A stretch of 31,024 bases of DNA from a virus. Below are positions 1 through 31,024 of this stretch, piece by piece. Made by a program: the position numbers and the translations under genes. The notes beneath the pieces are model-generated. The model made no database searches, was not told the DNA's origin, and was given only the letters and a program-made list of their open reading frames with translations. The DNA is taken from the IMG/VR virus record IMGVR_UViG_3300012983_000022; one strand, 5' to 3'. Numbering within the stretch: position 1 is the first letter of the stretch; every line of letters starts with the position of its first letter.

Positions 1-120
1 AGATTTGTAAGCAGCAAGTTAGGTAGTTATAGAAAAATTAACGGTAAAACCATTAAACCAAGAAACAAGGAGAACATAGACGGAAATTATTTAACAGTAA
101 ATTTAAAAAGAAACGGTATA
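1..120. repeat. Terminal direct repeat, identical to 30905-31024. Best explained as circular-closure overlap of a genome of about 30,904 bp.
   Basis: Both window ends read agatttgtaagcagcaagttaggtag...aaaagaaacggtata. The HNH ORF reads through the junction in frame. Confidence 0.9.
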
Positions 121-450
121 GGGAAAACGAAATTTGTGCATAGATTGGTAGCAGAAGCATTCATACCAAACCCAAACAATTTTCAGCAAGTCAATCATAA
201 AGACGAAAACAAATTAAACAATGAAGTACCAAATCTTGAATGGTGCGATGCCAAATATAATTCAAATTATGGAGAAAGAAATAAAAAAATACTTGAACAA
301 AGAATAAAAATAGGTTATGTAAACACAGAAAATGTTGGTCTTTCAAAAGAAGAATACCGTAAAAAATATAGTAACGAATATAGAAAAAAGAACATTGAAA
401 AACTTAGGAAATATGACAGAGAATACAAAAAACGAAAAAGGTCGAATTAA
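1..450 (+). CDS. HNH/NUMOD4 homing endonuclease, remainder of the wrap-around gene. It appears 5'-partial only because the circle was linearised here.
   Basis: Frame 1 is open from base 1 to the stop at 448-450. It contains AEAFIPNPNNFQQVNHKDENKLNNEVPNLEWCDAKYNSNYG, an HNH_3-type motif. The 136 GTG start in the ORF track is an artefact of the window edge. Confidence 0.85.
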   Translation, partial: RFVSSKLGSYRKINGKTIKPRNKENIDGNYLTVNLKRNGIGKTKFVHRLVAEAFIPNPNNFQQVNHKDENKLNNEVPNLEWCDAKYNSNYGERNKKILEQRIKIGYVNTENVGLSKEEYRKKYSNEYRKKNIEKLRKYDREYKKRKRSN

Positions 451-652
451 AATTAGAATACATAGGCCAATATGGGGAACTCCCATCACATTTTTGGATA
501 AGTATTGCCCTACTCAATTTGAAATAGTGGGTATGGCAGAAGATAATGGACACGGATTTAGCGGTGCTGCAAATTGGGATGGATTAAATGCACATTGTGT
601 AATTAATGGCAAAAATATGTTTAAGAGAATTTTTATCAAGAAAGTTTCCTAA
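413..652 (+). CDS. EcoRI-methylase-like N6-adenine MTase, C-terminal fragment, copy 2 (C2).
   Basis: Encodes MTENTKNEKGRIKIRIHRPIWGTPITFLDKYCPTQFEIVG...GKNMFKRIFIKKVS, matching the family's C-terminal GVPITFLDKY..QFEI..G...RI.IKK pattern. ATG at 413 follows AGGAA. The upstream part of track ORF 332-652 overlaps the HNH gene. Confidence 0.7.
   Translation: MTENTKNEKGRIKIRIHRPIWGTPITFLDKYCPTQFEIVGMAEDNGHGFSGAANWDGLNAHCVINGKNMFKRIFIKKVS
449..526 (+). repeat. 78-bp near-identical direct repeat (76/78, with a 63-bp perfect core at 464-526). Its partner is 30178-30255.
   Basis: Aligned by eye: aaaattaga[a/g]taca[t/c]aggccaatatggggaactcccatcacatttttggataagtattgccctactcaatttgaaata. Confidence 0.9.
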
Positions 653-1115
653 TTAATATCCTTGCGTATGGAACAATAGGATGGTCGTTTTCATCAACCA
701 TATACAAGTCTCCATCTACTTGACCTCTTTTTTGCACCTCTTTTCTATATTGCTTGTGATGAGGCTTATAAGGTCTTACACCGATTTCCAAGCCCAAATT
801 GGCAATCCCTAAGCCCACTATCATAAATTGTTTACCGCTTAAAAAAATAGGATTTTTTTCCAAACATTCAACATAAAAGTCACTTTTCGGAGTGGCTTTT
901 TTTGTATAAGCACAATGAATCAATCCATCTTCCCAGAGATAACTCAATATAGTTATTGGCACTCCAATCACACCGTCATAGTCTATTGGTATGTCAACGG
1001 CTCTGTCAACATTTATTGCATCATAGTTGTCATAGTGGTCGTAATGGTGGTCTTTAATTGAATATCCTTTCAATACCAAATGCATTCTTTCTTTTGGCTC
1101 ATAGTCTGCTATCAT
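636..1115 (-). CDS. 5'-truncated EcoRI-methylase-like MTase fragment (end of the middle module plus the C-terminal module, unsplit). Possibly a relic.
   Basis: Contains YDNYDAINVDRAVDIPIDYDGVIGVPITILSY...PYARILIRKLS. It lacks the NPPF catalytic part and the FLIIGN segment. No clear promoter lies upstream. Confidence 0.6.
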   Translation of the reverse strand: MIADYEPKERMHLVLKGYSIKDHHYDHYDNYDAINVDRAVDIPIDYDGVIGVPITILSYLWEDGLIHCAYTKKATPKSDFYVECLEKNPIFLSGKQFMIVGLGIANLGLEIGVRPYKPHHKQYRKEVQKRGQVDGDLYMVDENDHPIVPYARILIRKLS

Positions 1116-1181
1116 ATTTAATTTATTTTTTAAATAAATATATTGTACATTAAAAAAAAATGTAATTTTTTTCTTTTTTTA

Positions 1182-1210
1182 TTGATTTTTTTGAATTATA
1201 ATACTATTTA
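1182..1210 (+). promoter_or_regulatory. Class-1 phage promoter: TTGATT, 17 nt, TATTTA, within the consensus tttttATTGAyTTTTT..gaTACTATTTATATA.
   Basis: Near-identical copies lie at 1591, 27968 and 29333 on the plus strand and at 27774-27801 on the minus strand. Confidence 0.65.
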
Positions 1211-1229
1211 TATATAAAGAATTAAAATT

Positions 1230-1514
1230 ATGATTTGGAACAAAAGTGATATTAAGCCTGAGACTAATCATTCAATTATATTTTTGACTGAAAACAATAA
1301 ATTTTGTACATTAAGTGAAGGCAATAAAAATTTGACAACAGACTGGAAATGGTTGGTTGAAAAATATGCAATTAAAATTTGGGGTTATCAACAAGATTTG
1401 ATTAACGACATAAATTTTCAAATTAGAAATTACCAATCAAGTGCATATGAAAAATTTGAAGATTTAGAATTTACTCATAACGAACAAGATAATATAGATG
1501 CACTTGACGATTAA
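1230..1514 (+). CDS. Hypothetical early protein (94 aa).
   Basis: ORF directly behind a class-1 promoter and the aattaaaattATG start context. Confidence 0.6.
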   Translation: MIWNKSDIKPETNHSIIFLTENNKFCTLSEGNKNLTTDWKWLVEKYAIKIWGYQQDLINDINFQIRNYQSSAYEKFEDLEFTHNEQDNIDALDD

Positions 1515-1560
1515 AATTCTCTTATTTTTTAATTTTTAGTTTTTATTTAGTTATTTTTTA

Positions 1561-1589
1561 GGGCTGTCGTAAAAGATGGCCCTTTTTTT
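1561..1589 (+). terminator. Rho-independent terminator.
   Basis: gggctgtc / gatggccc form an 8-bp stem (two G-U pairs) with loop gtaaaa, followed by T7. Confidence 0.65.
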
Positions 1590-1590
1590 A

Positions 1591-1619
1591 TTGACTTTTT
1601 TGAATATTGATACTATTTA
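1591..1619 (+). promoter_or_regulatory. Class-1 phage promoter: TTGACT, 17 nt, TATTTA.
   Basis: ttattgacttttttgaatattgatactatttatatata matches the repeated consensus. Confidence 0.65.
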
Positions 1620-1697
1620 TATATAGAAATGCCGAATGAAACTTTAATAGTTCAAGCACGGCTTAATAAAGAATAACTTATAAAAATTACAATTAAA

Positions 1698-2174
1698 ATG
1701 ATTACAGAAGAACAAAGAAAGCGTTACAGAGAAAACCAAAAGAATTTTAGATTGAGATTAAAGACCGAACAAGGACAAAGGGAATATCAGGCAAAGAAAT
1801 TTGCTAATAGAATGAAAAATGAATATAAGGGCTTTAAATTTGCTTGTGATGGCATTACAACTTCAATTGAAGTAAATCTACCATTCAGGTGTATGACATT
1901 CATAGAAAGACAAAAAAGGGTCGATATGAAGAAATATAATGAGATACAAACAAACCTTAAAAAAATGGTTGGTTCTGTTTATCAAAAAAGCCACATAGTT
2001 GTTGTTGAACCAGAATATGCACAAATTGTTTTATTGGGCAATGATGAAAATGAAGTTAGAAATGTTATGAATCAGTTTCTTCAATGGGGAATTGAAAAGA
2101 CAAATGAATTTGGTGTATATACCAAGAACTGTAAAAAGTTAAATAATTGGTTTGATAGTAAACTTTTAAAGTAG
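1698..2174 (+). CDS. Hypothetical early protein (158 aa).
   Basis: ORF downstream of a class-1 promoter. No motif recognised. Confidence 0.6.
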   Translation: MITEEQRKRYRENQKNFRLRLKTEQGQREYQAKKFANRMKNEYKGFKFACDGITTSIEVNLPFRCMTFIERQKRVDMKKYNEIQTNLKKMVGSVYQKSHIVVVEPEYAQIVLLGNDENEVRNVMNQFLQWGIEKTNEFGVYTKNCKKLNNWFDSKLLK

Positions 2175-2330
2175 TATTTTTTCCATTTCAGTTTAAAATT
2201 TTCCGTTTAACTTGAATTTTTTACAATTTTTCAAAGTTTTTTAAAACTTTTTGCTTGTTTATAACTATTTATTTATGTATATTATAAGAAAAGAAACTAA
2301 TAAAAATAACTAATAAAAAATAAGAAAAAA

Positions 2331-3113
2331 ATGAAAAACATTGAATTTAGACTTTTAAGAGAAGAAGAAATTGAAGTAAGACCACAAAGCATCAAAAACG
2401 GAAAAGCAAATATGTTGCTTTATATGAATTCAAGAGTAGTTACAGAGTTGCTTGATGAAACAGTTGGTTCTATGAATTGGACATCAGAATTTTACGAAGT
2501 AAACAACAAACTTGTATGTAAAATTGGAATTTGGGATGAAGACAAAAATATGTTCATTTACAAATCAGACACTGGAAGTGAATCAAACATTGAAGCAGAA
2601 AAGGGCCAATTTTCAGATTGCTACAAAAGATGTTTAAGCAGATGGGGTGTTACGGAGTTATATTCAGCACCAAACATTACAATTGAAGATGATGGTTATG
2701 GCTGCAAAGGATATTATGTTAGACTTATAAGATATGATGAATATACAAGAAGAATAATAGAACTTCACATTTGCAACAGATTTGATAAGGAAGTGTTCAG
2801 TTGGAAAATAGATAATGGTTATAATGACATTTCACAAAACACGGAAAATAAAAACAATTATGATAGTTTAGTTGAATTTTGTAAGAAAGCAAAATCAGAA
2901 GGTGCTGACCAGGAAACATTGAAAAAATTTTACAAATACTATGAAGAAAAATCAAAGACTTGGAATGGAAAATTCAATGCAAAATCATTATATGATAAGT
3001 GGGTTGAAAGGTCTAAACAATCAAGACCAATAGCACCAAATTCAAATGATATGAACATTCAAGAATATGAAGAAAAAACTTATGGTGCTGATAGTGAAGG
3101 ATTTTACTTCTAA
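2331..3113 (+). CDS. Rad52/Sak-like single-strand annealing protein.
   Basis: IEVRPQSIKNGKANMLLYMNSRVVTELLDETVGSMNW...EAEKGQFSDCYKRCLSRWGVTELY matches the Rad52_Rad22 pattern (R.q..g....aY.d.r.v...Ld...G...W ... KgaaSDA.KR....fG.g.eLY). Confidence 0.7.
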   Translation: MKNIEFRLLREEEIEVRPQSIKNGKANMLLYMNSRVVTELLDETVGSMNWTSEFYEVNNKLVCKIGIWDEDKNMFIYKSDTGSESNIEAEKGQFSDCYKRCLSRWGVTELYSAPNITIEDDGYGCKGYYVRLIRYDEYTRRIIELHICNRFDKEVFSWKIDNGYNDISQNTENKNNYDSLVEFCKKAKSEGADQETLKKFYKYYEEKSKTWNGKFNAKSLYDKWVERSKQSRPIAPNSNDMNIQEYEEKTYGADSEGFYF

Positions 3114-3126
3114 TATATAAAAAAGT

Positions 3127-3158
3127 GCTTGGTGGTAGAAATATCACCAAGCCATTTT
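3127..3158 (+). terminator. Rho-independent terminator.
   Basis: gcttggtg (3127-3134) pairs with caccaagc (3145-3152), followed by a short T-run. Confidence 0.55.
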
Positions 3159-3188
3159 AAAAATAACTAAATTAAAACTAAAATAGCA

Positions 3189-3644
3189 ATGAAAAAATAT
3201 TTATTAATTATAATATTATCAATAATATCAAATTTTTCTTTTAGTCAAATAATTACACAAAATTATAAAATACAAGCAAAACAAGAAAATGTTATAATAC
3301 GCCAATATGATGTAGTTGAAGGACTTGGAAATACAACAAAAGAAATTCTTGCAAGTATTGCAAAGATAGATTATGAAACCTATTATGAATTGGTAAATTG
3401 TATAGAATATTGCAGAGACAATTTTTCAGAAATTGAAAATATGAATAATGAAAATGAAATAATAACACATAGCAAAAAAATATGGGCTTTTCATAAAAAA
3501 ATAAACGATAAAACAAAAATTCAAATTGTATTATATGATTCAGATTATTATGAAAGCATCTTAAATACACATCACATAATTATGATTTTTGATTTATATT
3601 ATGCTGAAGATTTTGATACAATTTTAAATTCAATAAAATTATAA
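3189..3644 (+). CDS. Secreted hypothetical protein with an N-terminal signal peptide.
   Basis: MKKYLLIIILSIISNFSFSQ is a hydrophobic leader with an SFSQ-type end. Confidence 0.6.
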   Translation: MKKYLLIIILSIISNFSFSQIITQNYKIQAKQENVIIRQYDVVEGLGNTTKEILASIAKIDYETYYELVNCIEYCRDNFSEIENMNNENEIITHSKKIWAFHKKINDKTKIQIVLYDSDYYESILNTHHIIMIFDLYYAEDFDTILNSIKL

Positions 3645-3656
3645 AAATAGATAATT

Positions 3657-4799
3657 ATGAAGAGAATATTATATATACCAAGCACAATGAATGGAGGAGT
3701 TTATTATTATAGGGTTTATACTCCAATGAAATCACTTGTTGAAATGTACCCAAATGAATTTGATATTACAATCAATAATACATATAAATTCACCGACCAA
3801 GAAAAAGATGAAATAGGAAAAAACTTTGATATTGTTATTGTTCACCAAGCATTATATAATCCTGAAATACAGGACGCATTTTGGAACACTATTATATATT
3901 GTAAGAAAACATATGGAACAAGATTTGTACTTGACATTGACGACTATTGGGATTATGGAAAAACTCACCCATATAATAATGTTTGTCAATTTTTTGCATA
4001 TCCTTTAAAGATGATGATGAATTTTAAATTATTTGATTATGTTACAACTACTACAGAATATTTCAAGTCTGTAATTTCAGAATATTTTCCTGAAGAAAGA
4101 ATAGTTGTTTTTGAAAATGCAATTTCATTGGAAGACACACAATTTGTTAAAGAAAAAAACAAATCTGATAAATTAAGATTTGGAATCACTGGCGGCTCTT
4201 CTCATACTGAAGATATTAAACAGTTGCTTGAAATACCAAAATATCTCACAGACAAACAATTAAATCAAATAGAATTGGTATTTTGTGGATATAATGCTGA
4301 AGATGCTGAAGTATGTGAAATTGATGACAATGGAAATATATCCAAAAAAGAAAAAATGGACATCAAAAATAATTGGTGGTACACTACAGAAAACCAATTT
4401 AAAAGTTCATTTAAAAACTATAAAAGAATAGAAACAAGGTCAATTGATAATAAAGAATATGGCAGCATTTATAGAAATATTGATATTTTGATGGTTCCAT
4501 TATTAAACAATAAATTCAATAGATGTAAATCGGAATTAAAATTTATAGAAGCTGGTTTCACAAATACAGCCGTTATATCTTCAAATGTAATACCATACAA
4601 TAATTTTGGTGAAAATGAATATGATTGCTTATTTGTAAAAGAAAACACGCCTGAATCTTGGGCCAAAACAATAAAGAAAATTTTAAGAGATAAGGACTAT
4701 GTAAAAATTATGGCTGAAAGATTAAATTCAAAAGTTACTGAAACACGAAACCTTGAAGACATAACAAATAAAAGAGCAGAATTTTTCAAAAATATTTAA
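3657..4799 (+). CDS. Putative GT-B fold glycosyltransferase.
   Basis: The two-domain layout and C-terminal half (DILMVPLL..NRCKSELKFIEAGFTNTAVISSNV..Y) resemble the GT1/GT4 nucleotide-sugar binding half. By-eye call only. Confidence 0.45.
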   Translation: MKRILYIPSTMNGGVYYYRVYTPMKSLVEMYPNEFDITINNTYKFTDQEKDEIGKNFDIVIVHQALYNPEIQDAFWNTIIYCKKTYGTRFVLDIDDYWDYGKTHPYNNVCQFFAYPLKMMMNFKLFDYVTTTTEYFKSVISEYFPEERIVVFENAISLEDTQFVKEKNKSDKLRFGITGGSSHTEDIKQLLEIPKYLTDKQLNQIELVFCGYNAEDAEVCEIDDNGNISKKEKMDIKNNWWYTTENQFKSSFKNYKRIETRSIDNKEYGSIYRNIDILMVPLLNNKFNRCKSELKFIEAGFTNTAVISSNVIPYNNFGENEYDCLFVKENTPESWAKTIKKILRDKDYVKIMAERLNSKVTETRNLEDITNKRAEFFKNI

Positions 4800-4808
4800 T
4801 TTTTTTAA

Positions 4809-4837
4809 TTGATAATTTTAATTAAAATTTGTATATT
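4809..4837 (+). promoter_or_regulatory. Class-2 promoter: TTGATA, 17 nt, TATATT.
   Basis: Shares the 14-mer aaaatttgtatatt with the 27828-27856 promoter. Confidence 0.55.
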
Positions 4838-4843
4838 ATAATA

Positions 4844-4969
4844 GAAACGCAGTAAGTTTCGGCCCACCATAGTCGGCTGTGTTTTATCATTAGGTTTTAA
4901 AATACCAACAAAAATTCTCTATCGTTATTAAACGAAAAAAGCGCCTCTATTCCCAAGGTGCTTTTTTTT
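4844..4969 (+). ncRNA. Candidate small RNA unit of about 125 nt (sRNA-2) with its own promoter and terminator.
   Basis: No ATG-initiated ORF. 5' hairpin gaaac-gcagtaa-gtttc (4844-4860). Terminator at 4940-4969. Confidence 0.4.
4935..4969. terminator. Bidirectional rho-independent terminator between sRNA-2 (+) and tRNA-Pro (-).
   Basis: agcgcc (4940-4945) pairs with ggtgct (4957-4962). An A-run precedes the stem and a T8 run overlaps and follows its 3' arm. Confidence 0.65.
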
Positions 4970-4973
4970 ATTG

Positions 4974-5046
4974 TCTAAATAAAAGGATTTGAACCTTTAT
5001 CTCAGGTTCCCAAAACCAGTATTCTACCTGATTGAACTATATTTAG
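4974..5046 (-). tRNA. tRNA-Pro (anticodon UGG), 73 nt, no encoded CCA.
   Basis: Hand-folded cloverleaf: acceptor ctaaata/tatttag, D arm gttc-aatcaggta-gaat, anticodon arm ctggt-tttggga-acctg (U33, G37, one U-U mismatch), T arm aaagg-ttcaaat-ccttt. Confidence 0.8.
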
Positions 5047-5047
5047 A

Positions 5048-5488
5048 TTATGAACCCATTTTAACTATACTGAATATTTTTTTTCTATTATGTACACTAT
5101 CAAAACTAATATGAATCCACTTTGATTGACCTTTTTTCTCAATTATACATTGGTCAAACTCTTTGTCTTTTATCCATTCTTCAACAAACTTAACAAATTC
5201 ATCAAAACTTTTACCAACTGGAACAATATCTGCTGCTTTACCACTCATATGTTGACTATTTTTAACACCGCCAACCATTTTATTAAGTAAATAACTTCTA
5301 TATCCGCTTGTAATTTTAATTGGTGAACCAAACGCTTCTCTTAATGGGTCCAAAACATTAACAACTAATTTATCCAAATTATAAATAACATATTCATTTG
5401 GTGTATTATCAATATTGAATTTTTCTGCTGTTTGTGATTTAATAAATTCATCAAGTTTAAAATAATTCCATTTCATATTAATTTTCAT
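5048..5488 (-). CDS. Endolysin, peptidase M15 family (Peptidase_M15_3-like).
   Basis: FKLDEF...PIKITSGYRSYLLNKMVGGVKNSQHMSGKAADI...WIHISFD carries the zinc-ligand pattern SxHxxGxAxD...H. Confidence 0.85.
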   Translation of the reverse strand: MKINMKWNYFKLDEFIKSQTAEKFNIDNTPNEYVIYNLDKLVVNVLDPLREAFGSPIKITSGYRSYLLNKMVGGVKNSQHMSGKAADIVPVGKSFDEFVKFVEEWIKDKEFDQCIIEKKGQSKWIHISFDSVHNRKKIFSIVKMGS

Positions 5489-5792
5489 TTAATAATTCTT
5501 TTTCATAATCATCATCTAAACCGTTACCATCATCATCTTTTCCAATATTAATTGAACTGTGTCCAAAATTGAATTTGGCAACCCTTCCATCTTCAACTGC
5601 TTTTGCACCAAATGCTAAAGTGGGCCATAAAAACAATAATCCAACGGCTTTAAATATTGAACCATCTATAATGAACATTGGTGGAGTTAATGCGCCGCCT
5701 AAAAACAATCCGATAGAAATTAACAGCGTTATCCAAAATGCTATAAGATAATGCTTATTCAACACTTTTTGACATTTAATATCTTTTGCCAT
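5478..5792 (-). CDS. Holin-like membrane protein with 2 TMDs and an acidic C-terminal tail.
   Basis: TMDs YLIAFWITLLISIGLFLGGAL and IFKAVGLLFLWPTLAFGA. Overlaps the endolysin start by 11 nt. Confidence 0.6.
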   Translation of the reverse strand: MAKDIKCQKVLNKHYLIAFWITLLISIGLFLGGALTPPMFIIDGSIFKAVGLLFLWPTLAFGAKAVEDGRVAKFNFGHSSINIGKDDDGNGLDDDYEKELLNEN

Positions 5793-5820
5793 TTTTAATT
5801 TTAATTTTTGGTTTTATTTG

Positions 5821-5893
5821 TTGCGGGTGTAAGATTCGGACTTACGATTTCAAGTTTATGAGACTTGCGTGTTAACCACTGCACTAACCCGCA
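5821..5893 (-). tRNA. tRNA with CAU anticodon (elongator Met or lysidine-dependent Ile2), 73 nt.
   Basis: Acceptor tgcgggt/acccgca, anticodon arm caagt-ctcataa-acttg, T arm gtaag-tccgaat-cttac. The T-loop has C at position 55. Confidence 0.8.
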
Positions 5894-5899
5894 TTGAAA

Positions 5900-5919
5900 G
5901 CAGGGTTTTTAGGCCCTGC
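5900..5919 (-). other. GC-rich stem-loop between the fiber gene stop and the tRNA. Possibly a weak terminator or processing hairpin.
   Basis: gcaggg (5900-5905) pairs with ccctgc (5914-5919). Only a 3-nt U-run follows on the minus strand. Confidence 0.45.
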
Positions 5920-5925
5920 TTAAAT

Positions 5926-8900
5926 TTAGTTTATAGTTTTTATTCTTCTTGATACACAACCGTAAGTTCCTCTTACAATTATCTTAGTGTATATGTTTGT
6001 ATCCCAAGAACCGTTTTCAGTTAATGTAAATACTGTCTGTGAAGTTGCAGAATCACTGTCCACCTTATATATGTAAGTTTGACCAGCTCTATTAGAAGAA
6101 TTTGAAGGATATTCAGAACCTTCTGTGAAACACATACCAGTTGAACGCTCTTGTCTAATAAGATAAGGTGTTGCATTTTCTGAAAAATTGCTCCAAGAAC
6201 ATTTTATTGAAGAACCATCAAGTGAAGCATTAAATGTATAATTTACAAATTCAAAGTGACTGAAACCTGAATAAGTATTTTCATTTGAATTATAAAGTCT
6301 TGCTTTATATCGACCAGCTCCTAATACACTTCCATCCATTTTATCAGAATCAGTAAGGTCAAATATAATCCAATCTTCTTTATCATAAGCGTCTTCAGGA
6401 TATAATGTATCTGAAGGGAATGTTTCAACGGCTGAGATACCTATATTTTTTACAGGTGTTGTCATTTCGGTATCATCCTCATAATATATTTGCAAGTAAT
6501 TGTACTTATTAACACCTCTGTGTATGTTAAGATATGCTCTGTAGTCATTCAAACTATCTGAAGAATCCCCTATTTGGAATGTAACATATTCTCCACGGAA
6601 AGTAGTAATATCAGGGTCAATTTGAATATTTGACTTGAATCTCCAATTGTTTATAGTGAAATAATCATTGTCATCATAGTAATCATCTAAGTTAGCATTT
6701 TCCCAATCATTATATCTCAAGATTCCAAATGCTTCATTGTTTTGAATATATCTATTGTATCTTTTTTGAAATTCATCCCTTGTGTAAGCTCTTGAGTTTG
6801 TGAAAGGTCTTGCTTGCTCAGTTATTACTATAAGTTGTGTTACTCCATTATAGTCTTTATAAATATCTGATACGGCTACACAGTGTCCTGGTTGCCATAT
6901 AAAGTCCATAGGTTGTAAAGCATCAATCATTTCATCCCATTGTTCTTGTGTTATAGTATCTGCATAATATTTTTCATAAAGAACTTGAAGATTTGGTATT
7001 CTTGGTCCTGTGTTACTTGCGTTACGCCTCATATAATCTCCTGAAACATAAATATTATCCTGTCCCATAAGATAACCTGTAAGACCTGTGCAAACTGTTC
7101 CATAGAAAGAAGCACAATAGTGTGAATTAAGTCCACGATAAGTATATCCATATTTTGATACTTTTGTTCCTATTGTACTATTATTTACAATTGAAGAATT
7201 TATTCTTTCTGTGTACATAACAGAACGCTTATTCTGAATTGCGGTTACAAGCGTTTTAAGAGATATGTTCTGTCCTACATATTGGTTGTATTCGCAAGTT
7301 TCACTATAAAGAGTTCCTATTTCATACCATCCTTCTCTATATCTTGTATTCCAAAATTGACCTTCACCATCATTTGAAGTCATAGGAATTGATTTTCCTG
7401 TATTGCTCCAATTATTGAACTTATCAATAAATTGGTCATATCTTGCTATTTCAGATATATTTGTAATCTTATAAAGTCTTCTCTTATATGCTTCATAAGG
7501 CTTGTCAGTAGGAATTACTTTAGTTAAGTCAGAATTATCCAAGTATGTAAAGAACTTAATTACGCTATCATACTTTGTTATAGGTTTTGATTCGGCTGAT
7601 TCGTTTGCTACACCTATAGTAAGTCTAAGCATATAGCCTGGATATGGTTGAGCTAATGAATAGAAAGTATAAGTGCTATTATATTTGTCGAAGAAGAATG
7701 GATTTACTACTTTTCCGTTTGTGTTGTAAAGAACACCTTTTATTATTTGGAAATCATCATTGACTTTAATAGTGAATCCTTTTGACAAATCAATGTATGA
7801 AGTTGTCCAATATATTTCGTTAGATGAAAGATTAGTAAGTTCTCCGTTTTCACCAAGTTTTCCAGGTGTTAAACTTATTCCTTGCAAAGGTAGAATAGGA
7901 AGTTGAAGAGGTTTAAGAGAGTTCTTAACTAATTTTATAGTAGGATAGTTAGCATAACCTGTATTTGTACTACGATATGCAACGAAACAAGCGTTTGATG
8001 GAAACTTATAGTTGTTGTAGTAATATGGAGGATTATTTACTTGGTCAATGCAGTTTCCGTCTCTGTCAAAAACAAAGTAAAATCCTGGATAAGCTGTCGT
8101 ACTGAATCCATAGAACTCCATAGAATCATATCCTTCAACATAGAAAAGTTTATAGAAGTGGCCTGAACCTGTTCCAAAATATGAAGTCAACAAGTCATCT
8201 ACTGTGTACTTACCTAAGTTGCCATATCTTCCGTTTACAGCAGGTGAATCATTAATTTTTACACCTCCAAAAACAGGAGCATCTTTACTGAACATATTAG
8301 AAGCAATATTTGAAGCTGAAGGTATGGAAGAATAAAAAGTTTCTTCATTCTGAGAAACAAAATTGCTCTTTGGAATGAATGCTACATTTACCAAATAACT
8401 GCTATCCGCCCAATAAGGCATTATCAAATACTTAGCTGTCTTAGGAATTATGTTTCCAGTCCAGTAACCTCCGTTATTCAAGTTATTGGTTATGCAAGCA
8501 ACAACTATGTCATTCTCATCGACTAAGCAAGCAAGTGGTGCCGAAGAAGCAGAAGTGCTTGAGCCATAAATCTGTACCGAGCACATAACATATTTTTCAG
8601 AATCCACAGGTATTCTGTAAGTACGGTGACTGTTGTTGGTTCCACTTTCTAGCAATGTATTCCAGTTCTTTCCTATTGCGTATCTCTTGAAAAGACCTAT
8701 ATAAGCATCACTTGTGTGGTCGCTCCCTTGAGTTGAACTATATTTACAAACAGGGAACTTGTTAGAAACTTCTTCAGTCATTCTAACAATATCCTTTTTA
8801 TAATATATTAATATCTGAGGATTGATTTTATCCTCAAGAATCTTTGATTCTGTTATGTCATCCAAGAAATACACCAAAGTCTGTCCTGCGTCAAAACGAG

Positions 8901-9453
8901 ACTGAATTTCCATCCATCTATATTCAGGTTCGCCTTCTATTACATTTGGAACTACTAATTCATATTCATAACTTAATGTACCACTTATAGGTATATTCAC
9001 TAAAACTTGTGATACTGTTCCTTCTGAAAGAGTTCTACCATCAGAAATAAAAACATAAAGTCTGCTATAAGTATCACCTAAACTTATGTTGTTCATTGTA
9101 AGTTCAGTATTGCTCAAAGTAAGTCTGTATGTATGTCCAGGAATTACAGGAATCCTTGCTTGTCTTATCAAAGTTCCATCATTACCTTCGACTATCAACT
9201 TATTTCTTGTTCCTGCTAAATTATATCCTTGATTAGCAGAAAGGGCTTTATCTGTATCAGTAGAATATAAAGTATCTTCAACAAAAGTACTAAGAGTTTC
9301 GTTTATATCACCTTCAAATTCTTCCTGAACATCATCAATAGCACCAAGCATATCAGTAAGTGTAGTTCTTAACTTTTCGGCTGTAATTGATTGAGTATTA
9401 TTATCAGGCAAATTGGTATTAATTTCCTGAATTATTTCTGTATAATCTGCCAT
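5926..9453 (-). CDS. Large tail fiber / receptor-binding protein (1175 aa).
   Basis: Size, position just before the lysis genes, and a fiber-like N-terminus (MADYTEIIQEINTNLPDNNTQSITAEKLRTTLTDML). Confidence 0.6.
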   Translation of the reverse strand: MADYTEIIQEINTNLPDNNTQSITAEKLRTTLTDMLGAIDDVQEEFEGDINETLSTFVEDTLYSTDTDKALSANQGYNLAGTRNKLIVEGNDGTLIRQARIPVIPGHTYRLTLSNTELTMNNISLGDTYSRLYVFISDGRTLSEGTVSQVLVNIPISGTLSYEYELVVPNVIEGEPEYRWMEIQSRFDAGQTLVYFLDDITESKILEDKINPQILIYYKKDIVRMTEEVSNKFPVCKYSSTQGSDHTSDAYIGLFKRYAIGKNWNTLLESGTNNSHRTYRIPVDSEKYVMCSVQIYGSSTSASSAPLACLVDENDIVVACITNNLNNGGYWTGNIIPKTAKYLIMPYWADSSYLVNVAFIPKSNFVSQNEETFYSSIPSASNIASNMFSKDAPVFGGVKINDSPAVNGRYGNLGKYTVDDLLTSYFGTGSGHFYKLFYVEGYDSMEFYGFSTTAYPGFYFVFDRDGNCIDQVNNPPYYYNNYKFPSNACFVAYRSTNTGYANYPTIKLVKNSLKPLQLPILPLQGISLTPGKLGENGELTNLSSNEIYWTTSYIDLSKGFTIKVNDDFQIIKGVLYNTNGKVVNPFFFDKYNSTYTFYSLAQPYPGYMLRLTIGVANESAESKPITKYDSVIKFFTYLDNSDLTKVIPTDKPYEAYKRRLYKITNISEIARYDQFIDKFNNWSNTGKSIPMTSNDGEGQFWNTRYREGWYEIGTLYSETCEYNQYVGQNISLKTLVTAIQNKRSVMYTERINSSIVNNSTIGTKVSKYGYTYRGLNSHYCASFYGTVCTGLTGYLMGQDNIYVSGDYMRRNASNTGPRIPNLQVLYEKYYADTITQEQWDEMIDALQPMDFIWQPGHCVAVSDIYKDYNGVTQLIVITEQARPFTNSRAYTRDEFQKRYNRYIQNNEAFGILRYNDWENANLDDYYDDNDYFTINNWRFKSNIQIDPDITTFRGEYVTFQIGDSSDSLNDYRAYLNIHRGVNKYNYLQIYYEDDTEMTTPVKNIGISAVETFPSDTLYPEDAYDKEDWIIFDLTDSDKMDGSVLGAGRYKARLYNSNENTYSGFSHFEFVNYTFNASLDGSSIKCSWSNFSENATPYLIRQERSTGMCFTEGSEYPSNSSNRAGQTYIYKVDSDSATSQTVFTLTENGSWDTNIYTKIIVRGTYGCVSRRIKTIN

Positions 9454-9513
9454 TTAATTGTGATTTATATTTTTATTTATTTTTATATATAAAAAATTAA
9501 AATTAGGTTTTTC

Positions 9514-10008
9514 TTAAATATATCTTTCAACCCATTTAAACCAATCGTCAGAATAAGGCTGTGGAGCAAATTCTCCAAGTTCCAATTTAATCATAGAACA
9601 TAATGATTTATTTGGAGTTGTAATATTGCAAGTCATAAAAGCACCAGCACATTCTGCACTGAATTTTTCGGTAAAAGTTGTAACATCACCATTGGTCCAA
9701 TTTAAATTATCGAATTTTTGCATTACTGTTTTAATAAAGTTACCAAAAAATTCGACAGCAGTTGATTGTATTTCAAGTTTATTGGATTTATCTAATGTTA
9801 GCCTATCAACATAAAATAATGTAAAAGAATAAGTTGTAAATTCTTCTCCAACATTATGTGTACCTTGAGTTGCACAGAAAGCGGCATATTTTTGATTATA
9901 TTCATCTTTATTCAAATCAAATATATCGCCAGTTTCAACTATTCCATTAACATTTGGCTGATTTTTGGCAATCCAATTTAGTAAATTTATAGTTTCTAAA
10001 AGAGTCAT
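9514..10008 (-). CDS. Hypothetical structural protein (164 aa).
   Basis: ORF within the structural block. No motif recognised. Confidence 0.5.
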   Translation of the reverse strand: MTLLETINLLNWIAKNQPNVNGIVETGDIFDLNKDEYNQKYAAFCATQGTHNVGEEFTTYSFTLFYVDRLTLDKSNKLEIQSTAVEFFGNFIKTVMQKFDNLNWTNGDVTTFTEKFSAECAGAFMTCNITTPNKSLCSMIKLELGEFAPQPYSDDWFKWVERYI

Positions 10009-10021
10009 AGTTATTTAAATT

Positions 10022-10534
10022 TTAATTATTTTTATTCATTTTTATTCCTCTATTCCAAGGAGTTTTTCCTTTTTTAGCAATAGAACATTTATTTTTTGTT
10101 TCTTCTGAAAGTTTTTTTCCTAAATTGGCATTTCTTATTTTTTCTTTAGTTTCATCTGAAAGATGACATCCTTTTCTATTTGATATTTTGCCTTTTTTTG
10201 CATCACTCATTTTTTTTCTTGTTTCTTCAGACATTATAACGCCTTTACTTCCATCGCCTCCGTTTGAAATATTATAAGATAAATTAAAATTTTTATAATA
10301 ATAAATTAAATCTTCTTCTATCAATTTGGCTGTAATTTCATTTAAATCATAAAATAATATTTCGTGATTAAAATTATCCCATCCATATTTTTTAATTGCA
10401 TTATAAAATTTTGGGCTATCTTTATATCCATTTCCATTTGACCATCTTAGTTCGGGTTTTCTGCAAGTAATACCAATATATACTTTACCACTTGGTGAAG
10501 TGTGCCTATACACTATATAATTATTTCCAATCAT
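10022..10534 (-). CDS. GIY-YIG homing endonuclease with NUMOD3-like repeats (free-standing HEG).
   Basis: YIVYRHTSPSGKVYIGIT...YNAIKKYGWDNFNHEIL, plus three S(E/D)ETxxKxxxAxxGK repeats. I place the start at the internal Met (10534), which removes the 77-nt overlap of track ORF 10022-10624. Confidence 0.85.
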   Translation of the reverse strand: MIGNNYIVYRHTSPSGKVYIGITCRKPELRWSNGNGYKDSPKFYNAIKKYGWDNFNHEILFYDLNEITAKLIEEDLIYYYKNFNLSYNISNGGDGSKGVIMSEETRKKMSDAKKGKISNRKGCHLSDETKEKIRNANLGKKLSEETKNKCSIAKKGKTPWNRGIKMNKNN

Positions 10535-10547
10535 AATTAGTATTGTA

Positions 10548-11135
10548 TTATTTAGAAGGCCAATTATTTCCACGCTGATACCTATATGGGAAAAATCTAA
10601 ACCAACCTCTACCTCTTTCTCCACCTAAAAATACGCTTGGTGATGCTGCTGAATATAATGTGCTTCTTATTTTCCACGCTTGACATTCTGTAAGTTCTGG
10701 AATTTCATTCAAATGTTCCATTAAATAATTTTGAAGCAAATAAGCATAATGTGATGCTTTTGTATCATAATAATTTTTCATTGTCATTGTGTCATCAAGG
10801 CCCATATAATCCATATTTTCATCCCTTGTCTGAATAAGGCCAGCGTTATCAATTTTCATATTAAGCATTACAATTATTTCAGCAATAACTCTATATGTTA
10901 TAAACATTTGTGCTTTATCCAATAAATTTTTATATGCAGCATTTTCTTGATTATCAATTGTATTGTTTTCAACCAAGTCTTGAAGTTTTTCAAATAAGAG
11001 TTGCCCAAGAATTTCTTGTAATTCATCTTCTTGTACCTCTCTTATTGCAGTTACAAGTACTTTAGAATTAACATTATCAGATATATTAGAATTTAATCTA
11101 ACAAAATCAGGGCTTGTAAGTAAAACATTTTTCAT
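10548..11135 (-). CDS. Hypothetical head-tail joining / structural protein (195 aa).
   Basis: Position directly after the portal candidate. No motif recognised. Confidence 0.45.
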   Translation of the reverse strand: MKNVLLTSPDFVRLNSNISDNVNSKVLVTAIREVQEDELQEILGQLLFEKLQDLVENNTIDNQENAAYKNLLDKAQMFITYRVIAEIIVMLNMKIDNAGLIQTRDENMDYMGLDDTMTMKNYYDTKASHYAYLLQNYLMEHLNEIPELTECQAWKIRSTLYSAASPSVFLGGERGRGWFRFFPYRYQRGNNWPSK

Positions 11136-11137
11136 AA

Positions 11138-12259
11138 TTATTCTTCAGTTTTTTCTTCAAGTGCATCATTTTCAAATGGCACAATTGTTATTGAATCTTT
11201 CATATTGAAAATTTTATCAAATGCCTTGATAATTTTCTTTTGTAATGGCTTTATAACTGTCTTATTATAAAGTTTATAAGCCTCATTGTATTCTTGTTCA
11301 GAAAATCCTGTGGTCTTTGTTGGAATACCAAATAAATTAGGAGTGGCCCTAAATGCTGTAAATATTTCCTGTTGTGACCTTTCAGCCAATGTATTATATT
11401 TGTCTATAAATGAATCAGCATCAATCTTTGTAACAGTTGTTTCACTTTCTTTATTATTATTAAATGAAAGCATTGGTCTACCACTATTTTCAACTCCACA
11501 GAATTTATCGTAGACTTCCATTTCGATTTCCTCTTGAATTTCATCACTTGGTCTACCTGAATTAAAATTAATGATATAATTTGAACTAAATGAATTTGAA
11601 ATGTTATTCAAGTGGTATTCATTCATTTTCTTTTCAATTTCACAGGCAGTAACAGCGGCTGCATACATAGGAGTAGGATAAACCCTATTTTTATTGTTTT
11701 TCAAATAAAATATTGTGTTGGCTCCAGCATCTTTATTGAAAAAAGAATCATATGCCGTATATTTTACCCTTCCATAAGATTTACCCCAATCGGTTGAATA
11801 ATAAAATTTTGTACCTTCCTTGTTTGAACGAACACGCTTAAAATCAAGATAATAAATTTCGGCAGGAAATCCTAATTTGTTTTTGACAATATTAAGGGCA
11901 AATCCGTTGAATTTAACAAGGTCAATAGCAATCCATTCAAGCAAATCTTCAATTGTATCTCCATCCCTATTTATTTGGTTTTGAAAATTAATAACTTCAC
12001 ATTTTACTCCGTTACCGCATACATAATCCTTTGTTCCATTTATAATTGATTGTAAAGTTGAAACATTCTGGTAAAGGTCCTCAATATAATCAGGATAGTT
12101 ATTAACTTCTCCCCAACCTACAAAATCCCTATCTTTCATAAATATTTCAGTAGGTAGAACAATATTGCTTGTTACAAATTGGTCAATTGCCAATAGTTTT
12201 ACATTTGTCTGTTTCTTGTCTTTTTCTATGACAAGATTATTTTTTTTACTGTTTGTCAT
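11138..12259 (-). CDS. Portal protein candidate (373 aa).
   Basis: General resemblance to Phage_portal-type proteins and location in the head module. By eye only, and short for a portal. Confidence 0.45.
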   Translation of the reverse strand: MTNSKKNNLVIEKDKKQTNVKLLAIDQFVTSNIVLPTEIFMKDRDFVGWGEVNNYPDYIEDLYQNVSTLQSIINGTKDYVCGNGVKCEVINFQNQINRDGDTIEDLLEWIAIDLVKFNGFALNIVKNKLGFPAEIYYLDFKRVRSNKEGTKFYYSTDWGKSYGRVKYTAYDSFFNKDAGANTIFYLKNNKNRVYPTPMYAAAVTACEIEKKMNEYHLNNISNSFSSNYIINFNSGRPSDEIQEEIEMEVYDKFCGVENSGRPMLSFNNNKESETTVTKIDADSFIDKYNTLAERSQQEIFTAFRATPNLFGIPTKTTGFSEQEYNEAYKLYNKTVIKPLQKKIIKAFDKIFNMKDSITIVPFENDALEEKTEE

Positions 12260-12581
12260 ATGCTATATAAGTTCTATTGTCATTATAAATTATATTTTCG
12301 TTTTCCAATTCGTTTAATCTTATTATTCCTGTTGCTACTATATCGTTATTGGAATCAATTATTGAGTATTCATATTCGCCTTCAGGAACATTGGAAAAAT
12401 TAATGAAAAAAGTATAAAAACTGAATTGTACTAAATGTTTATCATCAAGCCCACTAAAAGTGTATTTATTGTTTGTACCTCTATTGTTCAATTCAACAGT
12501 ATAAATATCATTGTTGTTTGTATAGATATTTTGTGGAAAATACACTGAATTTTCAATATTTTTGTCTGAAATTATAATCAT
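12246..12581 (-). CDS. Hypothetical protein (111 aa).
   Basis: ORF overlapping the portal candidate start by 14 nt. Confidence 0.5.
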   Translation of the reverse strand: MIIISDKNIENSVYFPQNIYTNNNDIYTVELNNRGTNNKYTFSGLDDKHLVQFSFYTFFINFSNVPEGEYEYSIIDSNNDIVATGIIRLNELENENIIYNDNRTYIAYDKQ

Positions 12582-12642
12582 AATTAGTATAATTTATTGT
12601 AATTTTAATTAAAAATATAAAAAAACGGTTTCTTGTTTAAAC

Positions 12643-12678
12643 AAAAAAAAAATGCCTCAACCCATTCGGGTCAAGGCA
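12643..12678 (-). terminator. Rho-independent terminator after the 182-aa structural gene.
   Basis: On the minus strand: tgcct-tg-accc gaat gggt-tg-aggca, followed by a run of 9 U. Confidence 0.7.
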
Positions 12679-12727
12679 AAACTCATATGTGGAATGTATT
12701 TTACTGTTTTATCTCAAACATCAAATT

Positions 12728-13276
12728 TTAATTAGGCGTGACAATAGAATTTATATTGACAAAATCAGTATCACCTTCTGTAGCAGGAGTTGTTTTGATT
12801 TCGTAAGGATAATCCTTTGAATTGTCTTGAAGAGTTATAGTATAACGATTTCCGTCAGTATAAGCAGTTCCTGATTCAGCACCGCCAGCACTTGCCATAA
12901 CAGGCATATCTTTTCCAAGGAACCAATATCTGCCATTAGCATCTTGAACCATCATAACCAATTCTCCAATTGACAAAGCAGAAATTTCAAGTCTCTTTTG
13001 AGTGTCTTGTTTCAAGAATGAAAGTGCCACATCTGTTGCTACTGAAGTACCATTTGCAGGGTCAACAGAAAGTGTAGATGTCATACTTGCTGTATTTCTA
13101 CGGAAAGAATAAGTTTTGAAAGTTTTACCTGAAGCCATTGTTATTGATGTAATTTGACCTTCAGTAACTTCAAAATCAACAACATCACTACTATTGGCAA
13201 TATAAACAACTTTCAAGCCCCCCATTGAAGGTTCACAATCTACTTGTATTCCACTTAATATTTGTGTGCAACTCAT
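12728..13276 (-). CDS. Abundant structural protein, possibly the major tail/tube protein (182 aa).
   Basis: Lies immediately after the capsid gene and is bracketed by hairpins, which suggests high expression. The function is a guess. Confidence 0.4.
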   Translation of the reverse strand: MSCTQILSGIQVDCEPSMGGLKVVYIANSSDVVDFEVTEGQITSITMASGKTFKTYSFRRNTASMTSTLSVDPANGTSVATDVALSFLKQDTQKRLEISALSIGELVMMVQDANGRYWFLGKDMPVMASAGGAESGTAYTDGNRYTITLQDNSKDYPYEIKTTPATEGDTDFVNINSIVTPN

Positions 13277-13316
13277 AATTTTAATTTATTTTTAATTTTA
13301 TTATTAGGGAGGTTAA

Positions 13317-13342
13317 GAGAGAGGATTTTTAGGTCCTCTCTC
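13317..13342 (-). other. 9-bp stem-loop downstream of the capsid gene.
   Basis: gagagagga (13317-13325) pairs with tcctctctc (13334-13342). No U-run follows on the minus strand. Confidence 0.5.
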
Positions 13343-13351
13343 AGTATTTAT

Positions 13352-14278
13352 TTATTTTGCTCTCTTTCCAAGAACAATTTCGTTTTGGTAAGCAACTTGT
13401 ACACCAGCAACAAATTCAATAGCAAGTCTGAACTCTCTATTATCCTTTGAATACCATAAGTCAAAGATTTCTTCACCATCTTCAAGGTTAGTTCCGTAGA
13501 ACATATTGCTCAAAGAACCACCAATTGCATAGTCAAATGAAGCAGTGTTGTTCAAACCATTAACACCGATAACCCTGATGTTAGTTCCTGGGAGTTTGTA
13601 TTCATTTTCACCGTTTTCAGGATTGTAGTGGTACAAATTAGCAGAAACCAAATCTTGGATATATGACATATACATTGGCATAGAAACCAAAATTACAAGG
13701 TCTTCTTTGTCAAGGATTGAAGCAGGCATTTGTGAAGCAACTTGCTTAATGAAATTATAAGAAGTTACGCTTGAAGCACCTGTAGTAACAATTGTAGTAT
13801 TACCACTTGCTTGTAAAGTCTTCAAAAGACCATCAAATTCAACAGCGTTAGCATTTGAACTATCACCTTGATAAATCATTGTTTCGATACCAGCTTTAAC
13901 ATTCTTGATAACATCGTCAATGAAATATTCCTCAAATGGAAGGTCACTGTCAAGTTTATTTGCTTGAACTTTAACCAAATAGTTAGCCCATTTGCTTAAC
14001 AAGGTCTTGTCACAAATTGACATATTAATTTTAAGAGCTCTTGGAGTAAGAACTGCTTGAGACAATGATGTTGCACCGCTTTCAGTCCAACCGCAAGCAG
14101 AACCGTCACCAAAAACAACATTACTTGAAATAAGGTTTAAAGCAGTAGGGCCTTTAATGCCTGTTTGAAGATTAAACAAACCAGCTGATTTAGCACCAAT
14201 AACTGACTTAGCAATTAATTCAGGACGCATTTGGTCTACATAATTAGGTAATGCGCTTACATTATATGAATTAGCCAT
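13352..14278 (-). CDS. Major capsid protein (HK97-fold type, 308 aa).
   Basis: Follows the protease/scaffold gene. Size and sequence style (MANSYNVSALPNYVDQMRPELIAKSV...LPFEEYFIDDVIKNVKAGIETMIYQGD) are typical of MCPs. Confidence 0.65.
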   Translation of the reverse strand: MANSYNVSALPNYVDQMRPELIAKSVIGAKSAGLFNLQTGIKGPTALNLISSNVVFGDGSACGWTESGATSLSQAVLTPRALKINMSICDKTLLSKWANYLVKVQANKLDSDLPFEEYFIDDVIKNVKAGIETMIYQGDSSNANAVEFDGLLKTLQASGNTTIVTTGASSVTSYNFIKQVASQMPASILDKEDLVILVSMPMYMSYIQDLVSANLYHYNPENGENEYKLPGTNIRVIGVNGLNNTASFDYAIGGSLSNMFYGTNLEDGEEIFDLWYSKDNREFRLAIEFVAGVQVAYQNEIVLGKRAK

Positions 14279-14352
14279 TTTAATTTTAATTTATTTTGAA
14301 TTTATTATTATCTTTTAAGTTGAAATATAAAAACTTATAATTTTGTTTAATT

Positions 14353-15474
14353 TTAATTAAATCTTTTAGCCCTTGAGCCAAATACTGGAATACCATTTTC
14401 CACCTTTGAGCCAACAACTTTGTTAAATTCCTCAACTATTGGTTCGGCAGCAGGTTTTTCAAGAATAGCATTGAGAGTATCTTTAAGTGATTCAACGATG
14501 CCTTTAAGTTCATCGTGTTCTTTTCTTAAATCATCAATGTCTCTTTTAAGTTCATCATATTTGTCATCTTTAGGTTCGTCTTCAACAACTTCCTCAACAG
14601 GGTCTTCAACAATTATTTCTTCTTCCATACATTGTTTCTTTTCCATATCAAGTTCGCCTTCTTGTTCTCCGTCTTTTTCACGGATTTCTGAAACTAAACC
14701 TTCTTTGACAACAATTACAGTTCCGTCTTCAAGTGTATATTCTCCATCTTCAACCTTAACTGCTTCCTCATTTTCAGTATTGTAGAAAAGTTCATCACCA
14801 ATTTGTAAATCGGCTTCACCTACCCAATAAAGAGTGCCTTTGTCGGTTTCAACAGAACCACACTTTACAAATGATTTTAAAAATCTATTAAATAATCTTG
14901 TCATAGTATTTAAAAATGAATTATAATTATTATTTTGTTTTCTTAATTCTACCTTATCAATATCAAAAATTCCTTCCAATGAAAATCCTCTGAATGTACC
15001 ATTTTTAATTTCATTCCAGATTAAATCATTATTTATCTTGTATGTTGCAAATAACGACCCGTTTTCAATATCATCAAAATTTGAAGGATTAATTCCTTTT
15101 TCGGTGTCTTTAATAAAAAGTTCAACCAAATTAACACCTTCTACATCAGTGCCATCCATATGCATTATATTGATATTATTGAAAGTACCATCTGACATCA
15201 TTTTTTCAGCCATAATTTTAATTGTTTCAGGAGAATACTTTATATAATATTCACCAAATTCTTCATCATAGCGATAAATATTAAAATTGGCCCTCATAAT
15301 AACGCCAGTGACCATTCTTTGCTCTTCATTTTCAATATTGAATTTCATAACCTTATCTTGCTTGTTGAAATAAACAAAGTCCGATTCAACAGCAGGCATA
15401 TCAACTAATGATATTTTATAAATACCACAGTCATAATTGTCTATATATGCTTCAAAAACAGGTATGCTATTCAT
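14353..15474 (-). CDS. XkdF-like prohead protease fused to an acidic coiled-coil scaffold region.
   Basis: The N-terminal half resembles the Peptidase_S78_2/XkdF pattern (MVTGVIMRANFNIYRYDEEFGEYYIKYSPETIKIMAEKMM...INIMHMDG). The C-terminal half is an E/D/K-rich coil. Confidence 0.55.
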   Translation of the reverse strand: MNSIPVFEAYIDNYDCGIYKISLVDMPAVESDFVYFNKQDKVMKFNIENEEQRMVTGVIMRANFNIYRYDEEFGEYYIKYSPETIKIMAEKMMSDGTFNNINIMHMDGTDVEGVNLVELFIKDTEKGINPSNFDDIENGSLFATYKINNDLIWNEIKNGTFRGFSLEGIFDIDKVELRKQNNNYNSFLNTMTRLFNRFLKSFVKCGSVETDKGTLYWVGEADLQIGDELFYNTENEEAVKVEDGEYTLEDGTVIVVKEGLVSEIREKDGEQEGELDMEKKQCMEEEIIVEDPVEEVVEDEPKDDKYDELKRDIDDLRKEHDELKGIVESLKDTLNAILEKPAAEPIVEEFNKVVGSKVENGIPVFGSRAKRFN

Positions 15475-15535
15475 AATTTTAAATTTAATTTAGATTTTAA
15501 TTATTAATATAAAAACAATCAAAATTGTTTAATTT

Positions 15536-17482
15536 TTAGAATGTTGCATTATCTTCTACAACATTAACTTTATTTTGCAAATCTGTAATATCACTTTCAA
15601 CAACATAACATTTTATTGTTTGTTCATTTGTAGAATTTGATTGTATTCCTGATGTTTCAAGTCTATTTAAATCAGATTGTTCATCCAATAACGGGTTGAC
15701 ATTTGTCATTGATGGTGTTGATATTTGTGGAGCGGCTACAGATGCTGATGATGCTGAATCTTTAGTTGTTGATTTCATTTTTGCTATTGTTGCTGCACCA
15801 GTAGCAGTAACAGCGGCTGTTTGTACAGCAGCGGCTGCAACACCAAATGGACCCATTTCAGAATAACCTGCCCAAATACCCATAATAGATTGAAGAGTAT
15901 TTAAAACAGTTTGCATAATACTTAATGCTTTTTGTTCTTCACTACCTTCTTCAGCCAAATCAGACAATGCACCAAATAATTCAACACTTGATGACAACAA
16001 TGCTTCTTGCTCTTGCCTCTTAATATTTGCTTTTCTTTTTTCAGTGTCTTTAGTATGTTTTAAATCTGCATTGTCAAGTTCTTGTTGTAGGGCAGATAAC
16101 TTCTTTAATTCTACTTCTTTTTCCTCTTGTGTTCCAATAAAATTGTCTAAATATGTTTGCTGCAAAGCAATCTTATCCTCAATAAGTTTACGCTCTATCT
16201 CATATTCAGCATCGGCTCTTTCTTGAATTGTCATAGTGTCATAATCAGCACTATATTTTAATTCAAATTTTTCTTGGTTTGCCTCATCTACTGCATCTTG
16301 TATTGCGTTTTTTAGCCAATCACTTCTACGGCTTGCTTCATCTTTTAATTCCTCTATACTATAATTAAGCATAGTTTTGAAGGCATTGGCCATAAAATCA
16401 TTTATGCTTTTTTGAACATTTGTAATTTCATTTTTAACTCCCTTTTCAATACCTTTTGCATAAGTTTTACCTATATTTGTACCAGCCTCTTCTATTGTTT
16501 CTTCAGTTTCAGGTGAAGACATCACTTGTCTAATTCTTTCAGTAAATTGATAACCAATTTCTTTTCCTATCCCCATATTTACAGAAAAATCAAATGCTTT
16601 ATTCCATACATTTCCTATATTTGATAAAGCGGTTTTTGCGTCTTCAACAGCTTTAGAAAAATCTCCGCTAAATACAGATTTTATTGCAGTACCAAGACCT
16701 TTAACGGCTTCAATTATGGTCCTTATTGGTGCTAACAAAAAATTGCCCAATGCGTTTCCAACTCCAAATGCACCAATTACAATAGATTGTAATGTATCTA
16801 ATGATTTTTCTTTAAATTCTGTTATAGAAGTCTGTGATACACCTATTATTTTAGTTAAGTCTTCCCAATGCTGTATTAAAGTAGCAACGGCAATAACCAA
16901 AACACCTATTCCTGTTGCAGCAATTCCTTTTTTAATTCCATCAAGGCCGCTTATAGCCGTTTTGTTAATTGACTTTATTACAGGAAGCATATTTTTAACA
17001 GTTCCACCAAGTTCACCTAATGGACCATCTATATTCTTAACTCCATCAAGACATTTGTCAAATGCCTGTTCAAATGCATTTGCATAATCACCTACATTTC
17101 TTTGGAAATTTCCAGTTGATGCATCAAGTTCTTTTAATTGATTGTTTATGTCAAGAATTTGTTTACCAAGGTCGGCCCTTTCAGCTTCATCGGCTGTTGC
17201 TTTCCATTGTTTCTTTAATTCAGACATTGTTTGTGATAACTGATTATAAGAACCTTCAGCAGCATCTGTAGTTGTTTTACCAACTTTCATTACCTCATTT
17301 AATTTGTCTTGTTCGGCCTTGATTTCCTTTGAAATCTTTTCATATTCCTCTGAAGCAGAATCCAATTGAAGTAACGAGCCTTTAAGGTCATCAATATGCT
17401 TTTTATAGTCTTTAAGTGATGTGGCTGTATTTCCTAAATCAACAGTTATAACTTTTTTTATTTCGTTTTGTTCAATAGCCAT
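15536..17482 (-). CDS. Tape-measure-like or internal virion protein (648 aa).
   Basis: Long coiled-coil regions plus Gly/Ala-rich hydrophobic segments (GIAATGIGVLVIAVATLI, AAAAVQTAAVTATGAATIA). Confidence 0.5.
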   Translation of the reverse strand: MAIEQNEIKKVITVDLGNTATSLKDYKKHIDDLKGSLLQLDSASEEYEKISKEIKAEQDKLNEVMKVGKTTTDAAEGSYNQLSQTMSELKKQWKATADEAERADLGKQILDINNQLKELDASTGNFQRNVGDYANAFEQAFDKCLDGVKNIDGPLGELGGTVKNMLPVIKSINKTAISGLDGIKKGIAATGIGVLVIAVATLIQHWEDLTKIIGVSQTSITEFKEKSLDTLQSIVIGAFGVGNALGNFLLAPIRTIIEAVKGLGTAIKSVFSGDFSKAVEDAKTALSNIGNVWNKAFDFSVNMGIGKEIGYQFTERIRQVMSSPETEETIEEAGTNIGKTYAKGIEKGVKNEITNVQKSINDFMANAFKTMLNYSIEELKDEASRRSDWLKNAIQDAVDEANQEKFELKYSADYDTMTIQERADAEYEIERKLIEDKIALQQTYLDNFIGTQEEKEVELKKLSALQQELDNADLKHTKDTEKRKANIKRQEQEALLSSSVELFGALSDLAEEGSEEQKALSIMQTVLNTLQSIMGIWAGYSEMGPFGVAAAAVQTAAVTATGAATIAKMKSTTKDSASSASVAAPQISTPSMTNVNPLLDEQSDLNRLETSGIQSNSTNEQTIKCYVVESDITDLQNKVNVVEDNATF

Positions 17483-17526
17483 AATTATAATTTTAATTAA
17501 AAATATAAATTATTACATAAAGGTTT

Positions 17527-20500
17527 TTAGTTTGTCCAAGTATCTATATTTCTGATTTTATGTAGTCTTACTTTAGTGAACTTATCGTGAACTGTTTCGG
17601 CAATCTTGAAGTTTTCCAATTTTGTTATAATCCAAAGATGAGACTTGTATGAATAAAAATATCTCATAATTGAATTTGCATCACCAAAACCAGACAAATC
17701 AACATAAGCCGTTATATCCCTTGTGTTTCTGTCATACAAATCATTCAAATAATCTTTCCAGTTTTTATCATAAATTCTTTCAGTGTATTCTTCATCATCT
17801 TGCGGAACTTCTGCTATTTTATATTCATTTGAAGTGTAAGAAGTAGAAGTAACTGTTTTAGTATAATTATAATTAGGATTATAAATGAAATCTGTATTTG
17901 TTAAACTATATTGATTGTCAAGTCCATCTTGATTTACTAAATTCCAAGAAGCAAATTTATATGTTGTTCCATTCCAAGATTGAATATCAGAAACATAAAT
18001 ATTATATAAGTCCCTACTGAACATTGGCAAAATCCAAGATGAAGCAGTTCCTTTTTGGTCACTTGAATAACATCCCCAAGATGTAAATACATCACTGTAT
18101 TTAAAATCATACATATAGCATCTTGATTGATTTAAATAATATTGTTCATACATATCATTACTGAAACTAACCCTTGGTGAAATTACATAGTTTGGAGCAA
18201 TGACTTTCATTTTGGCATTCGTATCCGATTTTCTAAAGTTACATCTTATTGTAGTTGTTCCATCAGGTAATGTTAATTGTGCATCTACCAAATTTGAATT
18301 TGCTTGAGAATATTCCGTACCAATTCTTGTTCCTGAAGCATTATAATAATTAACAATATAAGAACTATAACTTGAATTAAAAGAAGCCGTTACGAAATAT
18401 TGAGTGTTTGGTTGAACATTGTAGATATAAATGTCTTGATACTGAGAACTTGTTACTGTTCCTGAACTGTTTATATAATGTGAAGAATTTGTTGAATCAG
18501 GTTGTATTTCAACTTTATTGCTATTTGGAACATCAACATAATCATAATTTTTAACAAACCCATTCAAAAATATCAATGAAGATTCAAAATCAACTGATTT
18601 GTTTTCTTTATTGAAAATTGAAATTTTAGGCAAAAAGTCTTTAGTTGACAATTGTGATGTTGATGTAGATGGAGTTCCTACGGTAAATATTTCCTTTTTC
18701 TTTATTTCATCTACATTAGCAACATCTTGATTGAACAATGTCCAACTTATTGATTGTACATCATAAGCCCTTGGAAATTGAGGATTTAAATTATAATAAA
18801 CTGATGACTGTTGCCAATCTATTAAATTTTTATAAGTCAAATCATTCAATAGGTTTGTTTCTCCAGCATTATATTCTATTCCTGTTTCATATCTTTTAAT
18901 GTTAAATTTGTCTTTTGAAATTTTATTAAATACATAAGTAGGATATGTTTCAGGCGTGTCAAGACCTACATTTATAGTCTTATATTTTGTGGTTATATTC
19001 TTGATGTTTATATCTCTTCCAATATCAACTCTGTCATCAATGTTTATGGTCCTGTCTAAATAATAATTCTTTAAAGTCTTAATATAAATTTTCTTTGATG
19101 TTTCATCACATATAAACCTATAGTTCATAAGTTTACAAAATCCTGAAAGATATTTCATAGGAGATTGAGATTGTGCAAATAAAGTTTTCTTATCCAAATT
19201 AATAATGTTAAAACCTGAAGTTTTTGCTGATAACAATCCATTTTGTTTGTCTTCATTTAAATTAAAATAGGCCCAAGAATTGTTTTGGCTTGCTTGCAAA
19301 GAAAATTCATTATAATGCCATATAGTATATCTTTGTGATGTTATAAAACCATAAGGTGCTTCAACAGATGGCCTATATCCGCCAGGGCTTGAACTTTGTT
19401 CTTCAGTTATTATTGCAAATGATATATTGTCAGTACCATAAAGTCCTGAAGTAATTGCGGTTGTATTTGACAAGTTTGTCCACATTATTCCTTGTATTTG
19501 TTCAACATTGAAATCAGTAATGTCTGAATTTAAATTTAAATTAGTTACTATTTTTTCATTTGAACAATTAAATGAAACTGTATTAATATATCCGTCACCA
19601 GTAACTTCAGGATTTTCAATTTTGCAATTATGATAATTGAATTGGTCTATTTGTATTCCACCATTCATTCTTGCCTGTATTTGGCCGTTTAAAACACTCT
19701 TTATTGTATTTAATTGGGCCCTATTGTCGTTATATCCAAATCCATAATTTAAAGGGTCTGTAGAAAAATAAAATATGTCTGCTATAGTTTTAATTAAAGT
19801 TGAATCATCATAAATTTTATGTATCAAAACAGGAGTTGTATAAATATATCTGAAGTTTGCTTGGCTTCCTGTTTTTCCATTATCGTGCATACTACCAGAC
19901 ATATAATTTGGGTATCTTGAAGCATAATAATTGAAAGAATTGCATTTAAATGTAAGATTTGGCTTAACATTCAAATTTAAATTATAATTTCCTTTTGATA
20001 CTGATGTTGTATTTGTTGACAAATAATAAGGTTCAGCATCCATTACAGATGTTCCTTCTCCTGTTTGCCAATCAACATTAATTGTCGTATATTGGCCATC
20101 AAAATTTGAATTTGGTGATATTGTTAATAAATTTAGTTCGTCACTGTCTTGTTTCAATTTTCCAAGCATAACCCAACTATATAGCCAATAATTTGAATTT
20201 TTAATATCATCATCCCATATTACATCATAACCGCCGTTGTTTTCAGGTTGTGATATAACATTCATTAATTTTGATAGTCTTACTGCTACTGGCAATTCAT
20301 TAATTCTCAAGTCTCCTGCTTCCCAAGGGTCCAAATCTCTTGAAAAAGTTACAAGTCCATATTTATATGCGTCAGAACTTGAAAATGTTTTACCAATTGT
20401 AGTATAAGTCTCATTATCTTCTGTATATGTATCTGGAAATGATTTCTGCAATTTTAATTTTGTATCATTTGTTATATATGGAGTTGCTGAATTATAATTT

Positions 20501-21174
20501 TGATTAAATGTTGAAACAAGCATATGTTTTGAATCAAAATTTTCGTAGAATCCTGTATAACAAGGTACAAACACAATATCTTTTTCAATTTCAGTTATTC
20601 CCTCATAAGTATATAAAGGATTTAAATTATGATAACTTGATGCTACAATATCGGCAGAACATTTGTATAATGTTGTTGAATTTTCATTTGTCGGCGTTGT
20701 CTGTGTTCCGTGACCAACTAATCCAACTTTAGTCCACCAATTCCAATACATATCATATAAAGTTTTTGGTGAACCATCTTCATTATAAGACAAAGAATAG
20801 AAAAATTCTCCTATTCCGCCATAAAGTGTTAATTGATAGGTTATGTTTCTTTCGCTTTTGACCAATATATTGTCAAGTGTGCAATATCCCCTATTAATCA
20901 TTGAGCCGTTTTTGTTTATAAACCAATTTACCTTTTTATGTGGGTCATAGAAGTTTTCAATATTTGACGGTCCTGAAATTGGTATATATTTATCATAGCG
21001 GAACAAATGGCCAAATGTAATGTTATTATTTGGTGTTCCAGGAATATTAACTGTCTTTGAAAAAGAATTTTTAATTGATGATAGTTTGTCAGGGTCAATA
21101 CTTTCATAATTGAAATTAATCTCCAAATCATCAGTAATGTCAATCTTTTTATTTTCTATGTAAAGTTCAATCAT
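17527..21174 (-). CDS. Large tail / baseplate-associated protein (1215 aa).
   Basis: Size and position. The N-terminus (MIELYIENKKIDITDDLEINFNYESIDPDKL..) looks like tail-tip proteins. Confidence 0.5.
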   Translation of the reverse strand: MIELYIENKKIDITDDLEINFNYESIDPDKLSSIKNSFSKTVNIPGTPNNNITFGHLFRYDKYIPISGPSNIENFYDPHKKVNWFINKNGSMINRGYCTLDNILVKSERNITYQLTLYGGIGEFFYSLSYNEDGSPKTLYDMYWNWWTKVGLVGHGTQTTPTNENSTTLYKCSADIVASSYHNLNPLYTYEGITEIEKDIVFVPCYTGFYENFDSKHMLVSTFNQNYNSATPYITNDTKLKLQKSFPDTYTEDNETYTTIGKTFSSSDAYKYGLVTFSRDLDPWEAGDLRINELPVAVRLSKLMNVISQPENNGGYDVIWDDDIKNSNYWLYSWVMLGKLKQDSDELNLLTISPNSNFDGQYTTINVDWQTGEGTSVMDAEPYYLSTNTTSVSKGNYNLNLNVKPNLTFKCNSFNYYASRYPNYMSGSMHDNGKTGSQANFRYIYTTPVLIHKIYDDSTLIKTIADIFYFSTDPLNYGFGYNDNRAQLNTIKSVLNGQIQARMNGGIQIDQFNYHNCKIENPEVTGDGYINTVSFNCSNEKIVTNLNLNSDITDFNVEQIQGIMWTNLSNTTAITSGLYGTDNISFAIITEEQSSSPGGYRPSVEAPYGFITSQRYTIWHYNEFSLQASQNNSWAYFNLNEDKQNGLLSAKTSGFNIINLDKKTLFAQSQSPMKYLSGFCKLMNYRFICDETSKKIYIKTLKNYYLDRTINIDDRVDIGRDINIKNITTKYKTINVGLDTPETYPTYVFNKISKDKFNIKRYETGIEYNAGETNLLNDLTYKNLIDWQQSSVYYNLNPQFPRAYDVQSISWTLFNQDVANVDEIKKKEIFTVGTPSTSTSQLSTKDFLPKISIFNKENKSVDFESSLIFLNGFVKNYDYVDVPNSNKVEIQPDSTNSSHYINSSGTVTSSQYQDIYIYNVQPNTQYFVTASFNSSYSSYIVNYYNASGTRIGTEYSQANSNLVDAQLTLPDGTTTIRCNFRKSDTNAKMKVIAPNYVISPRVSFSNDMYEQYYLNQSRCYMYDFKYSDVFTSWGCYSSDQKGTASSWILPMFSRDLYNIYVSDIQSWNGTTYKFASWNLVNQDGLDNQYSLTNTDFIYNPNYNYTKTVTSTSYTSNEYKIAEVPQDDEEYTERIYDKNWKDYLNDLYDRNTRDITAYVDLSGFGDANSIMRYFYSYKSHLWIITKLENFKIAETVHDKFTKVRLHKIRNIDTWTN

Positions 21175-21177
21175 AAT

Positions 21178-22221
21178 TTAAATTCTATATTTTGGTTGTG
21201 AAGCAGAAACTTCAATATTATATGTAGCCATTTTTCTTCCTTGGTTCTTGTAATTCTTATGCTCACAATTAGAATTTGTAATGTTAACAGGAGCAATATA
21301 ACCTTCTTCTAAGTCGTGTATGAATATTTTGTTTGAAGCCATTAAATTAATCATCTTAGAAGATTCAATATCATCCAAAAATGAAGTATTCAAGGACCAT
21401 CTTTCTTGTATAGTAGTCAAATAATCTACTTTATGAAAATCTGTTGAACCAGCGACATAATTTTTCTTGTATGATAATCTTGCCAAATCATCTGTCTTTA
21501 ATTCTCTTCCCCTGAATAACAACGAATCCCATCCACCATATTGGTTAAGATAATATAAGCAATATTTATAACAGGTGTTTGTTACATAATAAGTTGATGG
21601 TCCAATTGTAATTTTATTTACGCCATCAATAGGAACTGTTCTATCAACAAAGAAATCATAAGAATATGCATAAGTAAATTCTCCTGGGTATGTACTTGTT
21701 GACAAATCCTGAACCAAATTATAATAAGTATATCCTGAAACTTGAAATGATGTAACAACAATACTGCCTATTCTCATTGTAATTGTTGTTTGTGTATCAG
21801 GTGTTCCCGCTTTAATCGTATATACAAAGAATTGCCTATTGTCCACCAAATTAATAATAGGGTCCGATAATACAGACCTTGCATCATTTGTATAACTCCA
21901 ATCATAATTAATTATAACAAAATCATTTGTCCAAGTCTGCCAATCATCCTGTGTATAATAAATATAAAATGTATAATGTGAAGCATTATCAGGTTGTAAT
22001 TGCGATATAAAAGAAATTGGAGTTGGATTGACATACTGTGACAATATTTCATTTAAGTTCTGTATTCCAAATCCGTCCAATATAAGTCCATCATATATTA
22101 CTCCACTTGTTTCTTCTGAAGGGTCTGTATTTACAGAATGGTCCAAAATTCTGAAATATGTATCACCGCTTACAGGAGGTAAATTAAGAGTTTCCCAAGA
22201 TTTTTTTTCGTAAGTTGCCAT
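21178..22221 (-). CDS. Tail structural protein (347 aa).
   Basis: Its stop lies 4 nt upstream of the 1215-aa gene start, suggesting tight coupling. Confidence 0.45.
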   Translation of the reverse strand: MATYEKKSWETLNLPPVSGDTYFRILDHSVNTDPSEETSGVIYDGLILDGFGIQNLNEILSQYVNPTPISFISQLQPDNASHYTFYIYYTQDDWQTWTNDFVIINYDWSYTNDARSVLSDPIINLVDNRQFFVYTIKAGTPDTQTTITMRIGSIVVTSFQVSGYTYYNLVQDLSTSTYPGEFTYAYSYDFFVDRTVPIDGVNKITIGPSTYYVTNTCYKYCLYYLNQYGGWDSLLFRGRELKTDDLARLSYKKNYVAGSTDFHKVDYLTTIQERWSLNTSFLDDIESSKMINLMASNKIFIHDLEEGYIAPVNITNSNCEHKNYKNQGRKMATYNIEVSASQPKYRI

Positions 22222-22278
22222 TTAATTATAATTTTAATTTCTTATAAATATTTAATTTATATTTGATGTTTTTGTAAT

Positions 22279-22761
22279 TTAAATTTTAATTAAGTCTATG
22301 TTTGTTTGCAAATCAATTGATATTGCGTCTGATATTTTATTTTTATTTTTGGCCCAACATAAATCTAATGCTTCTTTGAATTGGTTTCCTGCTTCTATTC
22401 CGTCCCTTGCTATTTTTCTTGAAATCAAAAATGCCAATTGTTTTTCGGTAGGTTTAATTCCATTAACGGGCCTTGGTATTACGGGTTTTATTTTAACCCA
22501 ATCTAAAATTTTATTTGGAGGTGGAAATTTTCCAGGTCTACGGCCATATTCTACATATTTCCAATAATGGGCCAATGATATTGAACCTGAATATTTATTT
22601 GTTTCAAATTGAATTTCAATCGGCTTTATTGACCTTATCAAATCACCTGTGGCTTTTTTGTTGTCCCTAATCAACAATCCTTTATATGTATCTACAAAAT
22701 CCGATACAAAATCATTTATTGCTTTTTCCAAATTAAGAAATGTTAATGCGTTTGTTTCCAT
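22279..22761 (-). CDS. HK97 gp10-like neck / tail-completion protein.
   Basis: KKATGDLIRSIKP...LAHYWKYVEYGRRPG matches the TGxLrrSI...Ya.yvEyG signature. Confidence 0.6.
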   Translation of the reverse strand: METNALTFLNLEKAINDFVSDFVDTYKGLLIRDNKKATGDLIRSIKPIEIQFETNKYSGSISLAHYWKYVEYGRRPGKFPPPNKILDWVKIKPVIPRPVNGIKPTEKQLAFLISRKIARDGIEAGNQFKEALDLCWAKNKNKISDAISIDLQTNIDLIKI

Positions 22762-23006
22762 TTTTCTATTCTTTCCTTTTCCTTGTTATTTTTATGTTTC
22801 AAAAAAGCCAATAGATTGAAAAATTCATAAATGTTCTTTTTGAATACATCATCAAATTTATCCCTTGTCAATTGTCCAACATTGTCAACGAGCGTAAGCC
22901 ATCCAAAGTAGCTTTCTTCATTTTCTCCCATTCCTTCTCCACTGTTTCTATCTCCTGACTGTTTTTGCTCTTTTTCTTCATCCTCTTCATCCTCTTCAGT
23001 ATCCAA
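22743..23006 (-). CDS. -1 frame ORF overlapping the 3' end of 22868-23578. Possibly a frameshift extension.
   Basis: Has no ATG start (TTG in the track). The 139-nt overlap contains G-AAA-AAG at 22970-22976. Confidence 0.4.
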   Translation of the reverse strand: MDTEEDEEDEEKEQKQSGDRNSGEGMGENEESYFGWLTLVDNVGQLTRDKFDDVFKKNIYEFFNLLAFLKHKNNKEKERIEKWKQTH

Positions 23007-23578
23007 TTGAAATAATTGGCTGTAGCCCTGATTGAAATCAGATATTGCTTTAGAAAAAAAAACATTATTTCATTTGCTGTCATTATATCCAAATTTGAAT
23101 TTATATTTTCTACCAATTCCTGTATATTGTATCCTTCAGCATATTTTTTACCTTTTGGAATTATGAAGCAAGCCAATATGTTTCCTATTATTCTTTCATT
23201 TGTTTTCCTCTTTGGAAAGAATGTCTGAAAATCTATATATTGTGCCACAGTGAAATTCTGTAAATTTGTATCAATGCTATATTTTTCTCCGTTAATTTCA
23301 ATTGTCTTGAATTTTACATTTTCTTTTAATTGAAATTCTTCCATCCACAATGATTCCACTTGAAGATTTCTGAAATCAGGCCAACTTAAATTCCATATTT
23401 CTTCTTCTCTTTTTCCAGTTATGAATGCAATTTTAATTATAATTTTTTCATAATCAGTCAAAGCATCATCACTCAATCTTTCGCACAAATCGAAGTACTC
23501 ATCTATTGTTACATCTTTCCAACTTTTCTTAATGGTATTTTCCATATCCCTTGTTTTCTTTTTTATTTTTATTTCCAA
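22868..23578 (-). CDS. Hypothetical protein (236 aa), possibly chaperone-like.
   Basis: ORF immediately after TerL, with a Lys-rich C-terminal tail. Confidence 0.55.
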   Translation of the reverse strand: MEIKIKKKTRDMENTIKKSWKDVTIDEYFDLCERLSDDALTDYEKIIIKIAFITGKREEEIWNLSWPDFRNLQVESLWMEEFQLKENVKFKTIEINGEKYSIDTNLQNFTVAQYIDFQTFFPKRKTNERIIGNILACFIIPKGKKYAEGYNIQELVENINSNLDIMTANEIMFFFLKQYLISIRATANYFNWILKRMKRMKKKSKNSQEIETVEKEWEKMKKATLDGLRSLTMLDN

Positions 23579-24845
23579 AACTTAATCTGTAATTATTATT
23601 TGATTCCAATTTATGTATGCCGCTTAAAGCAAACGCATTAGCCATAACTATATCATCGTGAACTCCATACATACCATTATATGTAATTTGACCACTCTTT
23701 GTAATTTCAATTTGATAACCACCAAGTTCTACATATTGTTCATTGTCAGTCAAAAACTTAATGGTTTCCTCATTTATCCTCTTTATCATATAATCTATGA
23801 TTTCCCTCTTTGACGGATTTGATGTTATAAAATCATCAAAATTATAATTAAGGCCAATTGCTTCTTTAAGTAACGGAGTATATACATTTCCTATTGAATT
23901 TGTCTCACAAATTATTTTTTGTACTTTATAATCTTTATATTTATTTCTAATTATGTTACTTATCCATTGAATTTGCTCTGTCGGATTTAGATTGTTTTGA
24001 TAATCAAGTCCAACCTGTATGGCTGAAGAATCAAATGCAGAAACAACTGTATTATCATTATCTGTTCCTGTTGCCCAGTCTATACCTATAAAAATGTCAT
24101 TATTATTTAATTCTGTAGTTTTGAATACATTTTTGCTCAAGTCAAATACTCCACCAACTTCATCAACAAACTCTCCAAGTATTTCACTCACAAATTGCCA
24201 TTTAGGTAGTATCTTTCTATATAGTTCAATTTTATCTTCTGGCAATACTTCTGATGTGTCATATTTGGATAAATCAAATGATTGTATCGGGCCATCAGGA
24301 TTTTTTATACCTTCATTGAAATATTCATAAAATATACCTGTTTTTGTCCTTGGAGTACTGACCATCAATACATTACATTTATACATATTGACATATGGGA
24401 GCACAACGCCGTACAAATCATCTTTCAAATAGGCACATTCATCCAAAATTAAAATTCCTGAACCTTTTACGGTTAAACCCCTCAAATTATCACCTGAAGC
24501 TGCTGACTTAAATAAAATTGAAGATTTGTTTTTGAAATTAATTTCCATACTGCTACTGTTGATTGATTCAACGAAAGGAGCATCTTTTATGAAATCACAT
24601 AATTCCTTGAATAGTTTTCCGCAACTTGAAAAAGTTAATGATACACAAATACTTGTTGAATTTGAATAAGTTATCGAATGACGCAATAGTTCCATTTCAC
24701 ACATAAATGATTTTCCGCATTGTCTTTTGCTTTTTGCAACAAAAATCTTCTGTGCGTGTGGTCCTGCATTTTTTATAGCATCAACTATATCTTTCTGCCA
24801 GGGAAACAATTTTGGTCCTATTATTTTTTTATTCGCCATATTCAA
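23529..24845 (-). CDS. terL: Terminase large subunit.
   Basis: Walker A KSKRQCGKS, Walker B ILILDECAY, and nuclease-domain motifs IGIDWATGTDNDNT and HDDIVMANA. Confidence 0.9.
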   Translation of the reverse strand: MNMANKKIIGPKLFPWQKDIVDAIKNAGPHAQKIFVAKSKRQCGKSFMCEMELLRHSITYSNSTSICVSLTFSSCGKLFKELCDFIKDAPFVESINSSSMEINFKNKSSILFKSAASGDNLRGLTVKGSGILILDECAYLKDDLYGVVLPYVNMYKCNVLMVSTPRTKTGIFYEYFNEGIKNPDGPIQSFDLSKYDTSEVLPEDKIELYRKILPKWQFVSEILGEFVDEVGGVFDLSKNVFKTTELNNNDIFIGIDWATGTDNDNTVVSAFDSSAIQVGLDYQNNLNPTEQIQWISNIIRNKYKDYKVQKIICETNSIGNVYTPLLKEAIGLNYNFDDFITSNPSKREIIDYMIKRINEETIKFLTDNEQYVELGGYQIEITKSGQITYNGMYGVHDDIVMANAFALSGIHKLESNNNYRLSFGNKNKKENKGYGKYH

Positions 24846-25227
24846 ATGTCCAAGTTTCTATTTCTGCCTTAATTTCTTGTTTTTCAACATAAAGTCCGTT
24901 TAGTCTATTAATCATATCTTGGGCTTTTATTGCTGATTTAATGTCATTTCTTTCTCTTGCTATTTCAAGCAATTCTTCAGCCCTTTCTAATTGTGTTTTT
25001 CTCACTTCTTCATAATCAACATCTTTTGTTGATTCACAAAGGTCTAAAATAGCATCGTGTATAATTTTATATGCTTGTGTTGCTCCTATATTATATTGTT
25101 CCTCAAGCCAATCAGCTATTTTTTTTCTTGACCACCCTGCCCTGTACTTTTGAAGAACTTCCTTTTTTCTTCTTTTGGTTTCCATTGTCGGGCGTTCCAT
25201 TTTCCTTATTGTTGTTTCCTTTTTCAT
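24829..25227 (-). CDS. Small terminase subunit candidate (HTH plus coiled coil).
   Basis: Lies upstream of and overlaps terL. HTH-like segment SRKKIADWLEEQYNIGATQAYKIIHDA. The start is uncertain (Met at 25227, 25200 or 25185). Confidence 0.5.
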   Translation of the reverse strand: MKKETTIRKMERPTMETKRRKKEVLQKYRAGWSRKKIADWLEEQYNIGATQAYKIIHDAILDLCESTKDVDYEEVRKTQLERAEELLEIARERNDIKSAIKAQDMINRLNGLYVEKQEIKAEIETWTFEYGE

Positions 25228-25486
25228 TTTCTATTTCATTTTGTTTTTTATTTCTTTCCTCAAGGTCTGCAAAATATGCTTTTCCTATTTGTTGGTAAAT
25301 TCTTAAAACGCAAACAGAACAATGTGAATCTTTGTTTAAGATAGTTTTTCCTGTTGCATCCTCATATACTTTAACTATTTCTTGTGTCAAATATTGTGGG
25401 GCATTTCTTATATAGTCCTGTTTTGCTGTTCTGAAATGTGGTCCTGCCTGTTTAATTACTTCCCACTGTTCATCATTGAAAATCAT
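25112..25486 (-). CDS. Hypothetical protein (124 aa) with a low-complexity basic tail.
   Basis: ORF with the aattaaaattATG start context. Its 3' end overlaps the next gene by up to 116 nt. Confidence 0.5.
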   Translation of the reverse strand: MIFNDEQWEVIKQAGPHFRTAKQDYIRNAPQYLTQEIVKVYEDATGKTILNKDSHCSVCVLRIYQQIGKAYFADLEERNKKQNEIENEKGNNNKENGTPDNGNQKKKKGSSSKVQGRVVKKKNS

Positions 25487-25511
25487 AATTTTAATTTATA
25501 TTTAAATATAA

Positions 25512-25862
25512 TTATTTTTGGATAAGTTTTTGAAGCCACATTTCAAATGCAGCCAAGTAATCTTTTACTGCCAAAAGTAAACCTGAAATATTGCTTGAAA
25601 TCAAACTTAAAAATGCTACAAATGCTATATATGGAATTGTGAATTTTCCTACTATAATCAAATAAATAAGGCCTGACCACCATACGCTACACAACGAACA
25701 TCCTACAGGTTTGAGTTTCAGGTCATTATAATCAACTTTAACTTTGGTATATTTAAATATTTGTTTTGCCACAAACTTTCTAATGTCAGTCATCACTCCA
25801 GAACAATCAACTATGAAGCAAACTATTATTGTAATTAAAATCAAATTAATTATTATCATCAT
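25512..25862 (-). CDS. Membrane protein (116 aa, about 3 TMDs).
   Basis: Hydrophobic segments IIINLILITIIVCFIV, SVWWSGLIYLIIVG and IPYIAFVAFLSLI. Confidence 0.55.
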   Translation of the reverse strand: MMIIINLILITIIVCFIVDCSGVMTDIRKFVAKQIFKYTKVKVDYNDLKLKPVGCSLCSVWWSGLIYLIIVGKFTIPYIAFVAFLSLISSNISGLLLAVKDYLAAFEMWLQKLIQK

Positions 25863-26148
25863 TTAAAAAACTTTTAATTTTATTTTGTATTTCCTTAATT
25901 CGTAGATATATAGTCGTTGGAGAAACTTTAAATAGTTTTGCACAATCCCTTGAATTTCCTATTTCAGCATATTCAAGTATTATTCGTCTATCGGTTTCAT
26001 CAAGTTTGGTATATATTATCTTTTTCAATTTTCTTATTTTTTCCTCATCCTCATCGAATATCGAATCATTTGGTTTATATTCATCAAGAATTTGGTATAT
26101 GTTCATTTCCGCTTCTTCGTATCGTTCTTTAATATTCTTACTATTCAT
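25846..26148 (-). CDS. Sigma-70 region-4-like HTH protein (C-terminal half of a split sigma-factor-like gene).
   Basis: LDETDRRIILEYAEIGNSRDCAKLFKVSPTTIYLRIKEIQNKIKSFL. The Met at 26148 overlaps the HNH stop (ATGAATAG). Confidence 0.6.
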   Translation of the reverse strand: MNSKNIKERYEEAEMNIYQILDEYKPNDSIFDEDEEKIRKLKKIIYTKLDETDRRIILEYAEIGNSRDCAKLFKVSPTTIYLRIKEIQNKIKSFLNDDNN

Positions 26149-26719
26149 AATATTTATTATTACTAAATTTCCATAAATACCCACCTGCTTGTTTTCTTTC
26201 ATTTTTACATACTTTTAATATGTTTGAATGTTGTACACCTGTAGCCTTTTGAGCCTCTATTGGCGAAATAAAATAATTAATAAATTTGCCATTCAATGTA
26301 TATTGTTCAACAGGTATTTGGCATCCTCTTGAATTATTTTTATTTTTAGTTTCTTGTATTTTATTTCTTGTGTTTCCATAAAGTGCATTGTATGATTTAT
26401 CACACCATTCCAAATTATCTACCCTATTGTTTAGTTTGTTTTCGTCTTTATGGTTAACACAGGGCAAATTATCAGGATTTGGTATGAATGCTTCAGCAAC
26501 TAAAATATTTATTCTTTTTGATTCATAAATACCATTTTTACAAAGTCTAAAATAATAATATCCAGAACCACAAATTTTTGGTGTTTCAATTTTACCTTTT
26601 AATTTAATTTTTCTTCCGTTTTTATCAATTATTATTCTATTAACGCTTCTGATTTTGCCAAAATTACTTATTTCATAATAGCCTTCATATCCTTTAATAA
26701 TTTTCCAAATTTCAATCAT
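26141..26719 (-). CDS. HNH/NUMOD4 homing endonuclease, paralog of the wrap-around HNH gene.
   Basis: WKIIKGYEGYYEISNFGKIRSV, AEAFIPNPDNLPCVNHKDENKLNNRVDNLEWCDKSYNALYG, and a C-terminal DNA-binding-like segment EAQKATGVQHSNILKVCK. Confidence 0.9.
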   Translation of the reverse strand: MIEIWKIIKGYEGYYEISNFGKIRSVNRIIIDKNGRKIKLKGKIETPKICGSGYYYFRLCKNGIYESKRINILVAEAFIPNPDNLPCVNHKDENKLNNRVDNLEWCDKSYNALYGNTRNKIQETKNKNNSRGCQIPVEQYTLNGKFINYFISPIEAQKATGVQHSNILKVCKNERKQAGGYLWKFSNNKYYE

Positions 26720-27012
26720 AATTCTATTTCTTCTATATCGGTTGAATTTATTCTAAATTTGTTGTATTTGTAATAAAAAGGGGAATTTTTTGAGTATAAA
26801 TTGTTCCTAATTACCTTTATTAAATAATAATCAATTTCGTTTTCATTGTCAAGTTTTTTGATTAATTCATCATCTTTTAATAATAAATCAATGTAAATAT
26901 CATTTATTAAATCTTCTATATATGGGTTATTTGAAAAATCAGTATGCTTTTTTATAAGTGTTTCAACTTTTTTTTCTTTGGCCCACTTTTCTATAATTTC
27001 TTTTTTGGTCAT
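26716..27012 (-). CDS. Sigma-70 region-2-like protein (N-terminal half of a split sigma-factor-like gene).
   Basis: YIEDLINDIYIDLLLK...IDYYLIKVIRNNLYSKNSPFYYKY resembles ECF regions 2.1-2.4. Its stop overlaps the HNH start (ATGA). Confidence 0.5.
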   Translation of the reverse strand: MTKKEIIEKWAKEKKVETLIKKHTDFSNNPYIEDLINDIYIDLLLKDDELIKKLDNENEIDYYLIKVIRNNLYSKNSPFYYKYNKFRINSTDIEEIEL

Positions 27013-27443
27013 ATTGTATAAATTTTTGTTTCTGATTTCGGGATAAAATAAACTATCTTTTCTCTTTTTTCATCATTGATGGCCGTGCATTTGTTTCCCA
27101 TTATTTTGAATGGCTTTAAATTCATTTCTATTGGAATATAATAAAGGTATAATGTATTGTCCCAAATAGAAACATAGTAGGCCCCATCAGCATTAGTTTC
27201 TTCTATTGCGGCCTTTATGTTTTGATATTTTTCATCTTCAAATAAAATCGTGTCATAGTTGAATTTTTCACTACGGTCCTTGATTTCAATTAAGTATTTC
27301 TTACCTTTGAAAAAAACTATACCGTCATAGTGTTCATATTGATTTGTGGCTTCAATAAATTCCAAATTTAAATTTTGGCATAATTTTTTGAATTTATCCC
27401 TGCCTGACTTTTCCATACTATTAATTTTTGAATTTAAATCCAT
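27009..27443 (-). CDS. Putative PD-(D/E)XK-fold nuclease (144 aa).
   Basis: HYDGIV...YLIEIKDR gives a D...E-x-K arrangement. Weak by-eye call. Confidence 0.4.
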   Translation of the reverse strand: MDLNSKINSMEKSGRDKFKKLCQNLNLEFIEATNQYEHYDGIVFFKGKKYLIEIKDRSEKFNYDTILFEDEKYQNIKAAIEETNADGAYYVSIWDNTLYLYYIPIEMNLKPFKIMGNKCTAINDEKREKIVYFIPKSETKIYTI

Positions 27444-27500
27444 AGGTTAATTCTTTTTTAATAAATAGTATAAAAAATAAAAAAATTGGTTTTTAAATAA

Positions 27501-27533
27501 AAAATCCCATAACTTTTTTTGCTATGGGATTTT
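27501..27533 (-). terminator. Terminator hairpin after the small membrane protein gene.
   Basis: aaaatcccata (27501-27511) pairs with tatgggatttt (27523-27533), 11 bp. The flanks are U-rich. Confidence 0.6.
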
Positions 27534-27538
27534 AATTA

Positions 27539-27754
27539 TCAAGCTAACACTGCTATTATTCTGAAAATAGCCAAAACTAATTCAATGTTTAAAATTACTG
27601 AAAGCCACAAAAAAACATCCTTGAATGTAGTTTTCTCTTTTAAATTTTTCCACCAGTGTTTTAATTTTGATTCTTGCTTGATAATTACTGTGGCTGTTGG
27701 TGGCATATTAGCCAATTTTAAGTATTCTTCCATTGAAAATTGTTTGTTTTCCAT
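27539..27754 (-). CDS. Small membrane protein (71 aa, C-terminal TMD).
   Basis: FLWLSVILNIELVLAIFRIIAVLA. Sits behind a minus-strand class-1 promoter and the aattaaaattATG context. Confidence 0.5.
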   Translation of the reverse strand: MENKQFSMEEYLKLANMPPTATVIIKQESKLKHWWKNLKEKTTFKDVFLWLSVILNIELVLAIFRIIAVLA

Positions 27755-27773
27755 AATTTTAATTCTTTATTAA

Positions 27774-27801
27774 TAAATAGTATCAAACTTGAAAAAATCA
27801 A
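27774..27801 (-). promoter_or_regulatory. Class-1 promoter on the minus strand: TTGATT, 16 nt, TATTTA.
   Basis: The minus strand reads ggTTGATTttttcaagtttgaTACTATTTATtaat. Confidence 0.6.
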
Positions 27802-27827
27802 CCAAAATGAAAAAAAATAATTTAAAT

Positions 27828-27856
27828 TTGCAAACAAAAAATAAAATTTGTATATT
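27828..27856 (+). promoter_or_regulatory. Class-2 promoter: TTGCAA, 17 nt, TATATT.
   Basis: Shares aaaatttgtatatt with the 4809-4837 promoter. Confidence 0.55.
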
Positions 27857-27862
27857 TATAAT

Positions 27863-27959
27863 AAAGAAATTAATAAGTCGCACCACATTTGACAAAACAA
27901 TATAAATCCTTTTTCTGAAACGGTAGTGGTGCATCGGAGTAAGTTAAAGGATTTTTTTT
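27863..27959 (+). ncRNA. Candidate small RNA of about 95 nt (sRNA-1) with interleaved helices and a U-run.
   Basis: Helix A is 27880-27886 / 27926-27932 (gcaccac/gtggtgc). Helix B is 27905-27912 / 27946-27953 (aatccttt/aaaggatt), followed by T6. No credible ORF. Confidence 0.4.
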
Positions 27960-27967
27960 ACTTTTTA

Positions 27968-27996
27968 TTGATTTTTTTAATTCTTTATACTATTTA
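27968..27996 (+). promoter_or_regulatory. Class-1 promoter (TTGATT, 17 nt, TATTTA) facing the ORF-free region.
   Basis: ctttttattgatttttttaattctttatactatttatata matches the consensus used upstream of early protein-coding genes. Confidence 0.6.
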
Positions 27997-28003
27997 TATA
28001 CAA

Positions 28004-28770
28004 AAGGCAACGGTCGATATACAACTCAAATGTGGAATGTCACAATGGGTAAGACCAAAAAAAAAAATAAAGTTCTTTGATTTAAAAAACACTGACGGAC
28101 CTCTTACGGCATTTACAAGAGGTGTCACAGCGGTAACAAATCGCCAAGTACGAGAATAAAGGACCGCAGTAGAAGTCGGGTGGCAGTAGCCATCAAATAG
28201 ATGGTGAGACCTGAACACATTGTAACTCAAGCCCCGATACCGTCAAAAACAATCAGTTTTTAAAAAACTACAGCCTCACTTGATGTCTTTGGGAAAGTGA
28301 GATTTTGAATGGCAAAGTCATTCAATCTGAGAAAGCAAATAACCCACGGTAGCATAAGTTTCTGATTAAGAGTAATATTTTAAAAAAAATGTGGTCCCTC
28401 CTATAGGGATTACTGTGTCTTGTTAATAACAAGTGCTTTAGATAATAGATTAAATTAAAATCTAAATTAAAAAATAAAAAAATTGAAGATTCTTAATTAA
28501 TTTATTAACACATTTGAAAAATGTGAATGCGAAGCACAGCAAGCATAAAGAAAATAATTGAAATTTACGAATAACAAATATTACAAGTGCTTACGCAAAT
28601 TGAGATTTTTAAATTTTGTTTTTTATTATAAAATAATTAATAAAATTCTAAAATGCGTTAGCACTAATTGATAATAGCAATGTTAAATCAGTCTTGGGTA
28701 TAGTGTGCTCTGCCGAAAAAAAACAAAAGGCAAACAATCTCAACCAATCTAAGTTGGAATGTATGGGTTT
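28004..28770 (+). ncRNA. Candidate large structured ncRNA. Boundaries are approximate and the 3' end is undefined.
   Basis: No credible ORF. The GC-rich core is about 42-50% GC in the 60-nt blocks I counted at 28141-28260, against an AT-rich genome. A promoter sits at 27968-27996, and many hairpins and nested long-range helices are visible (see findings). Confidence 0.45.
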
Positions 28771-28771
28771 C

Positions 28772-29254
28772 TTATCTACGGGCCCTGAATAAAGACCAAA
28801 TAATTGAAGATACAGTGAAAACAAACCACATTAATGTTATCCAAGCCCACCAAGGATATTTTATTTTTTCTTCAACCACAGGATAAGGTTTTGGCACTTC
28901 TTTCTCAACTATTGAATCATTTGTCACTACCCTCTCAACATACTTTATTTGGTATTGTATGGCGTTCTTATTTTTCAACTCACCTCTCAATAGATGATTT
29001 GTAGTGTCTACCCAGGAATGACTAATTGAAATTGAATTTTCCAATACAAGTGTATCATATATCGGCACTATATCAACATATCTCTCAATTGGAATGTAGC
29101 AAATACTGTCCCTTGTTGTTATTGAATCCTTGTATGTCCAAATTATTTCTTCTTTTTGGATTATTGTCGGCGGCTGCGTTTTGCAACCAACAAAAAATAA
29201 GCATAGAGCCAAAATCAGGCCCTGTAACAAGTTTTTAATTTTAAAATGATACAT
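28772..29254 (-). CDS. Lipoprotein with a C-terminal TMD, a unimolecular-spanin-like architecture.
   Basis: Lipobox LFFVGC in MYHFKIKNLLQGLILALCLFFVGCKTQ. C-terminal TMD YPWWAWITLMWFVFTVSSIIWSLF followed by RARR. Confidence 0.5.
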   Translation of the reverse strand: MYHFKIKNLLQGLILALCLFFVGCKTQPPTIIQKEEIIWTYKDSITTRDSICYIPIERYVDIVPIYDTLVLENSISISHSWVDTTNHLLRGELKNKNAIQYQIKYVERVVTNDSIVEKEVPKPYPVVEEKIKYPWWAWITLMWFVFTVSSIIWSLFRARR

Positions 29255-29332
29255 AATTCAACTTTTGTTTAAAGTGCCTTAAAACGGCTTATTTCAAGTC
29301 TAAATATATTTGTAATTATTTTATGTTTTTTA

Positions 29333-29361
29333 TTGACTTTTTCAACTTTAGGTACTATTTA
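29333..29361 (+). promoter_or_regulatory. Class-1 promoter: TTGACT, 17 nt, TATTTA.
   Basis: ttttttattgactttttcaactttaggtactatttatt. Confidence 0.6.
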
Positions 29362-29392
29362 TTATTAAATAATTATAATTAAAATTTAAATT

Positions 29393-29794
29393 ATGAACAA
29401 AAACCTAAATCAAGCTAAAAGAGCTAAAAATGACGAATTTTATACGCAACTTGAAGACATAGAAAAGGAACTTGCTTGTTATGATGTTGAAAATTTCAAA
29501 GGACAAGTGATATATTGTCCTTGTGACGATTACAGATTGTCTAATTTTGTTAAATGCTTCAAGAACAATTTTGAATATCTTGGATTAAAGAAACTTATAG
29601 CCACCAACTATGATATTGGTGACGGTGCTTGGAAATATGAATATGACGGTGAAAATGAAACAATTACCAAACTTGAAGGTAATGGTGACTTTATGTCTGA
29701 TGAATGTACAAAAATAAAGGAAGAATGTGATATGGTTATAACGAATCCACCATTCTCATTGTTCAGAAAATTTGTAAAGTGGCTGTATGACTAA
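29393..29794 (+). CDS. EcoRI-methylase-like N6-adenine MTase, N-terminal catalytic fragment (N).
   Basis: NDEFYTQLEDIEKEL...VIYCPCDD...MVITNPPFSLFRKF carries motif IV (NPPF). It stops at 29792-29794, overlapping the next ATG (ATGACTAA). Confidence 0.85.
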   Translation: MNKNLNQAKRAKNDEFYTQLEDIEKELACYDVENFKGQVIYCPCDDYRLSNFVKCFKNNFEYLGLKKLIATNYDIGDGAWKYEYDGENETITKLEGNGDFMSDECTKIKEECDMVITNPPFSLFRKFVKWLYD

Positions 29795-30170
29795 GTTTTT
29801 GATTATCGGAAACCAAAATGCTATTACCTACAAGGAAATCTTTCCTTACATCAAAAACAACGAACTTTGGTTGGGAATGAATTGGGTTAAGGAGTTTATC
29901 CAACCTAACGGAGAAATTAAGAAATTTGGAAACATTTGTTGGTTTACCAATGTAGAAAACAAAAAGAGAAACCAACCTTTGGACTTATACCGCAAGTATA
30001 ATCCAAATGACTACAAAATCTATGACAATTATTGCGCAATAAATGTTGACAAGGTGGCTGAAATTCCAGAAGACGATTACATTGACATTGAAATTGATGA
30101 AGAAGACTATCCTAAATGGAAAGCCGCTTATGGCAATGATGTTGAATTAATTGAAGATGAAGAAAAATAA
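29787..30170 (+). CDS. MTase middle fragment, copy 1 (M1).
   Basis: MTKFLIIGNQNAITYKEIFPYIKNNELWLG...WFTN...YDNYCAINVDKVAEIPEDDY continues the family's sequence directly after the N fragment. It ends in an acidic tail. Confidence 0.8.
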   Translation: MTKFLIIGNQNAITYKEIFPYIKNNELWLGMNWVKEFIQPNGEIKKFGNICWFTNVENKKRNQPLDLYRKYNPNDYKIYDNYCAINVDKVAEIPEDDYIDIEIDEEDYPKWKAAYGNDVELIEDEEK

Positions 30171-30360
30171 TAAAAAGAAAATTAGAGTACACAGGCCAAT
30201 ATGGGGAACTCCCATCACATTTTTGGATAAGTATTGCCCTACTCAATTTGAAATACTCGGAATTGCCAATAGCGCAAGATGGATTGGTGATTTTCCGTGT
30301 TATACAATAATTAATGGGGAAAAAATATACAATAGAATTTTAATTAAAAAGATTAAATAA
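30157..30360 (+). CDS. MTase C-terminal fragment, copy 1 (C1).
   Basis: MKKNNKKKIRVHRPIWGTPITFLDKYCPTQFEILG...GEKIYNRILIKKIK. ATG at 30157 (the track starts at TTG 30151). Overlaps M1 by 14 nt in the +1 frame. Confidence 0.75.
   Translation: MKKNNKKKIRVHRPIWGTPITFLDKYCPTQFEILGIANSARWIGDFPCYTIINGEKIYNRILIKKIK
30178..30255 (+). repeat. Partner of the 78-bp near-identical repeat at 449-526.
   Basis: 76/78 identical, with a 63-bp perfect core at 30193-30255. Confidence 0.9.
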
Positions 30361-30368
30361 AACAACTT

Positions 30369-30794
30369 ATGGACTACAATAAGAAGTTTTTGATTTTGGG
30401 CAATAACAATGCAATCACTTATAAGGAAATTTTCCCATATATAAAAAACAATGAACTTTGGTTGGGCTTTTCCGCTAACAAGACTATGAAATTCCAACTT
30501 TCCGATTCTTACGAAAAGTGGGATGAAATGGACAAAAACGGAAAGAAATATGGCAAAGTCCCTGCAATCACTTGGTTTACAAACATTCCCCACAATAAGA
30601 GAAATCAACCTTTGGACTTATACCGAAAGTATAATCCAACTGACTATCCAAGGTACGATAACTATTTGGCTTTTAATGTTGACAAAGTGTCGGAAATCCC
30701 TGAAGATGAATACATTGATATTGAAATAGATGAATCAGAATTGGAAGATTGGATTAAAGCGTATGGCGATGATATTGAAATTTTGGAATCCTAA
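30369..30794 (+). CDS. MTase middle fragment, copy 2 (M2).
   Basis: MDYNKKFLILGNNNAITYKEIFPYIKNNELWLG...WFTN...YDNYLAFNVDKVSEIPEDEY plus an acidic tail. It has the same start and end boundaries as M1. Confidence 0.8.
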   Translation: MDYNKKFLILGNNNAITYKEIFPYIKNNELWLGFSANKTMKFQLSDSYEKWDEMDKNGKKYGKVPAITWFTNIPHNKRNQPLDLYRKYNPTDYPRYDNYLAFNVDKVSEIPEDEYIDIEIDESELEDWIKAYGDDIEILES

Positions 30795-30823
30795 ATAATT
30801 TTTGTAATTTATGGAAAAACGAT

Positions 30824-31024
30824 ATGGAAGAGATTTGGAAAGATGTTGTTGGTTATGAAGGATATTACCAAGTATCAAACAAAGGAAATGTTAGGTCGGT
30901 TGATAGATTTGTAAGCAGCAAGTTAGGTAGTTATAGAAAAATTAACGGTAAAACCATTAAACCAAGAAACAAGGAGAACATAGACGGAAATTATTTAACA
31001 GTAAATTTAAAAAGAAACGGTATA
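30824..31024 (+). CDS. HNH/NUMOD4 homing endonuclease, N-terminal part. The gene continues at 121 after the repeat.
   Basis: ATG at 30824 encodes MEEIWKDVVGYEGYYQVSNKGNVRSVDRFV..., a NUMOD4-like start that parallels MIEIWKIIKGYEGYYEISNFGKIRSV of the 26141-26719 paralog. Position 30905 is in frame with position 1. Confidence 0.85.
   Translation, partial: MEEIWKDVVGYEGYYQVSNKGNVRSVDRFVSSKLGSYRKINGKTIKPRNKENIDGNYLTVNLKRNGI
30905..31024. repeat. Second copy of the 120-bp terminal repeat (identical to 1-120).
   Basis: Direct comparison of the two window ends. Confidence 0.9.

Follow-up and report, generated by a model that had tools for sequence, protein, structure and literature searches.

The region 28004-28445 (plus strand, both ends approximate) of the viral DNA analysed here is predicted to be the gene of a large structured non-coding RNA belonging to a new family. 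The DNA is a stretch of 31,024 nucleotides from IMG/VR virus record IMGVR_UViG_3300012983_000022 and is referred to below as the window. The assignment is supported by GC content, closed reading frames, conservation, base pairing and the lack of a match in Rfam. The original prediction, a large structured plus-strand RNA, probably of a new family, is upheld in its core by the Rfam searches, the closed reading frames and the covariation. To our knowledge, large and intricately folded RNAs are rare in bacteria and phages, and the large ornate RNAs that are known have repeatedly proved to carry out unusual chemistry or to form unusual assemblies. The present locus adds an uncatalogued family, in which a strict core of 21 nucleotides is embedded in a freely varying scaffold.

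Extent, coding potential and promoter motif

The module is hosted by a non-coding gap of 1 kb between divergent and convergent operons. The GC content across 28000-28450 is 0.38-0.41 against 0.21-0.26 in the flanks, in agreement with the GC enrichment claimed earlier for the locus. The RNA had been proposed to extend over about 0.77 kb; this length is reduced to about 0.44 kb, as the GC-rich and helix-dense part stops near 28445. The positions that follow (28450-28749) have a GC content of 0.23 and are poorly conserved, and the AT-rich spacer at 28446-28722 (GC 0.23) lies outside the conserved fold, has a few short conserved blocks and contains repeats of low complexity only.

No credible open reading frame is present in 28004-28770, where just two mutually antisense frames of 77 and 78 residues occur, as had been pointed out. 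All frames are closed within 28004-28445, with 6-13 stops per frame, and the homologous loci have 2-16 stops in each frame, the frames being closed in every lineage checked. At the RNA locus, four of five relatives have no called gene, and no conserved protein reading frame is found at the homologous loci of the relatives checked. The nucleotide identity of the RNA among lineages A, B and F (described below) is 63-95%, which is at least that of the neighbouring spanin-like gene. Between the window and the related contig L001 it amounts to 95% for the RNA and 72% for the adjacent gene.

Immediately 5' of the RNA lies a promoter-like motif, TTGATTTTTTTAATTCTTTATACTATTTAT, at 27968-27997 on the plus strand. 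It is one of five matches in the window to TTGA-N14-20-TAYTATTTAT, of which 0.08 would be expected. The matches are situated at 1182, 1591, 27968 and 29333 on the plus strand and at 27773 on the minus strand. The recurrence of the motif in front of other genes therefore stands as it was first described; the label "early" does not, because the site at 27773 precedes a conserved gene of 71 residues, and the motif is better regarded as the general promoter type of this phage. The promoter-like motif is also seen 5' of the RNA in lineages A, B and F. The promoter, the start site and the 3' end of the transcript are predicted from motifs only, and the motif at 27968 would be used as the promoter.

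Fold and covariation in seven lineages

Homologues of the RNA have been identified by synteny with the spanin-like gene, whose 89 homologues served as the anchor, and by scans with motifs of the core. They fall into seven sequence lineages (A-G) and are carried by related phages of about 28 kb, which were found through synteny, by integrase-bearing viral or MAG contigs of about 50% GC and by integrative elements, one of them in a Bacteroidales MAG. Two viral versions, both short and AT-rich, are also included. Several of the RNA-bearing contigs come from JGI sample 3300028888, which we take to be a rumen sample, and the sole reliable host assignment for the family is Bacteroidales. The size of the RNA ranges from 220 to 740 nt, with lineage E (about 220 nt, G being similar) and lineage D (about 740 nt) at the two extremes. 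Lineage groups A/B, C and D were found to have no neighbouring protein in common, and the junction architecture recurs in the seven lineages without other common sequence and, where flanks are available, without common neighbouring genes. Pattern matches in L007, L025-27, L029, L030, L035 and L037-39 are attributed to chance, as they lie in GC-rich or coding DNA; those in L049 and L050 look like chance too, and L049 does not fit the architecture.

The core of the RNA is a four-way junction at 28093-28245 (plus strand), for which constrained folding gives the same architecture in all seven lineages. Helix P1 (28093-98/28240-45) is directly followed by H2 (28099-105/28117-23) and then by the junction hairpin M (28130-34/28163-67). 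An AGAA strand leads into the invariant 6-bp helix P4 (28175-80/28233-38), which encloses H5 (28190-94/28200-04, loop AAAUA), and the 3' strand of P4 is followed by a single A, the 3' strand of P1 and an A-rich tail. All these elements are found at 28093-28245 and at 12 other loci, seven lineages being represented.

Two strings in the core, together 21 nucleotides, are identical in every true member of the family. The string AGAAGUCGGGU (28171-28181) comprises the junction strand and the 5' strand of P4, and CCCCGAUACC (28232-28241) runs from the 3' strand of P4 across the single A into the first nucleotides of the P1 3' strand and is followed by the A-rich linker. This invariance is partly one of ascertainment for lineages D, E and G, for which both strings were the search pattern; that of AGAAGUCGGGU includes lineages B and F, found via synteny, and lineage C, found via the other motif only. 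The sequences of the stems vary among the lineages and their complementarity is kept. P1 covaries (GACGG/CCGUC, GUGG/CCAC, ACAGG/CCUGU), with compensatory changes in lineages E and G, and H2 differs in sequence from lineage to lineage and directly adjoins P1 in all of them. Shuffled interiors yield a P1-adjoining stem of 4 bp or more in 4-20% of cases per lineage, which corresponds to a joint chance of about 2e-7 for the seven if the lineages are independent. P1, H2 and P4 (the last drawn as 28176-80/28233-37) were among the helices first proposed by eye, and all three have gained comparative support, P4 as an invariant helix. The variable hairpins of the P1 domain could not be aligned by MAFFT.

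A second domain of four helices at 28251-28367 (plus strand) is common to lineages A, B, F and D. Its outer helix is formed by 28251-56/28362-67 and its inner helix by 28268-73/28347-52; the latter reads CUACAG, ACGCUG, CUGUGG and GGGUGCGG in the four lineages, each sequence being complementary to its partner. The hairpins Ha (28275-81/28295-301) and Hb (28305-13/28317-25) complete the domain, which also has a conserved single strand, UCUGAGAAAGCAAAUAACCCA. Comparison supports both hairpins as originally drawn, with Hb extended from 28305-11/28319-25. A loop-to-junction pseudoknot is probable in this domain, as read from the sequences: the candidate strands, spanning 28290-28346, are UGGG in the loop of Ha (28290-93) and CCCA (28343-46), and they appear as UGGG/CCCA in A, B and F, AAGGG/CCCUU in D and UGAG/CUCA in G.

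Lineages A, B, F and D have the 5' extension; C, E and G lack it, and their RNA apparently begins at P1. The extension corresponds to the left copy (DR-L, 28000-28048, plus strand) of a direct repeat discussed below and contains the conserved CGAUAUACAACUCAAAUGUGGAAU. A hairpin of this 5' domain (28012-28056; A8 alignment columns 14-17/55-58) pairs GGUC (28012-15) with GACC (28053-56), and two of its four pairs are changed on both sides and still paired. Towards the other end, the conserved block UAUAGGGAUUACUGU (28402-16) is invariant in A, B and F, and is followed by the terminal hairpin CUUGUU-AAU-AACAAG (28419-33), which had been listed before and is retained in relatives, in B with a changed sequence. 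This hairpin is likely to be the 3' end of the RNA; it is terminator-like, because a U-run comes after it in lineage F (CUUGAUGUUAAGUACUUUUUUAUUU). A long-range helix closing the 5' extension onto UAUAGGGAUUACUGU was predicted from A and B together and was lost once F was added.

The remaining pairings of the early list fared less well. The helix 28395-99/28405-09 is not kept in lineage B. The palindrome at 28509-25 lies in the spacer, outside the RNA, and is identical in A and B and absent from F; the pairing 28586-96/28655-65 reads in the alignment as a short local hairpin in B and F.

Covariation of the helices has been assessed in the A/B/F alignment, which represents only three independent lineages at the column level and from which the tested structures were themselves derived. 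Over 65 predicted pairs, 97.6% of the cells are paired, compared with 33-36% in slid controls, and 16 pairs are changed on both sides compared with 0-4. The covariation score is 0.27 against a control maximum of 0.07, and the observed value was reached by none of 500 shuffles. The second domain, with lineage D included, is 84.8% paired (controls 28-41%) and has 12 of 28 pairs changed on both sides (slid controls 1-5); this pairing figure is understated, because the alignment by covariance model R1 did not bring lineages D and F fully into register. The same model finds matches in lineages A, B, F and D only, with E-values of 1e-16 to 1e-27, and a single match in the window. Lineage C has compensatory changes at nine pairs internally. 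The compensatory changes that had been suggested as a check on the listed helices are thus well above the slid and shuffled controls.

These data also point to the plus strand. G-U is the commonest pair type at four positions of the predicted helices in A, B and F, and few cells are A-C or C-A, the counterparts of G-U on the opposite strand. The plus strand folds better than the minus strand in all six lineages tested, with folding-energy z-scores in the window of -2.0 to -2.3 and -0.7 to -0.9, respectively. Folding energy by itself is weak evidence for the RNA, the z-scores of lineages A, B, F and E being only -0.2 to -2.0.

Comparison with known RNA families

The comparison with Rfam that had been advised was carried out with cmscan and Rfam 15 and gave no family match, either for the window and contigs L028 and L031 (at the gathering score or at E-values up to 10) or for L040, L048 and L051 (at E-values up to 1). 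Lineages A, C, D and E had no BLAST match among GenBank phages.

Short resemblances to known RNAs have been considered. The string AGAAGUCGGG resembles GAAAGUCCGGG of RNase P; the P4-like helix has no bulged U, and the bacterial RNase P RNA models give no match at E-values up to 10. An AGAAGUC string is common to the core and the hairpin ribozyme, in which loop A (AGAA facing N*GUC) and loop B are internal loops of neighbouring arms at a four-way junction. The AGAA here is a junction strand opposite a single A, and no Rfam ribozyme match was obtained. A string like that of the sarcin-ricin loop (AGUACGAGA...GGACCG, 28149-28166) occurs in lineage A only and is not conserved in B or F. All three resemblances have neither Rfam support nor a matching architecture. 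Searches for tRNA, tmRNA and tRNA-like structures with ARAGORN and the Rfam tRNA, tmRNA and TLS models detected none at 28004-28445, and no tRNA or tmRNA was called at the homologous loci.

The original prediction had placed the RNA in the size class of GOLLD and ROOL; it is neither of the two. Like ROOL RNA (RF03087), it is a large non-coding RNA with several junctions that is carried by phages and prophages, has no dedicated protein partner nearby and is, by prediction, a stand-alone transcription unit. No match to the ROOL covariance model was obtained in the window, L028 or L031 (E-values up to 10), and the fold differs, with one four-way junction, one multistem domain and at most one candidate pseudoknot in about 440 nt (220-740 nt in the family), whereas ROOL averages 581 nt and has another junction layout. 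ROOL has few highly conserved positions (PMC5737381), in contrast to the 21 invariant nucleotides in two strings found here. ROOL occurs in three phyla (PMC5737381; Weinberg et al. 2017), of which the paper says just that number, and the one reliable host of the present family is Bacteroidales.

GOLLD RNA (RF01998), of about 800 nt, shares with the present RNA the character of a large ornate phage or prophage RNA. It has one conserved and one variable part (PMC12286853), to which the universal junction core on the one hand, and the 5' extension and second domain of some lineages on the other, may be compared. It gave no Rfam match, and the RNA in the window is about half its size. GOLLD and ROOL are often found beside tRNAs (PMC5737381, PMC12286853); the present RNA has no adjacent tRNA island, the two tRNAs of the window lying at 4973-5893, about 22 kb away. 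Both known RNAs form multimeric RNA-only nanocages (PMC12286853).

The RNA module and its possible role

The slot occupied by the RNA is variable, and close relatives lack the module or have protein genes there. The TerL-based relatives L005 and L006 (53-55% identity) have neither the RNA nor an equivalent gap, and in L009-L015, L021-L024 and L042-L047 the RNA is absent even when two mismatches per core string are allowed. The module is bounded by a convergent gene for a spanin-like lysis protein of 160 residues (28772-29254, minus strand) with a lipobox, LFFVGC, and a C-terminal membrane helix; in relatives this gene comes after an amidase/endolysin gene. The first 45 or so nucleotides of the RNA recur at 28723-28770 (plus strand) as the right repeat copy, DR-R (ACAAAAGGCAAACAAUCUCAACCAAUCUAAGUUGGAAUGUAUGGG), which directly adjoins the convergent gene at its stop codon. 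L001, L016, L017, L020, L048, L031 and L033 are arranged in this way too, with repeat cores specific to the lineage. The repeat probably belongs to the RNA module. Related phages without the RNA have no profile match at the position, and the two spanin-downstream regions that were read, those of L042 and L044, have no clear single copy of the kind expected of an empty site.

Our best guess, to which we give a fair preponderance of belief, is that of a free-standing gene whose product, a non-coding RNA of about 440 nt from a family absent from Rfam 15, serves as a trans-acting accessory module with the junction as its functional site. The gene sits behind a promoter motif of the phage's general type and probably ends at the terminal hairpin, and its RNA folds into the 5' extension, the four-way junction built on 21 invariant nucleotides and the four-helix second domain. 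Such a module would be self-contained and accessory, with no need of a dedicated neighbouring protein. The folded RNA would act in trans, its invariant junction serving either to dock a conserved partner, from the cell or the phage, or as a pocket for catalysis or for a ligand, and its variable stems being mere scaffold. GOLLD and ROOL are likewise thought of as trans-acting folded RNAs.

The direct repeat raises two other readings. As DR-L closely resembles DR-R, and DR-R falls within the 3' untranslated part of the spanin-like transcript, the 5' end of the RNA would be imperfectly complementary to that mRNA, and the RNA could be an antisense regulator that controls the stability, termination or timing of the convergent lysis message, with the large fold as a scaffold or sensor. 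The repeat begins exactly at the predicted RNA start and excludes the promoter; its first 11-17 nt differ among A, B, F and D while the left and right copies match within each, and DR-R abuts a convergent stop codon whether the gene is spanin-like (A, B, F) or an integrase (L033). We nevertheless hold this role to be unlikely. Lineages C and E, which have no 5' extension, have no repeat either, and none is visible in the short available sequence of G, so that pairing through the repeat is not the core function of the family. The mismatches between DR-L and DR-R are transversions and not wobble-preserving changes, L031 has a further gene between DR-R and the integrase, and an origin of the repeat at the DNA level, by recombination or as att-like ends, explains the same facts. 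A somewhat less doubtful reading, still with a low probability, is that of a promoterless mobile cassette for an RNA gene, bounded by the repeat at the transcription start, that would spread among unrelated elements and use resident promoters, its core being a catalytic site or one that captures a host factor. If this were true, the core might, for instance, be a ribozyme or act as a tRNA-shaped decoy that counters host defence, and the family a new functional class of RNA beyond another orphan fold.

That the RNA mimics a tRNA, or is a processing substrate that engages RNase P and the like or decoys tRNA-targeting defences, is very unlikely in our view, even with a four-way junction of cloverleaf topology and P4-A-P1 continuity in all seven lineages. 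The acceptor/T-arm stack of a tRNA has 12 bp, and the likeness rests on this geometry: P4 (6 bp) and P1 (5-6 bp) would form a coaxial pair with a continuous 3' strand and a single-stranded A-rich tail. In lineage C, tRNA-like minihelices come after the RNA, with weak Rfam tmRNA and mascRNA matches in L028 (6805-6856), and the frequent company of tRNAs in GOLLD and ROOL, cited above, points the same way. The resemblance is, however, purely topological. The core escapes detection by ARAGORN and by the Rfam models for tRNA and tmRNA, the sizes and loops of the arms differ from the tRNA pattern, the arm in the place of the T arm has an insertion of 31-52 nt instead of a 7-nt T loop, no nucleotide separates P1 from H2, and there is no CCA. 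The least probable reading makes the locus a cis-acting DNA element, such as an origin or packaging site, or a cis-regulatory leader. The 1-kb gap, its AT-rich flanks and the terminal direct repeat would suit the former, and a leader would be expected immediately 5' of a co-oriented gene, which is where the element is found in lineage E. The compensatory changes, however, keep pairing of the RNA type, with G-U on one strand only, and members of the family are also carried by integrative elements and by phages whose replication and packaging genes are unrelated. The window has no co-oriented gene downstream, the RNA running into the end of the convergent gene. An origin or packaging site would be marked by iterons or initiator boxes and an AT-rich unwinding region; the search here gave only low-complexity AT-rich repeats and the one direct repeat of 45 nt. 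An origin or packaging function is unneeded for the GC-rich part, and the AT-rich spacer may have one.

The spread of natural sizes, from a minimal version of about 220 nt (lineage E, G being similar) to an expanded one of about 740 nt in lineage D, is favourable for determining the structure and for dissecting it by mutation. The direct repeat at the predicted start of transcription is a second, testable puzzle. The accessory slot, filled by protein genes in related phages, offers a direct genetic handle on the role of the RNA; among the genes that replace it in L044, the only domain given by Pfam is a DUF559/PvuRts1I-like endonuclease domain.

Extent of the RNA locus

The stretch 28004-28445 of the window (+ strand) carries a conserved, strand-specific, non-coding and multi-domain structure of RNA type, referred to here as the RNA, the family of which is absent from Rfam 15. 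The window is a segment of a tailed-phage genome of about 30% GC. The RNA locus lies in a gap bounded on its left by the start of a long leftward operon for structure and packaging, which includes the genes for the terminase large subunit (23529-24845), the portal, a protease and the tape measure, and on its right by the end of a short gene, also leftward (28772-29254). Rightward EcoRI-type methyltransferase genes start at 29393. To the left of the locus a 71-aa ORF (27539-27754, - strand) with a hydrophobic C-terminus is preceded by a promoter motif (27773-27801, - strand), adjoined by a terminator-like hairpin (27501-27533, - strand) and conserved with 64-68% identity in the lineage B phages. 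It is probably a real gene, and the truly non-coding gap is therefore shortened on its left side to 27755-28771.

The sequence of the window by itself is suggestive of an RNA but not decisive. No credible ORF is present at the locus, in agreement with the original prediction. The GC enrichment claimed for the entire region holds for 28000-28450 (0.38-0.41) but not for 28450-28749 (0.23). The promoter-like motif holds up and is over-represented, with 5 sites where 0.08 are expected, but it is not specifically early; one copy faces left ahead of the 71-aa gene, and the motif is therefore the general promoter type of the phage. The folding energy is only mildly better than that of shuffled sequences, with z-scores of about -2.0 to -2.3 for the + strand and -0.7 to -0.9 for the - strand.

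The size of 0.77 kb proposed earlier is not retained. The conserved fold extends from about 28004, just past the promoter motif, to a 3' block (UAUAGGGAUUACUGU, 28402-28416) and a terminal hairpin (28419-28433), which in lineage F is followed by a U-run and hence looks like a terminator. Since the fold ends near 28433 and the AT-rich region 28446-28722 is poorly conserved, the RNA is about 0.44 kb long. The palindrome at 28509-28525, formerly listed among the RNA helices, falls outside it; it is identical in lineages A and B and missing in F.

Homologous loci and their genomic contexts

The cmscan search suggested by the original prediction has left the RNA call in place; none of the 4227 Rfam families matched the window locus at gathering score or at E-values up to 10. 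A search of GenBank phages with the locus also gave no match. The product of the short leftward gene (28772-29254, - strand) is 160 aa long, has a lipobox (LFFVGC) and, at its C-terminus, a membrane helix, and gives no Pfam match; as the gene also follows an amidase/endolysin gene in relatives, it has been considered a spanin-like lysis gene, and its product looks like a single-component (unimolecular) spanin. A near-identical IMG/VR contig (L001), which forms lineage A with the window, is 95% identical in the non-coding region and 72% identical at the nucleotide level in this gene. Use of the spanin-like protein (89 homologues) as synteny anchor, followed by contig look-ups, gave two further alignable lineages, B (L016, L017, L018 and L020; spanin-like protein 54-59% identical) and F (L048; 54% identical).

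The other spanin-anchored relatives have no RNA region, the gap in L042 and L043 being 162 nt. Three contigs (L044-L046) have three protein genes in the RNA slot (about 3631-5967), coding for 168, 52 and 531 aa, the first with a DUF559/PvuRts1I-like endonuclease domain; this phage was found in the JGI sample of L001, among others. The slot of the RNA module is a variable accessory locus.

A second search, with motifs conserved between A and B, has identified lineages C, D, E (L040) and G (L051) on contigs that have no other sequence in common with the window phage; the remaining pattern-scan matches were chance occurrences in GC-rich or coding DNA. Lineage C comprises a viral contig with an integrase and about 50% GC (L028) and two contigs from genome bins (L034 and L036). 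Lineage D comprises L031 and L033, the latter from a Bacteroidales MAG, where the module lies inside an integrative element adjoining tRNA-Leu, tRNA-Gly and a tyrosine integrase. No neighbouring protein is common to the groups A/B, C and D, and the RNA-like element is all that they share. The RNA is an optional module of small phages, integrase-bearing contigs and integrative elements.

The only reliable host assignment is the Bacteroidales MAG, in which the gene beside the module has a type IX secretion sorting domain. The bins of L036 (CAVHUG010000001.1) and L034 (CAVDBL010000021.1) are labelled Pseudobutyrivibrio and Bifidobacteriaceae. The integrases of lineages C and D have in common the Arm-DNA-bind_5 and Phage_int_SAM_5 domain combination, and TAnnTTTG-like boxes lie upstream in lineages C and E; both are typical of Bacteroidota, and the bin labels may be wrong for L036 and L034. 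Following the lineage C RNA on its 3' side (L028 6740-6990, also in L036) are a terminator, a fresh TAnnTTTG-type promoter box and, beyond it, two related units with tRNA-like acceptor/T-arm minihelices; L028 6805-6856 has weak Rfam tmRNA and mascRNA matches, and ARAGORN reports no tRNA.

Covariation and the core junction

The proposal of a large structured non-coding RNA of a new family is strengthened by compensatory changes above controls among the homologous loci. In the A/B/F alignment (65 pairs) 97.6% of the cells are paired, against 33-36% in controls with helix partners slid by 1-3 columns; 16 pairs are changed on both sides (controls 0-4), the covariation score is 0.27 (controls at most 0.07) and none of 500 shuffles reaches it. 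Domain 2 (28251-28367), common to A, B, F and D, has an outer and an inner helix, two hairpins and a single strand that is conserved. Across the four lineages the inner helix has the sequences CUACAG, ACGCUG, CUGUGG and GGGUGCGG, and each of these goes with a matching partner. With D included (28 pairs), 84.8% of the cells are paired (slid controls 28-41%), 12 pairs are changed on both sides (1-5) and the score is 0.40 (at most 0.14), again reached by 0 of 500 shuffles, figures obtained despite D and F being partly out of register in that alignment. A covariance model built on domain 2 (R1) matches only A, B, F and D, with one match in the window. Within lineage C by itself, compensatory changes affect nine pairs.

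The helices contain G-U pairs, and A-C or C-A cells, which would be G-U on the other strand, are rare in the A/B/F alignment; the sole change in domain 2 hairpin Hb between the window and L001 is from G-C to G-U. For each of the six lineages examined, folding is better on the + strand than on the - strand. A candidate pseudoknot between loop and junction is suggested by strings that change together, from UGGG/CCCA in A, B and F to AAGGG/CCCUU in D and UGAG/CUCA in G.

All 13 loci fold into the same four-way junction with only helices P1 and P4 constrained: P1 is directly followed by hairpin H2, then by hairpin M, the strand AGAA and P4 enclosing hairpin H5, whose loop is AAAUA in A, B, C and G; the 3' side comprises the P4 3' strand, a single A, the P1 3' strand and an A-rich tail. 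The stems vary in sequence by lineage and keep their complementarity. P1 is GACGG/CCGUC (A-D, F), GUGG/CCAC (E) or ACAGG/CCUGU (G), and H2 is ACCUCUU, ACCU, GCUGUAA, GCAC (ACAC in L034), GUUUCCG, AUUC or AGGAUUU, each with a complementary partner. Among dinucleotide-shuffled interiors, only 4-20% per lineage have a stem of 4 bp or more directly against P1, giving a joint probability of about 2e-7 if the lineages are independent. The strings AGAAGUCGGGU (28171-28181) and CCCCGAUACC (28232-28241) do not vary among the members. In B and F, found by synteny, this does not depend on the discovery route; in C, found through the 3' motif, that holds for the 5' string; and in D, E and G the invariance is partly an ascertainment effect. 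The loop of hairpin M (28149-28166) reads AGUACGAGAAUAAAGGACCG, similar to the 23S rRNA sarcin-ricin loop (AGUACGAGAGGACCG) but for an insertion of 5 nt; the likeness is not conserved in B or F and is probably a coincidence.

Direct repeat, possible role and neighbouring genes

The first 45 nt or so of the RNA (28000-28048) recur at 28723-28770, immediately next to the stop codon that ends the convergent spanin-like gene. The left copy begins exactly after the second box of the promoter, which is the predicted transcription start, and the promoter is not repeated. The same arrangement is found in L001, L016, L017 and L020 (B), L048 (F) and L031 and L033 (D), the spacing being 724-1027 nt. Over its first 11-17 nt the repeat is lineage-specific, yet the left and right copies match within each lineage. 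In D the homology of L031 and L033 stops exactly at the right copy, with two different integrases beyond. The repeat is absent from lineages C and E, in which the 5' extension is missing, and is not seen in the short sequence available for G. The repeat could be an att-like boundary of a promoterless cassette, the remnant of a tandem copy or a sequence pairing in antisense with the 3' end of the convergent mRNA.

The feature is real and represents a new family among the large, structured RNAs of phages. That it is a structured RNA gene of a new family is considered very probable; the full statement, in which this gene also acts in trans through its junction, is held with moderate confidence. 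The RNA would be a stand-alone, trans-acting molecule with the invariant junction as functional site and the variable stems as scaffold. That it is an optional occupant of an accessory slot points to a function in host takeover, evasion of defences or competition, as opposed to core replication. The rival explanations considered are a DNA element or leader, an antisense regulator working through the repeat and a tRNA-shaped mimic. Likenesses to tRNA, RNase P, the hairpin ribozyme and the sarcin-ricin loop were taken as leads, and all of them failed the available tests. The interest of the new RNA family would rise sharply should the invariant junction turn out to be catalytic or to bind a partner, or should the module between the repeats be mobile.

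Large ornate phage RNAs are typified by GOLLD and ROOL (PMC5737381, PMC12286853). The window RNA is like them in being stand-alone, phage-borne and protein-independent in context, but it has no match to their Rfam models and differs in size and junction layout, and therefore belongs to neither.

The 138 nt at 27802-27939 correspond to about 765 nt in the closest relative (L001 5342-6106) and, in lineage B phages, to the position of a 188-aa gene without assigned function. The EcoRI-type adenine methyltransferase (29393-30794, + strand) is split among ORFs of 133, 127 and 141 aa. The second and the third both match one C-terminal portion of the Pfam model; this could be a frameshifted, duplicated or interrupted gene. 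A free-standing HNH homing endonuclease gene (NUMOD4, HNH_3, NUMOD1) lies inside the leftward operon (26141-26719, - strand), and similar genes occupy other positions in the relatives L009, L017 and L042.

Follow-up and report, generated by a model that had tools for sequence, protein, structure and literature searches.

Can a DNA methyltransferase whose gene is broken at two points still be a working enzyme, or is such a locus simply decaying? This question is raised by a cluster of short open reading frames in a virus record (IMG/VR record IMGVR_UViG_3300012983_000022); the whole stretch of DNA analysed, of 31,024 nucleotides, is called the window here. An earlier note had proposed that three consecutive, overlapping reading frames (N, M1 and C1) follow the order of a single-chain protein of the EcoRI_methylase family and make up an enzyme in three pieces. 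The data presented here favour, with moderate confidence, the view that a small tailed phage encodes here an N6-adenine DNA methyltransferase directed against restriction, which would be made as separate polypeptides and reassembled non-covalently. The sequences are best read as those of a modular methyltransferase that is held together non-covalently, may have more than one specificity, and has apparently been kept working across both breaks.

Genome and layout of the methyltransferase cluster

Positions 1 to 120 of the window are an identical repeat of positions 30905 to 31024 (assembly overlap), so the record is a circular genome of 30,904 bp and the methyltransferase cluster is contiguous across the window ends. 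Past the window end, M2 is followed by an HNH/NUMOD4 homing endonuclease gene and C2, and then by a third C-terminal module on the minus strand (Table 1). The endonuclease gene, an ORF of 176 aa in all between M2 and C2 which the earlier note overlooked, carries a NUMOD4 domain (59.9 bits) and an HNH_3 domain (28.8 bits), both above the cut-offs. The start codon of C1 is either the ATG at 30157 or a TTG at 30151.

A bipartite motif upstream of N probably acts as a promoter. It has four exact copies on the + strand of the window (1179, 1588, 27965 and 29330), compared with a chance expectation of 0.17 matches (2-mismatch setting used), and no copy lies within the methyltransferase cluster. The likely template of the pieces would be one transcript starting from the copy at 29330. 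No Rfam family was found in the conserved ORF-free stretch.

The scan of IMG/VR and metagenomes with N gave no near-identical genome (best 69% and 61%), and close relatives were obtained by exact-protein look-ups only. Annotated phage genomes contained distant relatives only, all below 46% identity, and therefore no context was gained from them.

Table 1. Features of the methyltransferase cluster, in window coordinates.
Feature	Position	Strand	Remarks
Promoter-like bipartite motif TTATTGAC-N16-ACTATTTAT	29330..29362	+	ends 31 nt upstream of the N start codon
N piece, 133 aa	29393..29794	+	predicted AdoMet-binding half with catalytic NPPF motif; ends in FVKWLYD and stop
N/M1 junction ATGACTAA	29787..29794	+	M1 start codon overlaps N stop codon, 8 nt
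M1 piece, 127 aa	29787..30170	+	KFLIIGN...WFTN...YDNYCAINV...IPEDDY, then acidic tail
Acidic tail of M1, IDIEIDEEDYPKWKAAYGNDVELIEDEEK	30081..30167	+	net charge about -9
C1 piece, 67 aa from ATG	30157..30360	+	basic head, IWGTPITFLDKYCPTQFEI, variable stretch, YNRILIKKIK
Basic head of C1, MKKNNKKKIRVHRP	30157..30198	+	net charge about +7
M2 piece, 141 aa	30369..30794	+	variable region unlike that of M1; acidic tail at end
Acidic tail of M2, IDIEIDESELEDWIKAYGDDIEILES	30714..30791	+	part of the M2 piece
HNH homing endonuclease gene, 5' part (NUMOD4)	30824..31024	+	resumes at window position 121
HNH homing endonuclease gene, 3' part (HNH_3 domain)	121..450	+	last 38 nt overlap the C2 start
C2 piece, 79 aa	413..652	+	basic head MTENTKNEKGRIKIRIHRP, IWGTPITFLDKYCPTQFEI, own variable stretch, FKRIFIKKVS
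Third module, 159 aa	636..1115	-	convergent with C2; everything after the WFTN motif

The pieces tile one EcoRI-family methyltransferase

The family assignment and the order of the pieces are as the earlier note had claimed, since N, M1 and C1 together tile the EcoRI_methylase profile PF13651. N matches it from profile position 1, plus a second stretch (2.9e-45, 155.5 bits), M1 covers 164-275 (2.8e-28, 99.7 bits) and C1 covers 279-303 (1.6e-7, 31.4 bits). Of the remaining pieces, M2 covers 159-275 (8.8e-38, 130.9 bits), C2 covers 279-344 (1.1e-8, 35.2 bits) and the third module 242-344 (4.4e-16, 59.6 bits), all six being above the curated Pfam threshold of 26.4 bits. Moreover, on a hidden Markov model of 90 single-chain homologues N, M1 and C1 cover 5-144, 148-242 and 246-297 with no loss, a tiling which, judged by these profiles, is far beyond chance. 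The catalytic motif ITNPPFS, which conforms to the family requirement (N/D)PP(F/Y), is present in N. The family-invariant residues are kept in N (18/18) and M1 (11/11), 29/29 together, as well as in M2 (11/11).

The search of the PDB by sequence gave no solved structure of any sequence relative. An AlphaFold model of the single-chain relative P0001 (mean pLDDT 81) had as its best PDB fold matches the methyltransferases PH1948, M.BseCI, ZCCHC4 and METTL5; they are weak (TM 0.27-0.33) and appear to be generic class I methyltransferases only. The break points were therefore mapped on the predicted model alone. In the proposed enzyme, the half of the Rossmann fold that binds AdoMet would lie in N, together with the catalytic NPPF loop. 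The other strands (KFLIIGN ... WFTN) would come from M, as would one variable region and the beginning of the C-terminal domain, and C would contribute the rest of this domain with a second variable stretch.

Two breaks of different character

The N/M1 junction is an overlap of 8 nt in the +1 frame, and the M1/C1 junction one of 14 nt (ATGAAGAAAAATAA), also in the +1 frame; both descriptions in the earlier note agree with the ORF coordinates. Each downstream piece would be translated from its own ATG, probably coupled to the stop codon upstream through these overlaps. In the P0001 model the N/M break maps to the loop that connects helix 123-135 with strand 139-145; these would be the helix that follows NPPF and the strand after it. 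No charged tails were found at the N/M junction; they are limited to the M/C junction.

The M/C break falls inside the family motif IPxDY-GxxGVPITF, between its two halves. The acidic tail of M1 and the basic head of C1 that had been described there are present, with the net charges given in Table 1. Among the loci compared, the tail has a net charge of -6 to -10 and the head of +2 to +7, and in L022 and L036 this charge pattern is kept though the sequences are unrelated. Many N+M proteins (258-283 aa) end at the acidic tail, and M/C splits free of any endonuclease gene are common (L007, L022, L036). In the P0001 model the corresponding segment consists of strand 234-238, helix 241-254, strand 255-257 and strand 261-265, with a pLDDT of about 90, and the break corresponds to the turn 258-260 of the last hairpin. 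A single-sequence AlphaFold model of concatenated N+M1+C1 was poor (pLDDT 40) except for the tail-head segment, which is its best-predicted part. These predictions, made on single chains, suggest that the acidic tail of M and the basic strand of C could form one small strand-helix-strand-strand unit which docks both pieces.

Tail and head are missing in the unsplit relatives P0004, P0006, P0007 and P0010. On the other hand, the insert is retained in the single-chain relatives P0001, P0015 and P0026 and stands in frame also in distant lineages (P0175, P0231). Since the tails also occur in frame in single-chain relatives, and splits free of an endonuclease gene are common, the tails may, but need not, have originated with the endonuclease insertion.

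A split intein was considered for this segment and rejected. An intein-N is about 100 aa long and begins with Cys/Ser, and an intein-C ends in His-Asn followed by Cys/Ser/Thr; here the tail has 26-29 aa with Ile as its first residue, and the head, of 8-19 aa, has Arg-Pro as its last residues, with Ile next. The catalytic residues are missing, and single-chain P0001, P0015 and P0026 keep the insert. As a separate observation, a true LAGLIDADG intein occurs after NPPFS in locus L051, elsewhere in the EcoRI_methylase family. L036 was also discarded as another example of the N/M split: it has an in-frame TAG at a conserved Gln, more likely a case of stop-codon recoding (164-kb phage).

A mobile endonuclease gene at the M/C break

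An endonuclease gene also lies between M and C in L004, L005/L006 and L176, and HNH or GIY-YIG genes are found at module boundaries in L004, L005/L006 and L007-L010. The DNA of the endonuclease gene is 100% identical in the window and in L004, while the surrounding variable regions of M and C differ. The block with zero differences comprises 659 nt (tail, HNH gene and head); it begins 3 nt before the first tail codon and finishes after the head, which speaks for tails that came with the endonuclease. In L176, the HNH gene is present at the M/C1 junction, from which it is absent in the window. The M/C break is polymorphic for the endonuclease gene. Judging from the identical DNA in L004 and the presence/absence difference with L176, the endonuclease gene is recently mobile, and in these sequences the M/C break behaves as a homing-endonuclease "gene in pieces". 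The M1/C1 junction would then be the endonuclease-free state of the junction that the HNH gene occupies in M2/C2.

The status of M2, C2 and the third module

The earlier note took M2 and C2 as a pair paralogous to M1/C1 with the same boundaries. The pair does have its own start codon at the N/M boundary, but it is no simple paralogous pair, being part of a C1-M2-HNH-C2 block. M2 starts at the Met of VKQLMDYNKKF, a conserved internal residue, and when the codons before it are read in the same frame they still give I-K-Q-L. The same M2 ORF and the same C1-M2 junction occur in L176-L178, where the M2 proteins are identical to that of the window; these data therefore do not indicate that M2 was kept for long on its own. 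Fused N+M2 relatives exist (273 aa), and the low dN/dS of M2 (0.04) may reflect time in the fused state. In L176, the C1-M2-HNH block lies behind a fused N+M gene of 271 aa with no free N, so M2 and C2 may be passengers carried by the endonuclease.

It is a serious possibility, though one that falls somewhat short of probable, that only N+M1+C1 works and that M2-HNH-C2 is a functionless partial copy brought with the homing endonuclease. The KQL codons of a fused gene persisting upstream of the M2 ATG, the L176 arrangement and the identical M2 proteins all point in that direction, as does the reported ability of homing endonucleases to amplify adjacent anti-defence DNA (PMC13096335). Against it, neither M2 nor C2 is damaged, no invariant residue has been lost, both have variable regions of their own, and a free N is available to them in the window genome. 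Moreover, the long-diverged arrays described in the next section show that extra N-less modules can be kept.

The third module carries the motif uninterrupted (IPIDYDGVIGVPITIL, IPxDYxGxxGVPIT) and is without N or the front part of M. It is kept in L001, L004, L005/L006 and L177, with a dN/dS of 0.35-0.55. C2 and the third module are convergent, with an overlap of 17 nt, and have a common GxPIT...QF.IVG...RI.IKK framework with different variable stretches.

A free N piece with several partners in relatives

In several relatives, a free N is accompanied by more than one partner. L023 has a free N and four M+C genes with a mutual identity of 43-62%; L013 and L011 have a free N and two M+C genes each, and L093 has a free N with three complete M+C genes and one more cut by the contig end. 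At least two N-less M or M+C ORFs were present in 5/9 N-only loci versus 0/146 of the fused loci counted, a count which does not include L176 and would become 1/147 with it. The N-only loci are one clade, and the link with multiple partners therefore cannot be counted as several independent events. Of the best 150 cluster representatives found with M1, about 27 begin at the N/M boundary. Regarding the claim that the same two boundaries return with start codons of their own, it can be extended beyond the window, since both break points recur in diverged relatives. In addition, the relatives P0155, P0270 and P0285 contain two or three in-frame C cassettes of the FEI...Y.RILIKK type.

Given one free N followed by one to four diverged M+C genes, N is probably a shared catalytic half. 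From these arrangements we infer that interchangeable recognition halves probably use it in common, which would give several methylation specificities. A tentative, less likely extension is a combinatorial methyltransferase in which one N would combine with interchangeable M+C halves, each combination methylating another sequence, so that a 31-kb phage would be protected from several host restriction systems. Each partner half could be a single M+C gene or an M and a C piece joined through the charged tails, and homing endonucleases would shuffle and multiply the modules. The single N of the window could take part in as many as four M x C combinations.

Conservation of the breaks and alternative explanations

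The split enzyme has to be weighed against decay, in which N/M1 and M1/C1 would be inactivating frameshifts in a gene that once coded for a single chain, and M2, C2 and the third module the debris of endonuclease recombination. In its favour is locus L175, where the M1/C1 junction is in frame and differs from the window by a 1-nt indel (A4 vs A5) and two adjacent substitutions. With an in-frame junction so similar, the M1/C1 state of the window could be a recent, undecayed frameshift. The exact C1 protein turned up on a single contig, L014 has a clearly decayed remnant (MKKFLILGNPNAITYKRILIKLKKKE), and truncated or interrupted copies occur in L104, L115 and L123.

The exact N protein, with the M1 ATG 8 nt before the N stop, occurs on contigs of SRR6060192, ERZ27246388 and JGI 3300028481, and the N/M1 junction is as in the window in L171-L173 and L174. 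L001 keeps the break as ATGATTAA, with neighbouring bases that differ from the window. Twelve N-only proteins (133-137 aa), otherwise diverged, all end in WLY(D/E), and every N-only relative has a stop/start overlap at N/M, which is ATGA in L011, L013 and L014 and ATGAYTAA, in a different frame, in the window and L001. The dN/dS of N is 0.15 against the split N of L001, and that of M1 is 0.15-0.25, the 90% cluster of M1 including a fused N+M protein of 259 aa. The N/M split is old and conserved, and older than the M/C break.

At the M/C break, the 14-nt overlap architecture is conserved in L022, L036 and L006 despite differing sequences. L174 (ERZ27246384), which reproduces the overlap of the window, is identical to it over both junctions and then has a different C variable stretch, so the M1/C1 junction survived a swap of this stretch. 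Decay is also at odds with the invariant residues kept in N, M1 and M2, with the dN/dS between two split N genes, with the common end of the twelve N-only proteins, and with start codons that overlap upstream stops at the break points in frames differing among relatives. It is considered unlikely.

A single chain, with the pieces as by-products, would result if both junctions were sites of programmed +1 ribosomal frameshifting or of transcriptional slippage. Both steps are indeed +1, and the fused readings (KWLYD-KFLIIGN and EDEEK-NKKKIRVHRP) resemble single-chain relatives. However, GAC-TAA-G and GAU-UAA-G bar P-site re-pairing, the A run is only 5 long, the ATGA overlaps of N-only relatives imply another frame offset, and in-frame ATGs are conserved at every piece start. 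A whole endonuclease gene lies between M and C in L004, L006 and L176, and therefore frameshifting cannot join them. This explanation is very improbable for the window, and a programmed frameshift gene was rejected as a candidate, there being no conserved slippery or re-pairing site and the junction sequence and frame offset varying among relatives.

The convergent arrangement, common framework and different variable stretches of C2 and the third module could also recall a shufflon, an invertible switch in which DNA inversion exchanges the C-terminal regions that set specificity. There is hardly any room for this explanation: the sole inverted repeat (17 nt, 82% complementarity) is the QFEIVG/QFMIVG coding motif, no invertase-type recombinase is among the annotated genes, and no relative examined shows another orientation.

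Finally, sequencing or assembly errors in homopolymer runs, with one ORF as the real gene, can practically be discarded: the M1/C1 break does lie inside an A-rich run (GAAGAAAAATAATAAAAAG), but identical junction DNA occurs in contigs of other samples and assemblers (Logan SRR6060192, ENA ERZ27246388, ENA ERZ27246384, JGI 3300028481), and N/M1 is not in a homopolymer and is shared with L001 among other neighbouring bases.

Comparison with known split and modular systems

Split DNA methyltransferases made of two polypeptides from adjacent genes are known, such as M.AquI and M.EcoHK31I. In these C5-cytosine enzymes the split lies in the variable region or close to it, and each has one partner. 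In contrast, the enzyme of the window is an EcoRI-family N6-adenine enzyme cut between motif IV and the following strand, with a second cut inside the C-terminal domain and relatives with several alternative partners. Concerning multispecificity, the C5 methyltransferases of the Bacillus phages SPR, phi3T and rho11s carry several target-recognition modules in one polypeptide, by which several restriction systems of the host are covered, and their multispecificity has been shown experimentally. P0155, P0270 and P0285 resemble them in holding several C cassettes in frame, whereas the modules in the present family are mostly separate genes and their specificities putative.

The closest parallel of the M/C break is the NrdA of phage Aeh1, with oppositely charged tails that arose with the mobE insertion and are essential for activity (PMC3045599); such tails were predicted on other fragmented genes by Crona et al. 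2011 (PMC3045599). Both systems have an enzyme gene cut into two separately translated genes at a free-standing HNH endonuclease gene, fragments whose C- and N-terminal tails bear opposite charges and are not found in unsplit homologues, and no RNA or protein splicing. The differences are that here the charges are reversed (upstream tail acidic, downstream head basic), the tails are predicted as one small folded unit and are in frame in some single-chain relatives, the junction is known with an endonuclease gene, without one and re-fused, and the enzyme is a DNA methyltransferase that is also broken at a second point, where no endonuclease gene lies.

Type I enzymes such as EcoKI combine a catalytic methyltransferase subunit (HsdM) with a separately encoded specificity subunit (HsdS); their genes overlap and are translationally coupled, and a fusion results when the frameshift is removed (PMC3510504). 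In this the two systems resemble each other. There, catalysis resides in a complete domain, HsdM, and recognition in a separate protein, HsdS, whereas here the cut would pass through the catalytic Rossmann fold, and N alone would therefore not be a complete enzyme.

The 'fractured genes' of Dassa et al. 2009 have split inteins flanking a homing endonuclease gene (PMC2677866). Their layout (gene half, endonuclease gene, gene half) is the same, but the tail and head found here are far shorter than intein halves and lack the catalytic Cys/Ser and His-Asn.

Implications

The literature search found no prior description of a split or endonuclease-interrupted EcoRI-family methyltransferase, nor of multispecific methylation built from a split catalytic domain. 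The methyltransferase would be another case, and the second documented class, in which charged tails neutralise fragmentation by a homing endonuclease. It is unusual that nature offers one and the same junction in its split, endonuclease-occupied and re-fused forms, which can thus be compared. Moreover, a free N with up to four diverged N-less genes suggests a possible new design for multispecific anti-restriction methylation.

If this is true, orphan "partial" methyltransferase ORFs in phages, which are usually called pseudogenes, would need another annotation, and the prediction of phage host range with respect to restriction systems could be improved. The natural split points and docking tails could also serve for engineered split methyltransferases, and anti-defence methyltransferases would join the genes diversified by homing endonucleases.

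Organization of the methyltransferase cluster

The cluster is best read as one phage N6-adenine methyltransferase whose pieces are translated separately. ORF calls returned three consecutive plus-strand genes, N, M1 and C1, at the positions proposed in the earlier note, and its overlaps were recovered from the sequence: 8 nt at N/M1 (ATGACTAA, M1 ATG over the N stop) and 14 nt at M1/C1 (ATGAAGAAAAATAA, C1 ATG over the M1 stop), with a +1 frame shift at each junction. The proposed family, EcoRI_methylase in single-chain order, was also confirmed: the pieces match Pfam PF13651 in order (N from profile position 1, M1 at 164-275, C1 at 279-303) and tile an HMM of 90 single-chain homologues at 5-144, 148-242 and 246-297, without loss.

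Table. Coordinates of the features of the cluster and of associated motifs
Feature	Position	Strand	Remark
N piece	29393-29794	+	133 aa ORF
M1 piece	29787-30170	+	127 aa ORF
C1 piece	ATG 30157 (TTG upstream at 30151) to 30360	+	ORF
M2 piece	30369-30794	+	follows C1
NUMOD4 + HNH_3 homing endonuclease gene, 176 aa	30824-31024 continuing 121-450	+	between M2 and C2
C2 piece	413-652	+	start overlaps last 38 nt of endonuclease gene
Third module gene, 159 aa	636-1115	-	convergent with C2, 17-nt overlap
Bipartite promoter-like motif TTATTGAY-N16-ACTATTTAT	1179-1211, 1588-1620, 27965-27997, 29330-29362	+	four exact copies
Same-leader HNH site	L004 1920-1955; L006 1796-1832; window 30792-30826		leader comparison

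Positions 1-120 of the window are identical to 30905-31024 (120 bp), so the genome is circular (or terminally redundant) and complete at 30,904 bp, and the cluster runs across its ends. It belongs to a tailed phage, with genes for a large terminase, portal, tape-measure protein, Erf-like annealing protein and glycosyltransferase. C1 is followed by M2, a 29-nt spacer, an HNH homing endonuclease gene and C2. The third module, on the opposite strand, corresponds only to the last third of the PF13651 profile (the part after the WFTN motif) and carries an uninterrupted IPIDYDGVIGVPITIL motif. It is kept at the same place in the related loci L001, L004, L005/L006 and L177 (dN/dS 0.35-0.55), and its variable stretch belongs to a type that also occurs in C or M+C modules elsewhere, for example in L014.

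Only 0.17 copies of the promoter-like motif would be expected by chance at the 2-mismatch setting. All the copies found lie upstream of plus-strand units, and one ends 31 nt before N. The motif scan of the window detected none inside the methyltransferase cluster, which, with the copy before N, fits a single operon if the motif acts as a promoter; it is probably the early-promoter type of this phage. Another copy (27965) precedes an ORF-poor region of about 0.8 kb (27940-28780), which shows 81-93% DNA identity in L001, L003 and L004 and no Rfam match; it may be a non-coding RNA of a new kind, or a replication or regulatory region. The window also carries a second homing-endonuclease-like gene (26141-26719, minus strand), the same 192-aa gene being found on contig L171 with NUMOD4, HNH_3 and NUMOD1 (precomputed Pfam), and two minus-strand tRNA genes (4974-5046 and 5821-5893; Rfam RF00005, 65.7 and 63 bits).

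Reality of the breaks and constraint on the pieces

The view in the earlier note that the breaks are not sequencing frameshifts was borne out by contigs from other samples. The exact N protein, with the M1 ATG 8 nt before its stop, was found in contigs from Logan SRR6060192, ENA ERZ27246388 and JGI 3300028481. In ENA ERZ27246384, a 542-bp contig matches the window exactly over the end of N, the whole of M1 and both junctions, and just after FEI it continues with a different C variable stretch. These identical junctions rule out an assembly error. The junction between the C1 end and M2 was found again in three further contigs.

Moreover, all 29 residues invariant among 108 homologues, NPPF included, are kept in N, M1 and M2. 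The dN/dS ratio was 0.15 between the window N and the split N of L001, 0.15-0.25 between M1 and its relatives, 0.04 between M2 and its fused relative, and 0.19-0.59 for the C pieces, where non-homologous variable stretches are included. Programmed frameshifting (from the junctions across relatives), a split intein and a switch by inversion that involves the third module were also checked against the sequence, and all three were rejected.

The N/M junction and shared N pieces

At the N/M site, all fused relatives read ...YVKQLMDYNKKFLIIGN. Free N proteins form a group of their own that ends ...(K/A/V)WLY(D/E), and the twelve members of their 90% cluster vary at other positions. N-only genes at a greater distance (50-69% identity) have similar ends (...KWLE, ...KWLQ, ...KWMNIE), and in these the partner start and the N stop form an ATGA with the other frame offset. 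A break point that stays in place while the junction mechanics vary favours an old two-gene arrangement over a recent frameshift. In L001 the partner of N is one 161-aa M+C protein without insert, which indicates that the N/M and M/C breaks are independent.

Several loci present more than one partner beside a single N: four tandem M+C genes in L023 (mutual identity 43-62%), two in each of L013 and L011, and three complete genes plus one cut by the contig end in L093, in which a small HNH gene lies precisely between N and the partner after it. The M+C paralogues conserve the framework motifs and differ in two stretches, LWLG...WFTN and FEIxG...Y.RILI. At least two N-less M or M+C ORFs were found in 5 of 9 N-only loci versus 0 of 146 fused loci (1 of 147 when L176, left out of the count, is added), with a Fisher P of 2e-7 that overstates independence, as the N-only loci are related. 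Directly upstream of the L023 array (3419-4969), a 516-aa protein with an NPPY motif is probably another adenine methyltransferase; this phage seems to stack such enzymes.

A search with M1 against 1.84 billion cluster representatives gave 2,146 relatives. Among the best 150 of these, about 27 start at the N/M boundary, and the set includes M+C-M+C fusions as well as proteins in which two or three C cassettes follow in frame. P0155, P0270, P0285, P0157 and P0150 comprise three forms: two or three tandem in-frame C cassettes (FEI...Y.RILIKK), two head-to-tail M+C units, or an M with tail joined to an N-end remnant and a further M+C. To judge by these proteins, the C-terminal parts of the family are evidently multiplied and swapped by many different routes.

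The M/C junction and homing endonucleases

Close relatives present three states at the M/C site. Some single chains lack an insert and read IPEDYDGVMGVPITFL (P0004, P0006, P0007, P0010); in others the same insert, about 35 aa long, is present in frame (P0001, P0015, P0026); and many N+M proteins of 258-283 aa end at the acidic tail. After this tail, L004 has the same HNH gene as the window, then C; in L005 and L006 the 5' leader is the same but the HNH gene is another one, and C comes next; and L007-L010 have a 6-nt spacer, C, a GIY-YIG gene and a second C. In L022 and L036, C overlaps by 14 nt, and the tail (EVERIVTEEELNKLNKLGFTIEILEEYENI) and head (MKTYKIKIKNP) resemble those of the window in charge, with no relation in sequence.

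The window and L004 share 659 nt without one difference, from 3 nt before the first tail codon, through the HNH gene, to after the head, whereas the flanking M and C variable regions differ. A homing element that co-converts its flanks is expected to leave such a pattern. Two unrelated HNH genes (one of NUMOD4 type, the other of HNH_3/NUMOD1 type) occupy one site behind the same leader, TAAATAATTTTTGTA.ATTTATGGAAAAACGATATG, and it appears that one endonuclease gene replaced another in place.

L176, which comes from a sample in which the window's N was also found, carries the HNH gene at M/C1, a junction that in the window consists of the 14-nt overlap alone. L175 has this junction in frame; compared with the window, it shows there a 1-nt indel (A4 versus A5) together with two neighbouring substitutions. 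Thus, split, endonuclease-occupied and fused forms of one junction coexist. In view of the near-identical in-frame L175, pseudogene decay keeps some probability for M1/C1, although a low one: the start-over-stop architecture is conserved, the invariant residues are intact, the junction outlasted the C-cassette swap in the ERZ27246384 contig, and stable split relatives are abundant.

Predicted structure

A PDB sequence search found no solved structure related by sequence. The AlphaFold model of P0001 (108-sequence alignment, mean pLDDT 81) gave weak fold matches, to class I methyltransferases. Its insert forms four elements at pLDDT of about 90: strand 234-238 (YIDIE), helix 241-254, strand 255-257 (IEI) and strand 261-265 (KIRVH), and the M/C break falls in the turn 258-260. 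The same elements appear in a poor single-sequence model of concatenated N+M1+C1 (mean pLDDT 40), where this segment is the most confident part (pLDDT 64-70). The suggestion that tail and head hold the pieces together is thus supported in this single-chain prediction, as strands of one small sheet. The N/M break maps to the loop between helix 123-135 (SLFRDYVKQLMDY) and strand 139-145 (KFLIIGN), so that in the P0001 model it separates the strand that bears NPPF from the one that follows in the central sheet.

Other unusual gene forms in the family

In L051 (4926-7019), a 698-aa ORF of the family is interrupted right after NPPFS by about 340 aa with LAGLIDADG-like motifs, and at the downstream junction the Leu of SLFREY has become a Cys; the insert looks like an intein in a methyltransferase gene. 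The second gene copy of L036, a 164-kb phage contig, has an in-frame TAG (within 6350-6420) at the conserved Gln (EYVA*LMKYNKKF), which suggests a stop read as Gln and not a split; similarly, L115 has a stop at the Trp of LWLG. In another clade (L108, L114, L126; about 1100-1850 in L114), a long insert occupies the M/C site and further C modules come after it in overlapping frames, each after ...RYCNG.GVPITF. The main ORF of L114 passes the first module in another frame and joins the second; this may be a frame-dependent choice of C module.

Implications for phage DNA methylation

The M/C break fits a pattern already known, that of genes in pieces with a homing endonuclease and charged tails. 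The nrdA gene of phage Aeh1 was split by mobE, and the oppositely charged tails on both fragments are essential for activity, a solution that the authors thought could be general (PMC3045599). In the open-access literature searched, no paper was found that describes a methyltransferase divided within its catalytic fold and provided with several alternative partners, a split or endonuclease-interrupted EcoRI-family methyltransferase, or one catalytic half serving several partners, which is absence of evidence only.

N+M1+C1 of the window probably has activity. M2 and C2, both intact, could work with the same N. The C1/M2/HNH block might instead be DNA that came with the endonuclease, a serious possibility though not the favoured one, because in L176 the block also comes after a fused N+M gene, and the KQL codons of a fused ancestor survive in M2.

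The N/M break would represent a different, older design, in which one catalytic half is common to alternative recognition halves. In the C5 methyltransferases of Bacillus phages, tandem recognition domains give multispecific protection. From the gene arrangement, we infer that the shared N would likewise give these phages multispecific protection.

What the first reader, a model, noticed from the sequence alone, without database searches (positions are those of the whole stretch)
30369..31024. Second MTase back-half (M2 ... C2) lacking its own catalytic N-fragment: possible alternative specificity module
Seen:
- M2 (30369-30794) and C2 (413-652, across the circular junction) are paralogs of M1 and C1.
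- The framework is conserved: FLI.GN.NAITYKEIFPYIKNNELWLG, WFTN, KRNQPLDLYRKYNP, IHRPIWGTPITFLDKYCPTQFEI.
- The inserts are completely different. M1 has MNWVKEFIQPNGEIKKFGNIC where M2 has FSANKTMKFQLSDSYEKWDEMDKNGKKYGKVPAIT. C1 has IANSARWIGDFPCYTIINGEKIYN where C2 has MAEDNGHGFSGAANWDGLNAHCVINGKNMFK.
- I found only one N fragment (NPPF motif) in the six-frame ORF track.

Inference: one catalytic N piece could pair with either back-half set and give two methylation specificities. That would be a multi-specific anti-restriction MTase built from exchangeable subunits rather than from tandem target-recognition domains in one chain, as in the Bacillus phage C5-MTases.
Basis: partly seen in the sequence, partly recalled or inferred. 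Interest (0 to 1): 0.75.

Follow-up and report, generated by a model that had tools for sequence, protein, structure and literature searches.

The report
Phage methylase built from shared pieces
This phage encodes one "front half" of a DNA adenine methylase and two different "back halves", one of them interrupted by a selfish endonuclease gene; many related phages carry one front half with two to four back halves, which suggests a kit for marking DNA at several different sequences.

Summary
The window (circular, 120-nt terminal overlap) holds one N fragment (29393-29794, NPPF), then M1 (29787-30170), C1 (30157-30360), M2 (30369-30794) and C2 (413-652). All are colinear pieces of one single-chain family, Pfam EcoRI_methylase.

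- The M2/C2 gap is a free-standing NUMOD4-HNH homing endonuclease (30824 to 450 across the junction).
- M2 is a 5'-truncated copy of a fused N-M gene.
- A third C-domain ORF (636-1115, minus strand) lies tail to tail with C2.

Comparative data favour the core idea:
- All 120 nearest homologues of N are free-standing proteins of 131-194 aa.
- All 9 informative stand-alone-N phage loci found through N alone carry 2-4 N-less back halves, each with different variable inserts.
- Among 127 fused-gene loci only one has an N-less back half, and it is this window's own relative.

The back half is not a pure specificity module. It supplies strands beta5-beta7 of the catalytic fold.

Activity, subunit pairing and target motifs are untested. 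I rate it a new variant of a known kind, a split and probably multispecific phage N6-adenine methyltransferase. Interest is high.

The parts
29393..29794 (+). N: free-standing N-terminal half of an EcoRI-family N6-adenine MTase (133 aa). It holds strands beta1-beta4, the putative AdoMet-binding region and the NPPF motif, and ends ...NPPFSLFRKFVKWLYD*.
   Evidence: PF13651, E 2.9e-45. It is the only N in the window. All 120 nearest homologues are 131-194 aa stand-alone proteins. Fold map. The first ~275 nt are almost identical to the fused gene of L006 and then diverge, so the gene is a mosaic.
29787..30170 (+). M1: middle piece (127 aa). It holds strands beta5-beta7 with variable hairpin type 1 (MNWVKEFIQPNGEIKKFGNIC), the KRNQPLDLYRKYNP segment and an acidic linker tail.
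   Evidence: PF13651 positions 164-275, E 2.8e-28. Its ATG overlaps the N stop by 8 nt (ATGACTAA). That overlap geometry is conserved in L016, L017, L020 and L012.
30157..30360 (+). C1: C-terminal piece (67 aa from the ATG at 30157). It holds IRVHRPIWGTPITFLDKYCPTQFEI, variable insert type 1 (IANSARWIGDFPCYTIINGEKIYN) and RILIKKIK.
   Evidence: PF13651 positions 279-303, E 1.5e-7. Relative to the single-chain gene of L006, a 19-nt block (GATGAAGAAAAATAATAAA) sits exactly at the HEG insertion point and supplies TAA TAA plus the ATG. The same C1 cassette follows a HEG in L008.
30360..30368 (+). Relic codons KQL upstream of the M2 start. They are left over from the helix that ends the N half of a fused N-M gene.
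   Evidence: Alignment A1. Fused relatives read VKQLMDYNKKFLI.
30369..30794 (+). M2: second middle piece (141 aa) with variable hairpin type 2 (FSANKTMKFQLSDSYEKWDEMDKNGKKYGKVPAIT). It starts at the conserved internal Met of fused genes and ends ...GDDIEILES*.
   Evidence: PF13651 positions 159-275, E 8.8e-38. It is 98% identical to the M part of the fused N-M protein P0042. omega = 0.08 against the L099 copy. Identical copies occur in L007-L010.
30824..31024 (+). Homing endonuclease gene, 5' part (MEEIWKDVVGYEGYYQVSNKGN...). Positions 30905-31024 repeat 1-120.
   Evidence: NUMOD4, E 2.9e-16, and HNH_3, E 9.5e-7. PHROG 59 HNH endonuclease, E 8.7e-37. No group I intron was detected.
1..450 (+). 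Homing endonuclease gene, 3' part (176 aa in all). Its last 38 nt overlap the start of C2.
   Evidence: The same HEG sits at the M|C junction in L008 (twice) and L009. A different HNH HEG sits at the same junction in L002-L005.
413..652 (+). C2: second C-terminal piece (79 aa), with a leader read from inside the HEG ORF. It holds IRIHRPIWGTPITFLDKYCPTQFEIVG, variable insert type 2 (MAEDNGHGFSGAANWDGLNAHCVINGKNMFK) and RIFIKKVS.
   Evidence: PF13651 positions 279-344, E 1.1e-8. The C heads 30178-30266 and 449-537 are 93% identical in DNA over 89 nt, against 81-82% for the M frameworks. The MAEDNG-type cassette is common in single-chain relatives.
636..1115 (-). C3: convergent 159-aa ORF encoding only the post-WFTN C-terminal domain with a third insert type (LGIANLGLEIGVRPYKPHHKQ...). 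It lies tail to tail with C2, and the 3' ends overlap by 17 nt.
   Evidence: PF13651 positions 242-344, E 4.4e-16. It is conserved in L002-L006 and L009. Its insert is joined to a plus-strand C head in L099 and P0130.
515..531 (+). Left arm of an imperfect inverted repeat on the QFEIVG codons (CAATTTGAAATAGTGGG). The right arm is 814-830.
   Evidence: 14 of 17 nt are complementary. Relatives have 18-24 nt arms at 90% identity or more at the same place.
814..830 (-). Right arm of that inverted repeat, on the KQFMIVG codons of C3.

Best explanation
The locus is a modular EcoRI-family (PF13651) N6-adenine DNA methyltransferase made of separately translated pieces.

The pieces:
- N (133 aa) supplies the AdoMet-binding half of the Rossmann fold (beta1-beta4) and the catalytic NPPF loop.
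- Each back half supplies strands beta5-beta7, with a variable beta6-beta7 hairpin, plus a C-terminal DNA-binding domain with a hypervariable insert after QFEIVG.
- In this lineage each back half is further cut into M and C. The cut lies inside a small strand-helix-strand|strand linker module, which is a homing-endonuclease insertion site.

Proposed mechanism:
- N docks in trans onto M1 or onto M2, by beta4-beta5 edge pairing, and completes the fold.
- C1 or C2 joins through the linker module.
- The result is at least two enzymes with different target sequences that share one N subunit. I infer that they protect phage DNA from several host restriction systems.

Origin of set 2:
- M2-HEG-C2 was captured by recombination from a fused N-M|HEG|C gene.
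- The HNH endonuclease is a selfish passenger. Its insertion is tolerated because the linker holds M and C together.

Shown here: the anatomy, the homologies, the recurrence of one N with many back halves, and fold compatibility.
Inferred: trans-assembly, activity, distinct specificities, and the anti-restriction role.
For: 1. The pieces are colinear with one Pfam model. N+M1+C1 aligns end to end with single-chain relatives.

2. N is a true subunit class.
- All 120 best hits to N are 131-194 aa stand-alone proteins at 59-94% identity. Some clusters hold up to 1191 members, and many sit on 32-39 kb contigs.
- They are each other's nearest neighbours.
- The 8-nt stop/start overlap ATGnnTrr is conserved with different stop codons in five diverged loci.

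3. One N goes with many back halves.
- L029: N|MC|MC|MC|MC. L016: N|MC|MC-MC. L014: N(-)|MC|MC-MC. L011 and L012: N|MC-MC. L020: N|MC|MC.
- In scans ascertained only through N, all 9 informative stand-alone-N loci have at least 2 back halves: L020, L029, L193 and L195-L200.
- Only 1 of 127 fused loci has an N-less back half (Fisher p = 3e-11, partly ascertainment-biased).

4. Units within a locus never share hairpin or C-insert types. The same types recur between loci as shuffled cassettes.

5. M2 and C2 keep every invariant framework residue of the family. The M2 type is under strong purifying selection (omega 0.08). It also occurs as the second unit of an N|MC-MC locus (L012/P0121).

6. Predicted structures.
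- The N|M cut falls between the helix after NPPF and beta5.
- The M|C cut falls in a hairpin of a confident linker module.
- A chimeric N+M2+C2 chain folds alike: pLDDT 85, pTM 0.81.

7. The M|C split recurs with two different HEGs (L002-L005, L008, L009) and without a HEG (L099 and the window's M1|C1). This parallels the HEG-split but functional NrdA of phage Aeh1 (PMC3045599).
Against: - There is no biochemical or methylome evidence for any member of the split clade.
- The split after motif IV cuts the catalytic domain itself. I know of no precedent for that in natural split MTases; the known ones, M.AquI and M.EcoHK31I, are cut elsewhere (PMC3404938).
- Set 2 in this window arose by capture of a truncated gene, and it is further interrupted by a HEG. 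It could be a young by-product.
- All copies of M2 in this lineage are identical, so selection after the capture cannot be measured.
- Some units in other arrays depart from residues that are invariant in single-chain enzymes (for example L016 unit 1 and L020 unit 2). They could be decaying.
- AF2 on a concatenated chain mostly reflects homology. It is not a test of trans-assembly.
- Part of the locus survey was ascertained through tandem MC-MC proteins.
Confidence: 0.6

Rival explanations
1. By-product of homing-endonuclease traffic. M2-HEG-C2 is a non-functional partial duplicate left by aberrant repair or recombination with a co-infecting phage that carried a fused N-M2|HEG|C2 allele. Only N+M1+C1 (or nothing) is active.
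For: - M2 keeps three relic codons of a fused gene and starts at an internal Met.
- The C heads flanking the HEG site are 93% identical in DNA, against 81-82% for the M frameworks. That looks like a co-conversion tract.
- L008 shows the same HEG copied into the other M|C junction.
- M2 copies in the lineage are identical, so the arrangement is young.
Against: - M2 and C2 are intact and keep all invariant residues.
- The same C1|M2|HEG block persists behind two different front ends, the window and L008.
- Back-half ORFs that start at the same Met (MDYxKKF) recur elsewhere: L014 unit 1 and P0234.
- Stand-alone N is linked to multiple back halves in 9 of 9 unbiased loci.
Confidence: 0.25
2. Translational recoding joins the pieces. 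Ribosomes shift frame at the N/M1 and M1/C1 overlaps to make a normal single-chain enzyme, and the 'subunits' are annotation artefacts. M2 and C2 would then be superfluous.
For: - Relative to the single-chain gene of L006, the window differs by non-3n indels at both junctions: 8 nt fewer and 19 nt more.
- There is an A-rich run at the M1/C1 junction.
Against: - No slippery heptamer is conserved at the N/M junction.
- What is conserved is an ATG placed 8 nt before stops of all three kinds.
- In L014 the N gene lies on the opposite strand from its back halves.
- In L197 a 110-aa ORF separates N from the back halves.
- Arrays of 3-4 separate back halves cannot all be fused to one N.
Confidence: 0.05
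3. The back halves act without N. For example, they could be DNA-binding proteins that mask sites or regulate genes, with no methyl transfer.
For: - The C-terminal domain exists alone as an ORF: C3 at 636-1115, conserved in relatives.
- Some array units diverge at catalytic-fold positions.
Against: - M pieces keep the beta5-beta7 framework and WFTN with strong conservation. That makes sense only as part of a complete Rossmann fold.
- The back halves are tightly linked, and apparently translationally coupled, to an N gene.
Confidence: 0.05
4. Assembly or sequencing artefact: two population alleles collapsed in tandem, or false frameshifts.
For: - The contig is a metagenome assembly that closes inside a HEG.
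- A second, related HEG lies at 26141-26719.
Against: - The same junctions occur in L007, L008, L009 and L010, from other assemblies including a JGI sample, at 99.75-100% identity.
- The two HEGs are only ~73% identical over 169 nt.
- The N/M split geometry is conserved across diverged lineages.
Confidence: 0.03

Closest known systems
Single-chain EcoRI-family N6-adenine methyltransferases (Pfam PF13651; M.EcoRI and phage or bacterial orphan homologues)
   Same: - Same fold and motifs: NDEFYT, CxCDD, NPPF, KFLIIGN, WFTN, GVPITF, QFEIVG.
- The pieces are colinear with the model.
- Single-chain relatives are up to 73% identical.
   Different: - Here the chain is cut after the helix that follows NPPF, and again in a lineage-specific linker.
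- The back part is present twice, and the C-terminal domain a third time.
- About 3% of the top representative clusters are short N-only proteins.
Multispecific cytosine-5 methyltransferases of Bacillus phages (SPR, phi3T, rho11s, H2) (from my own knowledge)
   Same: One catalytic moiety is proposed to serve several target-recognising modules, giving a phage protection against several restriction systems.
   Different: - Those are C5 enzymes with tandem TRDs inside one polypeptide and a complete catalytic domain.
- Here the enzyme is an amino-MTase.
- The repeated unit is a separate polypeptide (or a tandem MC-MC protein) that also carries half of the catalytic fold.
- Multispecificity is not demonstrated.
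Naturally two-subunit DNA methyltransferases M.AquI and M.EcoHK31I, and fragment complementation of M.SssI and M.HhaI (PMC3404938, PMC2836561)
   Same: A DNA methyltransferase reconstituted from two separately encoded polypeptides.
   Different: - Those are C5 enzymes cut within or next to the variable region (motif VIII/IX), or with only motif IX detached.
- They have one partner each.
- Here the cut follows motif IV, and one N is linked to 2-4 alternative partners.
Genes in pieces created by free-standing homing endonucleases: the Aeh1 nrdA-a / mobE / nrdA-b case (PMC3045599)
   Same: - A free-standing HEG is inserted in a conserved coding region.
- Both fragments are kept as ORFs.
- The HEG region provides the new stop and start.
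- Terminal tails at the cut may help reassembly.
   Different: - The target is a methyltransferase.
- The same junction is hit by two different HNH HEGs.
- It also exists as a HEG-less split (M1|C1, L099) and as an in-frame single chain (P0001, P0017).
- A role for the tails was not tested.
Type I restriction-modification systems with several or invertible hsdS specificity genes (from my own knowledge)
   Same: - Analogous logic: one catalytic component combined with alternative specificity components.
- Tail-to-tail alternative cassettes bounded by short inverted repeats are seen in relatives.
   Different: - HsdS is a pure DNA-recognition subunit and HsdM is a complete MTase.
- Here the alternative component completes the catalytic fold.
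- No recombinase or actual inversion was shown.

Membership tests
EcoRI_methylase family (Pfam PF13651) N6-adenine MTase | Match to the family HMM above Pfam's gathering score (26.4 bits) | tested here: met
   Bits per piece: N 155.5, M1 99.7, C1 31.6, M2 130.9, C2 35.2, concatenated N+M1+C1 279.3. C3 59.6.
EcoRI_methylase family (Pfam PF13651) N6-adenine MTase | Catalytic (D/N)PP(Y/F) motif IV in the protein that carries the rest of the fold | tested here: not met
   NPPF is present only in N (29393-29794). M1, M2, C1 and C2 lack it, and there is no second N in the window. The locus belongs to the family by homology, but no single polypeptide is a complete enzyme.
EcoRI_methylase family (Pfam PF13651) N6-adenine MTase | AdoMet-dependent methylation of adenine N6 in a defined target | not testable with these tools
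   Needs expression plus SMRT or ONT sequencing, or a biochemical assay.
Multispecific phage C5-MTases (SPR/phi3T type) | Cytosine-5 MTase motifs (PCQ, ENV) and tandem TRDs in one chain | tested here: not met
   The Pfam hit is to an amino-MTase family with NPPF. The repeated units are separate ORFs that include beta5-beta7.
Multispecific phage C5-MTases (SPR/phi3T type) | Several target specificities from one catalytic moiety | not testable with these tools
   Only inferred, from different inserts in each unit.
Natural split MTases (M.AquI / M.EcoHK31I type) | Two polypeptides both required for activity | not testable with these tools
   Inferred from fold completion and from the conserved stand-alone N clade.
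Natural split MTases (M.AquI / M.EcoHK31I type) | Cut in or next to the variable region, between motifs VIII and IX/X, of a C5 enzyme | tested here: not met
   The N|M cut lies between the helix after motif IV and beta5. The M|C cut lies in a C-terminal linker. Description of the known cases is from PMC3404938.
HEG-split 'genes in pieces' (Aeh1 nrdA/mobE type) | Free-standing HEG ORF inside a coding region that is continuous in relatives | tested here: met
   NUMOD4 + HNH_3 ORF between M2 and C2. P0001 and P0017 read ...DDIEILEKKIRVHRP... without interruption.
HEG-split 'genes in pieces' (Aeh1 nrdA/mobE type) | No intron or intein that could restore a continuous product | tested here: met
   No Rfam group I or II intron hit in the window. 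Only ~30 nt lie between the M2 stop and the HEG start, and the HEG overlaps C2. The HEG is out of frame and bounded by stops, so it is not an intein.
HEG-split 'genes in pieces' (Aeh1 nrdA/mobE type) | Split product still functional, assembled through tails at the cut | not testable with these tools
   The linker is predicted as a strand-helix-strand|strand module with high pLDDT. Function was not tested.
Invertible or cassette-switching specificity loci (phase-variable hsdS type) | Alternative 3' cassettes tail to tail, bounded by inverted repeats | tested here: inconclusive
   Window: arms 515-531 and 814-830 match at only 14 of 17 nt. Relatives L013, L025, L028, L001, L099, L006 and L102 have 18-24 nt arms at 90% identity or more on the QFEIV codons, and start-less silent cassettes occur in L001/L031, L013, L025 and L028.
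Invertible or cassette-switching specificity loci (phase-variable hsdS type) | Both orientations present in a population; a dedicated recombinase | tested here: inconclusive
   Protein pairs with 93-100% identical heads and unrelated tails are common: 673 pairs. The silent cassette of L001 is the expressed tail of P0079. For the window's own sequence, neither the inverted nor the native junction was found in JGI metagenomes or IMG/VR. No recombinase was looked for systematically.

The most novel reading that the evidence does not exclude
A combinatorial methyltransferase kit.
- One shared N subunit assembles with any M (hairpin module) and any C (insert module).
- This phage could then make up to four enzymes (M1 or M2 with C1 or C2), or more if the C3 insert is swapped in at the QFEIVG inverted repeat.
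- Homing endonucleases at the M|C junction, and inverted-repeat cassettes at QFEIVG, would act as the engines that shuffle specificity modules between phages.
- More generally, the stand-alone-N clade would be a previously unrecognised class of multi-subunit, multispecific phage N6-adenine methyltransferases whose catalytic Rossmann fold is completed in trans.
Probability: 0.2. Interest if true: 0.9.

Novelty: new variant of a known kind. Interest (0 to 1): 0.78.

Why it matters
Phage methyltransferases are a main route of escape from restriction.

- **A new route to multispecificity.** The only well-known multispecific solution is the tandem-TRD cytosine-5 enzymes of Bacillus phages. A family in which half of the catalytic fold is a shared subunit, and the other half comes in 2-4 interchangeable versions, would be a new structural solution.
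- **Annotation.** It would explain many 'truncated methylase' calls in phage metagenomes.
- **Protein science and engineering.** It would give a natural model for trans-completion of a Rossmann fold. It could also serve as a scaffold for split or programmable adenine methyltransferases.
- **Selfish elements.** The locus shows how homing endonucleases fragment a gene and may also diversify it.
- **Testability.** The claim can be tested directly by co-expression and long-read methylome sequencing.

Tried and rejected
- **Group I intron or intein joining M2 to C2: rejected.** Rfam found only two tRNAs in the window. The HEG is a separate out-of-frame ORF, with ~30 nt of 5' spacer and a 3' overlap with C2.
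- **Fresh frameshift pseudogene at N/M1: rejected.** The N tail (FVKWLYD*), the M1 start (MTKFLII) and the 8-nt overlap belong to a conserved stand-alone class.
- **Recent in-genome duplication of M and C: rejected.** The M frameworks are only 81-82% identical in DNA and the inserts are unrelated.
- **Closest annotated phages: nothing near.** DNA search of 50,697 phage records gave only short HEG and MTase hits. Protein search gave single-chain MTases at 32-46% identity.
- **Solved structures: uninformative.** There was no sequence hit in the PDB. Fold search gave only generic class-I MTases at TM 0.33 or below, so the DNA-contact roles of the inserts could not be mapped.
- **Promoter and terminator scans: uninformative.** Hits were no more frequent than in shuffles.
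- **Inverted isoform of the window's C2/C3 segment: not found.** There were no matches, not even to the native form, in JGI metagenomes or IMG/VR.
- **Context of P0132: uninformative.** The gene sits at a contig end.
- **Literature: no description found.** Six full-text searches found no account of a split EcoRI-family MTase or of a 'one N, many back halves' architecture. The library is incomplete, so this is not proof of novelty.
- **dN/dS as a test of M2 function after capture: not possible.** All lineage copies are identical. Only long-range purifying selection could be shown.
Full report
**1. What is in the sequence**

The window is a circularly closed contig. Its first and last 120 nt are identical, so 30905-31024 repeats 1-120 and the true length is 30,904 nt. 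It is a tailed phage: it encodes a large terminase, a portal, a protease-like protein, a tape-measure-like protein, an Erf-like annealing protein and two tRNAs.

Read across the junction, the plus strand holds, in order:
- N, 29393-29794
- M1, 29787-30170
- C1, 30157-30360
- M2, 30369-30794
- a 176-aa ORF, from 30824 across the junction to 450
- C2, 413-652

A convergent minus-strand ORF lies at 636-1115.

tblastn finds a single N. M1 and M2 are 60% identical, and C1 and C2 are 57% identical.

**2. What the pieces are**

Against Pfam, N, M and C map colinearly onto one model, PF13651 EcoRI_methylase:
- N covers the first ~160 of its 345 positions (shown for the concatenated chain, and for N alone at 1-71).
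- M covers ~159-275.
- C covers 279-345.

The concatenated N+M1+C1 aligns over 99-100% of its length with single-chain proteins. The best is P0001, at 73% identity.

The ORF between M2 and C2 is a NUMOD4 + HNH_3 homing endonuclease (HEG). No intron is detectable. The minus-strand ORF is a third copy of the C-terminal domain only (PF13651 positions 242-344).

**3. Fold map**

An AF2 model of single-chain P0001 (pLDDT 86.6) places the features as follows:
- NPPF directly follows beta4. A helix (residues 123-135) comes next, then beta5 (KFLIIGN).
- The N|M cut lies between that helix and beta5.
- M therefore carries beta5-beta7 of the Rossmann fold. The M 'insert' is the beta6-beta7 hairpin, between LWLG and CWFTN.
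- The M|C cut lies in a lineage-specific linker of about 35 aa. The model shows it as strand-helix-strand|strand with high confidence.
- The C 'insert' follows QFEIVG and is the least confident region.

There is no solved structure of this family.

So the back half is not merely a recognition module. The active site would be composite.

**4. How the window's arrangement arose**

- Compared with the single-chain gene of L006, the window has 8 nt fewer at the N/M1 junction. It also has a 19-nt block at the M1/C1 junction that supplies TAA TAA and an ATG.
- M2 starts at the conserved internal Met of fused genes (VKQL-MDYNKKF). The three codons before it still read KQL.
- P0042 is a fused N-M2 protein 98% identical to M2.
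- The M frameworks are 81-82% identical in DNA, whereas the C heads next to the HEG site are 93% identical.
- L008, from another sample, has a different fused front end (N-M3). It is followed by the same HEG, then C1, then an identical M2, then the HEG again. It shares the C1|M2|HEG block with the window at 99.75% identity.

My reading is that set 2 was captured from a fused, HEG-bearing allele by recombination. The HEG has since moved between the two M|C junctions.

The M|C junction is a hot spot:
- A different HNH HEG occupies it in L002-L005.
- HEG-less splits exist in L099 and in the window's M1|C1.
- In-frame single chains with the linker also exist: P0001 and P0017.

This parallels the functional HEG-split NrdA of phage Aeh1 (PMC3045599).

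**5. Is the 'one N, two back halves' idea supported?**

- **N is a conserved free-standing protein.** The window's N ends FVKWLYD*, like other stand-alone N proteins. Fused genes read YVKQLMDY... at that point. All 120 best database hits to N are 131-194 aa, at 59-94% identity. Many are on 32-39 kb contigs.
- **The N/M junction is conserved.** The 8-nt overlap ATGnnTrr recurs in five diverged loci with TAA, TAG or TGA stops.
- **One N goes with several back halves in independent phage contigs**:
  - L029: N|MC|MC|MC|MC
  - L016: N|MC|MC-MC
  - L014: N on the opposite strand, then MC|MC-MC
  - L011 and L012: N|MC-MC
  - L017: N|M-MC
  - L020: N|MC|MC
- **An unbiased sample agrees.** Two IMG/VR scans ascertained only through N gave nine informative stand-alone-N loci (L020, L029, L193, L195-L200). 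All nine have at least 2 back halves. ORFs were verified in L195 and L197, where they overlap by 4 nt (ATGA).
- **Fused loci lack extra back halves.** Only 1 of 127 has an N-less back half (L008). Fisher p = 3e-11, though that figure includes loci ascertained through MC-MC proteins.
- **Units differ within a locus.** No two units in one locus share hairpin or C-insert types, while the same types recur between loci.
- **M2 and C2 look intact.** They keep all family-invariant residues. The M2 type shows omega 0.08 over dS of about 1.2.
- **Fold compatibility.** A concatenated N+M2+C2 chain is predicted to fold like P0001: pLDDT 85.2, pTM 0.81.

**6. Mechanism proposed**

Shown: anatomy, homology, recurrence and fold compatibility.

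Inferred:
- N pairs in trans with each M through the beta4-beta5 edge.
- C joins through the linker.
- Each N-M-C assembly methylates a different target, set by the hairpin and the C insert.
- The phage thereby resists several restriction systems.

Because the M tails and C heads of the two sets are nearly identical, cross-pairing (M1 with C2, M2 with C1) cannot be excluded.

**7. Rivals**

- The main rival is that set 2 is a young, non-functional by-product of HEG-driven recombination (0.25).
- Recoding into a single chain is unlikely. There is no conserved slippery site, N lies on the opposite strand in L014, and an ORF intervenes in L197.
- Assembly artefact is excluded by four independent contigs.

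**8. Side finding**

In several relatives, the MTase gene's 3' end is followed tail to tail by an inverted C cassette that begins at or just upstream of the QFEIVG motif; in L001/L031, L013, L025 and L028 it has no start codon.
- 18-24 nt inverted repeats, at 90% identity or more, sit on those codons.
- Among 195 homologues, 673 pairs have heads 93-100% identical up to QFEIV but unrelated tails.
- The silent cassette of L001 is the expressed tail of P0079.
- The window has the same geometry (C2 against C3), but its repeat matches at only 14 of 17 nt.
- The C3 insert is found joined to a plus-strand C head in L099 and P0130.

This suggests cassette switching at QFEIVG. Inversion itself was not shown.

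**9. Novelty**

Known relatives of the idea are:
- multispecific C5-MTases of Bacillus phages (my own knowledge);
- two-subunit C5-MTases M.AquI and M.EcoHK31I (PMC3404938);
- HEG-split genes (PMC3045599);
- multi-hsdS Type I systems (my own knowledge).

None combines an amino-MTase, a cut after motif IV, and one N linked to 2-4 alternative fold-completing partners. Six literature searches found no description, but the library is incomplete.

I classify it as a new variant of a known kind. Interest is 0.78. Confidence in the functional reading for this window is 0.6.

Noticed in passing
window 413-1115 (arms 515-531 and 814-830); L013:5374-5600; L025:4770-5033; L028:4855-5097; L001:4348-4572; L099:4888-5284: Tail-to-tail plus- and minus-strand C-insert cassettes are bounded by inverted repeats exactly on the QFEIVG codons. 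Relatives have start-less silent cassettes. Many homologue pairs have identical heads but unrelated tails. This is the geometry of an invertible or cassette-switching specificity module.
   Followed up: partly
window 636-1115 (-): A 159-aa ORF encodes only the post-WFTN C-terminal domain of the methylase, with its own Met. It is conserved in L002-L006 and L009 with swapped inserts. Whether it is an expressed protein or a cassette store is unknown.
   Followed up: partly
window 26141-26719 (-): A second homing endonuclease (NUMOD4 + HNH_3 + NUMOD1, 192 aa) lies among small early-type genes. It is about 73% identical in DNA to the MTase-locus HEG over 169 nt.
   Followed up: no
window 30201-30215 and 472-486: A perfect palindrome, ATGGGGAACTCCCAT, occurs in both C heads (codons IWGTPI), 25-40 nt downstream of the HEG insertion point and inside the 93%-identical tract. 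It may be part of the endonuclease recognition site.
   Followed up: no
window 29393-29670 vs L006:4882-5160: The first ~275 nt of N are almost identical to the fused single-chain gene of L006, after which the two diverge sharply. There is a recombination breakpoint inside N.
   Followed up: partly
window 4974-5046 and 5821-5893 (-): Two tRNA genes (Rfam RF00005, 65.7 and 63 bits).
   Followed up: no
window 1-120 = 30905-31024: An exact 120-nt terminal direct repeat: a circular or terminally redundant assembly that closes inside the HEG ORF.
   Followed up: yes
L085:2033-7091; L030, L057, L065, L067: An alternative strategy in other viral contigs: tandem arrays of 2-5 complete single-chain NMC paralogues, rather than one N with several back halves.
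   Followed up: no
L029:2341-3969: A 542-aa protein with an NPPY motif (FINPPYATSASG), probably another amino-methyltransferase, lies directly upstream of the N|MCx4 array. I did not run a family search on it.
   Followed up: no
L016:3573-4004, L020:5028-5618, L012 unit 1, L197:5251-6134: Some back-half units in arrays depart from residues that are invariant in single-chain enzymes (for example W164 and the QFE motif). This is either relaxed constraint or a distinct sub-family rule.
   Followed up: partly
L104, L139, L142, L145, L150, L160 (viral and bacterial contigs): Extra partial C cassettes lie downstream of single-chain genes on the same strand (direct orientation). They may be silent cassettes for gene conversion.
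   Followed up: no
L197:4905-5237: A 110-aa ORF is inserted between the stand-alone N gene and its three back-half genes. I read it by eye as acetyltransferase-like; no family search was run.
   Followed up: no
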